64,000 bases of DNA, from contig JAUCBJ010000176.1 in NCBI GenBank assembly GCA_032718475.1, forward strand, positions 1-64,000. Reading direction: 5' to 3'. Source of the DNA: Nemertoderma westbladi (lineage: Eukaryota > Animalia > Xenacoelomorpha). The notes beneath the pieces are model-generated. The model had not been told where the DNA came from. It searched no databases and was given only the letters and a program-made list of their open reading frames with translations. The position numbers were made by a program, and so were the translations under genes. This document shows positions 1 to 64,000 of this stretch, in pieces; the first letter of the stretch is position 1, and every line of letters starts with the position of its first letter.

Positions 1-1300
1 CAGCCGCTTTCCGTTCTGCTTCTGCCACTTTTGCCTCTGCCGCTGCCTCTGCCTCTGCTTCTGCCGCTTTTGCCTTGGCCGCTGCCGCCTTTCTTTCTGC
101 TTCTGCAGCTACCATTGCTGCTTTCTTTCTGTCTTCTATGCGTTTTTTCTTTACTTGTTCTTCCCTTTCTCTAGCGATGCGGAGTTGTTCATCGAATTTA
201 GCTTGGTTCGCCGCTAACCTATCCACATCAATCGCATCTAACACAAGTTTGGCTCCTTCGCTATTAGGGCTAAGTCCCTCTAGCCTTCTCCTCAACTCTT
301 CATCTCCCACAAAACGCTGATAGTCTGACAGATAGATATCAATGGCATCCTTCTTATGCGGTTTCTCTGCCGTCGCTTCACTTTCCACTTGGGAAAAAGT
401 AGCGTCTGTTGATTCTCCATGGGTTGAGCGCTCCTCCAACTGAGCCTTCCACTGAGCTGCTCCTTGAACCTGGCGACTCACCCGTTGAAACCAAGTCTTT
501 ACGGCAACTTGCAACGACGTGTCTTGCTTTCGTTTAGAAGCCTCTTCAAAGGCGGATAAGATTAGCCTAATCCGCAGAACTCTTTCTCTAACTTGATAAA
601 GCAGCGATCCCTGCTCTTGAGGTCCTTGAGGTTGTTGAAAAAGTTGCCTTTCTATTCGCTCCATAGAGCTGAAGAATCCCTGTGCGTATCCGGCTGCGGA
701 CCTCTTCCACACAGCTGGATCGATGGTTTCCTTGGCTACTCCCATCCGGTGTATGTCTTCCCAGGCAGCTTCTGATAAATCAAACGGGAGTCCGGGTCCG
801 GGGAAGTTCCATTGCGACTCGACAATAGACTTCAGTTCTTCACTAGTGTAGCCCGCGTAGCTATCTCTAGTTGTCCGTTGACTCTTCGCCCAATCGATCT
901 GGTGTTCTTCCACCGCGATCAATAACCCGGCGAGCACGGCTGCAGGAAGGATGAGAAGGGGATCCGTATAAACCGCATCCGTCATCTCTGCTCCGCGCTC
1001 GGGTGTCAACTCTACAGTATCATCACTACTGGAGCTGCTGGGCCGCTGAGGCATAAGTTCTTGACTAGCGGGTTGTTGCTGTTCCGCTGCCCTTTGGTCT
1101 CGCTTGACCTGAGCTCGAGTGCCTATGATAGACCTACGATGTTGGACTAGCCTAGGTTCTGTTATTACTACTGGAGGGATGACCTTCCTCACAGTGGGAG
1201 GTGAACTGGATTTACGACCAGACTGTTGTACGTCTCTATCTGAGTCGCAGATAGTTACATCTAATAGACTGTCTGAAAGGTTCTGCCTAGTATCAGACAT
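1..1300 (-). CDS. Gag-like ORF1, N-terminal part (partial, >433 aa, open to window edge)
   Basis: ATG at 1300 (MSDTRQNLSDSLLD...). I translated it by hand and found no stop down to base 2. It is homologous to 7919..9433 and ends in the A/E/K-rich coiled-coil region. It is probably missing from the ORF track because its stop lies outside the window. Confidence 0.85.
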   Translation of the reverse strand, partial: MSDTRQNLSDSLLDVTICDSDRDVQQSGRKSSSPPTVRKVIPPVVITEPRLVQHRRSIIGTRAQVKRDQRAAEQQQPASQELMPQRPSSSSSDDTVELTPERGAEMTDAVYTDPLLILPAAVLAGLLIAVEEHQIDWAKSQRTTRDSYAGYTSEELKSIVESQWNFPGPGLPFDLSEAAWEDIHRMGVAKETIDPAVWKRSAAGYAQGFFSSMERIERQLFQQPQGPQEQGSLLYQVRERVLRIRLILSAFEEASKRKQDTSLQVAVKTWFQRVSRQVQGAAQWKAQLEERSTHGESTDATFSQVESEATAEKPHKKDAIDIYLSDYQRFVGDEELRRRLEGLSPNSEGAKLVLDAIDVDRLAANQAKFDEQLRIAREREEQVKKKRIEDRKKAAMVAAEAERKAAAAKAKAAEAEAEAAAEAKVAEAERKAA

Positions 1301-2649
1301 ATTTGTATGTACAGTTGAATGCCTACTGCTATATTATAGTCTAAGCAAGTCTAGTAACTCAGTATTAATTGCTAGCCTAGTAATCAATTACCGGTACTGC
1401 TACTCAGTGTAGCTTGATATATATATAATATATTAGAATACCGGTATACTTATAGTATATATAACTATATAAGTATTATTACAGACTAGGTTTATCACAG
1501 AATACCGGTATAATTTTAGCACAAATATATATAAATATATAATAGGCCTATCGGAGTACCGGTATACAGCTTACAGTTAGTAGGATATATAATTCTGAAA
1601 TAGAATTAATTACAAGTACCGGTATAATTTCAGCCTAGATTTATAGAAATAAAGATAATAGGCCTATCGTAAATACCGGTATATCAATTATTTTAGAATA
1701 ATTGAATTTCTGAACTTTAGGGTTACTTGGTTACTTTAACTTACTTTATTACCGTTATTTAAGCAGTAATCCAACTTATATTGAGGCCTAATGGTTGTAT
1801 GGTAGGCCTACGATTTATAAATCGTTAGATTTGATTTATAATATATATATACCCGTTTTAATGGGTTTTGTCAATGTTTGAAATAAATGTTATTATTTCT
1901 GGGGAGTAATCACTACACAAAGCGGTGCGCTTTCAGTGAAGTGTTACGTACAGGACACTAAAACAAATAATACTAATTTACCTAAGTTACTTAATACTAC
2001 AAATTACGTACAATTCGGGTTGAGATTACAATCTCTAAATAAACACAAAATTTTACAAAAACACAAATACGAATTTTTAGGGTAATTTTACAAGAAGTCT
2101 ACAAACCAGTCTAACAAAGGGTTAGAAAACTGATTATTACAGCGGACAGGGTACTACGGTATTTGAAATAATAAGTAGTAGTAAATACACTGTGTTGTCC
2201 AGATAGGAAAATACCACCGCCTGACGACCTATAGCCGTATCGCTATAGGTTCTACGTTATGTATCACGGAGTGTCCCTACCTAGAAGTTAATAGAGCTAT
2301 CCAATGTGCCTATTAACCACTTTACAACACAAATATAATGCCTACAATAATTACTTCGGAAAGTACGGTACACTAAACCCTAAATTAGGTACGAGTACTT
2401 GTATAACAAATAATCAGTAGTTAAATATACTTGAACAGCTAAAAGAACCACGGCATCTGCTGGAGTGACCGATGCACAAAATCACCAGTCTTTACCTACG
2501 CCGAGCAGCCCGTATAGTACCGAGGTTAATTTAACTATAACGGTATGTATAACAAACACAATTACTGTAGGAACAAACTTGGGGAATGAATGTTGCGAAT
2601 AATCGCATAAACTCTGAATAATAAATATTACGCTACGCGTACAAACTAC

Positions 2650-3190
2650 TCAAATAAAATACAGACCGAACACTGACAGACTACTATCAAGCCTAAACAA
2701 ACTACGGTATATGCAGACTCCGAAATGATTAGGGAGTATGCGCTCTAACCCAGTAGTGCGACTTATTCTTTAGTTGGGGGTTTACCTTACAGTATTCACT
2801 GCCCCTACTGCCTAATCGTACTTAATCGGACAGATGCTCTACACACGCGGCAATCCGTTCAGACCTAATAACAGCCAGACAACTATCCAGCCTACAAATT
2901 ATCTAAATAAATTATACGCTACCTTTACAGACTTACACAAACAAAGTACAGACCAAACGATGGCAGACTACTCTCAAGCCTAAATAAACCACAGGACATG
3001 CAGACTCCGAAATGATTAGGGAGTATGCGCTCTAACCCAGTAGTGCGACTTATTCTTTAGTTGGGGGTTTACCTTACAGTGTTGCTGCCCCTACTTCCTA
3101 ATCGTACTTAATCGGACAGGTGCTCTACACACACTGTAATCCGTTCAGACTTAACAGCAATCAGACAACAGCTCAGCCTACAAATTGTCT
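2650..3190 (-). repeat. 287-bp tandem duplication in leader of element A
   Basis: The block ATGCAGACTCCGAAATGATTAGGGAGTATGCGCTCTAACCC... occurs at 2711 and 2998. The flanks TACAGACC (2660/2947) and CAGCCTACAAATT (2888/3175) have the same offset. Confidence 0.9.
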
Positions 3191-3429
3191 GTACAATCTG
3201 ATGAGGTTTACACGCCTTCTGTTCAATACTGGCCTACAAACAAATAAAACTGACAGAAATAAGTAAGCTCCAAAAGAAACAAGGGGTGTACAGTCCCTAA
3301 TCTCTTAAACAGCCTACCGGTATACAACAATCAAATCGAATAATACTAGTGTACTTATACGGAAGTAGGTACCGGTCCGGATGATCAGGCAGTCAGGCCT
3401 ACTGGTTACCGGTCGACCGGTACTTTCGA

Positions 3430-3452
3430 CTTTATTGCTTACTGCAATAAAG
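3430..3452 (-). other. Conserved 9-bp stem-loop next to the primer-site position, element A
   Basis: CTTTATTGC-TTACT-GCAATAAAG is a perfect inverted repeat, orthologous to 5656-5680. Confidence 0.7.
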
Positions 3453-3456
3453 AAGC

Positions 3457-3468
3457 TATATCCTTTAA
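3457..3468 (-). promoter_or_regulatory. Putative self-complementary primer-binding site of element A (TTAAAGGATATA)
   Basis: It begins immediately after the LTR-terminal ACA (3471-3469 on the minus strand) and has no TGG. It is the exact reverse complement of minus-strand 4212-4201 (TATATCCTTTAA) in the same LTR. Confidence 0.75.
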
Positions 3469-4679
3469 TGTTCGCGCTTTCAGACCTTTGGCAGTTTAAC
3501 CCGCCAAATTAGAATGTCTTCTAGATAATAAATCTGCTTTTTAGTCTATGACAAGTATTTGATTCACTACACTAGTCGAAACCAATCCGTGCGCGACCAT
3601 TCACCCGCTGGATATTCCCGGGAGATTGGGTTCGACGGTTTAATTTTTATTGCTATGTAAGCCTAATGTATTATTCGACTGACAGTACTATATAATCTCT
3701 GACAATATTATTCACCTTCGGTAATATTAACAGTTCCTTTAGGACGTGGCGCTTTACCTATATAAACAGAGTTATGACTTAAACTACTCACAACGATATG
3801 GCTTAATTATAATCCACATATATGGCGCATTCTTTAGGAATTGCTTCTTTAACAGACTCACTCATACACAATGCTGCACAATACTGCACACTAATCTGCC
3901 AATCTTCACTGATTTTAGTCACATATAAAAGGAACACAGGCTGACTCATGTAGGGTCTATCAAATAACATTAGATTCACTTCAAACCACTTTAACATAAG
4001 TCACAATCGTTATTGGTAACCTTTCTCTCTTACCTTCGGTATATCAAGAATATTGGGTTGCGGGGTTATTTATCGTTATTCCAAATATAATTATTCATCA
4101 ACCATATTATGAAGAACTGACAGCAAATAGCAGTATAAAACAACAAGTCAGTACCGGTATGTCAGCAATGAGATATTCAAGTAGTCAGATGTGAGTTGCG
4201 TTAAAGGATATATGCCCTTTATAATTAAACCTACTAGTGTACGACTAAAAAACAGTACAGCACAAAATACTTCTAAGCCGTTCTTTCTTTGGCTCAAGAC
4301 TGAATGATAAACACTGCACATAGGCATTTCGTCATTTCTCGGAAATTCTCTGTACAAGGAGCCACAAAACGCTCTCATTGGCTGACTGAACTAAGAGACG
4401 CCGTAGAACAAAGGAAATCAACACGTATGAATGTCAGCTGTTAACCGTAGTCATAGTAACTACTGTTCAAGAGTAGCTATCACTCCTTTGCGTCACAAAT
4501 TGCCATAGAATCATAAAATATACCTTTCACAGTACACATACGGAGGAAATAAGTCTTAGATCCTCTAAAAACACCGATACAGTAATAATACGGTCTCTTA
4601 CACTTATCAAATCAACTACAGAGTATTTTAATGTAAAAGATAATAAAAATAACGGGGCAATTCAGCAAAGGCTTTTACA
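3469..4679 (-). repeat. 5' LTR of element A (1211 bp, TGT...ACA)
   Basis: Termini are TGTAAAAGC...GCGCGAACA. Landmarks shared with the B LTR include TAACAGCTG, CCAAT(G/C)AGAGCG, TAGTAGG...TTATA(A/G)AG, GCGCCACGTCCTAAAGGAACTGTTAATATT and CCAGCGGGTGAATGG. Confidence 0.85.
4217..4223 (-). promoter_or_regulatory. Candidate TATA box of LTR A (TATAAAG)
   Basis: Matches the TATA consensus and aligns with TATAGAG at 4878 in LTR B. A CCAAT box lies upstream at about 4381-4377, and a TCA Inr-like site lies about 31 nt downstream. Confidence 0.5.
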
Positions 4680-4877
4680 CATGGTTCTTTGTTTGGCTTG
4701 AACCAATCAGAGCGATTTTTCCTGTTGACGTGTAGCTTTTCGGTCGATCATAAGGAGTGTGTTCAGTCTTACTGTTTTTTTCTTGATACTTTCTTGTTAT
4801 TGCTGTCTAGGCCAGAAACAACGGCTCTAGAGTCAATTCGTTTCATACTTTAAGAAGAAACATTAGTAGGCTTAAAT

Positions 4878-4884
4878 TATAGAG
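4878..4884 (+). promoter_or_regulatory. Candidate TATA box of LTR B (TATAGAG), with CCAAT at 4703-4707
   Basis: Positionally conserved with TATAAAG in LTR A. Inr-like sequences TCAGTC (4898) and CCATTC (4908) lie downstream. Confidence 0.45.
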
Positions 4885-4887
4885 CGT

Positions 4888-4898
4888 ATGACTGTTAT
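4888..4898 (+). other. Putative self-primer segment ATGACTGTTAT (also 13819-13829 in the 3' LTR)
   Basis: Exact reverse complement of 5643-5653. It aligns with the equivalent segment 4212-4201 of element A. Confidence 0.72.
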
Positions 4899-5642
4899 CA
4901 GTCAAATCCATTCACAATTCAATACTTTGTTGTTATTACTGTTTAACATACATTATTATACTGCTATTTACTGTTGTGTTTGGTTGAATATTATTTGGAG
5001 AACATATATAAAAAACCCAAATTTCCCAATTTTCTTGATACACTACAGGTTAGAGAGACGGGTTATATATAGCGATTGCGACTTATATTGTTGTGGTTTG
5101 TAGTGAATTTAATGCTATTTGATAAGCACTACATTGGTCCGTTGCTATTCCCTTTATATATGATAAAATTCATTGACGGTCGGCAAATTAGTGAGCAGTA
5201 TTGTGTGTTACCGGTAGTGTGCATGATTGTGATTGATAACTAAGCATTTCCTAAAGAATGCGCCTCATACGTGAATCTTAAGCCTTACCAACTTACCGTT
5301 GTGATTAGTATAAGTCATATCTCTGTTTACTTAGATAGAGCGCCACGTCCTAAAGGAACTGTTAATATTTCCCGAAAGTAAATAATATTAGTCAGAAATT
5401 AATTATTAACGATCAATCGAATAATACAATACAGTAAGCTTCACTGCAATAATAATTTAAGCCCTCAGAATCCAGTCTCCCGGGATTATCCAGCGGGTGA
5501 ATGGACGCGCACTAGGCTGGCTTCTGCTAATGTTGTGTTTATTGGTATTAAATATTTGTCATCTTCTAAAGTATATTTATAAACCAAAAGACATATAAAT
5601 TTTGGCAGGTTAAACTGCTAAAGGTCTTCAAAAGCGCGTACA

Positions 5643-5653
5643 ATAACAGTCAT
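5643..5653 (+). promoter_or_regulatory. Putative self-complementary primer-binding site of element B (ATAACAGTCAT)
   Basis: Starts at the first base after the LTR-terminal ACA and lacks the TGG that would pair with a tRNA CCA end. It is 11/11 complementary to 4888-4898. Confidence 0.75.
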
Positions 5654-5655
5654 TG

Positions 5656-5680
5656 ACTTTATTGCAGTAAGCAATAAAGT
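5656..5680 (+). other. 10-bp perfect stem-loop containing AATAAA
   Basis: ACTTTATTGC-AGTAA-GCAATAAAGT; conserved in element A at 3430-3452. Confidence 0.7.
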
Positions 5681-5707
5681 TGAAAGTACCGGTCAACCGG
5701 TAAACCT

Positions 5708-5835
5708 GAACCGGTACTTCTGTAGGTCAGTAGGCCCAACTGCCAGAACCGGTACTGCTGTAGGTCCGTAGGTCCAACTGCCAGAACCGGTACTTCTGTA
5801 GGTCCGTAGGCCCAACTGTCCTAACCGGTACTTCC
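5708..5835 (+). repeat. 38-bp minisatellite, 3 copies plus a partial copy
   Basis: Units of GAACCGGTACTTCTGTAGGTC(A/C)GTAGGCCCAACTGCCA start at 5708, 5746 and 5784, with a partial unit at 5822. Confidence 0.9.
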
Positions 5836-6014
5836 AGCATAAGTCAGTAAGTACATTAGTATTATTCGATTTTGATTATTGTATACCGGTAGGTCTCGAT
5901 ATTAAATCGGGGACGCCTGGTTTTTATTGGGATTTTACTTAGGTCTATTTCTGTCAGTTTTATTTCCTAGTAAGTTAATATTGAGCTGAAGACGTGTAAG
6001 TCTGCTCAGATTGT

Positions 6015-6555
6015 TCAGATAATTGTAGGCCGGACTGTTGTCAGATTGTTGTTGGGTTTGGAGAGATTACGGCGTGTGTGGAGTTTGTCCGATAGAGTGC
6101 CAGTTAGTAAGTTGGGGCAGCCATTGCTGTAAGGTCAATCCCCTCTTAAAGAATAAGTCGTACTACCGTGTTAGAACGCATACTAACTAACAATTTTGGA
6201 ATCTGCACATACTGTAGTTTATTTAGGCTTGACAGTATTCTGCCAGCGTTTTGGCTTGTGTTTGTTTGTGTGGTCTGTTCAGATACCGTAATAGTTATTA
6301 CTCAGATATTTGTAGGCTGGATTGTTGTCTAGCTATTATTAGGTCTGAAGAGATTGCTGCTTGTGTAGAGTTTGTCTGATAAAGTGCCAGTTAGTAAGTT
6401 GGGGCAGTCATAACTGTAAGGTCAATCCCCTCTTAAAGAATAAGTCGTACTACCGTGTTAGAACGCATACTAACTAACCGTTTTGGAATCTGCACATACA
6501 GTAGTTTATTTAGGCTTGGTGGTAGTCTGCCAGCGTTTGGTCTGTATTTTGTTTG
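6015..6555 (+). repeat. 287-bp tandem duplication in leader of element B
   Basis: TGTAAGGTCAATCCCCTCTTAAAGAATAAGTCGTACTACCGTGTTAGAACGCATACTAACT is identical at 6128 and 6415. Confidence 0.9.
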
Positions 6556-7529
6556 AGTATTCTGTACGGGTAGCGTAATATTTATTATTCAGAGTTTATG
6601 CAATTATTCGCAACATTCATGTCCCCAAGTTTATTCCTACAGTAATTGTGTTTGTTACACATACCGTTATAGTTAAATTAACCCCGGTACTACACGGGCT
6701 GCTTGGCGTAGGAAAAGACTGGTGACTTTGTGCTTCGGTCACTCCAGCAGATGCCGTGGTTCTTTTAACTGTTCAAGTATATTTAACTACTGATTATTTG
6801 TTGTACCAGTACTTGTACCTAATTTAGGGTTTAGTGTACAGTGCTTTCCGAAGTAATTAGTGTGTAGGCAGTATATTTGTGTTGTAAAGTGGTTAATAGG
6901 CACGCTGGATCTGGTAGTCCGCGGTAATTAACTTCTAGGTAGGAACACTCCGTGATACATAACGTAGTACCTATAGCGATACGGTTATAGGTCGTCAGGC
7001 GGTGGTATTTTCCTATCTGGACAGTGCAATATATTTACTACTACTTATTATTTTCAAATACCGTAGTACCCTGTCCGTTGTAATAACCAGAATTCTAACC
7101 CTTTGTTAGGCTGGTTTGTAGACTTCCTGTAAAATTACCCTAAAATTTCGTACGTAATATTTTGTTGTGTTAAATTAGAGAATTAATCTCACCCGTATCG
7201 TAAGTAATTTGTAGTATTAAGTAACTTAGGTAAATTAGAATTATCTGTTTTAGTGTCCCATAGGTAGCACTTCACTGAGAGCGCACAGCTTTTGTGTAGT
7301 GATTACTTCCCAGAAATAATAACATCTATTTCAATATTGTAACAAAAACCCCTTTTTAACGGGTATATATCTATTATAAATCAACTCAAACGATTTATAA
7401 ATAGTAGGCCTGCCATACAACAACTAGGTCTCAATATCAGTTGGACTACTGCTTAAATAACGGTAACAAAGTAAGTTAAAGTAACCAAGTAACCCTAAAA
7501 TATTCAGAAATTCAAATATTCTAAAATAA

Positions 7530-7830
7530 TTGACATACCGGTATTTACCATAGGCTTATTATATTTATTTCTATAAATTTGAGCAGAAATCATACCGGTA
7601 TTCTGTAATTAATTCTAGTAATAATTATACTTATATACTATAAGTGTCAGCTGTATACCGGTATTCACGATAGGCCTATTATATATTTATATATATTTGT
7701 GCTAAAATTATATACCGGTACTCTGTGACAAATCTAGTCTGTAATAATACTTATATATATACTATAAGCATACCGGTATTCTAATATATTATATATATAT
7801 ATCACGCTACACTGAGTAGCAGTATCGGTA
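7530..7830 (+). repeat. Diverged ~120-bp (2 x ~60) AT-rich repeat with periodic TACCGGTA palindromes
   Basis: ACCGGT occurs at 7537, 7594, 7657, 7714 and 7772, with a degenerate copy at 7824. The contexts at 7537 and 7657 align. The pattern is mirrored in element A at about 1390-1680. Confidence 0.75.
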
Positions 7831-7918
7831 ATTAATTGTTAGGCTAACGGTGATACTGAATTACTAGACTTACTTTGACTGTATTTATAGCCTTAGGCAT
7901 TCAACTGTGTAAACAAAC

Positions 7919-9433
7919 ATGTCAGACGCAACCCAATCACTGTCAGATAGTCTCTTAGAAAGTGTTAGAATGAGTATTAGACTTAGACAGCGTATTAAAA
8001 GGATCTGTGATCAAGATAAAGGTATAGAACATCCCAGATCCAAGTCTAAGTCACCTACTATTGTAAGAAAGGCCACCCCTACAGTAGTAGTGTCAGACCC
8101 TAGGCTAGTAGAACAGCGTAGGTCTATCATCGGCACTCGGGCCCAAGTCAAGCGGGATCAAGAAGCAGCTATCAAACAGCAGCAACATCCTAGCCAAGAA
8201 CCTAGTTCTCAGCGGCCCGATAGCTCCAGTAGTTCGGATACTGTTGAGCGGACGCCCGAACGTGGAGCGAAGATGGCGGATACGGTTTATGATGAACGGC
8301 CAACCTATGAAGAATCAACCAACGCCACTTCTTCTCAAGTGGAAAGCGAAGTGGAAAGCGAAGTGGAAAGCGAATTAACAGCAGCAGAGAAGCCGCAAAC
8401 TAGAGACGCCATTGACATCTATCTGTCAGACTATCAGCGATTCCTAGGAGACGAAGAGTTGAGGAGACAACTGTCTGGACTTCGCCCTAATAGTGAAGGA
8501 ACCAAGCTTGTGTTGGACGCAATCGATGCGGAAATGTTAGCTGCAGAACAAGCTAAATTTGATGAAAAACTCCGCCTCGTTAGAGTCCAAGAAGAACAAA
8601 TAAAGAAAAAACAGATAGAGGACCGAAAGGCAGCAGCAGTAAAGGCGGCAGAAGCAGAAGCAGCAAAGGCGGCGGCAGAAGTAGAAGCAGAAAGAAAGGC
8701 AGCGGAAGTAGAAGCAAAAGGAAAGGCAGCGGTAGCAGAAGCAGAAAGAAAGGCGGCAGCGGCAATGGCAAAGGCAGTGGCAGAAGCAGAACGGAGAGCG
8801 TCTGAGGAGACTACCCAACTGGAGTTGGAAAATCTGCAAGAGACGCAAGACTACATAAATAAACAGCTAACTGCTAGTCGAATGCAGAGGATGAGACGAT
8901 CTACTCCAAAACGCCAGGGATACACATCATCGGAGGAAAGCGAAACCACCAATCCTGAAGGCGGAGGAAATAGATCTCGTCTAAGCAGGCGTAGAAAAAC
9001 ATCTCACCGTCATAAACTGCCTGATTTGCCCCCAGCTGTCAGAAGACAACTAGCTAGCACAGACTTAGGTAGTACAGAACCCACAGACCAAATTATTAAG
9101 GTCAAAAGACTCCCTACCATAGTTGATGAGCCTGAAATAATTAGGCCTGTCGTTCCCAAAGTCACTCCTGTGCTAGAGACCCCTGCACTTCCAGAGCTTA
9201 ACTCTAAATTCCCCTTACGCAGTACTACACTGTCTGTACCCGGTAGAACAGTCCATGAGAATATCCCTGTCCTGGAAGCTGAGAGAGAAATCAAAGATTT
9301 GTCTCCCGTCGTCCCGCGTCAGCCCGCTACAATGTTGGCGACTCCCGCTTCGGCGGTTGAGTGGGTAGAGGAGGGACGGCGGGGGATGAATCTCCTGTGT
9401 CGGACAGATGCAGGAGACTGTCCACCAATTTAA
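7919..9433 (+). CDS. Gag-like ORF1, N-terminal part (low-complexity and A/E/K coiled coil), 504 aa
   Basis: First long ORF after the leader and homologous to the minus-strand ORF at 1..1300. It overlaps the DUF1759-like ORF in another frame. Confidence 0.8.
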   Translation: MSDATQSLSDSLLESVRMSIRLRQRIKRICDQDKGIEHPRSKSKSPTIVRKATPTVVVSDPRLVEQRRSIIGTRAQVKRDQEAAIKQQQHPSQEPSSQRPDSSSSSDTVERTPERGAKMADTVYDERPTYEESTNATSSQVESEVESEVESELTAAEKPQTRDAIDIYLSDYQRFLGDEELRRQLSGLRPNSEGTKLVLDAIDAEMLAAEQAKFDEKLRLVRVQEEQIKKKQIEDRKAAAVKAAEAEAAKAAAEVEAERKAAEVEAKGKAAVAEAERKAAAAMAKAVAEAERRASEETTQLELENLQETQDYINKQLTASRMQRMRRSTPKRQGYTSSEESETTNPEGGGNRSRLSRRRKTSHRHKLPDLPPAVRRQLASTDLGSTEPTDQIIKVKRLPTIVDEPEIIRPVVPKVTPVLETPALPELNSKFPLRSTTLSVPGRTVHENIPVLEAEREIKDLSPVVPRQPATMLATPASAVEWVEEGRRGMNLLCRTDAGDCPPI

Positions 9434-10499
9434 GGGAACAGTAAGGGAAGGTAGGGCCGAATTGCAAGAAGTGCAGCAAAGTATCGCGCTAGAACGCGAC
9501 AAATTAGTCAACATACCAAAGGGTATATCCATACCCCCTGTAACATTGTGTCAACCTGTTAGGTCTGAAGTATTACATGCGCAAGGTGTGGAGCCTACAC
9601 GCATCTATACTGCTAGTGAAGTAGAAACCCCTATAGCAAACCCTATTAAGGGTGATTATAGACCTGTTGTTAATGATGTTCCCTATAGACCTGATAATGA
9701 TCCGAGAAATTTATATACCGATAATTCGATATTAAATAACACGATGGCCCAAGAAAGCTTTACGCGTCAGATGGCTAGAACAGAAGCCCGCCAAGCGGTC
9801 AAAGTGGGAGAGATCGTTAAATTCAATGGAGATGAGATGAAATGGCTACCTTTCAATGAATATTACAAAGATAGCATACAAAACTCTGTACTATCTAACG
9901 GAGAGAAACTTAGGTTCCTCATCAAGTGCTTGGAAGGACCTCCCAGGTTAATGGCGTTAAAGTTTATTGGACATCCAGATGGATTAAGACAAGTTTGGGA
10001 TACATTAAACATCAGGTATGGTAACAAAGATAACATAGCTAAGTATTTGTATGCAAAATTAGTAGCCCCCCGACACTTCCTTAGTAGCGGGATTATAGAG
10101 TTTTCCGATGAAATTCAGGAAATCTGTAGACAATTGGACTGGTTAGGTAAGTCTCATGAATATCAGAGTTCCATGGTTATTGGAGCAGTAGTCTCTACTT
10201 TACCCAAGGGTGGAGTATGTACACGTTGGGACAAGAAAGTGTTGTACATGAATGAACAACAACGACGAAGCCCTACCATGACTGATCTCATATCCTTCTT
10301 AGATGGTGAAGTAAAACTACAACTCATCAAGCAGTCCAGAGAGAAAACATCGGAAAATAAGGTAAGTGAGAAACCTGCTTCTAGGAGAAGAGTAACACCG
10401 GTGTGTTACACTGACGACAGCGAAAGCCAAGCTTCTCAAGAAAGACACAGCTTAGTAAAGTACAATAAAGCCACTACTATATTCAAGTATTATTGGTAG
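9408..10499 (+). CDS. gag: BEL/Pao Gag capsid-like region (DUF1759-like), frameshifted from ORF1 and apparently 3'-truncated
   Basis: KFNGDEMKWLPF...LSNGEKLRFLIKCLEGPP...VWDTLNIRYGN fits the Pao gag pattern FxGD..W..F...LS..EK..YL...L.G...W..L..RYG. The usual downstream zinc knuckles are absent. Confidence 0.85.
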   Translation: MQETVHQFKGTVREGRAELQEVQQSIALERDKLVNIPKGISIPPVTLCQPVRSEVLHAQGVEPTRIYTASEVETPIANPIKGDYRPVVNDVPYRPDNDPRNLYTDNSILNNTMAQESFTRQMARTEARQAVKVGEIVKFNGDEMKWLPFNEYYKDSIQNSVLSNGEKLRFLIKCLEGPPRLMALKFIGHPDGLRQVWDTLNIRYGNKDNIAKYLYAKLVAPRHFLSSGIIEFSDEIQEICRQLDWLGKSHEYQSSMVIGAVVSTLPKGGVCTRWDKKVLYMNEQQRRSPTMTDLISFLDGEVKLQLIKQSREKTSENKVSEKPASRRRVTPVCYTDDSESQASQERHSLVKYNKATTIFKYYW

Positions 10500-10683
10500 G
10501 CAGAGTATTAGGAATGCAAAGTTCAGATCCTCGTGTCTCGGCTAAACCAAGCTCTGGGTAGACCTTGGAAACGACTTGCCTCTTCACACTGACATTGCTT
10601 CGTGCGATATTGCTCTTCTACCTTATATTAAATAATACATATAGTAGCGTGATGTCCCTCTAACAGTAGCGTAAAACGCAAAT

Positions 10684-10990
10684 AAATCTGTTAAACCTTT
10701 TGACCATCTGTAATTCTAGTCGATTAAGATATCGCGGCACCCACCGATATACTTGAAAGACAAATTCTAGAATCAGTGGTTAACGTCCCCAGACAAGTTC
10801 TGGAATAAATCGGTGCCCATCTTAAATATTAATTTAATATTTATTAAAATCTGTAAAATTCAGATCCGTTAACAATTCTAGTCGATTAAGATATCGTAGC
10901 ACTTACCGATACTCTTAAAAGACAAATTTCATAGAATTAAGGATCCTATGTCCCCAGACCTGCTCTGGAATCAAATTGTGTCAATTTTAA
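10684..10990 (+). repeat. 162-bp diverged tandem duplication
   Basis: AATTCTAGTCGATTAAGATATCG occurs at 10712 and 10874. GTCCCCAGAC and TCTGGAAT recur in both copies. Confidence 0.85.
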
Positions 10991-11790
10991 CATCAAATAA
11001 TAAAATTCACGGGAATAAATTTAAATTCATATTTTAAATGAATTTCATAAATTGTCATTTTGTACAATTTATAACATTCCCAAAATTCCATTAATTAATA
11101 GATCATGGGAGCGGAGATTCATCCTATTGAGTGTATTAGAGTGCGAGAATCTCCAACATATAGTCAATAGCCGATAAAATTAATAAAATCATGCATAAAG
11201 AGGATATTGACAATTAAAGAATTATTATTAAATAGCATCCCAGATCTGTATGCATGAGAATTACCCTAATTCTACCGCTAGCATTCCATAATGTCACCAT
11301 AGCAACACCCACGCTAGAATTAGAAGCAAGTTAAAAGAACAATAGAAAGCTTGTCCCATTGCATAGCATAGAGAATATAGCACACTGTTAGTATCCAAGG
11401 ATACACAGTAATAACGTGACATTCTGGAAGGCACTGACTAACGGACAAATGGCCTGTATGTGTACAATTGGTGACAGTTGTGTGGAATTTGTGCGTTTGT
11501 AGGTGAATGTTACTGCTAAGGTGTGTTTACAGTAGCTAGTCGCAATTGTGAAAGTAACCCAACTCTCCTATAGAAAGAACCTAAAGTGGATTCAAGCCTT
11601 TGGGACGGACAGTGGAGTGACTTGTGCCGGTTATCGTTGTCGTACTGTTGCTACATGTTGGCGTAAACACCGCGACAACGGTACATCGGCGCTGAGGATC
11701 CCACTGTCCGGGGGCAAAGAGAGGTGGGCAGCGACGTCCGCTCGCCTAAACATAAACTCATTTCGATATTAACAAACTCAGATAGCAGAT

Positions 11791-13239
11791 ATGACGGAGT
11801 TGATAGAAGATGATCTTGGTATCAAGGAGCGATATACTCTACCTTTGCAAGCATTTGTGGATAGCTTAATACGCGGTGAAGCCGATCCAACCATTACGGA
11901 GGATGATGGTCGTTATATCGAACCGCCGATGTCCCAAGAGCAACTTGCGCGTGAATTGGACTATCAAAAATCCACCGCGCGCTATACGCATCGTAATAGT
12001 ACGTATATGGACTTCCTAACTACCGGCCATCCTATCGATTTACATGATACGGACGATGTAGACACCGAAAGGGAAATGGTTCTATTTAAATATCATACCC
12101 AGCGGAGTCGGAACGATAAACCGAGAATAGATCACGAAAATTCTATTCGTAACAGACTGGGAAGACGAACCAATATGCCTAGAATCTGAGGAGATTCAGC
12201 CTATCGCGCCCGGAACAGCGACAACGATTACATCCTAGAATGGTATCAAGGTCCACAGTGTCTCACTGTGTACGATTATCGACATGCCAACTATGTTTCT
12301 AGGCAACATTGTCGGTTATGCGCATCGAGAGACCACGATACGCCCATGGACACCAACGTCCGCTGTTCCTATTTCCAAGAACAACCGACTATGGAAATTT
12401 ATTGCGCATATTGCAGACTCAATAACCTGCATATCTTTGCGGTTTGCCCTCAATTTATGACTCAATGTCACCATTGTCAACTAAAGGGACATGCTAGTTT
12501 CGACTGCCCTTTTAATCACGATTTGGAAAGCGTAGATGAAATGATCACACTGCGTTACATCAGAGCTTGGGAAGCGAACGCTGATTTACATTGTGATTCG
12601 CGACATCGCGATTATCCCGGACGCGCTTACAAAGGAGTTTATGCGTTCCATCCTTATCTATTCGCTTCGGTTGAACAGAAATCACGCATATCAAGTTACG
12701 AGCTACTGAAGCGCGTCGGAGAATGTATTTCAACCAAATTCGTACGCAAATTTCTCAGGAGTGTTAATCCTAGCGACCTTCATTCCTATAGCTTAATCAA
12801 TTATATCCGTCAGGATCCGGACTATGGAGACTTGTTTGTTAACTCACACCCTGAGTTACAGGAAGTATATCGACGGCCTTACGAATACCGAGCCCGCGAA
12901 CGCGAGTTGGAAAGGACCATTAAACCCCGGAAGTTTCTAACTGCCTATGGTCCACCCACGGCCCTCGTTCAGACCACTCGTAAAGGACCCGTAAGAGCGG
13001 CTGTCTTGAAACGAGCTCTCAAAGCCGTTAGACCCCTCTCACCTGACGTTGATGTCAATCAACCCGGTACTTCGACTGACGGATACACCGACCATAATCC
13101 TACACCCTCTGATGAAATCATATTGCACCCTTCACCCAGGAGTTATAGCCCTCCTTGTAAAGTGGCTCGCCCCAAAGAGAAAAGGACTCTGGCTAGCTTT
13201 AAAAAACTGCGTAAACGCCGTCCGCGCAAGAAAGACTAA
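11791..13239 (+). pseudogene. Accessory ORF (~482 codons) with triple CCHC zinc-finger array and basic C-terminal tail; one in-frame TGA at 12187-12189
   Basis: Track ORFs 11791..12189 and 12268..13239 share a frame, and the gap between them is open (GDSAYRARNSDNDYILEWYQGPQCLT). The Cys/His array spans 12310-12507 and the protein ends KKLRKRRPRKKD. Confidence 0.8.
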
Positions 13240-13303
13240 CTGTTTAGAGTATTTACGTATATTAGAAACTGTGATTTTGTATATTTTATAGACTCAAATC
13301 CCA

Positions 13304-13317
13304 TTTTCTGGGAGCGG
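13304..13317 (+). promoter_or_regulatory. Polypurine tract (TTTTCT-GGGAGCGG) abutting the 3' LTR
   Basis: A T-run followed by a G-rich tract directly precedes TGT at 13318, the usual geometry for the plus-strand primer. Confidence 0.7.
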
Positions 13318-14573
13318 TGTAAAAGCTTCTGTGGGATATAACTGGCCCCTTTGCTTCGCAATCCAGTTTCCCCCCAGGCGCTGGAATACTCTAAAAAGGT
13401 TCTCTAACTGTATATATATTCCCCTCGCCCTCAAGGTACCGTTACAGGTGTTTTAACGGACATAAAAGTCATTCTGCTATATACGTGTTTTAGCGGACAT
13501 GGTAAGACAAAAAACCTGCAATGCGACAAATACCTTTCATAGCTTAGCCGTGATGATTCATATTACGACATCTAACAGCTGGTTGCTGACATGGAAACAG
13601 CCATTGGAAGCATGGTTCTTTGTTTGGCTTGAACCAATCAGAGCGATTTTTCCTGTCGACGTGTAGCTTTTCGGTCGATCATAAGGAGTGTGTTCAGTCT
13701 TACTGTTTTTTTCTTGATACTTTCTTGTTATTGCTGTCTAGGCCAGAAACAACGGCTCTAGAGTCAATTCGTTTCATACTTTAAGAAGAAACATTAGTAG
13801 GCTTAAATTATAGAGCGTATGACTGTTATCAGTCAAATCCATTCACAATTCAATACTTTGTTGTTATTACTGTTTAACATACATTATTATACTGCTATTT
13901 ACTGTTGTGTTTGGTTGAATATTATTTGGAGAACATATATAAAAAACCCAAATTTCCCAATTTTCTTGATACACTACAGGTTAGAGAGACGGGTTATATA
14001 TAGCGATTGCGACTTATATTGTTGTGGTTTGTAGTGAATTTAATGCTATTTGATAAGCACTACATTGGTCCGTTGCTATTCCCTTTATATATGATAAAAT
14101 TCATTGACGGTCGGCAAATTAGTGAGCAGTATTGTGTGTTACCGGTAGTGTGCATGATTGTGATTGATAACTAAGCATTTCCTAAAGAATGCGCCTCATA
14201 CGTGAATCTTAAGCCTTACCAACTTACCGTTGTGATTAGTATAAGTCATATCTCTGTTTACTTAGATAGAGCGCCACGTCCTAAAGGAACTGTTAATATT
14301 TCCCGAAAGTAAATAATATTAGTCAGAAATTAATTATTAACGATCAATCGAATAATACAATACAGTAAGCTTCACTGCAATAATAATTTAAGCCCTCAGA
14401 ATCCAGTCTCCCGGGATTATCCAGCGGGTGAATGGACGCGCACTAGGCTGGCTTCTGCTAATGTTGTGTTTATTGGTATTAAATATTTGTCATCTTCTAA
14501 AGTATATTTATAAACCAAAAGACATATAAATTTTGGCAGGTTAAACTGCTAAAGGTCTTCAAAAGCACGTACA
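13318..14573 (+). repeat. 3' LTR of element B (1256 bp, TGTA...TACA)
   Basis: The start TGTAAAAGC is shared with LTR A. The end GCACGTACA coincides with the end of identity to the 5' copy and with the ACA end of LTR A. Confidence 0.88.
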
Positions 14574-15264
14574 AGTGGCCACGACCCCCTGAGATACTGT
14601 AGTAAAGACCCGGACCCCTTTACGAGGATCGAACCCACGAGTGGCCACGACCCCCTGAGATACTGTAGTAAAGACCCGGACCCCTTTACGAGGATCGAAC
14701 CCACGAGTGGCCACGACCCCCTGAGATACTGTAGTAAAGACCCGGACCCCTTTACGAGGATCGAACCCACGAGTGGTCACGACCCCTGAGATACTGTAGT
14801 AAAGACCCGGACCCCTTTACGAGGATCGAACCCACGAGTGGCCACGACCCCCTGAGATACTGTAGTAAAGACCCGGACCCCTTTACGAGGATCGAACCCA
14901 CGAGTGGCCACGACCCCTGAGATACTGTAGTAAAGACCCGGACCCCTTTACGAGGATCGAACCCACGAGTGGCCACGACCCCCTGAGATACTGTAGTAAA
15001 GACCCGGACCCCTTTACGAGGATCGAACCCACGAGTGGCCACGACCCCCTGAGATACTGTAGTAAAGACCCGGACCCCTTTACGAGGATCGAACCCACGA
15101 GTGGCCACGACCCCCTGAGATACTGTAGTAAAGACCCGGACCCCTTTACGAGGATCGAACTCACGAGTGGCCACGACCCCCTGAGATACTGTAGTAAAGA
15201 CCCGGACCCCTTTACGAGGATCGAACTCACGAGTGGCCACGACCCCCGGAGATACTGTAGTAAA
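14574..15264. repeat. 66-bp tandem array (10 units plus a partial) with a B-box-like GGTTCGATCC on the minus strand
   Basis: Unit is AGTGGCCACGACCCCCTGAGATACTGTAGTAAAGACCCGGACCCCTTTACGAGGATCGAACCCACG. Two units are 65 bp. Confidence 0.95.
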
Positions 15265-15279
15265 AACAAGGCCGACAGA

Positions 15280-18200
15280 AGTGCACTACCGGTACCTACC
15301 TGATGATACCGGCACTGATGCACCCGTTGTAGTGTACTACCGGTACCTACCTGATGGTACCGGCACTGATGCACCCGTTGTAGTGTACTACCGGTACCTA
15401 CCTGATGGTACCGGCACTGATGCACCCGTTGTAGTGTAATACCGGTACCTACCTGATGGTACCGGCACTGACGTACCCGTTGTAGTGTACTACCGGTACC
15501 TACCTGATGATACCGGCACTGATGCACCCGTTGTAGTGCACTACCGGTACATACCTGATGGTACCGGCACTGATGCACCCGTTGTAGTGTACTACCGGTA
15601 CCTACCTGATGATACCGGCACTGATGCACCCGTTGTAGTGTACTACCGGTACCTACCTGATGATACCGGCACTGATGCACTCGTTGTAGTGTACTACCGG
15701 TACCTACCTGATGGTACCGGCACTGATGCACCCGTTGTAGTGTACTACCGGTACCTACCTGATGGTACCGGCACTGATGCACCCGTTGTAGTGTACTACC
15801 GGTACCTACCTGATGGTACCGGCACTGATGCACCCGTTGTAGTGTAATACCGGTACCTACCTGATGGTACCGGCACTGACGTACCCGTTGTAGTGTACTA
15901 CCGGTACCTACCTGATGATACCGGCACTGATGCACCCGTTGTAGTGCACTACCGGTACATACCTGATGGTACCGGCACTGATGCACCCGTTGTAGTGTAC
16001 TACCGGTACCTACCTGATGATACCGGCACTGATGCACCCGTTGTAGTGTACTACCGGTACCTACCTGATGATACCGGCACTGATGCACTCGTTGTAGTGT
16101 ACTACCGGTACCTACCTGATGGTACCGGCACTGATGCACCCGTTGTAGTGTACTACCGGTACCTACCTGATGGTACCGGCACTGATGCACCCGTTGTAGT
16201 GTACTACCGGTACCTACCTGATGGTACCGGCACTGATGCACCCGTTGTAGTGTACTACCGGTACCTACCTGATGATACCGGCACTGATGCACCCGTTGTA
16301 GTGTACTACCGGTACCTACCTGATGATACCGGCACTGATGCACTCGTTGTAGTGTACTACCGGTACCTACCGGATGATACCGGCACTGATGCACTCGTTG
16401 TAGTGTACTACCGGTACATACCTGATGGTACCGGCACTGATGCACCCGTTGTAGTGTACTACCGGTACCTACCTGATGATACCGGCACTGATGCACCCGT
16501 TGTAGTGCACTACCGGTACCTACCTGATGATACCGGCACTGATGCACTCGTTGTAGTGTACTACCGGTACCTACCTGATGGTACCGGCACTGATGCACCC
16601 GTTGTAGTGTACTACCGGTACCTACCTGATGATACCGGCACTGATGCACCCGTTGTAGTGTACTACCGGTACCTACCTGATGGTACCGGCACTGATGCAC
16701 CCGTTGTAGTGCACTACCGGTACCTACCTGATGATACCGGCACTGATGCACCCGTTGTAGTGTACTACCGGTACCTACCTGATGGTACCGGCACTGACGT
16801 ACCCGTTGTAGTGTACTACCGGTACCTACCTGATGGTACCGGCACTGATGCACCCGTTGTAGTGTACTACCGGTACATACCTGATGGTACCGGCACTGAC
16901 GTACCCGTTGTAGTGTACTACCGGTACCTACCTGATGGTACCGGCACTGATGCACCCGTTGTAGTGTACTACCGGTACCTACCTGATGGTACCGGCACTG
17001 ATGCACCCGTTGTAGTGTACTACCTGTACCTACCTGATGGTACCGGCACTGATGCACCCGTTGTAGTGTACTACCGGTACCTACCTGATGATACCGGCAC
17101 TGATGCACCCGTTGTAGTGTACTACCTGTACCTACCTGATGGTACCGGCACTGATGCACCCGTTGTAGTGTACTACCTGTACCTACCTGATGATACCGGC
17201 ACTGATGCACCCGTTGTAGTGTACTACCGGTACCTACCTAATGATACCGGCACTGATGCACCCGTTGTAGTGTACTACCGGTACATACCTGATGGTACCG
17301 GCATTGATGCACCCGTTGTAGTGTACTACCGGTACCTACCTGATGATACCGGCACTGATGCACCCGTTGTAGTGCACTACCGGTACCTACCTGATGATAC
17401 CGGCACTGATGCACCCGTTGTAGTGTACTACCGGTACCTACCTGATGGTACCGGCACTGATGCACTCGTTGTAGTGTACTACCGGTACCTACCTGATGAT
17501 ACCGGCACTGATGCACCCGTTGTAGTGTACTACCGGTACCTACCTGATGGTACCGGCACTGATGCACTCGTTGTAGTGTACTACCGGTACCTACCTGATG
17601 ATACCGGCACTGATGCACCCGTTGTAGTGTACTACCGGTACCTACCTGATGGTACCGGCACTGATGCACTCGTTGTAGTGTACTACCGGTACCTACCTGA
17701 TGGTACCGGCACTGATGCACCCGTTGTAGTGTACTACCGGTACCTACCTGATGGTACCGGCACTGATGCACCAGTTGTAGTGTACTACCGGTACCTACCT
17801 GATGGTACCGGCACTGATGCACTCGTTGTAGTGTACTACCGGTACCTACCTGATGATACCGGCACTGATGCACCCGTTGTAGTGCACTACCGGTACCTAC
17901 CTGATGATACCGGCACTGATGCACCCGTTGTAGTGTACTACCGGTACCTACCTGATGATACCGGCACTGATGCACCCGTTGTAGTGTACTACCGGTACCT
18001 ACCGGATGATACCGGCACTGATGCACCCGTTGTAGTGTACTACCGGTACCTACCTGATGGTACCGGCACTGATGCACCCGTTGTAGTGTACTACCGGTAC
18101 CTACCTGATGATACCGGCACTGATGCACCCGTTGTAGTGTACTACCGGTACCTACCGGATGATACCGGCACTGATGCACCCGTTGTAGTGTACTACCGGT

Positions 18201-18440
18201 ACCTACCTGATGATACCGGCACTGATGCACCCGTTGTAGTGTACTACCGGTACCTACCGGATGATACCGGCACTGATGCACTCGTTGTAGTGTACTACCG
18301 GTACCTACCTGATGGTACCGGCACTGATGCACCCGTTGTAGTGTAATACCGGTACCTACCTGATGGTACCGGCACTGATGCACCCGTTGTAGTGTACTAC
18401 CGGTACCTACCTGATGGTACCGGCACTGATGCACCCGTTG
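15280..18440. repeat. 51-bp tandem array (~62 units) with internal 8-bp inverted repeat
   Basis: Unit is AGTGTACTACCGGTACCTACCTGATG(G/A)TACCGGCACTGATGCACCCGTTGT, containing CCGGTACC-N8-GGTACCGG. Confidence 0.97.
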
Positions 18441-18526
18441 AGAATTTCTGCAGACGCCATTAGATACTGGAAATCCATTTTGTAATCTAAATTAAATAAA
18501 ATAGTGTCAATAGCAAATATTGTGAT

Positions 18527-21500
18527 AACGAGAACAAGATAGTTCGGGGTTGAGACAAAACCAGAACGAGATAGGTCGGGGTTGAGACAAAACGAGATAG
18601 GTCGGGGTTGAGACAAAACCAGAACGAGATAGGTCGGGGTTGAGACAAAACCAGAACGAGATAGGTCAGGGTTGAGACAAAACCAGAACGAGATAGGTCG
18701 GGGTTGAGACAAAACCAGAATGAGATAGGTCGGGGTTGCGACAAAACGAGATAGGTCGGGGTTGAGACAAAACGAGATAGGTCGGTGTTGAGACAAAACG
18801 AGATAGGTCGGGGTTGAGACAAAACCAGAACGAGATAGGTTGGGGTTGAGTCAAAACCAGAACAAGATAGGTCGGGGTTGAGACAAAACCAGAACGAGAT
18901 AGGTCGGGGTTGAGACAAAACGAGAACGAGATAGGTCGGGGTTGCGACAAAACCAGAATGAGATAGGTCGGGGTTGAGACAAAACCAGAACGAGATAGGT
19001 CGGGGTTGAGACAAAATCAGAACGAGATAGGTCGGGGTTGAGACAAAACCAAAACGAGATAGGTCGGGGTTGAGACAAAACGAGATAGGTCGGGGTTGAG
19101 ACAAAACCAGAACGAGATAGGTCGGGGTTGCGACAAAACCAGAATGAGATAGGTCGCGGTTGAGACAAAACGAGATAGGTCGGGGTTGAGACAAAACCAG
19201 AACGAGATAGGTCGGGGTTGCGACAAAACCAGAATGAGATAGGTCGGGGTTGCGACAAAACCAGAATGAGATAGGTCGGGGTTGAGACAAAACCAGAACG
19301 AGATAGGTCGGGGTTGAGACAAAACCAGAACGAGATAGGTCGGGGTTGCGACAAAACCAGAACGAGATAGGTCGGGGTTGCGACAAAACCAGAATGAGAT
19401 AGTTCGCGGTTGAGACAAAACCAGAACGAGATAGGTCGGGGTTGAGACAAAACCAGAACGAGATAGGTCGGGTTGAGACAAAACCAAAACGAGATAGGTC
19501 GGGGTTGAGACAAAACGAGATAGGTCGGGGTTGAGACAAAACCAGAACGAGATAGGTCAGGGGTTGAGACAAAACCAGAACGAGATAAGTCGGGGTTCAG
19601 ACAAAACCAGAACGAGATAGGTCGGGGTTGAGACAAAACCAGAACGAGATAGGTCGGGGTTGAGACAAAACGAGATAGGTCGGGGTTGCGACAAAACCAG
19701 AATGAGATAGGTCGGGGTTGAGACAAAACCAAAACGAGATAGGTCGGGGTTGAGACAAAACGAGATAGGTCGGGGTTGAGACAAAACCAGAACGAGATAG
19801 GTCGGGGTTGAGACAAAACCAAAACGAGATAGGTCGGGGTTGAGACAAAACGAGATAGGTCGGGGTTCAGACAAAACCAGAACGAGATAGGTCGGGGTTG
19901 AGACAAAACCAGAACGAGATAGGTCGGGGTTGAGACAAAACCAGAACGAGATAGGTCAGGGGTTGAGACAAACCCAGAACGAGATAAGTCGGGGTTCAGA
20001 CAAAACCAGAACGAGATAGGACGGGGTTGAGACAAAACCAGAACGAGATAGGTCGGGGTTCAGACAAAACCAGAACGAGATAGGTCAGGGGTTGAGACAA
20101 AACCAGAACGAGATAAGTCGGGGTTCAGACAAAACCAGAACGAGATAGGTCGGGGTTCAGACAAAACCAGAACGAGATAGGTCGGGGTTGAGACAAAACC
20201 AGAACGAGATAGGTCAGGGGTTGAGACAAAACCAGAACGAGATAAGTCGGGGTTCAGACAAAACCAGAACGAGATAGGTCGGGGTTCAGACAAAACCAGA
20301 ACGAGATAGGTCGGGGTTCAGACAAAACCAGAACGAGATAGGTCGGGGTTGAGACAAAACCAGAACGAGATAGGTCGGGGGTTGAGACAAAACCAGAACG
20401 AGATAAGTCGGGGTTCAGACAAAACCAGAACGAGATAGGTCGGGGTTCAGACAAAACCAGAACGAGATAGGTCGGGGTTCAGACAAAACCAGAACGAGAT
20501 AGGTCGGGGTTGAGACAAAACGAGAACGAGATAGGTCGGGGTTGAGACAAAACCAGAACGAGATAGGTCGGGGTTGAGACAAAACGAGATAGGTCGGGGT
20601 TCAGACAAAACGAAACGAGATAGGTCGGGGTTGAGACAAAACCAGAATGAGATAGGTCGGGGTTGAGACAAAACCAGAACGAGATAGGTCGGGGTTCAGA
20701 CAAAACCAGAACGAGATAGGTCGGGGTTGAGACAAAACCAGAACGAGATAGGTCGGGGTTCAGACAAAACCAGAACGAGATAGGTCGGGGTTGAGACAAA
20801 ACGAGAACGAGATAGGTCGGGGTTGAGACAAAACCAGAACGAGATAGGTCGGGGTTGAGACAAAACCAGAACGAGATAGGTCGGGGTTCAGACAAAACCA
20901 GAACGAGATAGGTCGGGGTTCAGACAAAACCAGAACGAGATAGGTCGGGGTTGAGACAAAACGAGAACGAGATAGGTCGGGGTTCAGACAAAACCAGAAC
21001 GAGATAGGTCGGGGTTGAGACAAAACGAGAACGAGATAGGTCGGGGTTGAGACAAAACCAGAACGAGATAGGTCGGGGTTCAGACAAAACGAAACGAGAT
21101 AGGTCGGGGTTGAGACAAAACGAGATAGGTCGGGGTTCAGACAAAACCAGAACGAGATAAGTCGGGGTTCACACAAAACCAGAACGAGATAGGTTGGGGT
21201 TCAGACAAAACCAGAACGAGATAGGTCGGGGTTGCGACAAAACGAGATAGGTCGGGGTTGAGACAAAACGAGAACGAGATAGGTCGGGGTTGAGACAAAA
21301 CCAGAACGAGATAGGTCGGGGTTGAGACAAAACGAGATAGGTCGGGGTTGAGACAAAACCAGAACGAGATAGGTCGGGGTTGAGACAAAACGAGATAGGT
21401 CAGGGGTTGAGACAAAACCAGAACGAGATAAGTCGGGGTTCAGACAAAACCAGAACGAGATAGGTCGGGGTTGAGACAAAACCAGAACGAGATAGGTCGG

Positions 21501-24500
21501 GGTTGAGACAAAACGAGAACGAGATAGGTCGGGGTTGCGACAAAACCAGAACGAGATAAGTCGGGGTTCAGACAAAACCAGAACGAGATAGGTCGGGGTT
21601 GAGACAAAACCAGAACGAGATAGGTCGGGGTTCAGACAAAACCAGAACGAGATAGGTCGGGGTTGAGACTAAACGAGAACGAGATAGGTCGGGGTTGAGA
21701 CAAAACCAGAACGAGATAGGTCGGGGTTCAGACAAAACGAAACGAGATAGGTCGGGGTTGAGACAAAACGAGAACGAGATAGGTCGGGGTTGAGACGAAA
21801 CCAGAACGAGATAGGTCGGGGTTAAGACAAAACCAGAACGAGATAGGTCGGGGTTCAGACAAAGCGAAACGAGATAGGTCGGGGTTGAGACAAAACGAGA
21901 ACGAGATAGGTCGGGGTTGAGACAAAACCAGAACGAGATAGGTCGGGGTTGAGACAAAACGAGAACGAGATAGGTCGGGGTTGAGACAAAACGAGAACGA
22001 GATAGGTCGGGGTTGAGACAAAATCAGAACGAGATAGGTCAGGGGTTGAGACAAAACCAGAACGAGTTAGGTCGGGGTTGAGACAAAACGAGATAGGTCG
22101 GGGTTCAGACAAAACGAAACGAGATAGGTCGGGGTTGAGACGAAGCCAGAACGAGATAGGTCGGGGTTGAGACAAAACGAGATAGGTCGGGGTTGAGACA
22201 AAACCAGAACGAGATAGGTCGGGGTTGAGACAAAACGAGATAGGTCGGGGTTGAGACAAAACCAGAACGAGATAGGTCGGGGTTGAGACAAAACCAGAAC
22301 GAGATAGGTCAGGGGTTGAGACAAACCCAGAACGAGATAAGTCGGGGTTGAGACAAAACCAGAACGAGATAGGTCGGGGTTCAGACAAAACCAGAACGAG
22401 ATAGGTCGGGGTTGAGACAAAACGAGATAGGTCGGGGTTGAGACAAAACGAGATAGGTCGGGGTTGAGACAAAACCAGAACGAGATAGGTCAGGGGTTGA
22501 GACAAAACCAGAACGAAATAAGTCGGGGTTCAGAAAAAAACAGAACGAGATAGGTCGGGGTTCAGACAAAACCAGAACGAGATAGGTCGGGGTTGAGACA
22601 AAACCAGAACGAGATAGGTCAGGGGTTGAGACAAAACCAGAACGAGATAAGTCGGGGTTCAGACAAAACCAGAACGAGATAGGTCGGGGTTCAGACAAAA
22701 CCAGAACGAGATAGGTCGGGGTTCAGACAAAACCAGAACGAGATAGGTCGGGGTTGAGACAAAACCAGAACGAGATAGGTCAGGGGTTGAGACAAAACCA
22801 GAACGAGATAAGTCGGGGTTCAGACAAAACCAGAACGAGATAGGTCGGGGTTGAGACAAAACGAGATAGGTCGGGGTTGAGACGAAACCAGAACGAGATA
22901 AGTCGGGGTTCAGACAAAACCAGAACGAGATAGGTCGGGGTTCAGACAAAACCAGAACGAGATAAGTCGGGGTTCACACAAAACCAGAACGAGATAGGTT
23001 GGGGTTCAGACAAAACCAGAACGAGATAGGTCGGGGTTGCGACAAAACGAGATAGGTCGGGGTTGAGACAAAACCAGAACGAGATAGGTCGGGGTTGAGA
23101 CAAAACGAGATAGGTCGAGGTTGAGACAAAACCAGAACGAGATAGGTCGGGGTTGAGACAAAACGAGATAGGTCGTGGTTGAGACAAAACCAGAACGAGA
23201 TAGGTCGGGGTTGAGACAAAACGAGATAGGTCGTGGTTGAGACAAAACCAGAACGAGATAGGTCGGGGTTGAGACAAAACGAGATAGGTCGGGGTTGAGA
23301 CAAAACCAGAACGAGATAGGTCGGGGTTCAGACAAAACCAGAACGAGATAGGTCGGGGTTCAGACAAAACCAGAACGAGATAGGTCGGGGTTGCGACAAA
23401 ACCAGAACGAGATAGGTCGGGGTTGAGACAAAACCAGAACGAGATAGGTCGGGGTTGAGACAAAACCAGAACGAGATAGGTCGGGGTTCAGACAAAACCA
23501 GAACGAGATAGGTCGGGGTTGCGACAAAACCAGAACGAGATAGGTCGGGGTTCAGACAAAACCAGAACGAGATAGGTCTGGGTTCAGACAAAACCAGAAC
23601 GAGATAGGTCGGGGTTCAGACAAAACCAGAACGAGATAGGTCGGGGTTGAGACAAAACCAGAACGAGATAGGTCAGGGGTTGAGACAAAACCAGAACGAG
23701 ATAAGTCGGGGTTGAGACAAAACCAGAACGAGATAGGTCGGGGTTCAGACAAAACCAGAACGAGATAGGTCGGGGTTCAGACAAAACCAGAACGAGATAG
23801 GTCGGGGTTGAGACAAAACCAGAACGAGATAGGTCGGGGTTGAGACAAAACGATATAGGTCGGGGTTGAGACAAAACCAGAACGAGATAGGTCGGGGTTG
23901 AGACAAAACGAGAACGAGATAGGTCGGGGTTGAGACAAAACGAGAACGAGATAGGTAGGGGTTGAGACAAAACGAGAACGAGATAGGTCGGGGTTGAGAC
24001 AAAACCAGAACGAGATAGGTCGGGGTTCAGACAAAACCAGAACGAGATAGGTCGGGGTTCAGACAAAACCAGAACGAGATAGGTCGGGGTTGAGACAAAA
24101 CGAGAACGAGATAGGTAGGGGTTGAGACAAAACGAGAACGAGATAGGTCGGGGTTGAGACAAAACCAGAACGAGATAGGTAGGGGTTCAGACAAAACCAG
24201 AACGAGATAGGTCGGGGTTCAGACAAAACCAGAACGAGATAGGTCGGGGTTCAGACAAAACCAGAACGAGATAGGTCGGGGTTGAGACAAAACGAGAACG
24301 AGATAGGTCGGGGTTGAGACAAAACGAAACGAGATAGGTCGGGGTTGAGACAAAACGAGATAGGTCGGGGTTCAGACAAAACCAGAACGAGATAAGTCGG
24401 GGTTAAGACAAAACGAGATAGGTCGGGGTTGAGACAAAACGAGATAGGTCGGGGTTGAGACAAAACGAGATAGGTCGGGGTTGAGACAAAACCAGAACGA

Positions 24501-27500
24501 GATAAGTCGGGGTTCAGACAAAACCAGAACGAGATAGGTTGGGGTTCAGACAAAACCAGAACGAGATAAGTCGGGGTTCAGACAAAACCAGAACGAGATA
24601 GGTCGGGGTTGAGACAAAACCAGAACGAGATAGGTCGGGGTTCAGACAAAACCAGAACGAGATAGGTCGGGGTTGAGACAAAACGAGAACGAGATAGGTC
24701 GGGGTTGAGACAAAACGAGATAGGTCGGGGTTGAGACAAAACGAAACGAGATAGGTCGGGGTTGAGACAAAACGAGATAGGTCGGGGTTGAGACAAAACG
24801 AGAACGAGATAGGTCGGGGTTGAGACAAAACGAGAACGAGATAGGTCGGGGTTGAGACAAAACGAGAACGAGATAGGTCGGGGTTGAGACAAAACCAGAA
24901 CGAGATAGGTCGGGGTTCAGACAAAACGAAACGAGATAGGTCGGGGTTCAGACAAAACGAAACGAGATAGGTCGGGGTTGAGACAAAACGAGATAGGTCG
25001 GGGTTCACACAAAACCAAAACGAGATAGGTCGGGGTTCAGACAAAACCAGAGCGAGATAAGTCGGGGTTCACACAAAACCAGAACGAGATAGGTTGGGGT
25101 TCAGACAAAACCATAACGAGATAGGTCGGGGTTCAGACAAAACCAGAACGAGATAGGTCGGGGTTCAGACAAAACCAGAACGAGATAGGTCGTGGTTGAG
25201 ACAAAACGAGAACGAGATAGGTCGGGGTTGAGACAAAACGAAACGAGATAGGTCGGGGTTCAGACAAAACGAAACGAGATAGGTCGGGGTTGAGACAAAA
25301 CGAGATAGGTCGGGGTTCACACAAAACCAGAACGAGATAGGTTGGGGTTCAGACAAAACCATAACGAGATAGGTCGGGGTTCAGACAAAACCAGAACGAG
25401 ATAGGTCGGGGTTCAGACAAAACCAGAACGAGATAGGTCGTGGTTGAGACAAAACGAGAACGAGATAGGTCGGGGTTGAGACAAAACGAAACGAGATAGG
25501 TCGGGGTTCAGACAAAACGAAACGAGATAGGTCGTGGTTGAGACAAAACGAGAACGAGATAGGTCGGGGTTGAGACAAAACGAAACGAGATAGGTCGGGG
25601 TTCACACAAAACCAAAACGAGATAGGTCGGGGTTCAGACAAAACGAAACGAGATAGGTCGGGGTTCAGACAAAACGAAACGAGATAGGTCGGGGTTGAGA
25701 CAAAACGAGATAGGTCGGGGTTCACACAAAACCAAAACGAGATAGGTCGGGGTTCAGACAAAACCAGAGCGAGATAAGTCGGGGTTGAGACAAAACGAGA
25801 ACGAGATAGGTCGGGGTTGAGACAAAACCAGAACGAGATAGGTCGGGGTTCAGACAAAACGAAACGAGATAGGTCGGGGTTGAGACAAAACGAGAACGAG
25901 ATAGGTCGGGGTTGAGACAAAATCAGAACGAGATAGGTCAGGGGTTGAGACAAAACCAGAACGAGATAGGTCGGGGTTGAGACAAAACGAGAACGAGATA
26001 GGTTGGGGTTCAGACAAAACCATAACGAGATAGGTCGGGGTTCAGACAAAACCATAACGAGATAGGTCGGGGTTCAGACAAAACCAGAACGAGATAGGTC
26101 GGGGTTCAGACAAAACCAGAACGAGATAGGTCGGGGTTGAGACAAAACGAGAACGAGATAGGTCGGGGTTGAGACAAAACCAGAACGAGATAGGTCGGGG
26201 TTCAGACAAAACGAAACGAGATAGGTCGGGGTTCAGACAAAACGAAACGAGATAGGTCGGGGTTGAGACAAAACGAGAACGAGATAGGTCGGGGTTCAGA
26301 CAAAACCAGAACGAGATAAGTCGGGGTTCACACAAAACCAGAACGAGATAGGTTGGGGTTCAGACAAAACCAGAACGAGATAGGTCGGGGTTGCGACAAA
26401 ACGAGATAGGTCGGGGTTGAGACAAAACCAGAACGAGATAGGTCGGGGTTGAGACAAAACGAGATAGGTCGGGGTTGAGACAAAACCAGAACGAGATAGG
26501 TCGGGGTTGAGACAAAACGAGATAGGTCAGGGGTTGAGACAAAACCAGAACGAGATAAGTCGGGGTTCAGACAAAACCAGAACGAGATAGGTCGGGGTTG
26601 AGACAAAACCAGAACGAGATAGGTCGGGGTTGAGACAAAACGAGATAGGTCAGGGGTTGAGACAAAACCAGAACGAGATAAGTCGGGGTTCAGACAAAAC
26701 CAGAACGAGATAGGTCGGGGTTGAGACAAAACCAGAACGAGATAGGTCGGGGTTCAGACAAAACCAGAACGAGATAGGTCGGGGTTGAGACAAAACGAGA
26801 ACGAGATAGGTCGGGGTTGAGACAAAACCAGAACGAGATAGGTCGGGGTTCAGACAAAACGAAACGAGATAGGTCGGGGTTGAGACAAAACGAGATAGGT
26901 CTGGGTTCAGACAAAACCAGAACGAGATAAGTCGGGGTTCACACAAAACCAGAACGAGATAGGTTGGGGTTCAGACAAAACCAGAACGAGATAGGTCGGG
27001 GTTGCGACAAAACGAGATAGGTCGGGGTTGAGACAAAATCAGAACGAGATAGGTCGGGGTTGAGACAAAACGAGATAGGTCGGGGTTGAGACAAAACCAG
27101 AACGAGATAGGTCGGGGTTGAGACAAAACGAGATAGGTCGGGGTTGAGACAAAACCAGAACGAGATAGGTCGGGGTTGAGACAAAACGAGATAGGTCGGG
27201 GTTGAGACAAAACCAGAACGAGATAGGTCGGGGTTGCGACAAAACCAGAACGAGATAGGTCGGGGTTGAGACAAAACCAGAACGAGATAGGTCGGGGTTG
27301 AGACAAAACCAGAACGAGATAGGTCGGGGTTGAGACAAAACGAGATAGGTCGGGGTTGAGACAAAACCAGAACGAGATAGGTCGGGGTTCAGACAAAACC
27401 AGAACGAGATAGGTCGGGGTTCAGACAAAACCAGAACGAGATAGGTCGGGGTTGAGACAAAACCAGAACGAGATAGGTCAGGGGTTGAGACAAAACCAGA

Positions 27501-30500
27501 ACGAGATAAGTCGGGGTTGAGACAAAACCAGAACGAGATAGGTCGGGGTTCAGACAAAACCAGAACGAGATAGGTCGGGGTTCAGACAAAACCAGAACGA
27601 GATAGGTCGGGGTTGAGACAAAACCAGAACGAGATAGGTCAGGGGTTGAGACAAAACCAGAACGAGATAAGTCGGGGTTCAGACAAAACCAGAACGAGAT
27701 AGGTCGGGGTTGAGACAAAACGAGATAGGTCGGGGTTGAGACAAAACGAGATAGGTCGGGGTTGAGACAAAACCAGAACGAGATAGGTCGGGGTTGAGAC
27801 AAAACGAGATAGGTCGGGGTTGAGACAAAACCAGAACGAGATAGGTCGGGGTTGAGACAAAACGAGAACGAGATAGGTCGGGGTTCAGACAAAACGAGAT
27901 AGGTTGGGTTGAGACGAAACCAGAACGAGATAGGTCGGGGTTGAGACAAAACCAGAACGAGATAGGTCGGGGTTGAGTCAAAACCAGAACGAGATAGGTC
28001 GGGGTTGAGACAAAACGAGATAGGTCGGGGTTCAGACAAAACGAAACGAGATAGATCGGGGTTGAGACAAAACGAGATAGGTCGGGGTTCAGACAAAACC
28101 AGAACGAGATAAGTCGGGGTTCACACAAAACCAGAACGAGATAGGTCGGGGTTGAGACAAAACCAGAACGAGATAGGTCGGGGTTGAGACAAAACGAGTT
28201 AGGTCGGGGTTGAGACAAAACGAGAACGAGATAAGTCGGGGTTGAGACAAAATCAGAACGAGATAGGTCAGGGGTTGAGACAAAACCAGAACGAGATAGG
28301 TCGGGGTTGCGACAAAACCAGAACGAGATAAGTCGGGGTTGAGACAAAATCAGAACGAGATAGGTCAGGGGTTGAGACAAAACCAGAACGAGATAGGTCA
28401 GGGTTGAGACAAAACCAGAACGAGATAGGTCGGGGTTGAGACAAAACGATATAGGTCGGGGTTCAGACAAAACCAGAACGAGATAGGTCGGGGTTGCGAC
28501 AAAACCAGAACGAGATAAGTCGGGGTTGAGACAAAATCAGAACGAGATAGGTCAGGGGTTGAGACAAAACCAGAACGAGATAGGTCAGGGTTGAGACAAA
28601 ACCAGAACGAGATAGGTCGGGGTTGAGACAAAACGATATAGGTCGGGGTTCAGACAAAACGAAACGAGATAGGTCGGGGTTGAGACAAAACGAGATAGGT
28701 CGGGGTTGAGACAAAACCAGAACGAGATAGGTCGGGGTTGAGACAAAACGAGATAGGTCGGGGTTCAGACAAAACGAAACGAGATAGGTCGGGGTTGAGA
28801 CAAAACCAGAATGAGATAGGTCGGGGTTGAGACAAAACGATATAGGTCGGGGTTCAGACAAAACGAAACGAGATAGGTCGGGGTTGAGACAAAACGAGAT
28901 AGGTCGGGGTTGAGACAAAACCAGAACGAGATAGGTCGGGGTTGAGACAAAACGAGATAGGTCGGGGTTCAGACAAAACGAAACGAGATAGGTCGGGGTT
29001 GAGACAAAACCAGAACGAGATAGGTCGGGGTTGAGACAAAACGAGAACGAGATAGGTCGGGGTTGAGACAAAACCAGAACGAGATAGGTCGGGGTTGAGA
29101 CAAAACGAGATAGGTCGGGGTTCAGACAAAACGAAACGAGATAGGTCGGGGTTGAGACAAAACCAGAATGAGATAGGTCGGGGTTGAGACAAAACCAGAA
29201 CGAGATAGGTCGGGGTTGAGACAAAACGAGAACGAGATAGGTCGGGGTTGCGACAAAACGAGATAGGTCGGGGTTCAGACAAAACGAAACGAGATAGGTC
29301 GGGGTTGAGACAAAACCAGAATGAGATAGGTCGGGGTTGAGACAAAACCAGAACGAGATAGGTCGGGGTTGAGACAAAACGAGAACGAGATAGGTCGGGG
29401 TTGCGACAAAACGAGAACGAGATAGGTCGGGGTTGAGTCAAAACCAGAACGAGATAGGTCGGGGTTCAGACAAAACGAGATAGGTCGGGGTTCAGACAAA
29501 ACGAAACGAGATAGGTCGGGGTTCAGACAAAACCAGAACGAGATAAGTCGGGGTTCACACAAAACCAGAACGAGATAGGTCGGGGTTGAGACAAAACCAG
29601 AGCGAGATAGGTCGGGGTTGAGACAAAACGAGTTAGGTCGGGGTTCAGACAAAACCAGAACGAGATAGGTCGGGGTTGCGACAAAACCAGAACGAGATAA
29701 GTCGGGGTTGAGACAAAATCAGAACGAGATAGGTCAGGGGTTGAGACAAAACCAGAACGAGATAGGTCAGGGTTGAGACAAAACCAGAACGAGATAGGTC
29801 GGGGTTGAGACAAAACGATATAGGTCGGGGTTCAGACAAAACGAAACGAGATAGGTCGGGGTTGAGACAAAACGAGATAGGTCGGGGTTGAGACAAAACC
29901 AGAACGAGATAGGTCGGGGTTGAGACAAAACGAGATAGGTCGGGGTTCAGACAAAACGAAACGAGATAGGTCGGGGTTGAGACAAAACCAGAATGAGATA
30001 GGTCGGGGTTGAGACAAAACCAGAACGAGATAGGTCGGGGTTAAGACAAAACCAGAACGAGATAGGTCGGGGTTCAGACAAAACCAGAACGAGATAGGTC
30101 GGGGTTGAGACAAAACCAGAACAGAGTTAGGTCGGGGTTGAGACAAAACGAGATAGGTCGGGGTTCAGACAAAACGAAACGAGATAGGTCGGGGTTGAGA
30201 CAAAACCAGAATGAGATAGGTCGGGGTTGAGACGAAACGAGATAGGTCGGGTTGACACAAAACGAAACGAGATAGGTCGGGGTTGAGACAAAACCAGAAT
30301 GAGATAGGTCGGGGTTGAGACGAAACGAGATAGGTCGGGGTTGAGACAAAACCAGAACGAGTTAGGTCGGGGTTGAGACAAAACGAGATAGGTCGGGGTT
30401 CAGACAAAACGAAACGAGATAGGTCGGGGTTGAGACAAAACCGAATGAGATAGGTCGGGGTTGAGACGAAACGAGATAGGTCGGGGTTGAGACAAAACCA

Positions 30501-33500
30501 GAACGAGATAGGTCGGGGTTGAGACAAAACCAGAACGAGATAGGTCAGGGTTGAGACAAAACCAGAACGAGATAGGTCGGGGTTCAGACAAAACGAAACG
30601 AGATAGGTCGGGGTTCAGACAAAACGAAACGAGATAGGTCAGGGTTGAGACAACACGAGAACGAGATAGGTCGGGGTTAAGACAAAACCAGAACGAGATA
30701 GGTCGGGGTTGAGACAAAACCAGAACGAGATAGGTCGGGGTTGAGACAAAACGAGATAGGTCGGGGTTGAGACGAAACCAGAACGAGATAGGTCGGGGTT
30801 GAGACAAAACCAGAACGAGATAGGTCGGGGTTGAGACAAAACCAGAACGAGATAGGTCGGGGTTGAGACAAAACCAGAACGAGATAGGTCAGGGTTGAGA
30901 CAACACGAGAACGAGTTAGGTCGGGGTTGAGACAAAACCAGAACGAGATAGGTCGGGGTTGAGACAAAACCAGAACGAGATAGGTCGGGGTTGAGACAAA
31001 ACCATAACGAGATAGGTCGGGGTTGATACAAAACGAGAACGAGATAGGTCGGGGTTAAGACAAAACCAGAACGAGATAGGTCGGGGTTGAGACAAAACCA
31101 GAACGAGATAGGTCGGGGTTGAGACAAAACGAGATAGGTCGGGGTTGAGACGAAACCAGAACGAGATAGGTCGGGGTTGAGACAAAACCAGAACGAGATA
31201 GGTCGGGGTTGAGACAAAACCAGAACGAGATAGGTCGGGGTTGAGACAAAACGAGAACGAGATAGGTCGGGGTTGAGACAAAACGAGAACGAGATAGGTC
31301 GGGGTTGAGACAAAACGAGATAGGTCGGGGTTGAGACGAAACCAGAACGAGATAGGTCGGTGTTGAGACAAAACGAGATAGGTCGGGGTTGAGACAAAAC
31401 CAGAACGAGATAGGTCGGGGTTGAGACAAAACGAGATAGGTCGGGGTTGAGACAAAACGAGATAGGTCGGGGTTAAGACAAAACGAGATAGGTCGGGGTT
31501 GAGACAAAACGAGATAGGTCGGGGTTGAGACAAAACGAGATAGGTCGGGGTTAAGACAAAACCAGAACGAGATAGGTCGGGGTTGAGACAAAACGAGAAC
31601 GAGATAGGTCGGGGTTGAGACAAAACGAGATAGGTCGGGGTTGAGACAAAACCAGAACGAGATAGGTCGGGTTTGAGACAAAACGAGATAGGTCGGGGTT
31701 GAGACAAAACCAGAACGAGATAGGTCGGGGTTGAGACAAAACGAGATAGGTCGGGGTTGAGACAAAACGAGATAGGTCCTTGTTGAGACGAAACCAGAAC
31801 GAGATAAGTCGGGGTTGAGACAAAACGAGATAGGTCGGGGTTGAGACAAAACGAGATAGGTCGGGGTTGAGACAAAACGAGATAGGTCGGGGTTGAGACA
31901 AAACCAGAACGAGATAGGTCGGGGTTCAGACAAAACGAGATAGGTCGGAGTTGAGACAAAACCAGAACGAGATAGGTCGGGGTTGAGACAAAACCAGAAC
32001 GAGATAGGTCGGGGTTGAGACAAAACGAGATAGGTCGGGGTTGAGACGAAACCAGAACGAGATAGGTCGGGGTTGAGACAAAACGAGATAGGTCGGGGTT
32101 GAGACAAAACCAGAACGAGATAGGTCGGGGTTGAGACAAAACGAGATAGGTCGGGGTTGAGACAAAACGAGATAGGTCGGGGTTGAGACGAAACCAGAAC
32201 GAGATAGGTCGGGGTTGAGACAAATCGAGAACGAGATAGGTCAGGGTTGAGACAAAACGAGATAGGTCGGGGTTGAGACAAAACGAGATAGGTCGGGGTT
32301 GAGACGAAACCAGAACGAGATAGGTCGGGGTTGAGACAAAACCAGAACGAGATAGGTCGGGGTTGAGACAAAACCAAAACGAGATAGGTCGGGGTTGAGA
32401 CAAAACCAGAACGAGATAGGTCGGGGTTCAGACAAAACAAGAACGAGATAGGTCGGGGTTGAGACAAAACCAGAACGAGATAGGTCGGGGTTCAGACAAA
32501 ACCACAACGAGATAGGTCGGGGTTGAGACAAAACGATATAGGTCGGGGTTGAGACAACACGAGAACGAGTTAGGTCGGGGTTCAGACAAAACCAGAACGA
32601 GATAGGTCGGGGTTGAGACAAAACCAGAACGAGATAGGTCGGGGTTCAGACAAAACGAGAACGAGATAGGTCGGGGTTGCGACAAAACCAGAACGAGATA
32701 GGTCGGGGTTGAGACAAAACGAGATAGGTCGGGGTTGAGACAAAACCAGAACGAGATAGGTCGGGGTTCAGACAAAACCAGAACGAGATAGGTCGGGGTT
32801 GAGACAAAACGAGAACGAGATAGGTCGGGGTTGAGACAAAACCAGAACGAGATAGGTCGGGGTTGAGACAAAACGAGATAGGTCGGGGTTCAGACAAAAC
32901 GAAACGAGATAGGTCGGGGTTGCGACAAAACCAGAACGAGATAGGTCGGGGTTGAGACAAAACGAGAACGAGATAGGTCGGGGTTGAGACAAAACCAGAA
33001 CGAGATAGGTCGGGGTTCAGACAAAACCAGAACGAGATAGGTCGGGGTTCAGACAAAACGAGATAGGTCGGGGTTGAGACAAAACCAGAACGAGATAGGT
33101 CGGGGTTGAGACAAAACGAGGACGAGATAGGTCGGGGTTGAGACAAAACGAGATAGGTCGGGGTTGAGACAAAACGAGATAGGTCGGGGTTGAGACAAAA
33201 CAAGAACGAGATAGGTCGGGGTTGAGACAAAACCAGAACGAGATAGGTCGGGGTTGAGACGAAACGAGATAGGTCGGGGTTGAGACAAAACGAGATAGGT
33301 CGGGGTTGAGACAAAACGAGAACGAGATAGGTCGGGGTTGAGACAAAACGAGATAGGTCGGGGTTGAGACAAAACGAGATAGGTCGGGGTTGAGACAAAA
33401 CGAGAACGAGATAGGTCGGGGTTAAGACAAAACCAGAACGAGATAGGTCGGGGTTGAGACAAAACGAGAACGAGATAGGTCGGGGTTGAGACAAAACGAG

Positions 33501-36500
33501 ATAGGTCGGGGTTGAGACAAAACGAGATAGGTCGGGGTTGAGACAAAACGAGAACGAGATAGGTCGGGGTTGAGACAAAACGAGAACGAGATAGGTCGGG
33601 GTTGAGACAAAACGAGATAGGTCGGGGTTGAGACAAAACGAGATAGGTCGGGGTTGAGACAAAACGAGAACGAGATAGGTCGGGGTTAAGACAAAACCAG
33701 AACGAGATAGGTCGGGGTTGAGACAAAACGAGAACGAGATAGGTCGGGGTTTAGACAAAACGAGAACGAGATAGGTCGGGGTTGAGACAAAACGAGATAG
33801 GTCGGGGTTGAGAAAAAACGAGATAGGTCGGGGTTGAGACAAAACGAGATAGGTCGGGGTTGAGACAAAACGAGAACGAGATAGGTCGGGGTTAAGACAA
33901 AACCAGAACGAGATAGGTCGGGGTTGAGACAAAACGAGATAGGTCGGGGTTGAGACAAAGCGAGAACGAGATAGGTCGGGGTTGAGACAAAACGAGAACG
34001 AGATAGGTCGGGGTTGAGACAAAACGAGAACGAGATAGGTCGGGGTTGAGACAAAACGAGATAGGTCGGGGTTGAGACAAAACCAGAACGAGATAGGTCG
34101 GGGTTGAGACAAAACGAGAACGAGATAGGTCGGGGTTGAGACAAAACGAGAACGAGATAGGTCGGGGTTGAGACAAAACGAGATAGGTCGGGGTTGAGAC
34201 AAAACGAGATAGGTCGGGGTTGAGACAAAACGAGAACGAGATAGGTCGGGGTTAAGACAAAACCAGAACGAGATAGGTCGGGGTTGAGACAAAACGAGAT
34301 AGGTCGGGGTTGAGACAAAACGAGAACGAGATAGGTCGGGGTTGAGACAAAACGAGATAGGTCGGGGTTGAGACAAAACCAGAACGAGATAGGTCAGGGT
34401 TGAGACAAAACGAGAACGAGATAGGTCGGGGTTCAGACAAAACAAGAACGAGATAGGTCGGGGTTGAGACAAAACCAGAACGAGATAGGTCGGGGTTCAG
34501 ACAAAACCACAACGAGATAGGTCGGGGTTGAGACAAAACGATATAGGTCGGGGTTGAGACAACACGAGAACGAGTTAGGTCGGGGTTCAGACAAAACCAG
34601 AACGAGATAGGTCGGGGTTGAGACAAAACCAGAACGAGATAGGTCGGGGTTCAGACAAAACGAGAACGAGATAGGTCGGGGTTGCGACAAAACCAGAACG
34701 AGATAGGTCGGGGTTGAGACAAAACGAGATAGGTCGGGGTTGAGACAAAACCAGAACGAGATAGGTCGGGGTTCAGACAAAACCAGAACGAGATAGGTCG
34801 GGGTTGAGACAAAACGAGAACGAGATAGGTCGGGGTTGAGACAAAACCAGAACGAGATAGGTCGGGGTTGAGACAAAACGAGATAGGTCGGGGTTCAGAC
34901 AAAACGAAACGAGATAGGTCGGGGTTGCGACAAAACCAGAACGAGATAGGTCGGGGTTGAGACAAAACGAGAACGAGATAGGTCGGGGTTGAGACAAAAC
35001 CAGAACGAGATAGGTCGGGGTTCAGACAAAACCAGAACGAGATAGGTCGGGGTTCAGACAAAACGAGATAGGTCGGGGTTGAGACAAAACCAGAACGAGA
35101 TAGGTCGGGGTTGAGACAAAACGAGGACGAGATAGGTCGGGGTTGAGACAAAACGAGATAGGTCGGGGTTGAGACAAAACGAGATAGGTCGGGGTTGAGA
35201 CAAAACAAGAACGAGATAGGTCGGGGTTGAGACAAAACCAGAACGAGATAGGTCGGGGTTGAGACGAAACGAGATAGGTCGGGGTTGAGACAAAACGAGA
35301 TAGGTCGGGGTTGAGACAAAACGAGAACGAGATAGGTCGGGGTTGAGACAAAACGAGATAGGTCGGGGTTGAGACAAAACGAGATAGGTCGGGGTTGAGA
35401 CAAAACGAGAACGAGATAGGTCGGGGTTAAGACAAAACCAGAACGAGATAGGTCGGGGTTGAGACAAAACGAGAACGAGATAGGTCGGGGTTGAGACAAA
35501 ACGAGATAGGTCGGGGTTGAGACAAAACGAGATAGGTCGGGGTTGAGACAAAACGAGAACGAGATAGGTCGGGGTTGAGACAAAACGAGAACGAGATAGG
35601 TCGGGGTTGAGACAAAACGAGATAGGTCGGGGTTGAGACAAAACGAGATAGGTCGGGGTTGAGACAAAACGAGAACGAGATAGGTCGGGGTTAAGACAAA
35701 ACCAGAACGAGATAGGTCGGGGTTGAGACAAAACGAGAACGAGATAGGTCGGGGTTTAGACAAAACGAGAACGAGATAGGTCGGGGTTGAGACAAAACGA
35801 GATAGGTCGGGGTTGAGAAAAAACGAGATAGGTCGGGGTTGAGACAAAACGAGATAGGTCGGGGTTGAGACAAAACGAGAACGAGATAGGTCGGGGTTAA
35901 GACAAAACCAGAACGAGATAGGTCGGGGTTGAGACAAAACGAGAACGAGATAGGTCGGGGTTGAGACAAAACGAGATAGGTCGGGGTTGAGACAAAACCA
36001 GAACGAGATAGGTCGGGGTTGAGACAAAACGAGAACGAGATAGGTCGGGGTTGAGACAAAACGAGAACGAGATAGGTCGGGGTTGAGACAAAACGAGATA
36101 GGTCGGGGTTGAGACAAAACGAGATAGGTCGGGGTTGAGACAAAACGAGAACGAGATAGGTCGGGGTTAAGACAAAACCAGAACGAGATAGGTCGGGGTT
36201 GAGACAAAACGAGATAGGTCGGGGTTGAGACAAAACGAGAACGAGATAGGTCGGGGTTGAGACAAAACGAGATAGGTCGGGGTTGAGACAAAACCAGAAC
36301 GAGATAGGTCAGGGTTGAGACAAAACGAGAACGAGATAGGTCGGGGTTGAGACAAAACGAGATAGGTCGGGGTTGAGACAAAGCGAGAACGAGATAGGTC
36401 GGGGTTGAGACAAAACGAGAACGAGATAGGTCGGGGTTGAGACAAAACGAGAACGAGATAGGTCGGGGTTGAGACAAAACGAGATAGGTCGGGGTTGAGA

Positions 36501-39500
36501 CAAAACCAGAACGAGATAGGTCGGGGTTGAGACAAAACGAGAACGAGATAGGTCGGGGTTGAGACAAAACGAGAACGAGATAGGTCGGGGTTGAGACAAA
36601 ACGAGATAGGTCGGGGTTGAGACAAAACGAGAACGAGATAGGTCGGGGTTGAGACAAAACGAGATAGGTCGGGGTTGAGACAAAGCGAGAACGAGATAGG
36701 TCGGGGTTGAGACAAAACCAGAACGAGATAGGTCGGGGTTGAGACAAAACGAGAACGAGATAGGTCGGGGTTGAGACAAAACGAGATAGGTCGGGGTTGA
36801 GACAAAGCGAGAACGAGATAGGTCGGGGTTGAGACAAAACGAGAACGAGATAGGTCGGGGTTGAGACAAAACGAGAACGAGATAGGTCGGGGTTGAGACA
36901 AAACGAGATAGGTCGGGGTTGAGACAAAACCAGAACGAGATAGGTCGGGGTTGAGACAAAACGAGAACGAGATAGGTCGGGGTTGAGACAAAACGAGAAC
37001 GAGATAGGTCGGGGTTGAGACAAAACGAGATAGGTCGGGGTTGAGACAAAACGAGATAGGTCGGGGTTGAGACAAAACGAGAACGAGATAGGTCGGGGTT
37101 AAGACAAAACCAGAACGAGATAGGTCGGGGTTGAGACAAAACGAGATAGGTCGGGGTTGAGACAAAACGAGAACGAGATAGGTCGGGGTTGAGACAAAAC
37201 GAGATAGGTCGGGGTTGAGACAAAACCAGAACGAGATAGGTCAGGGTTGAGACAAAACGAGAACGAGATAGGTCGGGGTTGAGACAAAACGAGAACGAGA
37301 TAGGTCGGGGTTGAGACAAAACGAGAACGAGATAGGTCGGGGTTGAGACAAAACGAGATAGGTCGGGGTTGAGACAAAACGAGATAGGTCGGGGTTGAGA
37401 CAAAACGAGAACGAGATAGGTCGGGGTTAAGACAAAACCAGAACGAGATAGGTCGGGGTTGAGACAAAACGAGATAGGTCGGGGTTGAGACAAAACAAGA
37501 ACGAGATAGGTCGGGGTTGAGACAAAACGAGAACGAGATAGGTCGGGGTTGAGACAAAACGAGAACGAGATAGGTAGGGGTTGAGACAAAACGAGATAGG
37601 TCGGGGTTGAGACAAAACGAGAACGAGATAGGTCGGGGTTGAGACAAAACGAGATAGGTCGGGGTTGAGACAAAACGAGATAGGTCGGGGTTGAGACAAA
37701 ACGAGAACGAGATAGGTCGGGGTTAAGACAAAACCAGAACGAGATAGGTCGGGGTTGAGACAAAACCAGAACGAGATAGGTCGGGGTTGAGACAAAACGA
37801 GATAGGTCGGGGTTGAGACAAAACGAGATAGGTCGGGGTTGAGACAAAACGAGATAGGTCGGGGTTGAGACAAAACGAGATAGGTCGGGGTTGAGACAAA
37901 ACCAGAACGATATAGGTCGGGGTTGAGACAAAACGAGATAGGTCGGGGTTGAGACAAAACGAGATAGGTCGGGGTTGAGACAAAACGAGAACGAGATAGG
38001 TCGGGGTTAAGACAAAACCAGAACGAGATAGGTCGGGGTTGAGACAAAACCAGAACGAGATAGGTCGGGGTTGAGACAAAACGAGATAGGTCGGGGTTGA
38101 GACAAAACGAGATAGGTCGGGGTTGAGACAAAACGAGATAGGTCGGGGTTGAGACAAAACGAGATAGGTCGGGGTTGAGACAAAACCAGAACGATATAGG
38201 TCGGGGTTGAGACAAAACGAGATAGGTCGGGGTTGAGACAAAACGAGATAGGTCGGGGTTGAGACAAAACGAGATAGGTCGGGGTTGAGACAAAACGAGA
38301 TAGGTCGGGGTTGAGACAAAACGAGATAGGTCAGGGTTGAGACGAAACCAGAACGAGATAGGTCGGGGTTGAGACAAAACGAGATAGGTCGGGGTTGAGA
38401 CAAAACGAGATAGGTCGGGGTTGAGACAAAACGAGATAGATCGGGGTTGAGACAAAACCAGAACGAGATAGGTCGGGGTTCAGACAAAACGAGATAGGTC
38501 GGAGTTGAGACAAAACCAGAACGAGATAGGTCGGGGTTGAGACAAAACCAGAACGAGATAGGTCGGGGTTGAGACAAAACGAGATAGGTCGGGGTTGAGA
38601 CGAAACCAGAACGAGATAGGTCGGGGTTGAGACAAAACGAGATAGGTCGGGGTTGAGACAAAACCAGAACGAGATAGGTCGGGGTTGAGACAAAACGAGA
38701 TAGGTCGGGGTTGAGACAAAACGAGATAGGTCGGGGTTGAGACGAAACCAGAACGAGATAGGTCGGGGTTGAGACGAAACCAGAACGAGATAGGTCGGGG
38801 TTGAGACAAAACGAGAACGAGATAGGTCGGGGTTGAGACAAAACGAGATAGGTCGGGGTTGAGACAAAACGAGATAGGTCGGGGTTGAGACAAAACGAGA
38901 ACGAGATAGGTCGGGGTTGAGACAAAACGAGAACGAGATAGGTCGGGGTTGAGACAAAACGAGAACGAGATAGGTCGGGGTTGAGACAAAACGAGATAGG
39001 TCGGGGTTGAGACAAAACGAGATAGGTCGGGGTTGAGACAAAACGAGAACGAGATAGGTCGGGGTTGAGACAAAACCAGAACGAGATAGGTCGGGGTTGA
39101 GACGAAACGAGATAGGTCGGGGTTGAGACAAAACGAGATAGGTCGGGGTTGAGACAAAACGAGAACGAGATAGGTCGGGGTTGCGACAAAACCAGAACGA
39201 GATAGGTCGGGGTTGAGACAAAACGAGAACGAGATAGGTCGGGGTTGAGACAAAACCAGAACGAGATAGGTCGGGGTTCAGACAAAACCAGAACGAGATA
39301 GGTCGGGGTTCAGACAAAACGAGATAGGTCGGGGTTGAGACAAAACCAGAACGAGATAGGTCGGGGTTGAGACAAAACGAGAACGAGATAGGTCGGGGTT
39401 GAGACAAAACGAGAACGAGATAGGTCGGGGTTGAGACAAAACGAGATAGGTCGGGGTTGAGACAAAACGAGATAGGTCGGGGTTGAGACAAAACAAGAAC

Positions 39501-42500
39501 GAGATAGGTCGGGGTTGAGAAAACCAGAACGAGATAGGTCGGGGTTGAGACGAAACGAGATAGGTCGGGGTTGAGACAAAACGAGATAGGTCGGGGTTGA
39601 GACAAAACGAGAACGAGATAGGTCGGGGTTGAGACAAAACGAGATAGGTCGGGGTTGAGACAAAACGAGATAGGTCGGGGTTGAGACAAAACGAGAACGA
39701 GATAGGTCGGGGTTAAGACAAAACAAGAACGAGATAGGTCGGGGTTGAGACAAAACGAGAACGAGATAGGTCGGGGTTGAGACAAAACGAGATAGGTCGG
39801 GGTTGAGACAAAACGAGATAGGTCGGGGTTGAGACAAAACGAGAACGAGATAGGTCGGGGTTGAGACAAAACCAGAACGAGATAGGTCGGGGTTGAGACA
39901 AAACGAAACGAGATAGGTCGGGGTTGAGACAAAACGAGAACGAGATAGGTCGGGGTTGAGACAAAACGAGATAGGTCGGGGTTGAGACAAAACGAGATAG
40001 GTCGGGGTTGAGACAAAACAAGAACGAGATAGGTCGGGGTTGAGACAAAACCAGAACGAGATAGGTCGGGGTTGAGACGAAACGAGATAGGTCGGGGTTG
40101 AGACAAAACGAGATAGGTCGGGGTTGAGACAAAACGAGAACGAGATAGGTCGGGGTTGAGACAAAACGAGATAGGTCGGGGTTGAGACAAAACGAGATAG
40201 GTCGGGGTTGAGACAAAACGAGAACGAGATAGGTCGGGGTTAAGACAAAACCAGAACGAGATAGGTCGGGGTTGAGACAAAACGAGAACGAGATAGGTCG
40301 GGGTTGAGACAAAACGAGATAGGTCGGGGTTGAGACAAAACGAGATAGGTCGGGGTTGAGACAAAACGAGAACGAGATAGGTCGGGGTTGAGACAAAACG
40401 AGAACGAGATAGGTCGGGGTTGAGACAAAACGAGATAGGTCGGGGTTGAGACAAAACGAGATAGGTCGGGGTTGAGACAAAACGAGAACGAGATAGGTCG
40501 GGGTTAAGACAAAACCAGAACGAGATAGGTCGGGGTTGAGACAAAACGAGAACGAGATAGGTCGGGGTTTAGACAAAACGAGAACGAGATAGGTCGGGGT
40601 TGAGACAAAACGAGATAGGTCGGGGTTGAGACAAAACGAGATAGGTCGGGGTTGAGACAAAACGAGATAGGTCGGGGTTGAGACAAAACGAGAACGAGAT
40701 AGGTCGGGGTTAAGACAAAACCAGAACGAGATAGGTCGGGGTTGAGACAAAACGAGATAGGTCGGGGTTGAGACAAAGCGAGAACGAGATAGGTCGGGGT
40801 TGAGACAAAACGAGAACGAGATAGGTCGGGGTTGAGACAAAACGAGAACGAGATAGGTCGGGGTTGAGACAAAACGAGATAGGTCGGGGTTGAGACAAAA
40901 CCAGAACGAGATAGGTCGGGGTTGAGACAAAACGAGAACGAGATAGGTCGGGGTTGAGACAAAACGAGAACGAGATAGGTCGGGGTTGAGACAAAACGAG
41001 ATAGGTCGGGGTTGAGACAAAACGAGATAGGTCGGGGTTGAGACAAAACGAGAACGAGATAGGTCGGGGTTAAGACAAAACCAGAACGAGATAGGTCGGG
41101 GTTGAGACAAAACGAGATAGGTCGGGGTTGAGACAAAACGAGAACGAGATAGGTCGGGGTTGAGACAAAACGAGATAGGTCGGGGTTGAGACAAAACCAG
41201 AACGAGATAGGTCAGGGTTGAGACAAAACGAGAACGAGATAGGTCGGGGTTGAGACAAAACGAGAACGAGATAGGTTGGGGTTGAGACAAAACGAGATAG
41301 GTCGGGGTTGAGACAAAACGAGATAGGTCGGGGTTGAGACAAAACGAGAACGAGATAGGTCGGGGTTAAGACAAAACCAGAACGAGATAGGGCGGGGTTG
41401 AGACAAAACGAGATAGGTCGGGGTTGAGACAAAACGAGAACGAGATAGGTCGGGGTTGAGACAAAACGAGAACGAGATAGGTCGGGGTTGAGACAAAACG
41501 AGATAGGTCGGGGTTGAGACAAAACGAGATAGGTCGGGGTTGAGACAAAACGAGAACGAGATAGGTCGGGGTTAAGACAAAACCAGAACGAGATAGGTCG
41601 GGGTTGAGACAAAACCAGAACGAGATAGGTCGGGGTTGAGACAAAACGAGATAGGTCGGGGTTGAGACAAAACGAGATAGGTCGGGGTTGAGACAAAACG
41701 AGATAGGTCGGGGTTGAGACGAAACCAGAACGAGATAGGTCGGGGTTGAGACAAAACGAGATAGGTCGGGGTTGAGACAAAACGAGATAGGTCGGGGTTG
41801 AGACAAAACGAGATAGGTCGGGGTTGAGACAAAACGAGATAGGTCGGGGTTGAGACAAAACCAGAACGAGATAGGTCGGGGTTCAGACAAAACGAGATAG
41901 GTCGGAGTTGAGACAAAACCAGAACGAGATAGGTCGGGGTTGAGACAAAACCAGAACGAGATAGGTCGGGGTTGAGACAAAACGAGATAGGTCGGGGTTG
42001 AGACGAAACCAGAACGAGATAGGTCGGGGTTGAGACAAAACGAGATAGGTCGGGGTTGAGACAAAACCAGAACGAGATAGGTCGGGGTTGAGACAAAACG
42101 AGATAGGTCGGGGTTGAGACAAAACGAGATAGGTCGGGGTTGAGACGAAACCAGAACGAGATAGGTCGGGGTTGAGACGAAACCAGAACGAGATAGGTCG
42201 GGGTTGAGACAAAACGAGAACGAGATAGGTCGGGGTTGAGACAAAACGAGATAGGTCGGGGTTGAGACAAAACGAGATAGGTCGGGGTTGAGACAAAACG
42301 AGAACGAGATAGGTCGGGGTTGAGACAAAACGAGAACGAGATAGGTCGGGGTTGAGACAAAACGAGAACGAGATAGGTCGGGGTTGAGACAAAACGAGAT
42401 AGGTCGGGGTTGAGACAAAACGAGATAGGTCGGGGTTGAGACAAAACGAGAACGAGATAGGTCGGGGTTAAGACAAAACCAGAACGAGATAGGTCGGGGT

Positions 42501-45500
42501 TGAGACAAAACGAGAACGAGATAGGTCGGGGTTGAGAGAAAACCAGAACGAGATAGGTCGGGGTTGAGACAAAACGAGATAGGTCGGGGTTGAGACAAAA
42601 CCAGAACGAGATAGGTCAGGGTTGAGACAAAACGAGAACGAGATAGGTCGGGGTTGAGACAAAACGAGAACGAGATAGGTCGGGGTTGAGACAAAACGAG
42701 ATAGGTCGGGGTTGAGACAAAACGAGATAGGTCGGGGTTGAGACAAAACGAGAACGAGATAGGTCGGGGTTAAGACAAAACCAGAACGAGATAGGTCGGG
42801 GTTGAGACAAAACGAGATAGGTCGGAGTTGAGACAAAACGAGAACGAGATAGGTCGGGGTTGAGACAAAACGAGAACGAGATAGGTCGGGGTTGAGACAA
42901 AACGAGAACGAGATAGGTCGGGGTTGAGACAAAACGAGATAGGTCGGGGTTGAGACAAAACGAGATAGGTCGGGGTTGAGACAAAACCAGAACGAGATAG
43001 GTCGGGGTTGAGACAAAACCAGAACGAGATAGGTCGGGGTTGAGACGAAACCAGAACGAGATAGGTCGGGGTTGAGACAAAACGAGATAGGTCGGGGTTG
43101 AGACAAAACGAGATAGGTCGGGGTTGAGACAAAACGAGATAGGTCGGGGTTGAGACAAAACGAGATAGGTCGGGGTTGAGACAAAACCAGAACGATATAG
43201 GTCGGGGTTGAGACAAAACGAGATAGGTCGGGGTTGAGACAAAACGAGATAGGTCGGGGTTGAGACAAAACGAGATAGGTCGGGGTTAAGACAAAACCAG
43301 AACGAGATAGGTCGGGGTTGAGACAAAACCAGAACGAGATAGGTCGGGGTTGAGACAAAACGAGATAGGTCGGGGTTGAGACAAAACGAGATAGGTCGGG
43401 GTTGAGACAAAACGAGATAGGTCGGGGTTGAGACAAAACGAGATAGGTCGGGGTTGAGACAAAACCAGAACGATATAGGTCGGGGTTGAGACAAAACGAG
43501 ATAGGTCGGGGTTGAGACAAAACGAGATAGGTCGGGGTTGAGACAAAACGAGATAGGTCGGGGTTGAGACAAAACGAGATAGGTCGGGGTTGAGACGAAA
43601 CCAGAACGAGATAGGTCGGGTTGAGACAAAACGAGATAGGTCGGTGTTGAGACAAAACGAGATAGGTCGGGGTTGAGACAAAACGAGATAGGTCGGGGTT
43701 GAGACAAAACCAGAACGAGATAGGTCGGGGTTCAGACAAAACGAGATAGGTCGGAGTTGAGACAAAACCAGAACGAGATAGGTCGGGGTTGAGACAAAAC
43801 CAGAACGAGATAGGTCGGGGTTGAGACAAAACGAGATAGGTCGGGGTTGAGACGAAACCAGAACGAGATAGGTCGGGGTTGAGACAAAACGAGATAGGTC
43901 GGGGTTGAGACAAAACCAGAACGAGATAGGTCGGGGTTGAGACAAAACGAGATAGGTCGGGGTTGAGACAAAACGAGATAGGTCGGGGTTGAGACGAAAC
44001 CAAAACGAGATAGGTCGGGGTTGAGACAAATCGAGAACGAGATAGGTCAGGGTTGAGACAAAACGAGATAGGTCGGGGTTGAGACAAAACGAGATAGGTC
44101 GGGGTTGAGACGAAACCAGAACGAGATAGGTCGGGGTTGAGACGAAACCAGAACGAGATAGGTCGGGGTTGAGACAAAACCAAAACGAGATAGGTCGGGG
44201 TTGAGACAAAACCAGAACGAGATAGGTCGGGGTTCAGACAAAACAAGAACGAGATAGGTCGGGGTTGAGACAAAACCAGAACGAGATAGGTCGGGGTTCA
44301 GACAAAACCAGAACGAGATAGGTCGGGGTTGAGACAAAACGATATAGGTCGGGGTTGAGACAACACGAGAACGAGTTAGGTCGGGGTTCAGACAAAACCA
44401 GAACGAGATAGGTCGGGGTTGAGACAAAACCAGAACGAGATAGGTCGGGGTTCAGACAAAACGAGAACGAGATAGGTCGGGGTTGCGACAAAACCAGAAC
44501 GAGATAGGTCGGGGTTGAGACAAAACGAGATAGGTCGGGGTTGAGACAAAACCAGAACGAGATAGGTCGGGGTTGCGACAAAACCAGAACGAGATAGGTC
44601 GGGGTTGAGACAAAACGAGAACGAGATAGGTCGGGGTTGAGACAAAACCAGAACGAGATAGGTCGGGGTTGAGACAAAACGAGAACGAGATAGGTCGGGG
44701 TTGAGACAAAACCAGAACGAGATAGGTCGGGGTTGCGACAAAACCAGAACGAGATAGGTCGGGGTTGAGACAAAACGAGAACGAGATAGGTCGGGGTTCA
44801 GACAAAACCAGAACGAGATAGGTCGGGGTTCAGACAAAACGAGATAGGTCGGGGTTGAGACAAAACCAGAACGAGATAGGTCGGGGTTGAGACAAAACGA
44901 GAACGAGATAGGTCGGGGTTGAGACAAAACGAGATAGGTCGTGGTTGAGACAAAACGAGATAGGTCGGGGTTGAGACAAAACAAGAACGAGATAGGTCGG
45001 GGTTGAGACAAAACCAGAACGAGATAGGTCGGGGTTGAGACGAAACGAGATAGGTCGGGGTTGAGACAAAACGAGATAGGTCGGGGTTGAGACAAAACGA
45101 GATAGGTCGGGGTTGAGACAAAACGAGAACGAGATAGGTCGGGGTTGAGACAAAACGAGATAGGTCAGGGTTGAGACAAAACGAGATAGGTCGGGGTTGA
45201 GACAAAACGAGAACGAGATAGGTCGGGGTTAAGACAAAACCAGAACGAGATAGGTCGGGGTTGAGACAAAACGAGAACGAGATAGGTCAGGGTTGAGACA
45301 AAACGAGATAGGTCGGGGTTGAGACAAAACGAGAACGAGATAGGTCGGGGTTGAGACAAAACGAGATAGGTCGGGGTTGAGACAAAACGAGATAGGTCGG
45401 GGTTGAGACAAAACGAGAACGAGATAGGTCGGGGTTGAGACAAAACGAGAACGAGATAGGTCGGGGTTGAGACAAAACGAGAACGAGATAGGTCGGGGTT

Positions 45501-48500
45501 GAGACAAAACGAGATAGGTCGGGGTTGAGACAAAACGAGATAGGTCGGGGTTGAGACAAAACGAGAACGAGATAGGTCGGGGTTAAGACAAAACCAGAAC
45601 GAGATAGGTCGGGGTTGAGACAAAACGAGAACGAGATAGGTCGGGGTTGAGAGAAAACCAGAACGAGATAGGTCGGGGTTGAGACAAAACGAGATAGGTC
45701 GGGGTTGAGACAAAACCAGAACGAGATAGGTCAGGGTTGAGACAAAACGAGAACGAGATAGGTCGGGGTTGAGACAAAACGAGAACGAGATAGGTCGGGG
45801 TTGAGACAAAACGAGATAGGTCGGGGTTGAGACAAAACGAGATAGGTCGGGGTTGAGACAAAACGAGAACGAGATAGGTCGGGGTTAAGACAAAACCAGA
45901 ACGAGATAGGTCGGGGTTGAGACAAAACGAGATAGGTCGGGGTTGAGACAAAACGAGAACGAGATAGGTCGGGGTTGAGACAAAACGAGAACGAGATAGG
46001 TCGGGGTTGAGACAAAACGAGAACGAGATAGGTCGGGGTTGAGACAAAACGAGATAGGTCGGGGTTGAGACAAAACGAGATAGGTCGGGGTTGAGACAAA
46101 ACCAGAACGAGATAGGTCGGGGTTGAGACAAAACCAGAACGAGATAGGTCGGGGTTGAGACGAAACCAGAACGAGATAGGTCGGGGTTGAGACAAAACGA
46201 GATAGGTCGGGGTTGAGACAAAACGAGATAGGTCGGGGTTGAGACAAAACGAGATAGGTCGGGGTTGAGACAAAACGAGATAGGTCGGGGTTGAGACAAA
46301 ACCAGAACGATATAGGTCGGGGTTGAGACAAAACGAGATAGGTCGGGGTTGAGACAAAACGAGATAGGTCGGGGTTGAGACAAAACGAGATAGGTCGGGG
46401 TTAAGACAAAACCAGAACGAGATAGGTCGGGGTTGAGACAAAACCAGAACGAGATAGGTCGGGGTTGAGACAAAACGAGATAGGTCGGGGTTGAGACAAA
46501 ACGAGATAGGTCGGGGTTGAGACAAAACGAGATAGGTCGGGGTTGAGACAAAACGAGATAGGTCGGGGTTGAGACAAAACCAGAACGATATAGGTCGGGG
46601 TTGAGACAAAACGAGATAGGTCGGGGTTGAGACAAAACGAGATAGGTCGGGGTAGAGACAAAACGAGATAGGTCGGGGTTGAGACAAAACGAGATAGGTC
46701 GGGGTTGAGACGAAACCAGAACGAGATAGGTCGGGGTTGAGACAAAACGAGATAGGTCGGTGTTGAGACAAAACGAGATAGGTCGGGGTTGAGACAAAAC
46801 GAGATAGGTCGGGGTTGAGACAAAACCAGAACGAGATAGGTCGGGGTTCAGACAAAACGAGATAGGTCGGAGTTGAGACAAAACCAGAACGAGATAGGTC
46901 GGGGTTGAGACAAAACCAGAACGAGATAGGTCGGGGTTGAGACAAAACGAGATAGGTCGGGGTTGAGACGAAACCAGAACGAGATAGGTCGGGGTTGAGA
47001 CAAAACGAGATAGGTCGGGGTTGAGACAAAACCAGAACGAGATAGGTCGGGGTTGAGACAAAACGAGATAGGTCGGGGTTGAGACAAAACGAGATAGGTC
47101 GGGGTTGAGACGAAACCAAAACGAGATAGGTCGGGGTTGAGACAAATCGAGAACGAGATAGGTCAGGGTTGAGACAAAACGAGATAGGTCGGGGTTGAGA
47201 CAAAACGAGATAGGTCGGGGTTGAGACGAAACCAGAACGAGATAGGTCGGGGTTGAGACGAAACCAGAACGAGATAGGTCGGGGTTGAGACAAAACCAAA
47301 ACGAGATAGGTCGGGGTTGAGACAAAACCAGAACGAGATAGGTCGGGGTTCAGACAAAACAAGAACGAGATAGGTCGGGGTTGAGACAAAACCAGAACGA
47401 GATAGGTCGGGGTTCAGACAAAACCAGAACGAGATAGGTCGGGGTTGAGACAAAACGATATAGGTCGGGGTTGAGACAACACGAGAACGAGTTAGGTCGG
47501 GGTTCAGACAAAACCAGAACGAGATAGGTCGGGGTTGAGACAAAACCAGAACGAGATAGGTCGGGGTTCAGACAAAACGAGAACGAGATAGGTCGGGGTT
47601 GCGACAAAACCAGAACGAGATAGGTCGGGGTTGAGACAAAACGAGATAGGTCGGGGTTGAGACAAAACCAGAACGAGATAGGTCGGGGTTGCGACAAAAC
47701 CAGAACGAGATAGGTCGGGGTTGAGACAAAACGAGAACGAGATAGGTCGGGGTTGAGACAAAACCAGAACGAGATAGGTCGGGGTTGAGACAAAACGAGA
47801 ACGAGATAGGTCGGGGTTGAGACAAAACCAGAACGAGATAGGTCGGGGTTGCGACAAAACCAGAACGAGATAGGTCGGGGTTGAGACAAAACGAGAACGA
47901 GATAGGTCGGGGTTCAGACAAAACCAGAACGAGATAGGTCGGGGTTCAGACAAAACGAGATAGGTCGGGGTTGAGACAAAACCAGAACGAGATAGGTCGG
48001 GGTTGAGACAAAACGAGAACGAGATAGGTCGGGGTTGAGACAAAACGAGATAGGTCGTGGTTGAGACAAAACGAGATAGGTCGGGGTTGAGACAAAACAA
48101 GAACGAGATAGGTCGGGGTTGAGACAAAACCAGAACGAGATAGGTCGGGGTTGAGACGAAACGAGATAGGTCGGGGTTGAGACAAAACGAGATAGGTCGG
48201 GGTTGAGACAAAACGAGATAGGTCGGGGTTGAGACAAAACGAGAACGAGATAGGTCGGGGTTGAGACAAAACGAGATAGGTCAGGGTTGAGACAAAACGA
48301 GATAGGTCGGGGTTGAGACAAAACGAGAACGAGATAGGTCGGGGTTAAGACAAAACCAGAACGAGATAGGTCGGGGTTGAGACAAAACGAGAACGAGATA
48401 GGTCAGGGTTGAGACAAAACGAGATAGGTCGGGGTTGAGACAAAACGAGAACGAGATAGGTCGGGGTTGAGACAAAACGAGATAGGTCGGGGTTGAGACA

Positions 48501-51500
48501 AAACGAGATAGGTCGGGGTTGAGACAAAACGAGATAGGTCGGGGTTGAGACAAAACGAGAACGAGATAGGTCGGGGTTAAGACAAAACCAGAACGAGATA
48601 GGTCGGGGTTGAGACAAAACGAGATAGGTAGGGGTTGAGACAAAACCAGAACGAGATAGGTCGGGGTTGAGACAAAACGAGATAGGTCGGGGTTGAGACA
48701 AAACGAGATAGGTCGGGGTTTAGACAAAACGAGATAGGTCGGGGTTTAGACAAAACGAGATAGGTTGGGGTTCAGACAAAACGAGAACGAGATAGGTCGG
48801 GGTTGAGACAAAACGCGATAGGTCGGGGTTGAGACAAAACGAGATAGGTCGGGGTTGAGACAAAACGAGAACGAGATAGGTCGGGGTTGAGACAAAACGA
48901 GAACGAGATAGGTCGGGGTTGAGACAAAACGAGAACGAGATAGGTCGGGGTTGAGACAAAACCAGAACGAGATAGGTCGGGGTTGAGACAAAACGAGAAC
49001 GAGATAGGTCGGGGTTGCGACAAAACCAGAACGAGATAGGTCGGGGTTAAGACAAAACCAAAACGAGATAGGTCGGGGTTGAGACAAAACGAGAACGAGA
49101 TAGGTCGGGGTTGAGACAAAACGAGAACGAGATAGGTCGGGGTTGAGACAAAACGAGAACGAGATAGGTCAGGGTTGAGACAAAACCAGAACGAGATAGG
49201 TCGGGGTTAAGACAAAACCAGAACGAGATAGGTCGGGGTTGAGACAAAACCAGAACGAGATAGGTCAGGGTTGAGACAAAACGAGATAGGTCGGGGTTGA
49301 GACAAAACCAGAACGAGATAGGTCAGGGTTGAGACAAAACGAGATAGGTCGGGGTTGAGACAAAACGAGATAGGTCGGGGTTGAGACAAAACCAGAACGA
49401 GATAGGTCGGGGTTGAGACAAAACCAGAACGAGATAGGTCGGGGTTGAGACAAAACGAGATAGGTCGGGGTTGAGACAAAACCAGAACGAGATAGGTCGG
49501 GGTTGAGACAAAACCAGAACGAGATAGGTCGGGGTTGAGACAAAACGAGATAGGTCGGGGTTGAGACAAAACCAGAACGAGATAGGTCAGGGTTGAGACA
49601 AAACGAGATAGGTCGGGGTTGAGACAAAACGAGATAGGTCGGGGTTGAGACAAAACCAGAACGAGATAGGTCGGGGTTGAGACAAAACGAGATAGGTCGG
49701 GGTTGAGACAAAACGAGATAGGTCGGGGTTGAGACAAAACCAGAACGAGATAGGTCGGGGTTGAGACAAAACGAGAACGAGATAGGTCGGGGTTGAGACA
49801 AAACCAGAACGAGATAGGTCGGGGTTGAGACAAAACCAGAACGAGATAGGTCGCGGTTGAGACAAAACCAGAACGAGATAGGTCGGGGTTGAGACAAAAC
49901 GAGAACGAGATAGGTCGGGGTTGAGACAAAACGAGATAGGTCGGGGTTGAGACAAAACCAGAACGAGATAGGTCGGGGTTGAGACAAAACCAGAACGAGA
50001 TAGGTCGGGGTTGAGACAAAACGAGATAGGTCGGGGTTTAGACGAAACCAGAACGAGATAGGTCGGGGTTGAGACAAAACGAGATAGGTCGGGGTTGAGA
50101 CAAAACGAGATAGGTCGGGGTTGAGACAAAACCAGAACGAGATAGGTCGGGGTTGAGACAAAACGAGATAGGTCGGGGTTCAGACAAAACCAGAACGAGA
50201 TAGGTCGGGGTTCAGACAAAACCAGAACGAGATAGGTCGGGGTTGAGACAAAACGAGATAGGTCGGGGTTGAGACAAAACGAGATAGGTCGGGGTTGAGA
50301 CAAAACGAGAACGAGATAGGTCGGGGTTGAGACAAAACGAGATAGGTCGGGGTTGAGACAAAACGAGAACGAGATAGGTCGGGGTTAAGACAAAACCAGA
50401 ACGAGATAGGTCGGGGTTGAGACAAAACGAGAACGAGATAGGTCGGGGTTGAGACAAAACGAGATAGGTCGGGGTTGAGACAAAACGAGAACGAGATAGG
50501 TCGGGGTTGAGACAAAACGAGATAGGTCGGGGTTGAGACAAAACGAGATAGGTCGGGGTTGAGACAAAACGAGATAGGTCGGGGTTGAGACAAAACGAGA
50601 ACGAGATAGGTCGGGGTTGAGACAAAACCAGAACGAGATAGGTCGGGGTTGAGACAAAACGAGATAGGTCGGGGTTGAGACAAAACCAGAACGAGATAGG
50701 TCGGGGTTGAGACAAAACGAGATAGGTCGGGGTTAAGACAAAACCAGAACGAGATAGGTCGGGGTTGAGACAAAACGAGATAGGTCGGGGTTGAGACAAA
50801 ACGAGAACGAGATAGGTCGGGGTTGAGACAAAACGAGATAGGTCGGGGTTGAGACAAAACGAGATAGGTCGGGGTTGAGACAAAACGAGAACGAGATAGG
50901 TCGGGGTTGAGACAAAACGAGATAGGTCGGGGTTGAGACAAAACGAGAACGAGATAGGTCGGGGTTGAGACAAAACGAGAACGAGATAGGTCGGGGTTGA
51001 GACAAAACGAGATAGGTCGGGGTTGAGACAAAACGAGATAGGTCGGGGTTGAGACAAAACGAGAACGAGATAGGTCGGGGTTAAGACAAAACCAGAACGA
51101 GATAGGTCGGGGTTGAGACAAAACCAGAACGAGATAGGTCGGGGTTGAGACAAAACCAGAACGAGATAGGTCGGGGTTGAGACAAAACGAGATAGGTCGG
51201 GGTTTAGACGAAACCAGAACGAGATAGGTCGGGGTTGAGACAAAACCAGAACGAGATAGGTCGGGGTTGAGACAAAACGAGATAGGTCGGGGTTGAGACA
51301 AAACGAGATAGGTCGGGGTTGAGACAAAACCAGAACGAGATAGGTCGGGGTTGAGACAAAACGAGATAGGTCGGGGTTGAGACGAAACGAGATAGGTCGG
51401 GGTTGAGACAAAACCAGAACGAGATAGGTCGGGGTTGAGACAAAACGAGATAGGTCGGGGTTGAGACAAAACGAGATAGGTCGGGGTTGAGACAAAACCA

Positions 51501-54500
51501 GAACGAGATAGGTCAGGGTTGAGACAAAACGAGAACGAGATAGGTCGGGGTTGAGACAAAACGAGAACGAGATAGGTCGGGGTTGAGACGAAACGAGATA
51601 GGTCGGGGTTGAGACAAAACGAGATAGGTCGGGGTTGAGACAAAACGAGAACGAGATAGGTCGGGGTTGAGACGAAACGAGATAGGTCGGGGTTGAGACA
51701 AAACGAGATAGGTCGGGGTTGAGACAAAACAAGAACGAGATAGGTCGGGGTTGAGACAAAACCAGAACGAGATAGGTCGGGGTTGAGACGAAACGAGATA
51801 GGTCGGGGTTGAGACAAAACGAGATAGGTCGGGGTTGAGACAAAACCAGAACGATATAGGTCGGGGTTGAGACAAAACGAGATAGGTCGGGGTTGAGACA
51901 AAACGAGAACGAGATAGGTCGGGGTTATGACAAAACCAGAACGAGATAGGTCGGGGTTGAGACAAAACCAGAACGAGATAGGTCGGGGTTGAGACAAAAC
52001 GAGATAAGTCGGGGTTTAGACGAAACCAGAACGAGATAGGTTGGGGTTGAGACAAAACCAGAACGAGATAGGTCGGGGTTGAGACAAAACGAGATAGGTC
52101 GGGGTTGAGACAAAACGAGATAGGTCGGGGTTGAGACAAAACCAGAACGAGATAGGTCGGGGTTGAGACAAAACGAGATAGGTCGGGGTTGAGACGAAAC
52201 GAGATAGGTCGGGGTTGAGACAAAACCAGAACGAGATAGGTTGGGGTTGAGACAAAACGAGATAGGTCGGGGTTGAGACGAAACGAGATAGGTCGGGGTT
52301 GAGACAAAACCAGAACGAGATAGGTCGGGGTTGAGACAAAACGAGATAGGTCGGGGTTGAGACGAAACGAGATAGGTCGGGGTTAAGACAAAACCAGAAC
52401 GAGATAGGGCGGTGTTGAGACAAAACCAGAACGAGATAGGTCGGGGTTGAGACAAAACGAGATAGGTCAGGGTTGAGACAAAACCAGAACGAGATAGGTC
52501 GGGGTTGAGACAAAACCAGAACTAGATAGGTCGGGGTTGAGACAAAACGAGAACGAGATAGGTCGGGGTTGAGACAAAACGAAACGAGATAGGTCGGGGT
52601 TGAGACAAAACGAAACGAGATAGGTCGGGGTTGAGACAAAACCAGAATGAGATAGGTCGGGGTTGAGACGAAACGAGATAGGTCGGGGTTGAGACAAAAC
52701 CAGAACGAGATAGGTCGGGGTTGAGACAAAACGAGATAGGTCGGGGTTGAGACAAAACCAGAACGAGATAGGTCGGGGTTGAGACAAAACGAGATAGGTC
52801 GGGGTTGAGACGAAACGAGATAGGTCGGGGTTGAGACGAAACGAGATAGGTCGGGGTTGAGACAAAACCAGAACGAGATAGGTCGGGGTTGAGACAAAAC
52901 CAGAACGAGAAAGGTCGGGGTTGAGACAAAACGAGATAGGTCGGGGTTGAGACGAAACGAGATAGGTCGGGGTTGAGACAAAACCAGAACGAGATAGGTC
53001 GGGGTTAAGACAAAACCAGAACGAGATAGGTCGGGGTTGAGACAAAACCAGAACGAGATAGGTCGGGTTGAGACAAAACGAGATAGGTCGGGGTTGAGAC
53101 AAAACGAGAACGAGATAGGTCGGGGTTGAGACAAAACGAAACGAGATAGGTCGGGGTTGAGACAAAACGAAACGAGATAGGTCGGGGTTGAGACAAAACC
53201 AGAATGAGATAGGTCGGGGTTGAGACGAAACGAGATAGGTCGGGGTTGAGACAAAACCAGAACGAGATAGGTCGGGGTTGAGATAAAACGAGATAGGTCG
53301 GGGTTGAGACAAAACCAGAACGAGATAGGTCGGGGTTGAGACGAAACGAGATAGGTCGGGGTTGAGACAAAACGAGATAGGTCGGGGTTGAGACAAAACC
53401 AGAACGAGATAGGTCGGGGTTGAGACAAAACGAGATAGGTCGGGGTTGAGACGAAACGAGATAGGTCGGGGTTGAGACAAAACCAGAACGAGATAGGTCG
53501 GGGTTAAGACAAAACCAGAACGAGATAGGTCGGTGTTGAGACAAAACCAGAACGAGATAGGTCGGGGTTCAGACAAAACCAGAATGAGATAGGTCGGGGT
53601 TGAGACGAAACGAGATAGGTCGGGGTTGAGACAAAACGAAACGAGATAGGTCGGGGTTGAGACAAAACCAGAATGAGATAGGTCGGGGTTGATACGAAAC
53701 GAGATAGGTCGGGGTTGAGACAAAACCAGAACGAGATAGGTCGGGGTTGAGACAAAACGAGATCGGTCGGGGTTGAGACAAAACGAAACGAGATAGGTCG
53801 GGGTTGAGACAAAACCAGAATGAGATAGGTCGGGGTTGAGACAAAACGAGATAGGTCGGGGTTGAGACGAAACGAGATAGGTCGGGGTTGAGACAAAACC
53901 AGAACGAGATAGGTCGGGGTTGAGACAAAACGAGATAGGTCGGGGTTGAGACAAAACGAAACGAGATAGGTCGGGGTTGAGACAAAACCAGAATGAGATA
54001 GGTCGGGGTTGAGACAAAACGAGATAGGTCGGGGTTGAGACGAAACGAGATAGGTCGGGGTTGAGACAAAACCAGAACGAGATAGGTCGGGGTTGAGACA
54101 AAACTAGAATGAGATAGGTCGGGGTTGATACGAAACGAGATAGGTCGGGGTTGAGACAAAACCAGAACGAGATAGGTCGGGGATGAGACAAAACGAGATC
54201 GGTCGGGGTTGAGACAAAACGAAACGAGATAGGTCGGGGTTGAGACAAAACCAGAATGAGATAGGTCGGGGTTGAGACAAAACGAGATAGGTCGGGGTTG
54301 AGACGAAACGAGATAGGTCGGGGTTGAGACAAAACCAGAACGAGATAGGTCGGGGTTGAGACAAAACGAGATAGGTCGGGGTTGAGACGAAACGAGATAG
54401 GTCGGGGTTGAGACAAAACCAGAACGAGATAGGTCGGGGTTAAGACAAAACCAGAACGAGATAGGTCGGGGTTGAGACAAAACGAGATAGGTCGGGGTTG

Positions 54501-57500
54501 AGACAAAACGAGATAGGTCGGGGTTGAGACAAAACCAGAACGAGATAGGTCGGGGTTGAGACAAAACGAGATAGGTCGGGGTTGAAACGAAACGAGATAG
54601 GTCGGGGTTGAGACAAAACCAGAACGAGATAGGTCGGGGTTAAGACAAAACCAGAACGAGATAGGTCGGGGTTGAGACAAAACGAGATAGGTCGGGTTGA
54701 GACAAAACCAGAACGAGAAAGGTCGGGGTTGAGACAAAACGAAACGAGATAGGTCGGGGTTGAGACAAAACGAAACGAGATAGGTCGGGGTTGAGACAAA
54801 ACCAGAATGAGATAGGTCGGGGTTGAGACGAAACGAGATAGGTCGGGGTTGAGACAAAACGGAACGAGATAGGTCGGGGTTGAGATAAAACCAGAATGAG
54901 ATAGGTCGGGGTTGAGACAAAACCAGAACGAGATAGGTCGGGGTTCAGACAAAACCAGAATGAGATAGGTCGGGGTTGAGACGAAACGAGATAGGTCGGG
55001 GTTGAGACAAAACGAAACGAGATAGGTCGGGGTTGAGACAAAACCAGAATGAGATAGGTCGGGGTTGATACGAAACGAGATAGGTCGAGGTTGAGACAAA
55101 ACCAGAACGAGATAGGTCGGGGTTGAGACAAAACGAGATCGGTCGGGGTTGAGACAAAACGAAACGAGATAGGTCGGGGTTGAGACAAAACCAGAATGAG
55201 ATAGGTCGGGGTTGAGACAAAACGAGATAGGTCGGGGTTGAGACGAAACGAGATAGGTCGGGGTTGAGACAAAACCAGAACGAGATAGGTCGGGGTTGAG
55301 ACAAAACGAGATAGGTCGGGGTTGAGACAACACGAAACGAGATAGGTCGGGGTTGAGACAAAACCAGAATGAGATAGGTCGGGGTTGATACGAAACGAGA
55401 TAGGTCGGGGTTGAGACAAAACCAGAACGAGATAGGTCGGTGTTGAGACAAAACGAGATCGGTCGGGGTTGAGACAAAACGAAACGAGATAGGTCGGGGT
55501 TGAGACAAAACCAGAATGAGATAGGTCGGGGTTGAGACAAAACGAGATAGGTCGGGGTTGAGACGAAACGAGATAGGTCGGGGTTGAGACAAAACCAGAA
55601 CGAGATAGGTCGGGGTTGAGACAAAACGAGATAGGTCGGGGTTGAGACGAAACGAGATAGGTCGGGGTTGAGACAAAACCAGAACGAGATAGGTCGGGGT
55701 TAAGACAAAACCAGAACGAGATAGGTCGGGATTGAGACAAAACGAGATAGGTCGGGGTTGAGACAAAACGAGATAGGTCGGGGTTGAGACAAAACCAGAA
55801 CGAGATAGGTCGGGGTTGAGACAAAACGAGATAGGTCGGGGTTGAGACGAAACGAGATAGGTCGGGGTTGAGACAAAACCAGAACGAGATAGGTCGGGGA
55901 TAAGACAAAACCAGAACGAGATAGGTCGGGGTTGAGACAAAACGAGATAGGTCGGGTTGAGACAAAACCAGAACGAGAAAGGTCGGGGTTGAGACAAAAC
56001 GAAACGAGATAGGTCGGGGTTGAGACAAAACGAAACGAGATAGGTCGGGGTTGAGACAAAACCAGAATGAGATAGGTCGGGGTTGAGACGAAACGAGATA
56101 GGTCGGGGTTGAGACAAAACGGAACGAGATAGGTCGGGGTTGAGATAAAACCAGAATGAGATAGGTCGGGGTTGAGACGAAACGAGATAGGTCGGGGTTG
56201 AGACAAAACCAGAACGAGATAGGTCGGGGTTGAGACAAAACGAGATAGGTCGGGGTTGAGACAAAACCAGAACGAGATAGGTCGGGGTTGAGACAAAAAG
56301 AGATAGGTCGGGGTTGAGACGAAACGAGATAGGTCGGGGTTGAGACAAAACCAGAATGAGATAGGTCGGGGTTGAGACGAAACGAGATAGGTCGGGGTTG
56401 AGACAAAACCAGAACGAGATAGGTCGGGGTTGAGACAAAACGAGATAGGTCGGGGTTGAGACAAAACCAGAACGATATAGGTCGGGGTTGAGACAAAACG
56501 AGATAGGTCGGGGTTGAGACAAAACCAGAACGAGATAGGTCGGGGTTGAGACAAAACGAGATCGGTCGGGGTTGAGACAAAACGAAACGAGATAGGTCGG
56601 GGTTGAGACAAAACCAGAACGAGATAGGTCGGGGTTGAGACAAAACGAGATAGGTCGGGGTTGAGACGAAACGAGATAGGTCGGGGTTGAGACAAAACGA
56701 GATAGGTCGGGGTTGAGACGAAACGAGATAGGTCGGGGTTGAGACAAAACCAGAACGAGATAGGTCGGGGTTGAGACAAAACGAGATAGGTCGGGGTTGA
56801 GACAACACGAAACGAGATAGGTCGGGGTTGAGACAAAACCAGAATGAGATAGGTCGGGGTTGATACGAAACGAGATAGGTCGGGGTTGAGACAAAACCAG
56901 AACGAGATAGGTCGGTGTTGAGACAAAACGAGATCGGTCGGGGTTGAGACAAAACGAAACGAGATAGGTCGGGGTTGAGACAAAACCAGAATGAGATAGG
57001 TCGGGGTTGAGACAAAACGAGATAGGTCGGGGTTGAGACGAAACGAGATAGGTCGGGGTTGAGACAAAACCAGAACGAGATAGGTCGGGGTTGAGACAAA
57101 ACGAGATAGGTCGGGGTTGAGACGAAACGAGATAGGTCGGGGTTGAGACAAAACCAGAACGAGATAGGTCGGGGTTAAGACAAAACCAGAACGAGATAGG
57201 TCGGGGTTGAGACAAAACGAGATAGGTCGGGGTTGAGACAAAACGAGATAGGTCGGGGTTGAGACAAAACCAGAACGAGATAGGTCGGGGTTGAGACAAA
57301 ACGAGATAGGTCGGGGTTGAGACGAAACGAGATAGGTCGGGGTTGAGACAAAACCAGAACGAGATAGGTCGGGGTTGAGACAAAACGAAACGAGATAGGT
57401 CGGGGTTGAGACAAAACCAGAATGAGATAGGTCGGGGTTGAGACAAAACGAGATAGGTCGGGGTTGAGACGAAACGAGATAGGTCGGGGTTGAGACAAAA

Positions 57501-60500
57501 CCAGAACGAGATAGGTCGGGGTTGAGACAAAACGAGATAGGTCGGGGTTGAGACGAAACGAGATAGGTCGGGGTTGAGACAAAACCAGAACGAGATAGGT
57601 CGGGGTTAAGACAAAACCAGAACGAGATAGGTCGGGGTTGAGACAAAACGAGATAGGTCGGGGTTGAGACGAAACGAGATAGGTCGGGGTTGAGACAAAA
57701 CCAGAACGAGATAGGTCGGGGTTAAGACAAAACCAGAACGAGATAGGTCGGGGTTGAGACAAAACGAGATAGGTCGGGTTGAGACAAAACCAGAACGAGA
57801 AAGGTCGGGGTTGAGACAAAACGAAACGAGATAGGTCGGGGTTGAGACAAAACGAAACGAGATAGGTCGGGGTTGAGACAAAACCAGAATGAGATAGGTC
57901 GGGGTTGAGACGAAACGAGATAGGTCGGGGTTGAGACAAAACGGAACGAGATAGGTCGGGGTTGAGATAAAACCAGAATGAGATAGGTCGGGGTTGAGAC
58001 AAAACGAAACGAGATAGGTCGGGGTTGAGACAAAACCAGAATGAGATAGGTCGGGGTTGAGACAAAACGAGATAGGTCGGGGTTGAGACGAAACGAGATA
58101 GGTCGGGGTTGAGACAAAACCAGAACGAGATAGGTCGGGGTTGAGACAAAACGAGATAGGTCGGGGTTGAGACGAAACGAGATAGGTCGGGGTTGAGACA
58201 AAACCAGAACGAGATAGGTCGGGGTTAAGACAAAACCAGAACGAGATAGGTCGGGGTTGAGACAAAACGAGATAGGTCGGGGTTGAGACAAAACGAGATA
58301 GGTCGGGGTTGAGACAAAACCAGAACGAGATAGGTCGGGGTTGAGACAAAACGAGATAGGTCGGGGTTGAGACGAAACGAGATAGGTCGGGGTTGAGACA
58401 AAACCAGAACGAGATAGGTCGGGGTTGAGACAAAACGAAACGAGATAGGTCGGGGTTGAGACAAAACCAGAATGAGATAGGTCGGGGTTGAGACAAAACG
58501 AGATAGGTCGGGGTTGAGACGAAACGAGATAGGTCGGGGTTGAGACAAAACCAGAACGAGATAGGTCGGGGTTGAGACAAAACGAGATAGGTCGGGGTTG
58601 AGACGAAACGAGATAGGTCGGGGTTGAGACAAAACCAGAACGAGATAGGTCGGGGTTAAGACAAAACCAGAACGAGATAGGTCGGGGTTGAGACAAAACG
58701 AGATAGGTCGGGGTTGAGACGAAACGAGATAGGTCGGGGTTGAGACAAAACCAGAACGAGATAGGTCGGGGTTAAGACAAAACCAGAACGAGATAGGTCG
58801 GGGTTGAGACAAAACGAGATAGGTCGGGTTGAGACAAAACCAGAACGAGAAAGGTCGGGGTTGAGACAAAACGAAACGAGATAGGTCGGGGTTGAGACAA
58901 AACGAAACGAGATAGGTCGGGGTTGAGACAAAACCAGAATGAGATAGGTCGGGGTTGAGACGAAACGAGATAGGTCGGGGTTGAGACAAAACGGAACGAG
59001 ATAGGTCGGGGTTGAGATAAAACCAGAATGAGATAGGTCGGGGTTGAGACGAAACGAGATAGGTCGGGGTTGAGACAAAACCAGAACGAGATAGGTCGGG
59101 GTTGAGACAAAACGAGATAGGTCGGGGTTGAGACAAAACCAGAACGAGATAGGTCGGGGTTGAGACAAAAAGAGATTGGTCGGGGTAGAGACGAAACGAG
59201 ATAGGTCGGGGTTGAGACAAAACCAGAATGAGATAGGTCGGGGTTGAGACGAAACGAGATAGGTCGGGGTTGAGACAAAACCAGAACGAGATAGGTCGGG
59301 GTTGAGACAAAACGAGATAGGTCGGGGTTGAGACAAAACCAGAACGATATAGGTCGGGGTTGAGACAAAACGAGATAGGTCGGGGTTGAGACAAAACGAG
59401 ATAGGTCGGGGTTGTGACAAAACGAGATAGGTCTGGGTTGAGACAAAACGAGATAGGTCGGGGTTGAGACAAAACGAGATAGGTCGGGGTTGAGACAAAA
59501 CGAGATAGGTCGGGGTTGAGACAAAACAAGATAGGTCGGGGTTGAGACAACACGAGATAGGTCGGGGTTGAGACAAAACGAGTAGGTCGGGGTTGAGACA
59601 ATACGAGATAGGTCGGGGTTGAGACAAAACGAGATAGGTCGGGGTTGAGACAAAACGAGATAGGTCGGGGTTGAGACAAAACAAGATAGGTCGGGGTTGA
59701 GACAACACGAGATAGGTCGGGGTTGAGACAAAACGAGTAGGTCGGGGTTGAGACAAAACCAGAACGAGATAGGTCAGGGTTGAGACAAAACGAGATAGGT
59801 CGGGGTTGAGACAAAACGAGATAGGTCGGGGTTGAGACAAAACGAGATAGGTCGGGGTTGAGACAAAACCAGAACGAGATAGGTCGCGGTTGAGACAAAA
59901 CGAGAACGAGATAGGTCGGGGTTGAGACAAAACGAGATAGGTCGGGGTTGAGACAAAACGAGAACGAGATAGGTCGGGGTTCAGACAAAACCAGAACGAG
60001 ATAGGTCGGGGTTCAGACAAAACCAGAACGAGATAGGTCGGGGTTGAGACAAAACGAGATAGGTCGGGGTTGAGACAAAACCAGAACGAGATAGGTCGGG
60101 GTTGAGACAACACGAGAACGATATAGGTCGGGGTTGAGACAAAACGAGATAGGTCGGGGTTGAGACAAAACGAGAACGAGATAGGTAGGGGTTGAGACAA
60201 AACGAGAACGAGATAGGTCGGGGTTGAGACAAAACGAGATAGGTCGGGGTTGAGACAATACGAGAACGAGATAGGTCGGGGTTGAGACAAAACGAGATAG
60301 GTCTGGGTTGAGACAAAACGAGAACGAGATAGTTCGGGGTTGAGACAAAACCAGAACGAGATAGGTCAGGGTTGAGACAAAACGAGATAGGTCGGGTTGA
60401 GACAACACGAGATAGGTCGGGGTTGAGACAAAACGAGTAGGTCGGGGTTGAGACAAAACCAGAACGAGATAGGTCGGGGTTGAGACAAAACCAGAACGAG

Positions 60501-63500
60501 TTAGGTCGGGGTTGAGACAAAACGAGATAGGTCGGGGTTGAGACAAAACGAGATAGGTCGGGGTTGAGACAAAACAAGATAGGTCGGGGTTGAGTCAACA
60601 CGAGATAGGTCGGGGTTGAGACAAAACGAGTAGGTCGGGGTTGAGACAAAACCAGAACGAGATAGGTCAGGGTTGAGACAAAACGAGATAGGTCGGGGTT
60701 GAGACAAAACGAGATAGGTCGGGGTTGAGACAAAACGAGATAGGTCGGGGTTGAGACAAAACCAGAACGAGATAGGTCGGGGTTGAGACAAAACGAGAAC
60801 GAGATAGGTCGGGGTTCAGACAAAACCAGAACGAGATAGGTCGGGGTTCAGACAAAACCAGAACGAGATAGGTCGGGGTTGAGAAAAAATGATATAGGTC
60901 GGGGTTGAGACAAAACGAGATAGGTCGGGATTGAGACAAAACGAGAACGAGATAGGTCGGGGTTGAGACAAAACGAGAACGAGATAGGTCGGGGTTGAGA
61001 CAAAACGAGAACGAGATAGGTTGGGGTTGAGACGAAACCAGAACGAGATAGGTCGGGGTTGAGACAAAACGAGATAGGTCGGGGTTGAGACAAAACGAGA
61101 ACGAGATAGGTAGGGGTTGAGACAAAACGAGAACGAGATAGGTCGGGGTTGAGACAAAACGAGATAGGTCGGGGTTGAGACAATACGAGAACGAGATAGG
61201 TCGGGGTTGAGACAAAACGAGATAGGTCGGGGTTGAGACAAAACGAGAACGAGATAGGTCGGGGTTGAGACAAAACCAGAACGAGATAGGTCAGGGTTGA
61301 GACAAAACGAGATAGGTCGGGTTGAGACAACACGAGATAGGTCGGGGTTGAGACAAAACGAGTAGGTCGGGGTTGAGACAAAACCAGAACGAGATAGGTC
61401 GGGGTTGAGACAAAACCAGAACGAGTTAGGTCGGGGTTGAGACAAAACGAGATAGGTCGGGGTTGAGACAAAACGAGATAGGTCGGGGTTGAGACAAAAC
61501 AAGATAGGTCGGGGTTGAGTCAACACGAGATAGGTCGGGGTTGAGACAAAACGAGTAGGTCGGGGTTGAGACAAAACCAGAACGAGATAGGTCAGGGTTG
61601 AGACAAAACGAGATAGGTCGGGGTTGAGACAAAACGAGATAGGTCGGGGTTGAGACAAAACGAGATAGGTCGGGGTTGAGACAAAACCAGAACGAGATAG
61701 GTCGGGGTTGAGACAAAACGAGAACGAGATAGGTCGGGGTTCAGACAAAACCAGAACGAGATAGGTCGGGGTTCAGACAAAACCAGAACGAGATAGGTCG
61801 GGGTTGAGAAAAAATGATATAGGTCGGGGTTGAGACAAAACGAGATAGGTCGGGATTGAGACAAAACGAGAACGAGATAGGTCGGGGTTGAGACAAAACG
61901 AGAACGAGATAGGTCGGGGTTGAGACAAAACGAGAACGAGATAGGTCGGGGTTGAGACGAAACCAGAACGAGATAGGTCGGGGTTGAGACAAAACGAGAT
62001 AGGTCGGGGTTGAGACAAAACCAGAACGAGATAGGTCGGGGTTGAGACAAAACGAGAACGAGATAGGTCGGGGTTGAGACAAAACAGAACGAGATAGGTC
62101 GGGGTTGAGACAAAACGAGATAGGTCGGGGTTGAGACAAAACGAAACGAGATAGGTCGGGGTTGAGACAAAACCAGAACGAGATAGGTCGGGGTTGAGAC
62201 AAAACGAGATAGGTCGGGGTTGAGACGAAACGAGATAGGTCGGGGTTGAGACAAAACGAGATAGGTCGGGGTTGAGACAGAAACGAGATAGGTCGGGGTT
62301 GAGACAAAACCAGAACGAGATAGGTCGGGGTTGAGACAAAACGAGATAGGTCGGGGTTGAGACAAAACGAAACGAGATAGGTCGGGGTTGAGACAAAACC
62401 AGAATGAGATAGGTCGGGGTTGATACGAAACGAGATAGGTCGGGGTTGAGACAAAACCAGAACGAGATAGGTCGGGGTTGAGACAAAACGAGATCGGTCG
62501 GGGTTGAGACAAAACGAAACGAGATAGGTCGGGGTTGAGACAAAACCAGAATGAGATAGGTCGGGGTTGAGACAAAACGAGATAGGTCGGGGTTGAGACG
62601 AAACGAGATAGGTCGGGGTTGAGACAAAACCAGAACGAGATAGGTCGGGGTTGAGACAAAACGAGATAGGTCGGGGTTGAGACGAAACGAGATAGGTCGG
62701 GGTTGAGACAAAACCAGAACGAGATAGGTCGGGGTTAAGACAAAACCAGAACGAGATAGGTCGGGGTTGAGACAAAACGAGATAGGTCGGGGTTGAGACA
62801 AAACGAGATAGGTCGGGGTTGAGACAAAACCAGAACGAGATAGGTCGGGGTTGAGACAAAACGAGATAGGTCGGGGTTGAGACGAAACGAGATAGGTCGG
62901 GGTTGAGACAAAACCAGAACGAGATAGGTCGGGGTTGAGACAAAACGAAACGAGATAGGTCGGGGTTGAGACAAAACCAGAATGAGATAGGTCGGGGTTG
63001 AGACAAAACGAGATAGGTCGGGGTTGAGACGAAACGAGATAGGTCGGGGTTGAGACAAAACCAGAACGAGATAGGTCGGGGTTGAGACAAAACGAGATAG
63101 GTCGGGGTTGAGACGAAACGAGATAGGTCGGGGTTGAGACAAAACCAGAACGAGATAGGTCGGGGTTAAGACAAAACCAGAACGAGATAGGTCGGGGTTG
63201 AGACAAAACGAGATAGGTCGGGGTTGAGACAAAACGAGATAGGTCGGGGTTGAGACAAAACCAGAACGAGATAGGTCGGGGTTGAGACAAAACGAGATAG
63301 GTCGGGGTTGAGACGAAACGAGATAGGTCGGGGTTGAGACAAAACCAGAACGAGATAGGTCGGGGTTAAGACAAAACCAGAACGAGATAGGTCGGGGTTG
63401 AGACAAAACGAGATAGGTCGGGTTGAGACAAAACCAGAACGAGAAAGGTCGGGGTTGAGACAAAACGAAACGAGATAGGTCGGGGTTGAGACAAAACGAA

Positions 63501-64000
63501 ACGAGATAGGTCGGGGTTGAGACAAAACCAGAATGAGATAGGTCGGGGTTGAGACGAAACGAGATAGGTCGGGGTTGAGACAAAACGGAACGAGATAGGT
63601 CGGGGTTGAGATAAAACCAGAATGAGATAGGTCGGGGTTGAGACGAAACGAGATAGGTCGGGGTTGAGACAAAACCAAAACGAGATAGGTCGGGGTTGAG
63701 ACAAAACGAGATAGGTCGGGGTTGAGACAAAACCAGAACGAGATAGGTCGGGGTTGAGACAAAAAGAGATTGGTCGGGGTAGAGACGAAACGAGATAGGT
63801 CGGGGTTGAGACAAAACCAGAATGAGATAGGTCGGGGTTGAGACGAAACGAGATAGGTCGGGGTTGAGACAAAACCAGAACGAGATAGGTCGGGGTTGAG
63901 ACAAAACGAGATAGGTCGGGGTTGAGACAAAACCAGAACGATATAGGTCGGGGTTGAGACAAAACGAGATAGGTCGGGGTTGAGACAAAACGAGATAGGT
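18527..64000. repeat. Satellite of interspersed 26/31/32-bp units (>45 kb, roughly 1500 units, runs off right edge)
   Basis: The core AACGAGATAGGTCGGGGTTGAGACAA (26 bp) is optionally followed by AACCAG or AACGAG (32 bp) or AACGA (31 bp). I saw a single orientation throughout and no unique insertions. Confidence 0.98.

Follow-up and report, generated by a model that had tools for sequence, protein, structure and literature searches.

Closest to the case described here are retrotransposons that prime reverse transcription with a segment of their own RNA. The primer of Tf1 is 11 nt long (PMC7175516), and for this element a three-duplex pretzel has been described, which consists of the duplex between primer and primer-binding site (PBS) and of two duplexes in which PBS-adjacent sequence pairs with the LTR (10.1101/2022.12.06.519325). 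Self-priming has been demonstrated for Tf1, and predictions of it cover Tf1/sushi relatives and, in all, more than one superfamily; for the TAR lineage of Ty1/copia (Houba, Osr-1) and the plant element Tcn1, the prediction refers to an LTR complement of at least 10 bp that begins 0-5 bp after the 5' LTR (PMC6317226). The Belpaoviridae, whose replication is poorly understood, are described with an 18-nt PBS for tRNA-Arg or tRNA-Gly and with LTRs of 0.2-1.2 kb (PMC8742986), and the BEL/Pao Gag carries a triple Cys-His box at its end (PMC554778). A report of self-priming in a BEL/Pao element was not found in the literature searched, which took in further papers on retrotransposon priming (PMC3601003, PMC5341516, PMC2864245, PMC3118150, PMC6934838, PMC5443660, PMC13524379); most subscription papers, Repbase and GyDB lie outside this coverage.

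The window analysed here, a 64-kb stretch of DNA, contains two related elements, A and B, and in each the sequence following the 5' LTR is the exact reverse complement of a segment of that same LTR. From the analysis as a whole, it appears fairly probable that A and B prime reverse transcription in a Tf1-like manner, with the 5'-proximal LTR segment of their own RNA. What is seen is likely a known mechanism, self-priming, here met in a superfamily for which tRNA priming is described, and its most novel element is likely a covarying decoy of the PBS. New here are the predicted stems flanking the PBS, the covarying split decoy and the presence of the Pao peptidase domain in long relatives of the Gag protein. 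A self-primed BEL/Pao family would, if true, extend tRNA-free priming to all three LTR superfamilies, a point of relevance to the question of an ancestral or a recurrent origin; its members would be independent of host tRNA, and annotation based on the PBS would miss them.

Layout and classification of the two elements

Positions 1-14,573 hold the two LTR elements, arranged head to head, and satellites make up the rest of the window (Table 1). B, on the plus strand, begins with the remnant of a 5' LTR (4680-5642) and ends with a complete 3' LTR (13318-14573) that follows a purine-rich stretch. A occupies the minus strand, where its 5' LTR spans 4679-3469, and continues beyond the window start. 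A sits in reverse orientation in the 5' LTR of its relative B (4679/4680), 293 nt past the start of that LTR; because of this insertion, the 5' LTR of B is reduced to 963 bp and the direct repeat of B begins only at 4680. The repeat (4680-5643 versus 13611-14574) contains two differences and has ACA as its terminus. The complete LTRs of A and B both open with TGTAAAAGC and close with ACA, and their identity is 72% over 1,155 aligned columns. The borders are further supported by contigs from other sequencing runs, which depart from the window sequence at 3468 and 5643 (run X4, two contigs each), and by one contig that runs on from 4680 into polypurine-tract-like sequence known from B. With two differences at 963 sites, the LTRs of B indicate a young element, copied recently with its present PBS.

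Table 1. Positions of the observed and predicted features of elements A and B in the window
Element	Feature	Position	Strand	Remarks
A	N-terminal part of Gag-like ORF	2-1333	-	Runs off window start; similar to B ORF1 region
A	Leader arm of distal LTR:leader stem	3336-3346	-	Pairs with 3678-3668; 11 bp, predicted p = 0.99; identical pairs in B
A	9-bp hairpin right after PBS	3430-3452	-	Alternative pairing with LTR 3662-3645
A	PBS, non-tRNA, 12 nt	3457-3468	-
A	5' LTR, TGT...ACA	3469-4679	-	1211 bp; contig end at 3468 and PPT-like continuation at 4680
A	U5-IR-like arm	3591-3599	-	Pairs with last 9 LTR nt (3477-3469); best LTR duplex site
A	Predicted rod hairpin	3800-4231	-	Primer segment in 5' arm; z -3.4; 0/100 shuffles as good
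A	Split decoy PBS	3816-3852	-	3852-3847 and 3823-3816; surrounds conserved side hairpin
A	Candidate self-primer, 12 nt	4201-4212	-	Homologous 11-nt core 4211-4201
A	Conserved block upstream of primer	4213-4241	-	TATA-like motif at 4223
B	5' LTR, final 963 bp	4680-5642	+	Interrupted by A
B	Predicted rod hairpin	4866-5288	+	z -2.7; 2/100 shuffles as good
B	Candidate self-primer, 11 nt	4888-4898	+
B	Split decoy PBS	5236-5272	+	5236-5240 and 5265-5272
B	LTR arms of two LTR:leader stems	5416-5452	+	5416-5427 with 5859-5870; 5443-5452 with 5659-5668
B	U5-IR-like arm	5502-5510	+	Pairs with 5634-5642; 6-bp helix p = 0.79
B	PBS, non-tRNA, 11 nt	5643-5653	+
B	Hairpin right after PBS	5657-5679	+
B	Gag, two overlapping frames	7913-10499	+	7913-9433 and 9390-10499; DUF1759 in second
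B	Extra 3' ORF	11791-13239	+	Three Cys-His-like motifs; in-frame stop at 12187-12189
B	Polypurine-tract-like stretch	13310-13317	+
B	3' LTR	13318-14573	+	1256 bp; 2 differences from 5' LTR over 963 shared bases

Both leaders contain a tandem duplication of ~290 bp (2620-3190; 6015-6593), and the leader extends over more than 2 kb ahead of gag. Both U3 regions, though of low identity, retain a CCAAT box and a CAGCTG word (4381 and 4443 on the minus strand; 4704; 13573).

The assignment of the elements rests on Gag and the LTR ends, by which they are of BEL/Pao type, in a window without pol. The Gag of B matches PF03564 (DUF1759) with an E-value of 4e-13 and has a DUF1759 cluster as its top match in the Atlas (0.95); the part of the Gag-like ORF seen in A (2-1333) gave no Pfam match. 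A HMMER search with B Gag retrieved 290 relatives, with identities of 21-35% among the 150 listed, whereas two word-seeded protein searches returned nothing at E 0.001. From the 29 relatives of at least 1000 aa among these 150, 26 were taken into a domain scan, in which Peptidase_A17 was found in 17/26, DUF5641 in two more and RVT_2 in 0/26, among the matches listed. The DUF1759 match and the Peptidase_A17 domains support the original prediction as far as a BEL/Pao-type Gag is concerned. The elements resemble the Belpaoviridae in these two respects, in the TGT...ACA ends of LTRs at the top of the size range and in the polypurine tract; unlike them, A and B have no 18-nt PBS for the 3' end of a host tRNA, and this copy has neither pol nor a triple Cys-His box in Gag. 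In detail, pol, RT and RNase H were found neither in B nor in the visible part of A within the window, and the Gag frame of B ends without Cys-His boxes, consistent with an internal deletion. The extra 3' ORF of B (11791-13239) has a basic tail and Cys-His-like motifs whose spacing is unlike the Gag triple box; its part past the stop has no Pfam match, and its matches to zinc-knuckle clusters in the Atlas, all below 0.9, are a lead only.

The self-complementary PBS and its predicted flanking stems

Direct sequence comparison confirms the complementarity on which the original prediction was built: B 5643-5653 matches, as an exact reverse complement, both 4888-4898 and 13819-13829 in the 3' LTR of B, and A 3468-3457 matches 4212-4201 in the same way. 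Neither PBS starts with TGG, the pairing ends at the LTR edge in both elements and, by alignment, the LTR primer segments of A and B are homologous; all of this had been claimed, as had the finding that the PBS differs between the elements, which it does at 5/11 positions, while each is fully paired with its own LTR. Aligned on the LTR edge, 6/11 primer:PBS pairs are the same and 5/11 carry changes in both partners, with no pair broken, a pattern with a rough joint chance of 9e-6 in a comparison of two primer/PBS pairs only. The leader that follows is nearly invariant, with 36/37 identical bases from the start of the post-PBS hairpin. A Markov estimate gives a chance of ~3e-4 (A) and of 8e-4 to 9e-4 (B) that the PBS finds a match at any place in the LTR. 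Among internal positions, the observed match length is reached by 1/3,448 in A and 6/7,655 in B, and one of these six is the PBS and three belong to a single conserved leader stem. Each PBS matches the LTR of the other element over 6 nt only, and in each LTR no other site forms as good a duplex with the PBS, the margin being about 4.5-5 kcal/mol. The complementarity is a real, non-chance feature. An extension of the duplex in the 5' direction into the TATA-like motif was rejected as weak, with 26/1,199 LTR 12-mers as good in A and 272/1,244 in B, and a spliced primer is unneeded, the segment being contiguous in both elements.

With an 11-nt PBS that complements their own LTR and lies at the edge of the 5' LTR, and with predicted flanking duplexes, A and B are like Tf1, Tf2 and Tj1 of the Tf1/sushi group of Ty3/gypsy chromoviruses (PMC4600332); they differ from this group in the BEL/Pao-type Gag and in the distance from primer start to LTR end, which is about 745-755 nt. 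Whereas Tf1 uses the 11 nt at the very start of its RNA as primer, that of A and B is a candidate 5'-proximal segment only. The analysis suggests that the elements likely work like Tf1, yet are not members of Tf1/sushi, a group marked by a Ty3/gypsy Gag-Pol with a chromodomain integrase, as their Gag is DUF1759 with Pao-type relatives. Both also carry an LTR complement as described for the TAR lineage and Tcn1, although they belong to a different superfamily and host kingdom.

The analogy to Tf1 is strengthened by the stems predicted on both sides of the PBS, one of them with a compensatory change. The last nine LTR bases can pair with LTR 1081-1089 in A and 1116-1124 in B, in both cases the top site of the 5' LTR; this predicted U5-end stem has -11.9/-12.1 kcal/mol and contains one A-U/U-A exchange between the elements, while it does not appear in the MFE structure of A. 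The leader following the PBS is predicted to pair with LTR 1018-1035 in A (second-best site) or 1051-1066 in B (best site) and otherwise to form a 9-bp local hairpin, and a distal LTR:leader stem of 11-12 bp is predicted in both elements with p 0.95-0.99. In B, the LTR arms of the LTR:leader stems (5416-5452) hold poly(A)-signal-like hexamers. The fold of U5 plus leader has z-scores of -6.1 (B) and -3.9 (A), as compared with -1.4/+0.6 for U3 and -0.5 for gag as controls (25 shuffles each). The helices compared were picked from folds, so that a count of '0 broken' partly reflects selection. When all predicted pairs are mapped by sequence alignment, changed pairs are still paired in only 27/76 cases from B to A and 16/78 from A to B; alignment-based covariation elsewhere in the rod, described below, is thus weak. 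Retroviruses have PBS-flanking stems too, and for this reason the stems alone cannot separate self-priming from tRNA priming. Of the two differences between the LTRs of B, one (5636 / 14567) disrupts the predicted U5-end stem, and does so in the 3' LTR alone.

A predicted split decoy of the PBS and a candidate switch

Covariation of the PBS could in itself arise by copying of any primer with that sequence, because the cDNA of Tf1 carries a copy of the PBS (PMC11042837). A further partner of the primer segment, which the original prediction overlooked, bears on this point. Folded separately, A and B each place the primer segment in a rod of 420-440 nt, where it is predicted to pair with a mimic of the PBS about 350-390 nt downstream, split by a conserved side hairpin. 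The decoy region aligns between A and B without gaps over 45 nt, 35 of them identical, and changes at exactly the 5/11 positions at which the primer varies; four of these are Watson-Crick pairs in both elements, and the fifth pairs in A only. Unlike that of the PBS, the covariation of the decoy is not explicable by primer copying. In the passages of the Tf1 literature consulted, a covarying split decoy is not described for Tf1, which would set A and B apart.

The candidate primer may act in a three-way switch, a proposal that we put forward tentatively: the 11-nt segment would coevolve with the true PBS and with the split decoy in R, and only its 5' copy would be released, the 3' copy being masked. 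On the reading favoured above, the transcript would start at the primer segment or shortly before it, and the segment would exchange its decoy partner for the PBS. An autonomous partner would supply RNase H in trans, which would then cut after the last base of the segment, and the freed 3'-OH would allow copying of U5 and of R, which would be long at roughly 550 nt. U3 bases would lengthen the rod in the 3' LTR copy and keep that primer copy masked, and in the 5' copy alone poly(A)-like hexamers would be hidden by the LTR:leader stems. In this manner, the covarying decoy suggests how an RNA that contains the primer segment twice could draw on a single copy.

Predicted energies are consistent with parts of this sequence of events. 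The primer copy in the 3' LTR of B is predicted to be paired at 9/11 positions (p 0.86-0.99). For an RNA that begins at the primer, 9.5 (B) and 4.1 (A) kcal/mol are needed to free primer and PBS, as against 15.3-15.9 (B) and 5.7-13.9 (A) kcal/mol with upstream starts, for instance 15.9 for a start at 4865 in B and 9.9-13.9 for starts at 4235 and 4300 in A. The primer:PBS duplex would return 12.4 (B) and 11.6 (A) kcal/mol; by their lower freeing cost, the energetics favour an RNA start at the primer. Primer:PBS pairing was absent from unconstrained nested folds (seven start points per element), which cannot hold a pseudoknot.

Variation among contigs and alternative sources of the primer

The element family is present in sequencing runs of two organisms, one of them with three studies. 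One contig from X4 and three from X6 follow A through its primer block and diverge at 4197-4200, which was counted for self-priming (four contigs, two runs), and further contigs diverge upstream of the primer, at 4240-4251. The divergence on both sides points to an island of ~40 nt, read from alignment ends, which ends at the primer 3' end and is common to the contigs. In one contig of X6 (depth 79), the match to A stops three bases past the LTR end and gives way to a third non-TGG sequence, followed by a hairpin of the TTTAT..ATAAA type; this may be a third PBS or the flank of a 3' LTR. The stretch right after the primer (4900-4930; 4170-4197) is highly variable among contigs and contains short TCA-type repeats. 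A 31- to 59-fold drop in summed contig depth right after the primer (4/4 runs) was not counted, since contig depth cannot rank parts. A 21-nt leader motif was searched in metagenomes, with three loci, all chance matches of 21-27 nt, and in viral contigs, with none.

The original prediction of self-priming by the LTR segment gains from the covarying PBS and loses by the location of the RNA 5' end, against which its own placement of the segment downstream of a TATA motif argues. The first base of the TATA-like motif is LTR 457 (A) or 492 (B), 11 and 10 nt before the primer segment, and initiator-like bases follow 31-32 nt after the motif in both elements, as read by eye. The usual TATA-to-start spacing would put the start 9-12 nt past the primer segment, and as a working promoter the motif would thus yield an RNA 5' end without the primer. 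With a real TATA, the segment would be found only in U3 near the RNA 3' end, and self-priming would have to proceed from the 3' LTR copy. Alternatively, the AT-rich motif would serve as a poly(A) signal, so that the RNA ends at the segment. In either case, the RNA would circularise and its 3' end would provide the primer, or a second packaged RNA would do so. In accord with this, a poly(A)-like ATTATA hexamer lies 19 (A) or 17 (B) nt before the end of the segment with a U-rich stretch downstream, and the conserved island (4241-4200) could represent a short R. Priming from the 3' copy nevertheless seems unlikely in either form. The B motif, TATAGAG, is a poor TATA by the consensus, with G at position 5, and the block around it may owe its conservation to the rod base instead of a promoter. 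As the last base of the B primer is U, exact removal of a poly(A) tail would be needed; the 3' copy is predicted to be masked if R reaches the decoy; and other poly(A)-like hexamers, near LTR 1005-1065, reside in predicted stems that exist only in the 5' copy. A shared initiator-like 9-mer at LTR 376 is off the alignment diagonal and serves as a lead only.

The primer might also be a host RNA, such as a tRNA half or another small RNA, with the LTR segment acting as a regulatory mask over the PBS until priming. Half-tRNA priming exists in Ty1/copia lineages (PMC6317226), and folding predictions also place the segment in an alternative structure, which makes a role in switching plausible. Host priming would, however, require two host RNAs for PBSs that differ at 5/11 sites, and perhaps one more for a third PBS type, and would leave the pairing that stops exactly at the LTR edge in both elements, neither with a TGG start, to be accounted for; we regard it as improbable. 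A relic without function, or a fold-back by chance in defective elements, is a highly improbable account of the complementarity: pol is absent from the seen part of both, and AT-rich sequence folds easily, but the chance of the match is about 1e-3 or less per element, against it also stands the joint covariation, three-way in that it includes primer, PBS and decoy, and B was copied recently with this PBS.

Directly after the 3' LTR of B lies a 66-bp tandem repeat (14574-15267), on the minus strand of which a stretch resembles a tRNA T-arm/B-box. ARAGORN predicts no tRNA in the window, the repeat region included, and an Rfam scan of 1-19,500 gave one sub-threshold match, taken as chance, and nothing for the repeat. 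A 51-bp satellite follows at 15280-18440, and an array of 26/32-bp units (~18500-64000) then makes up most of the window.
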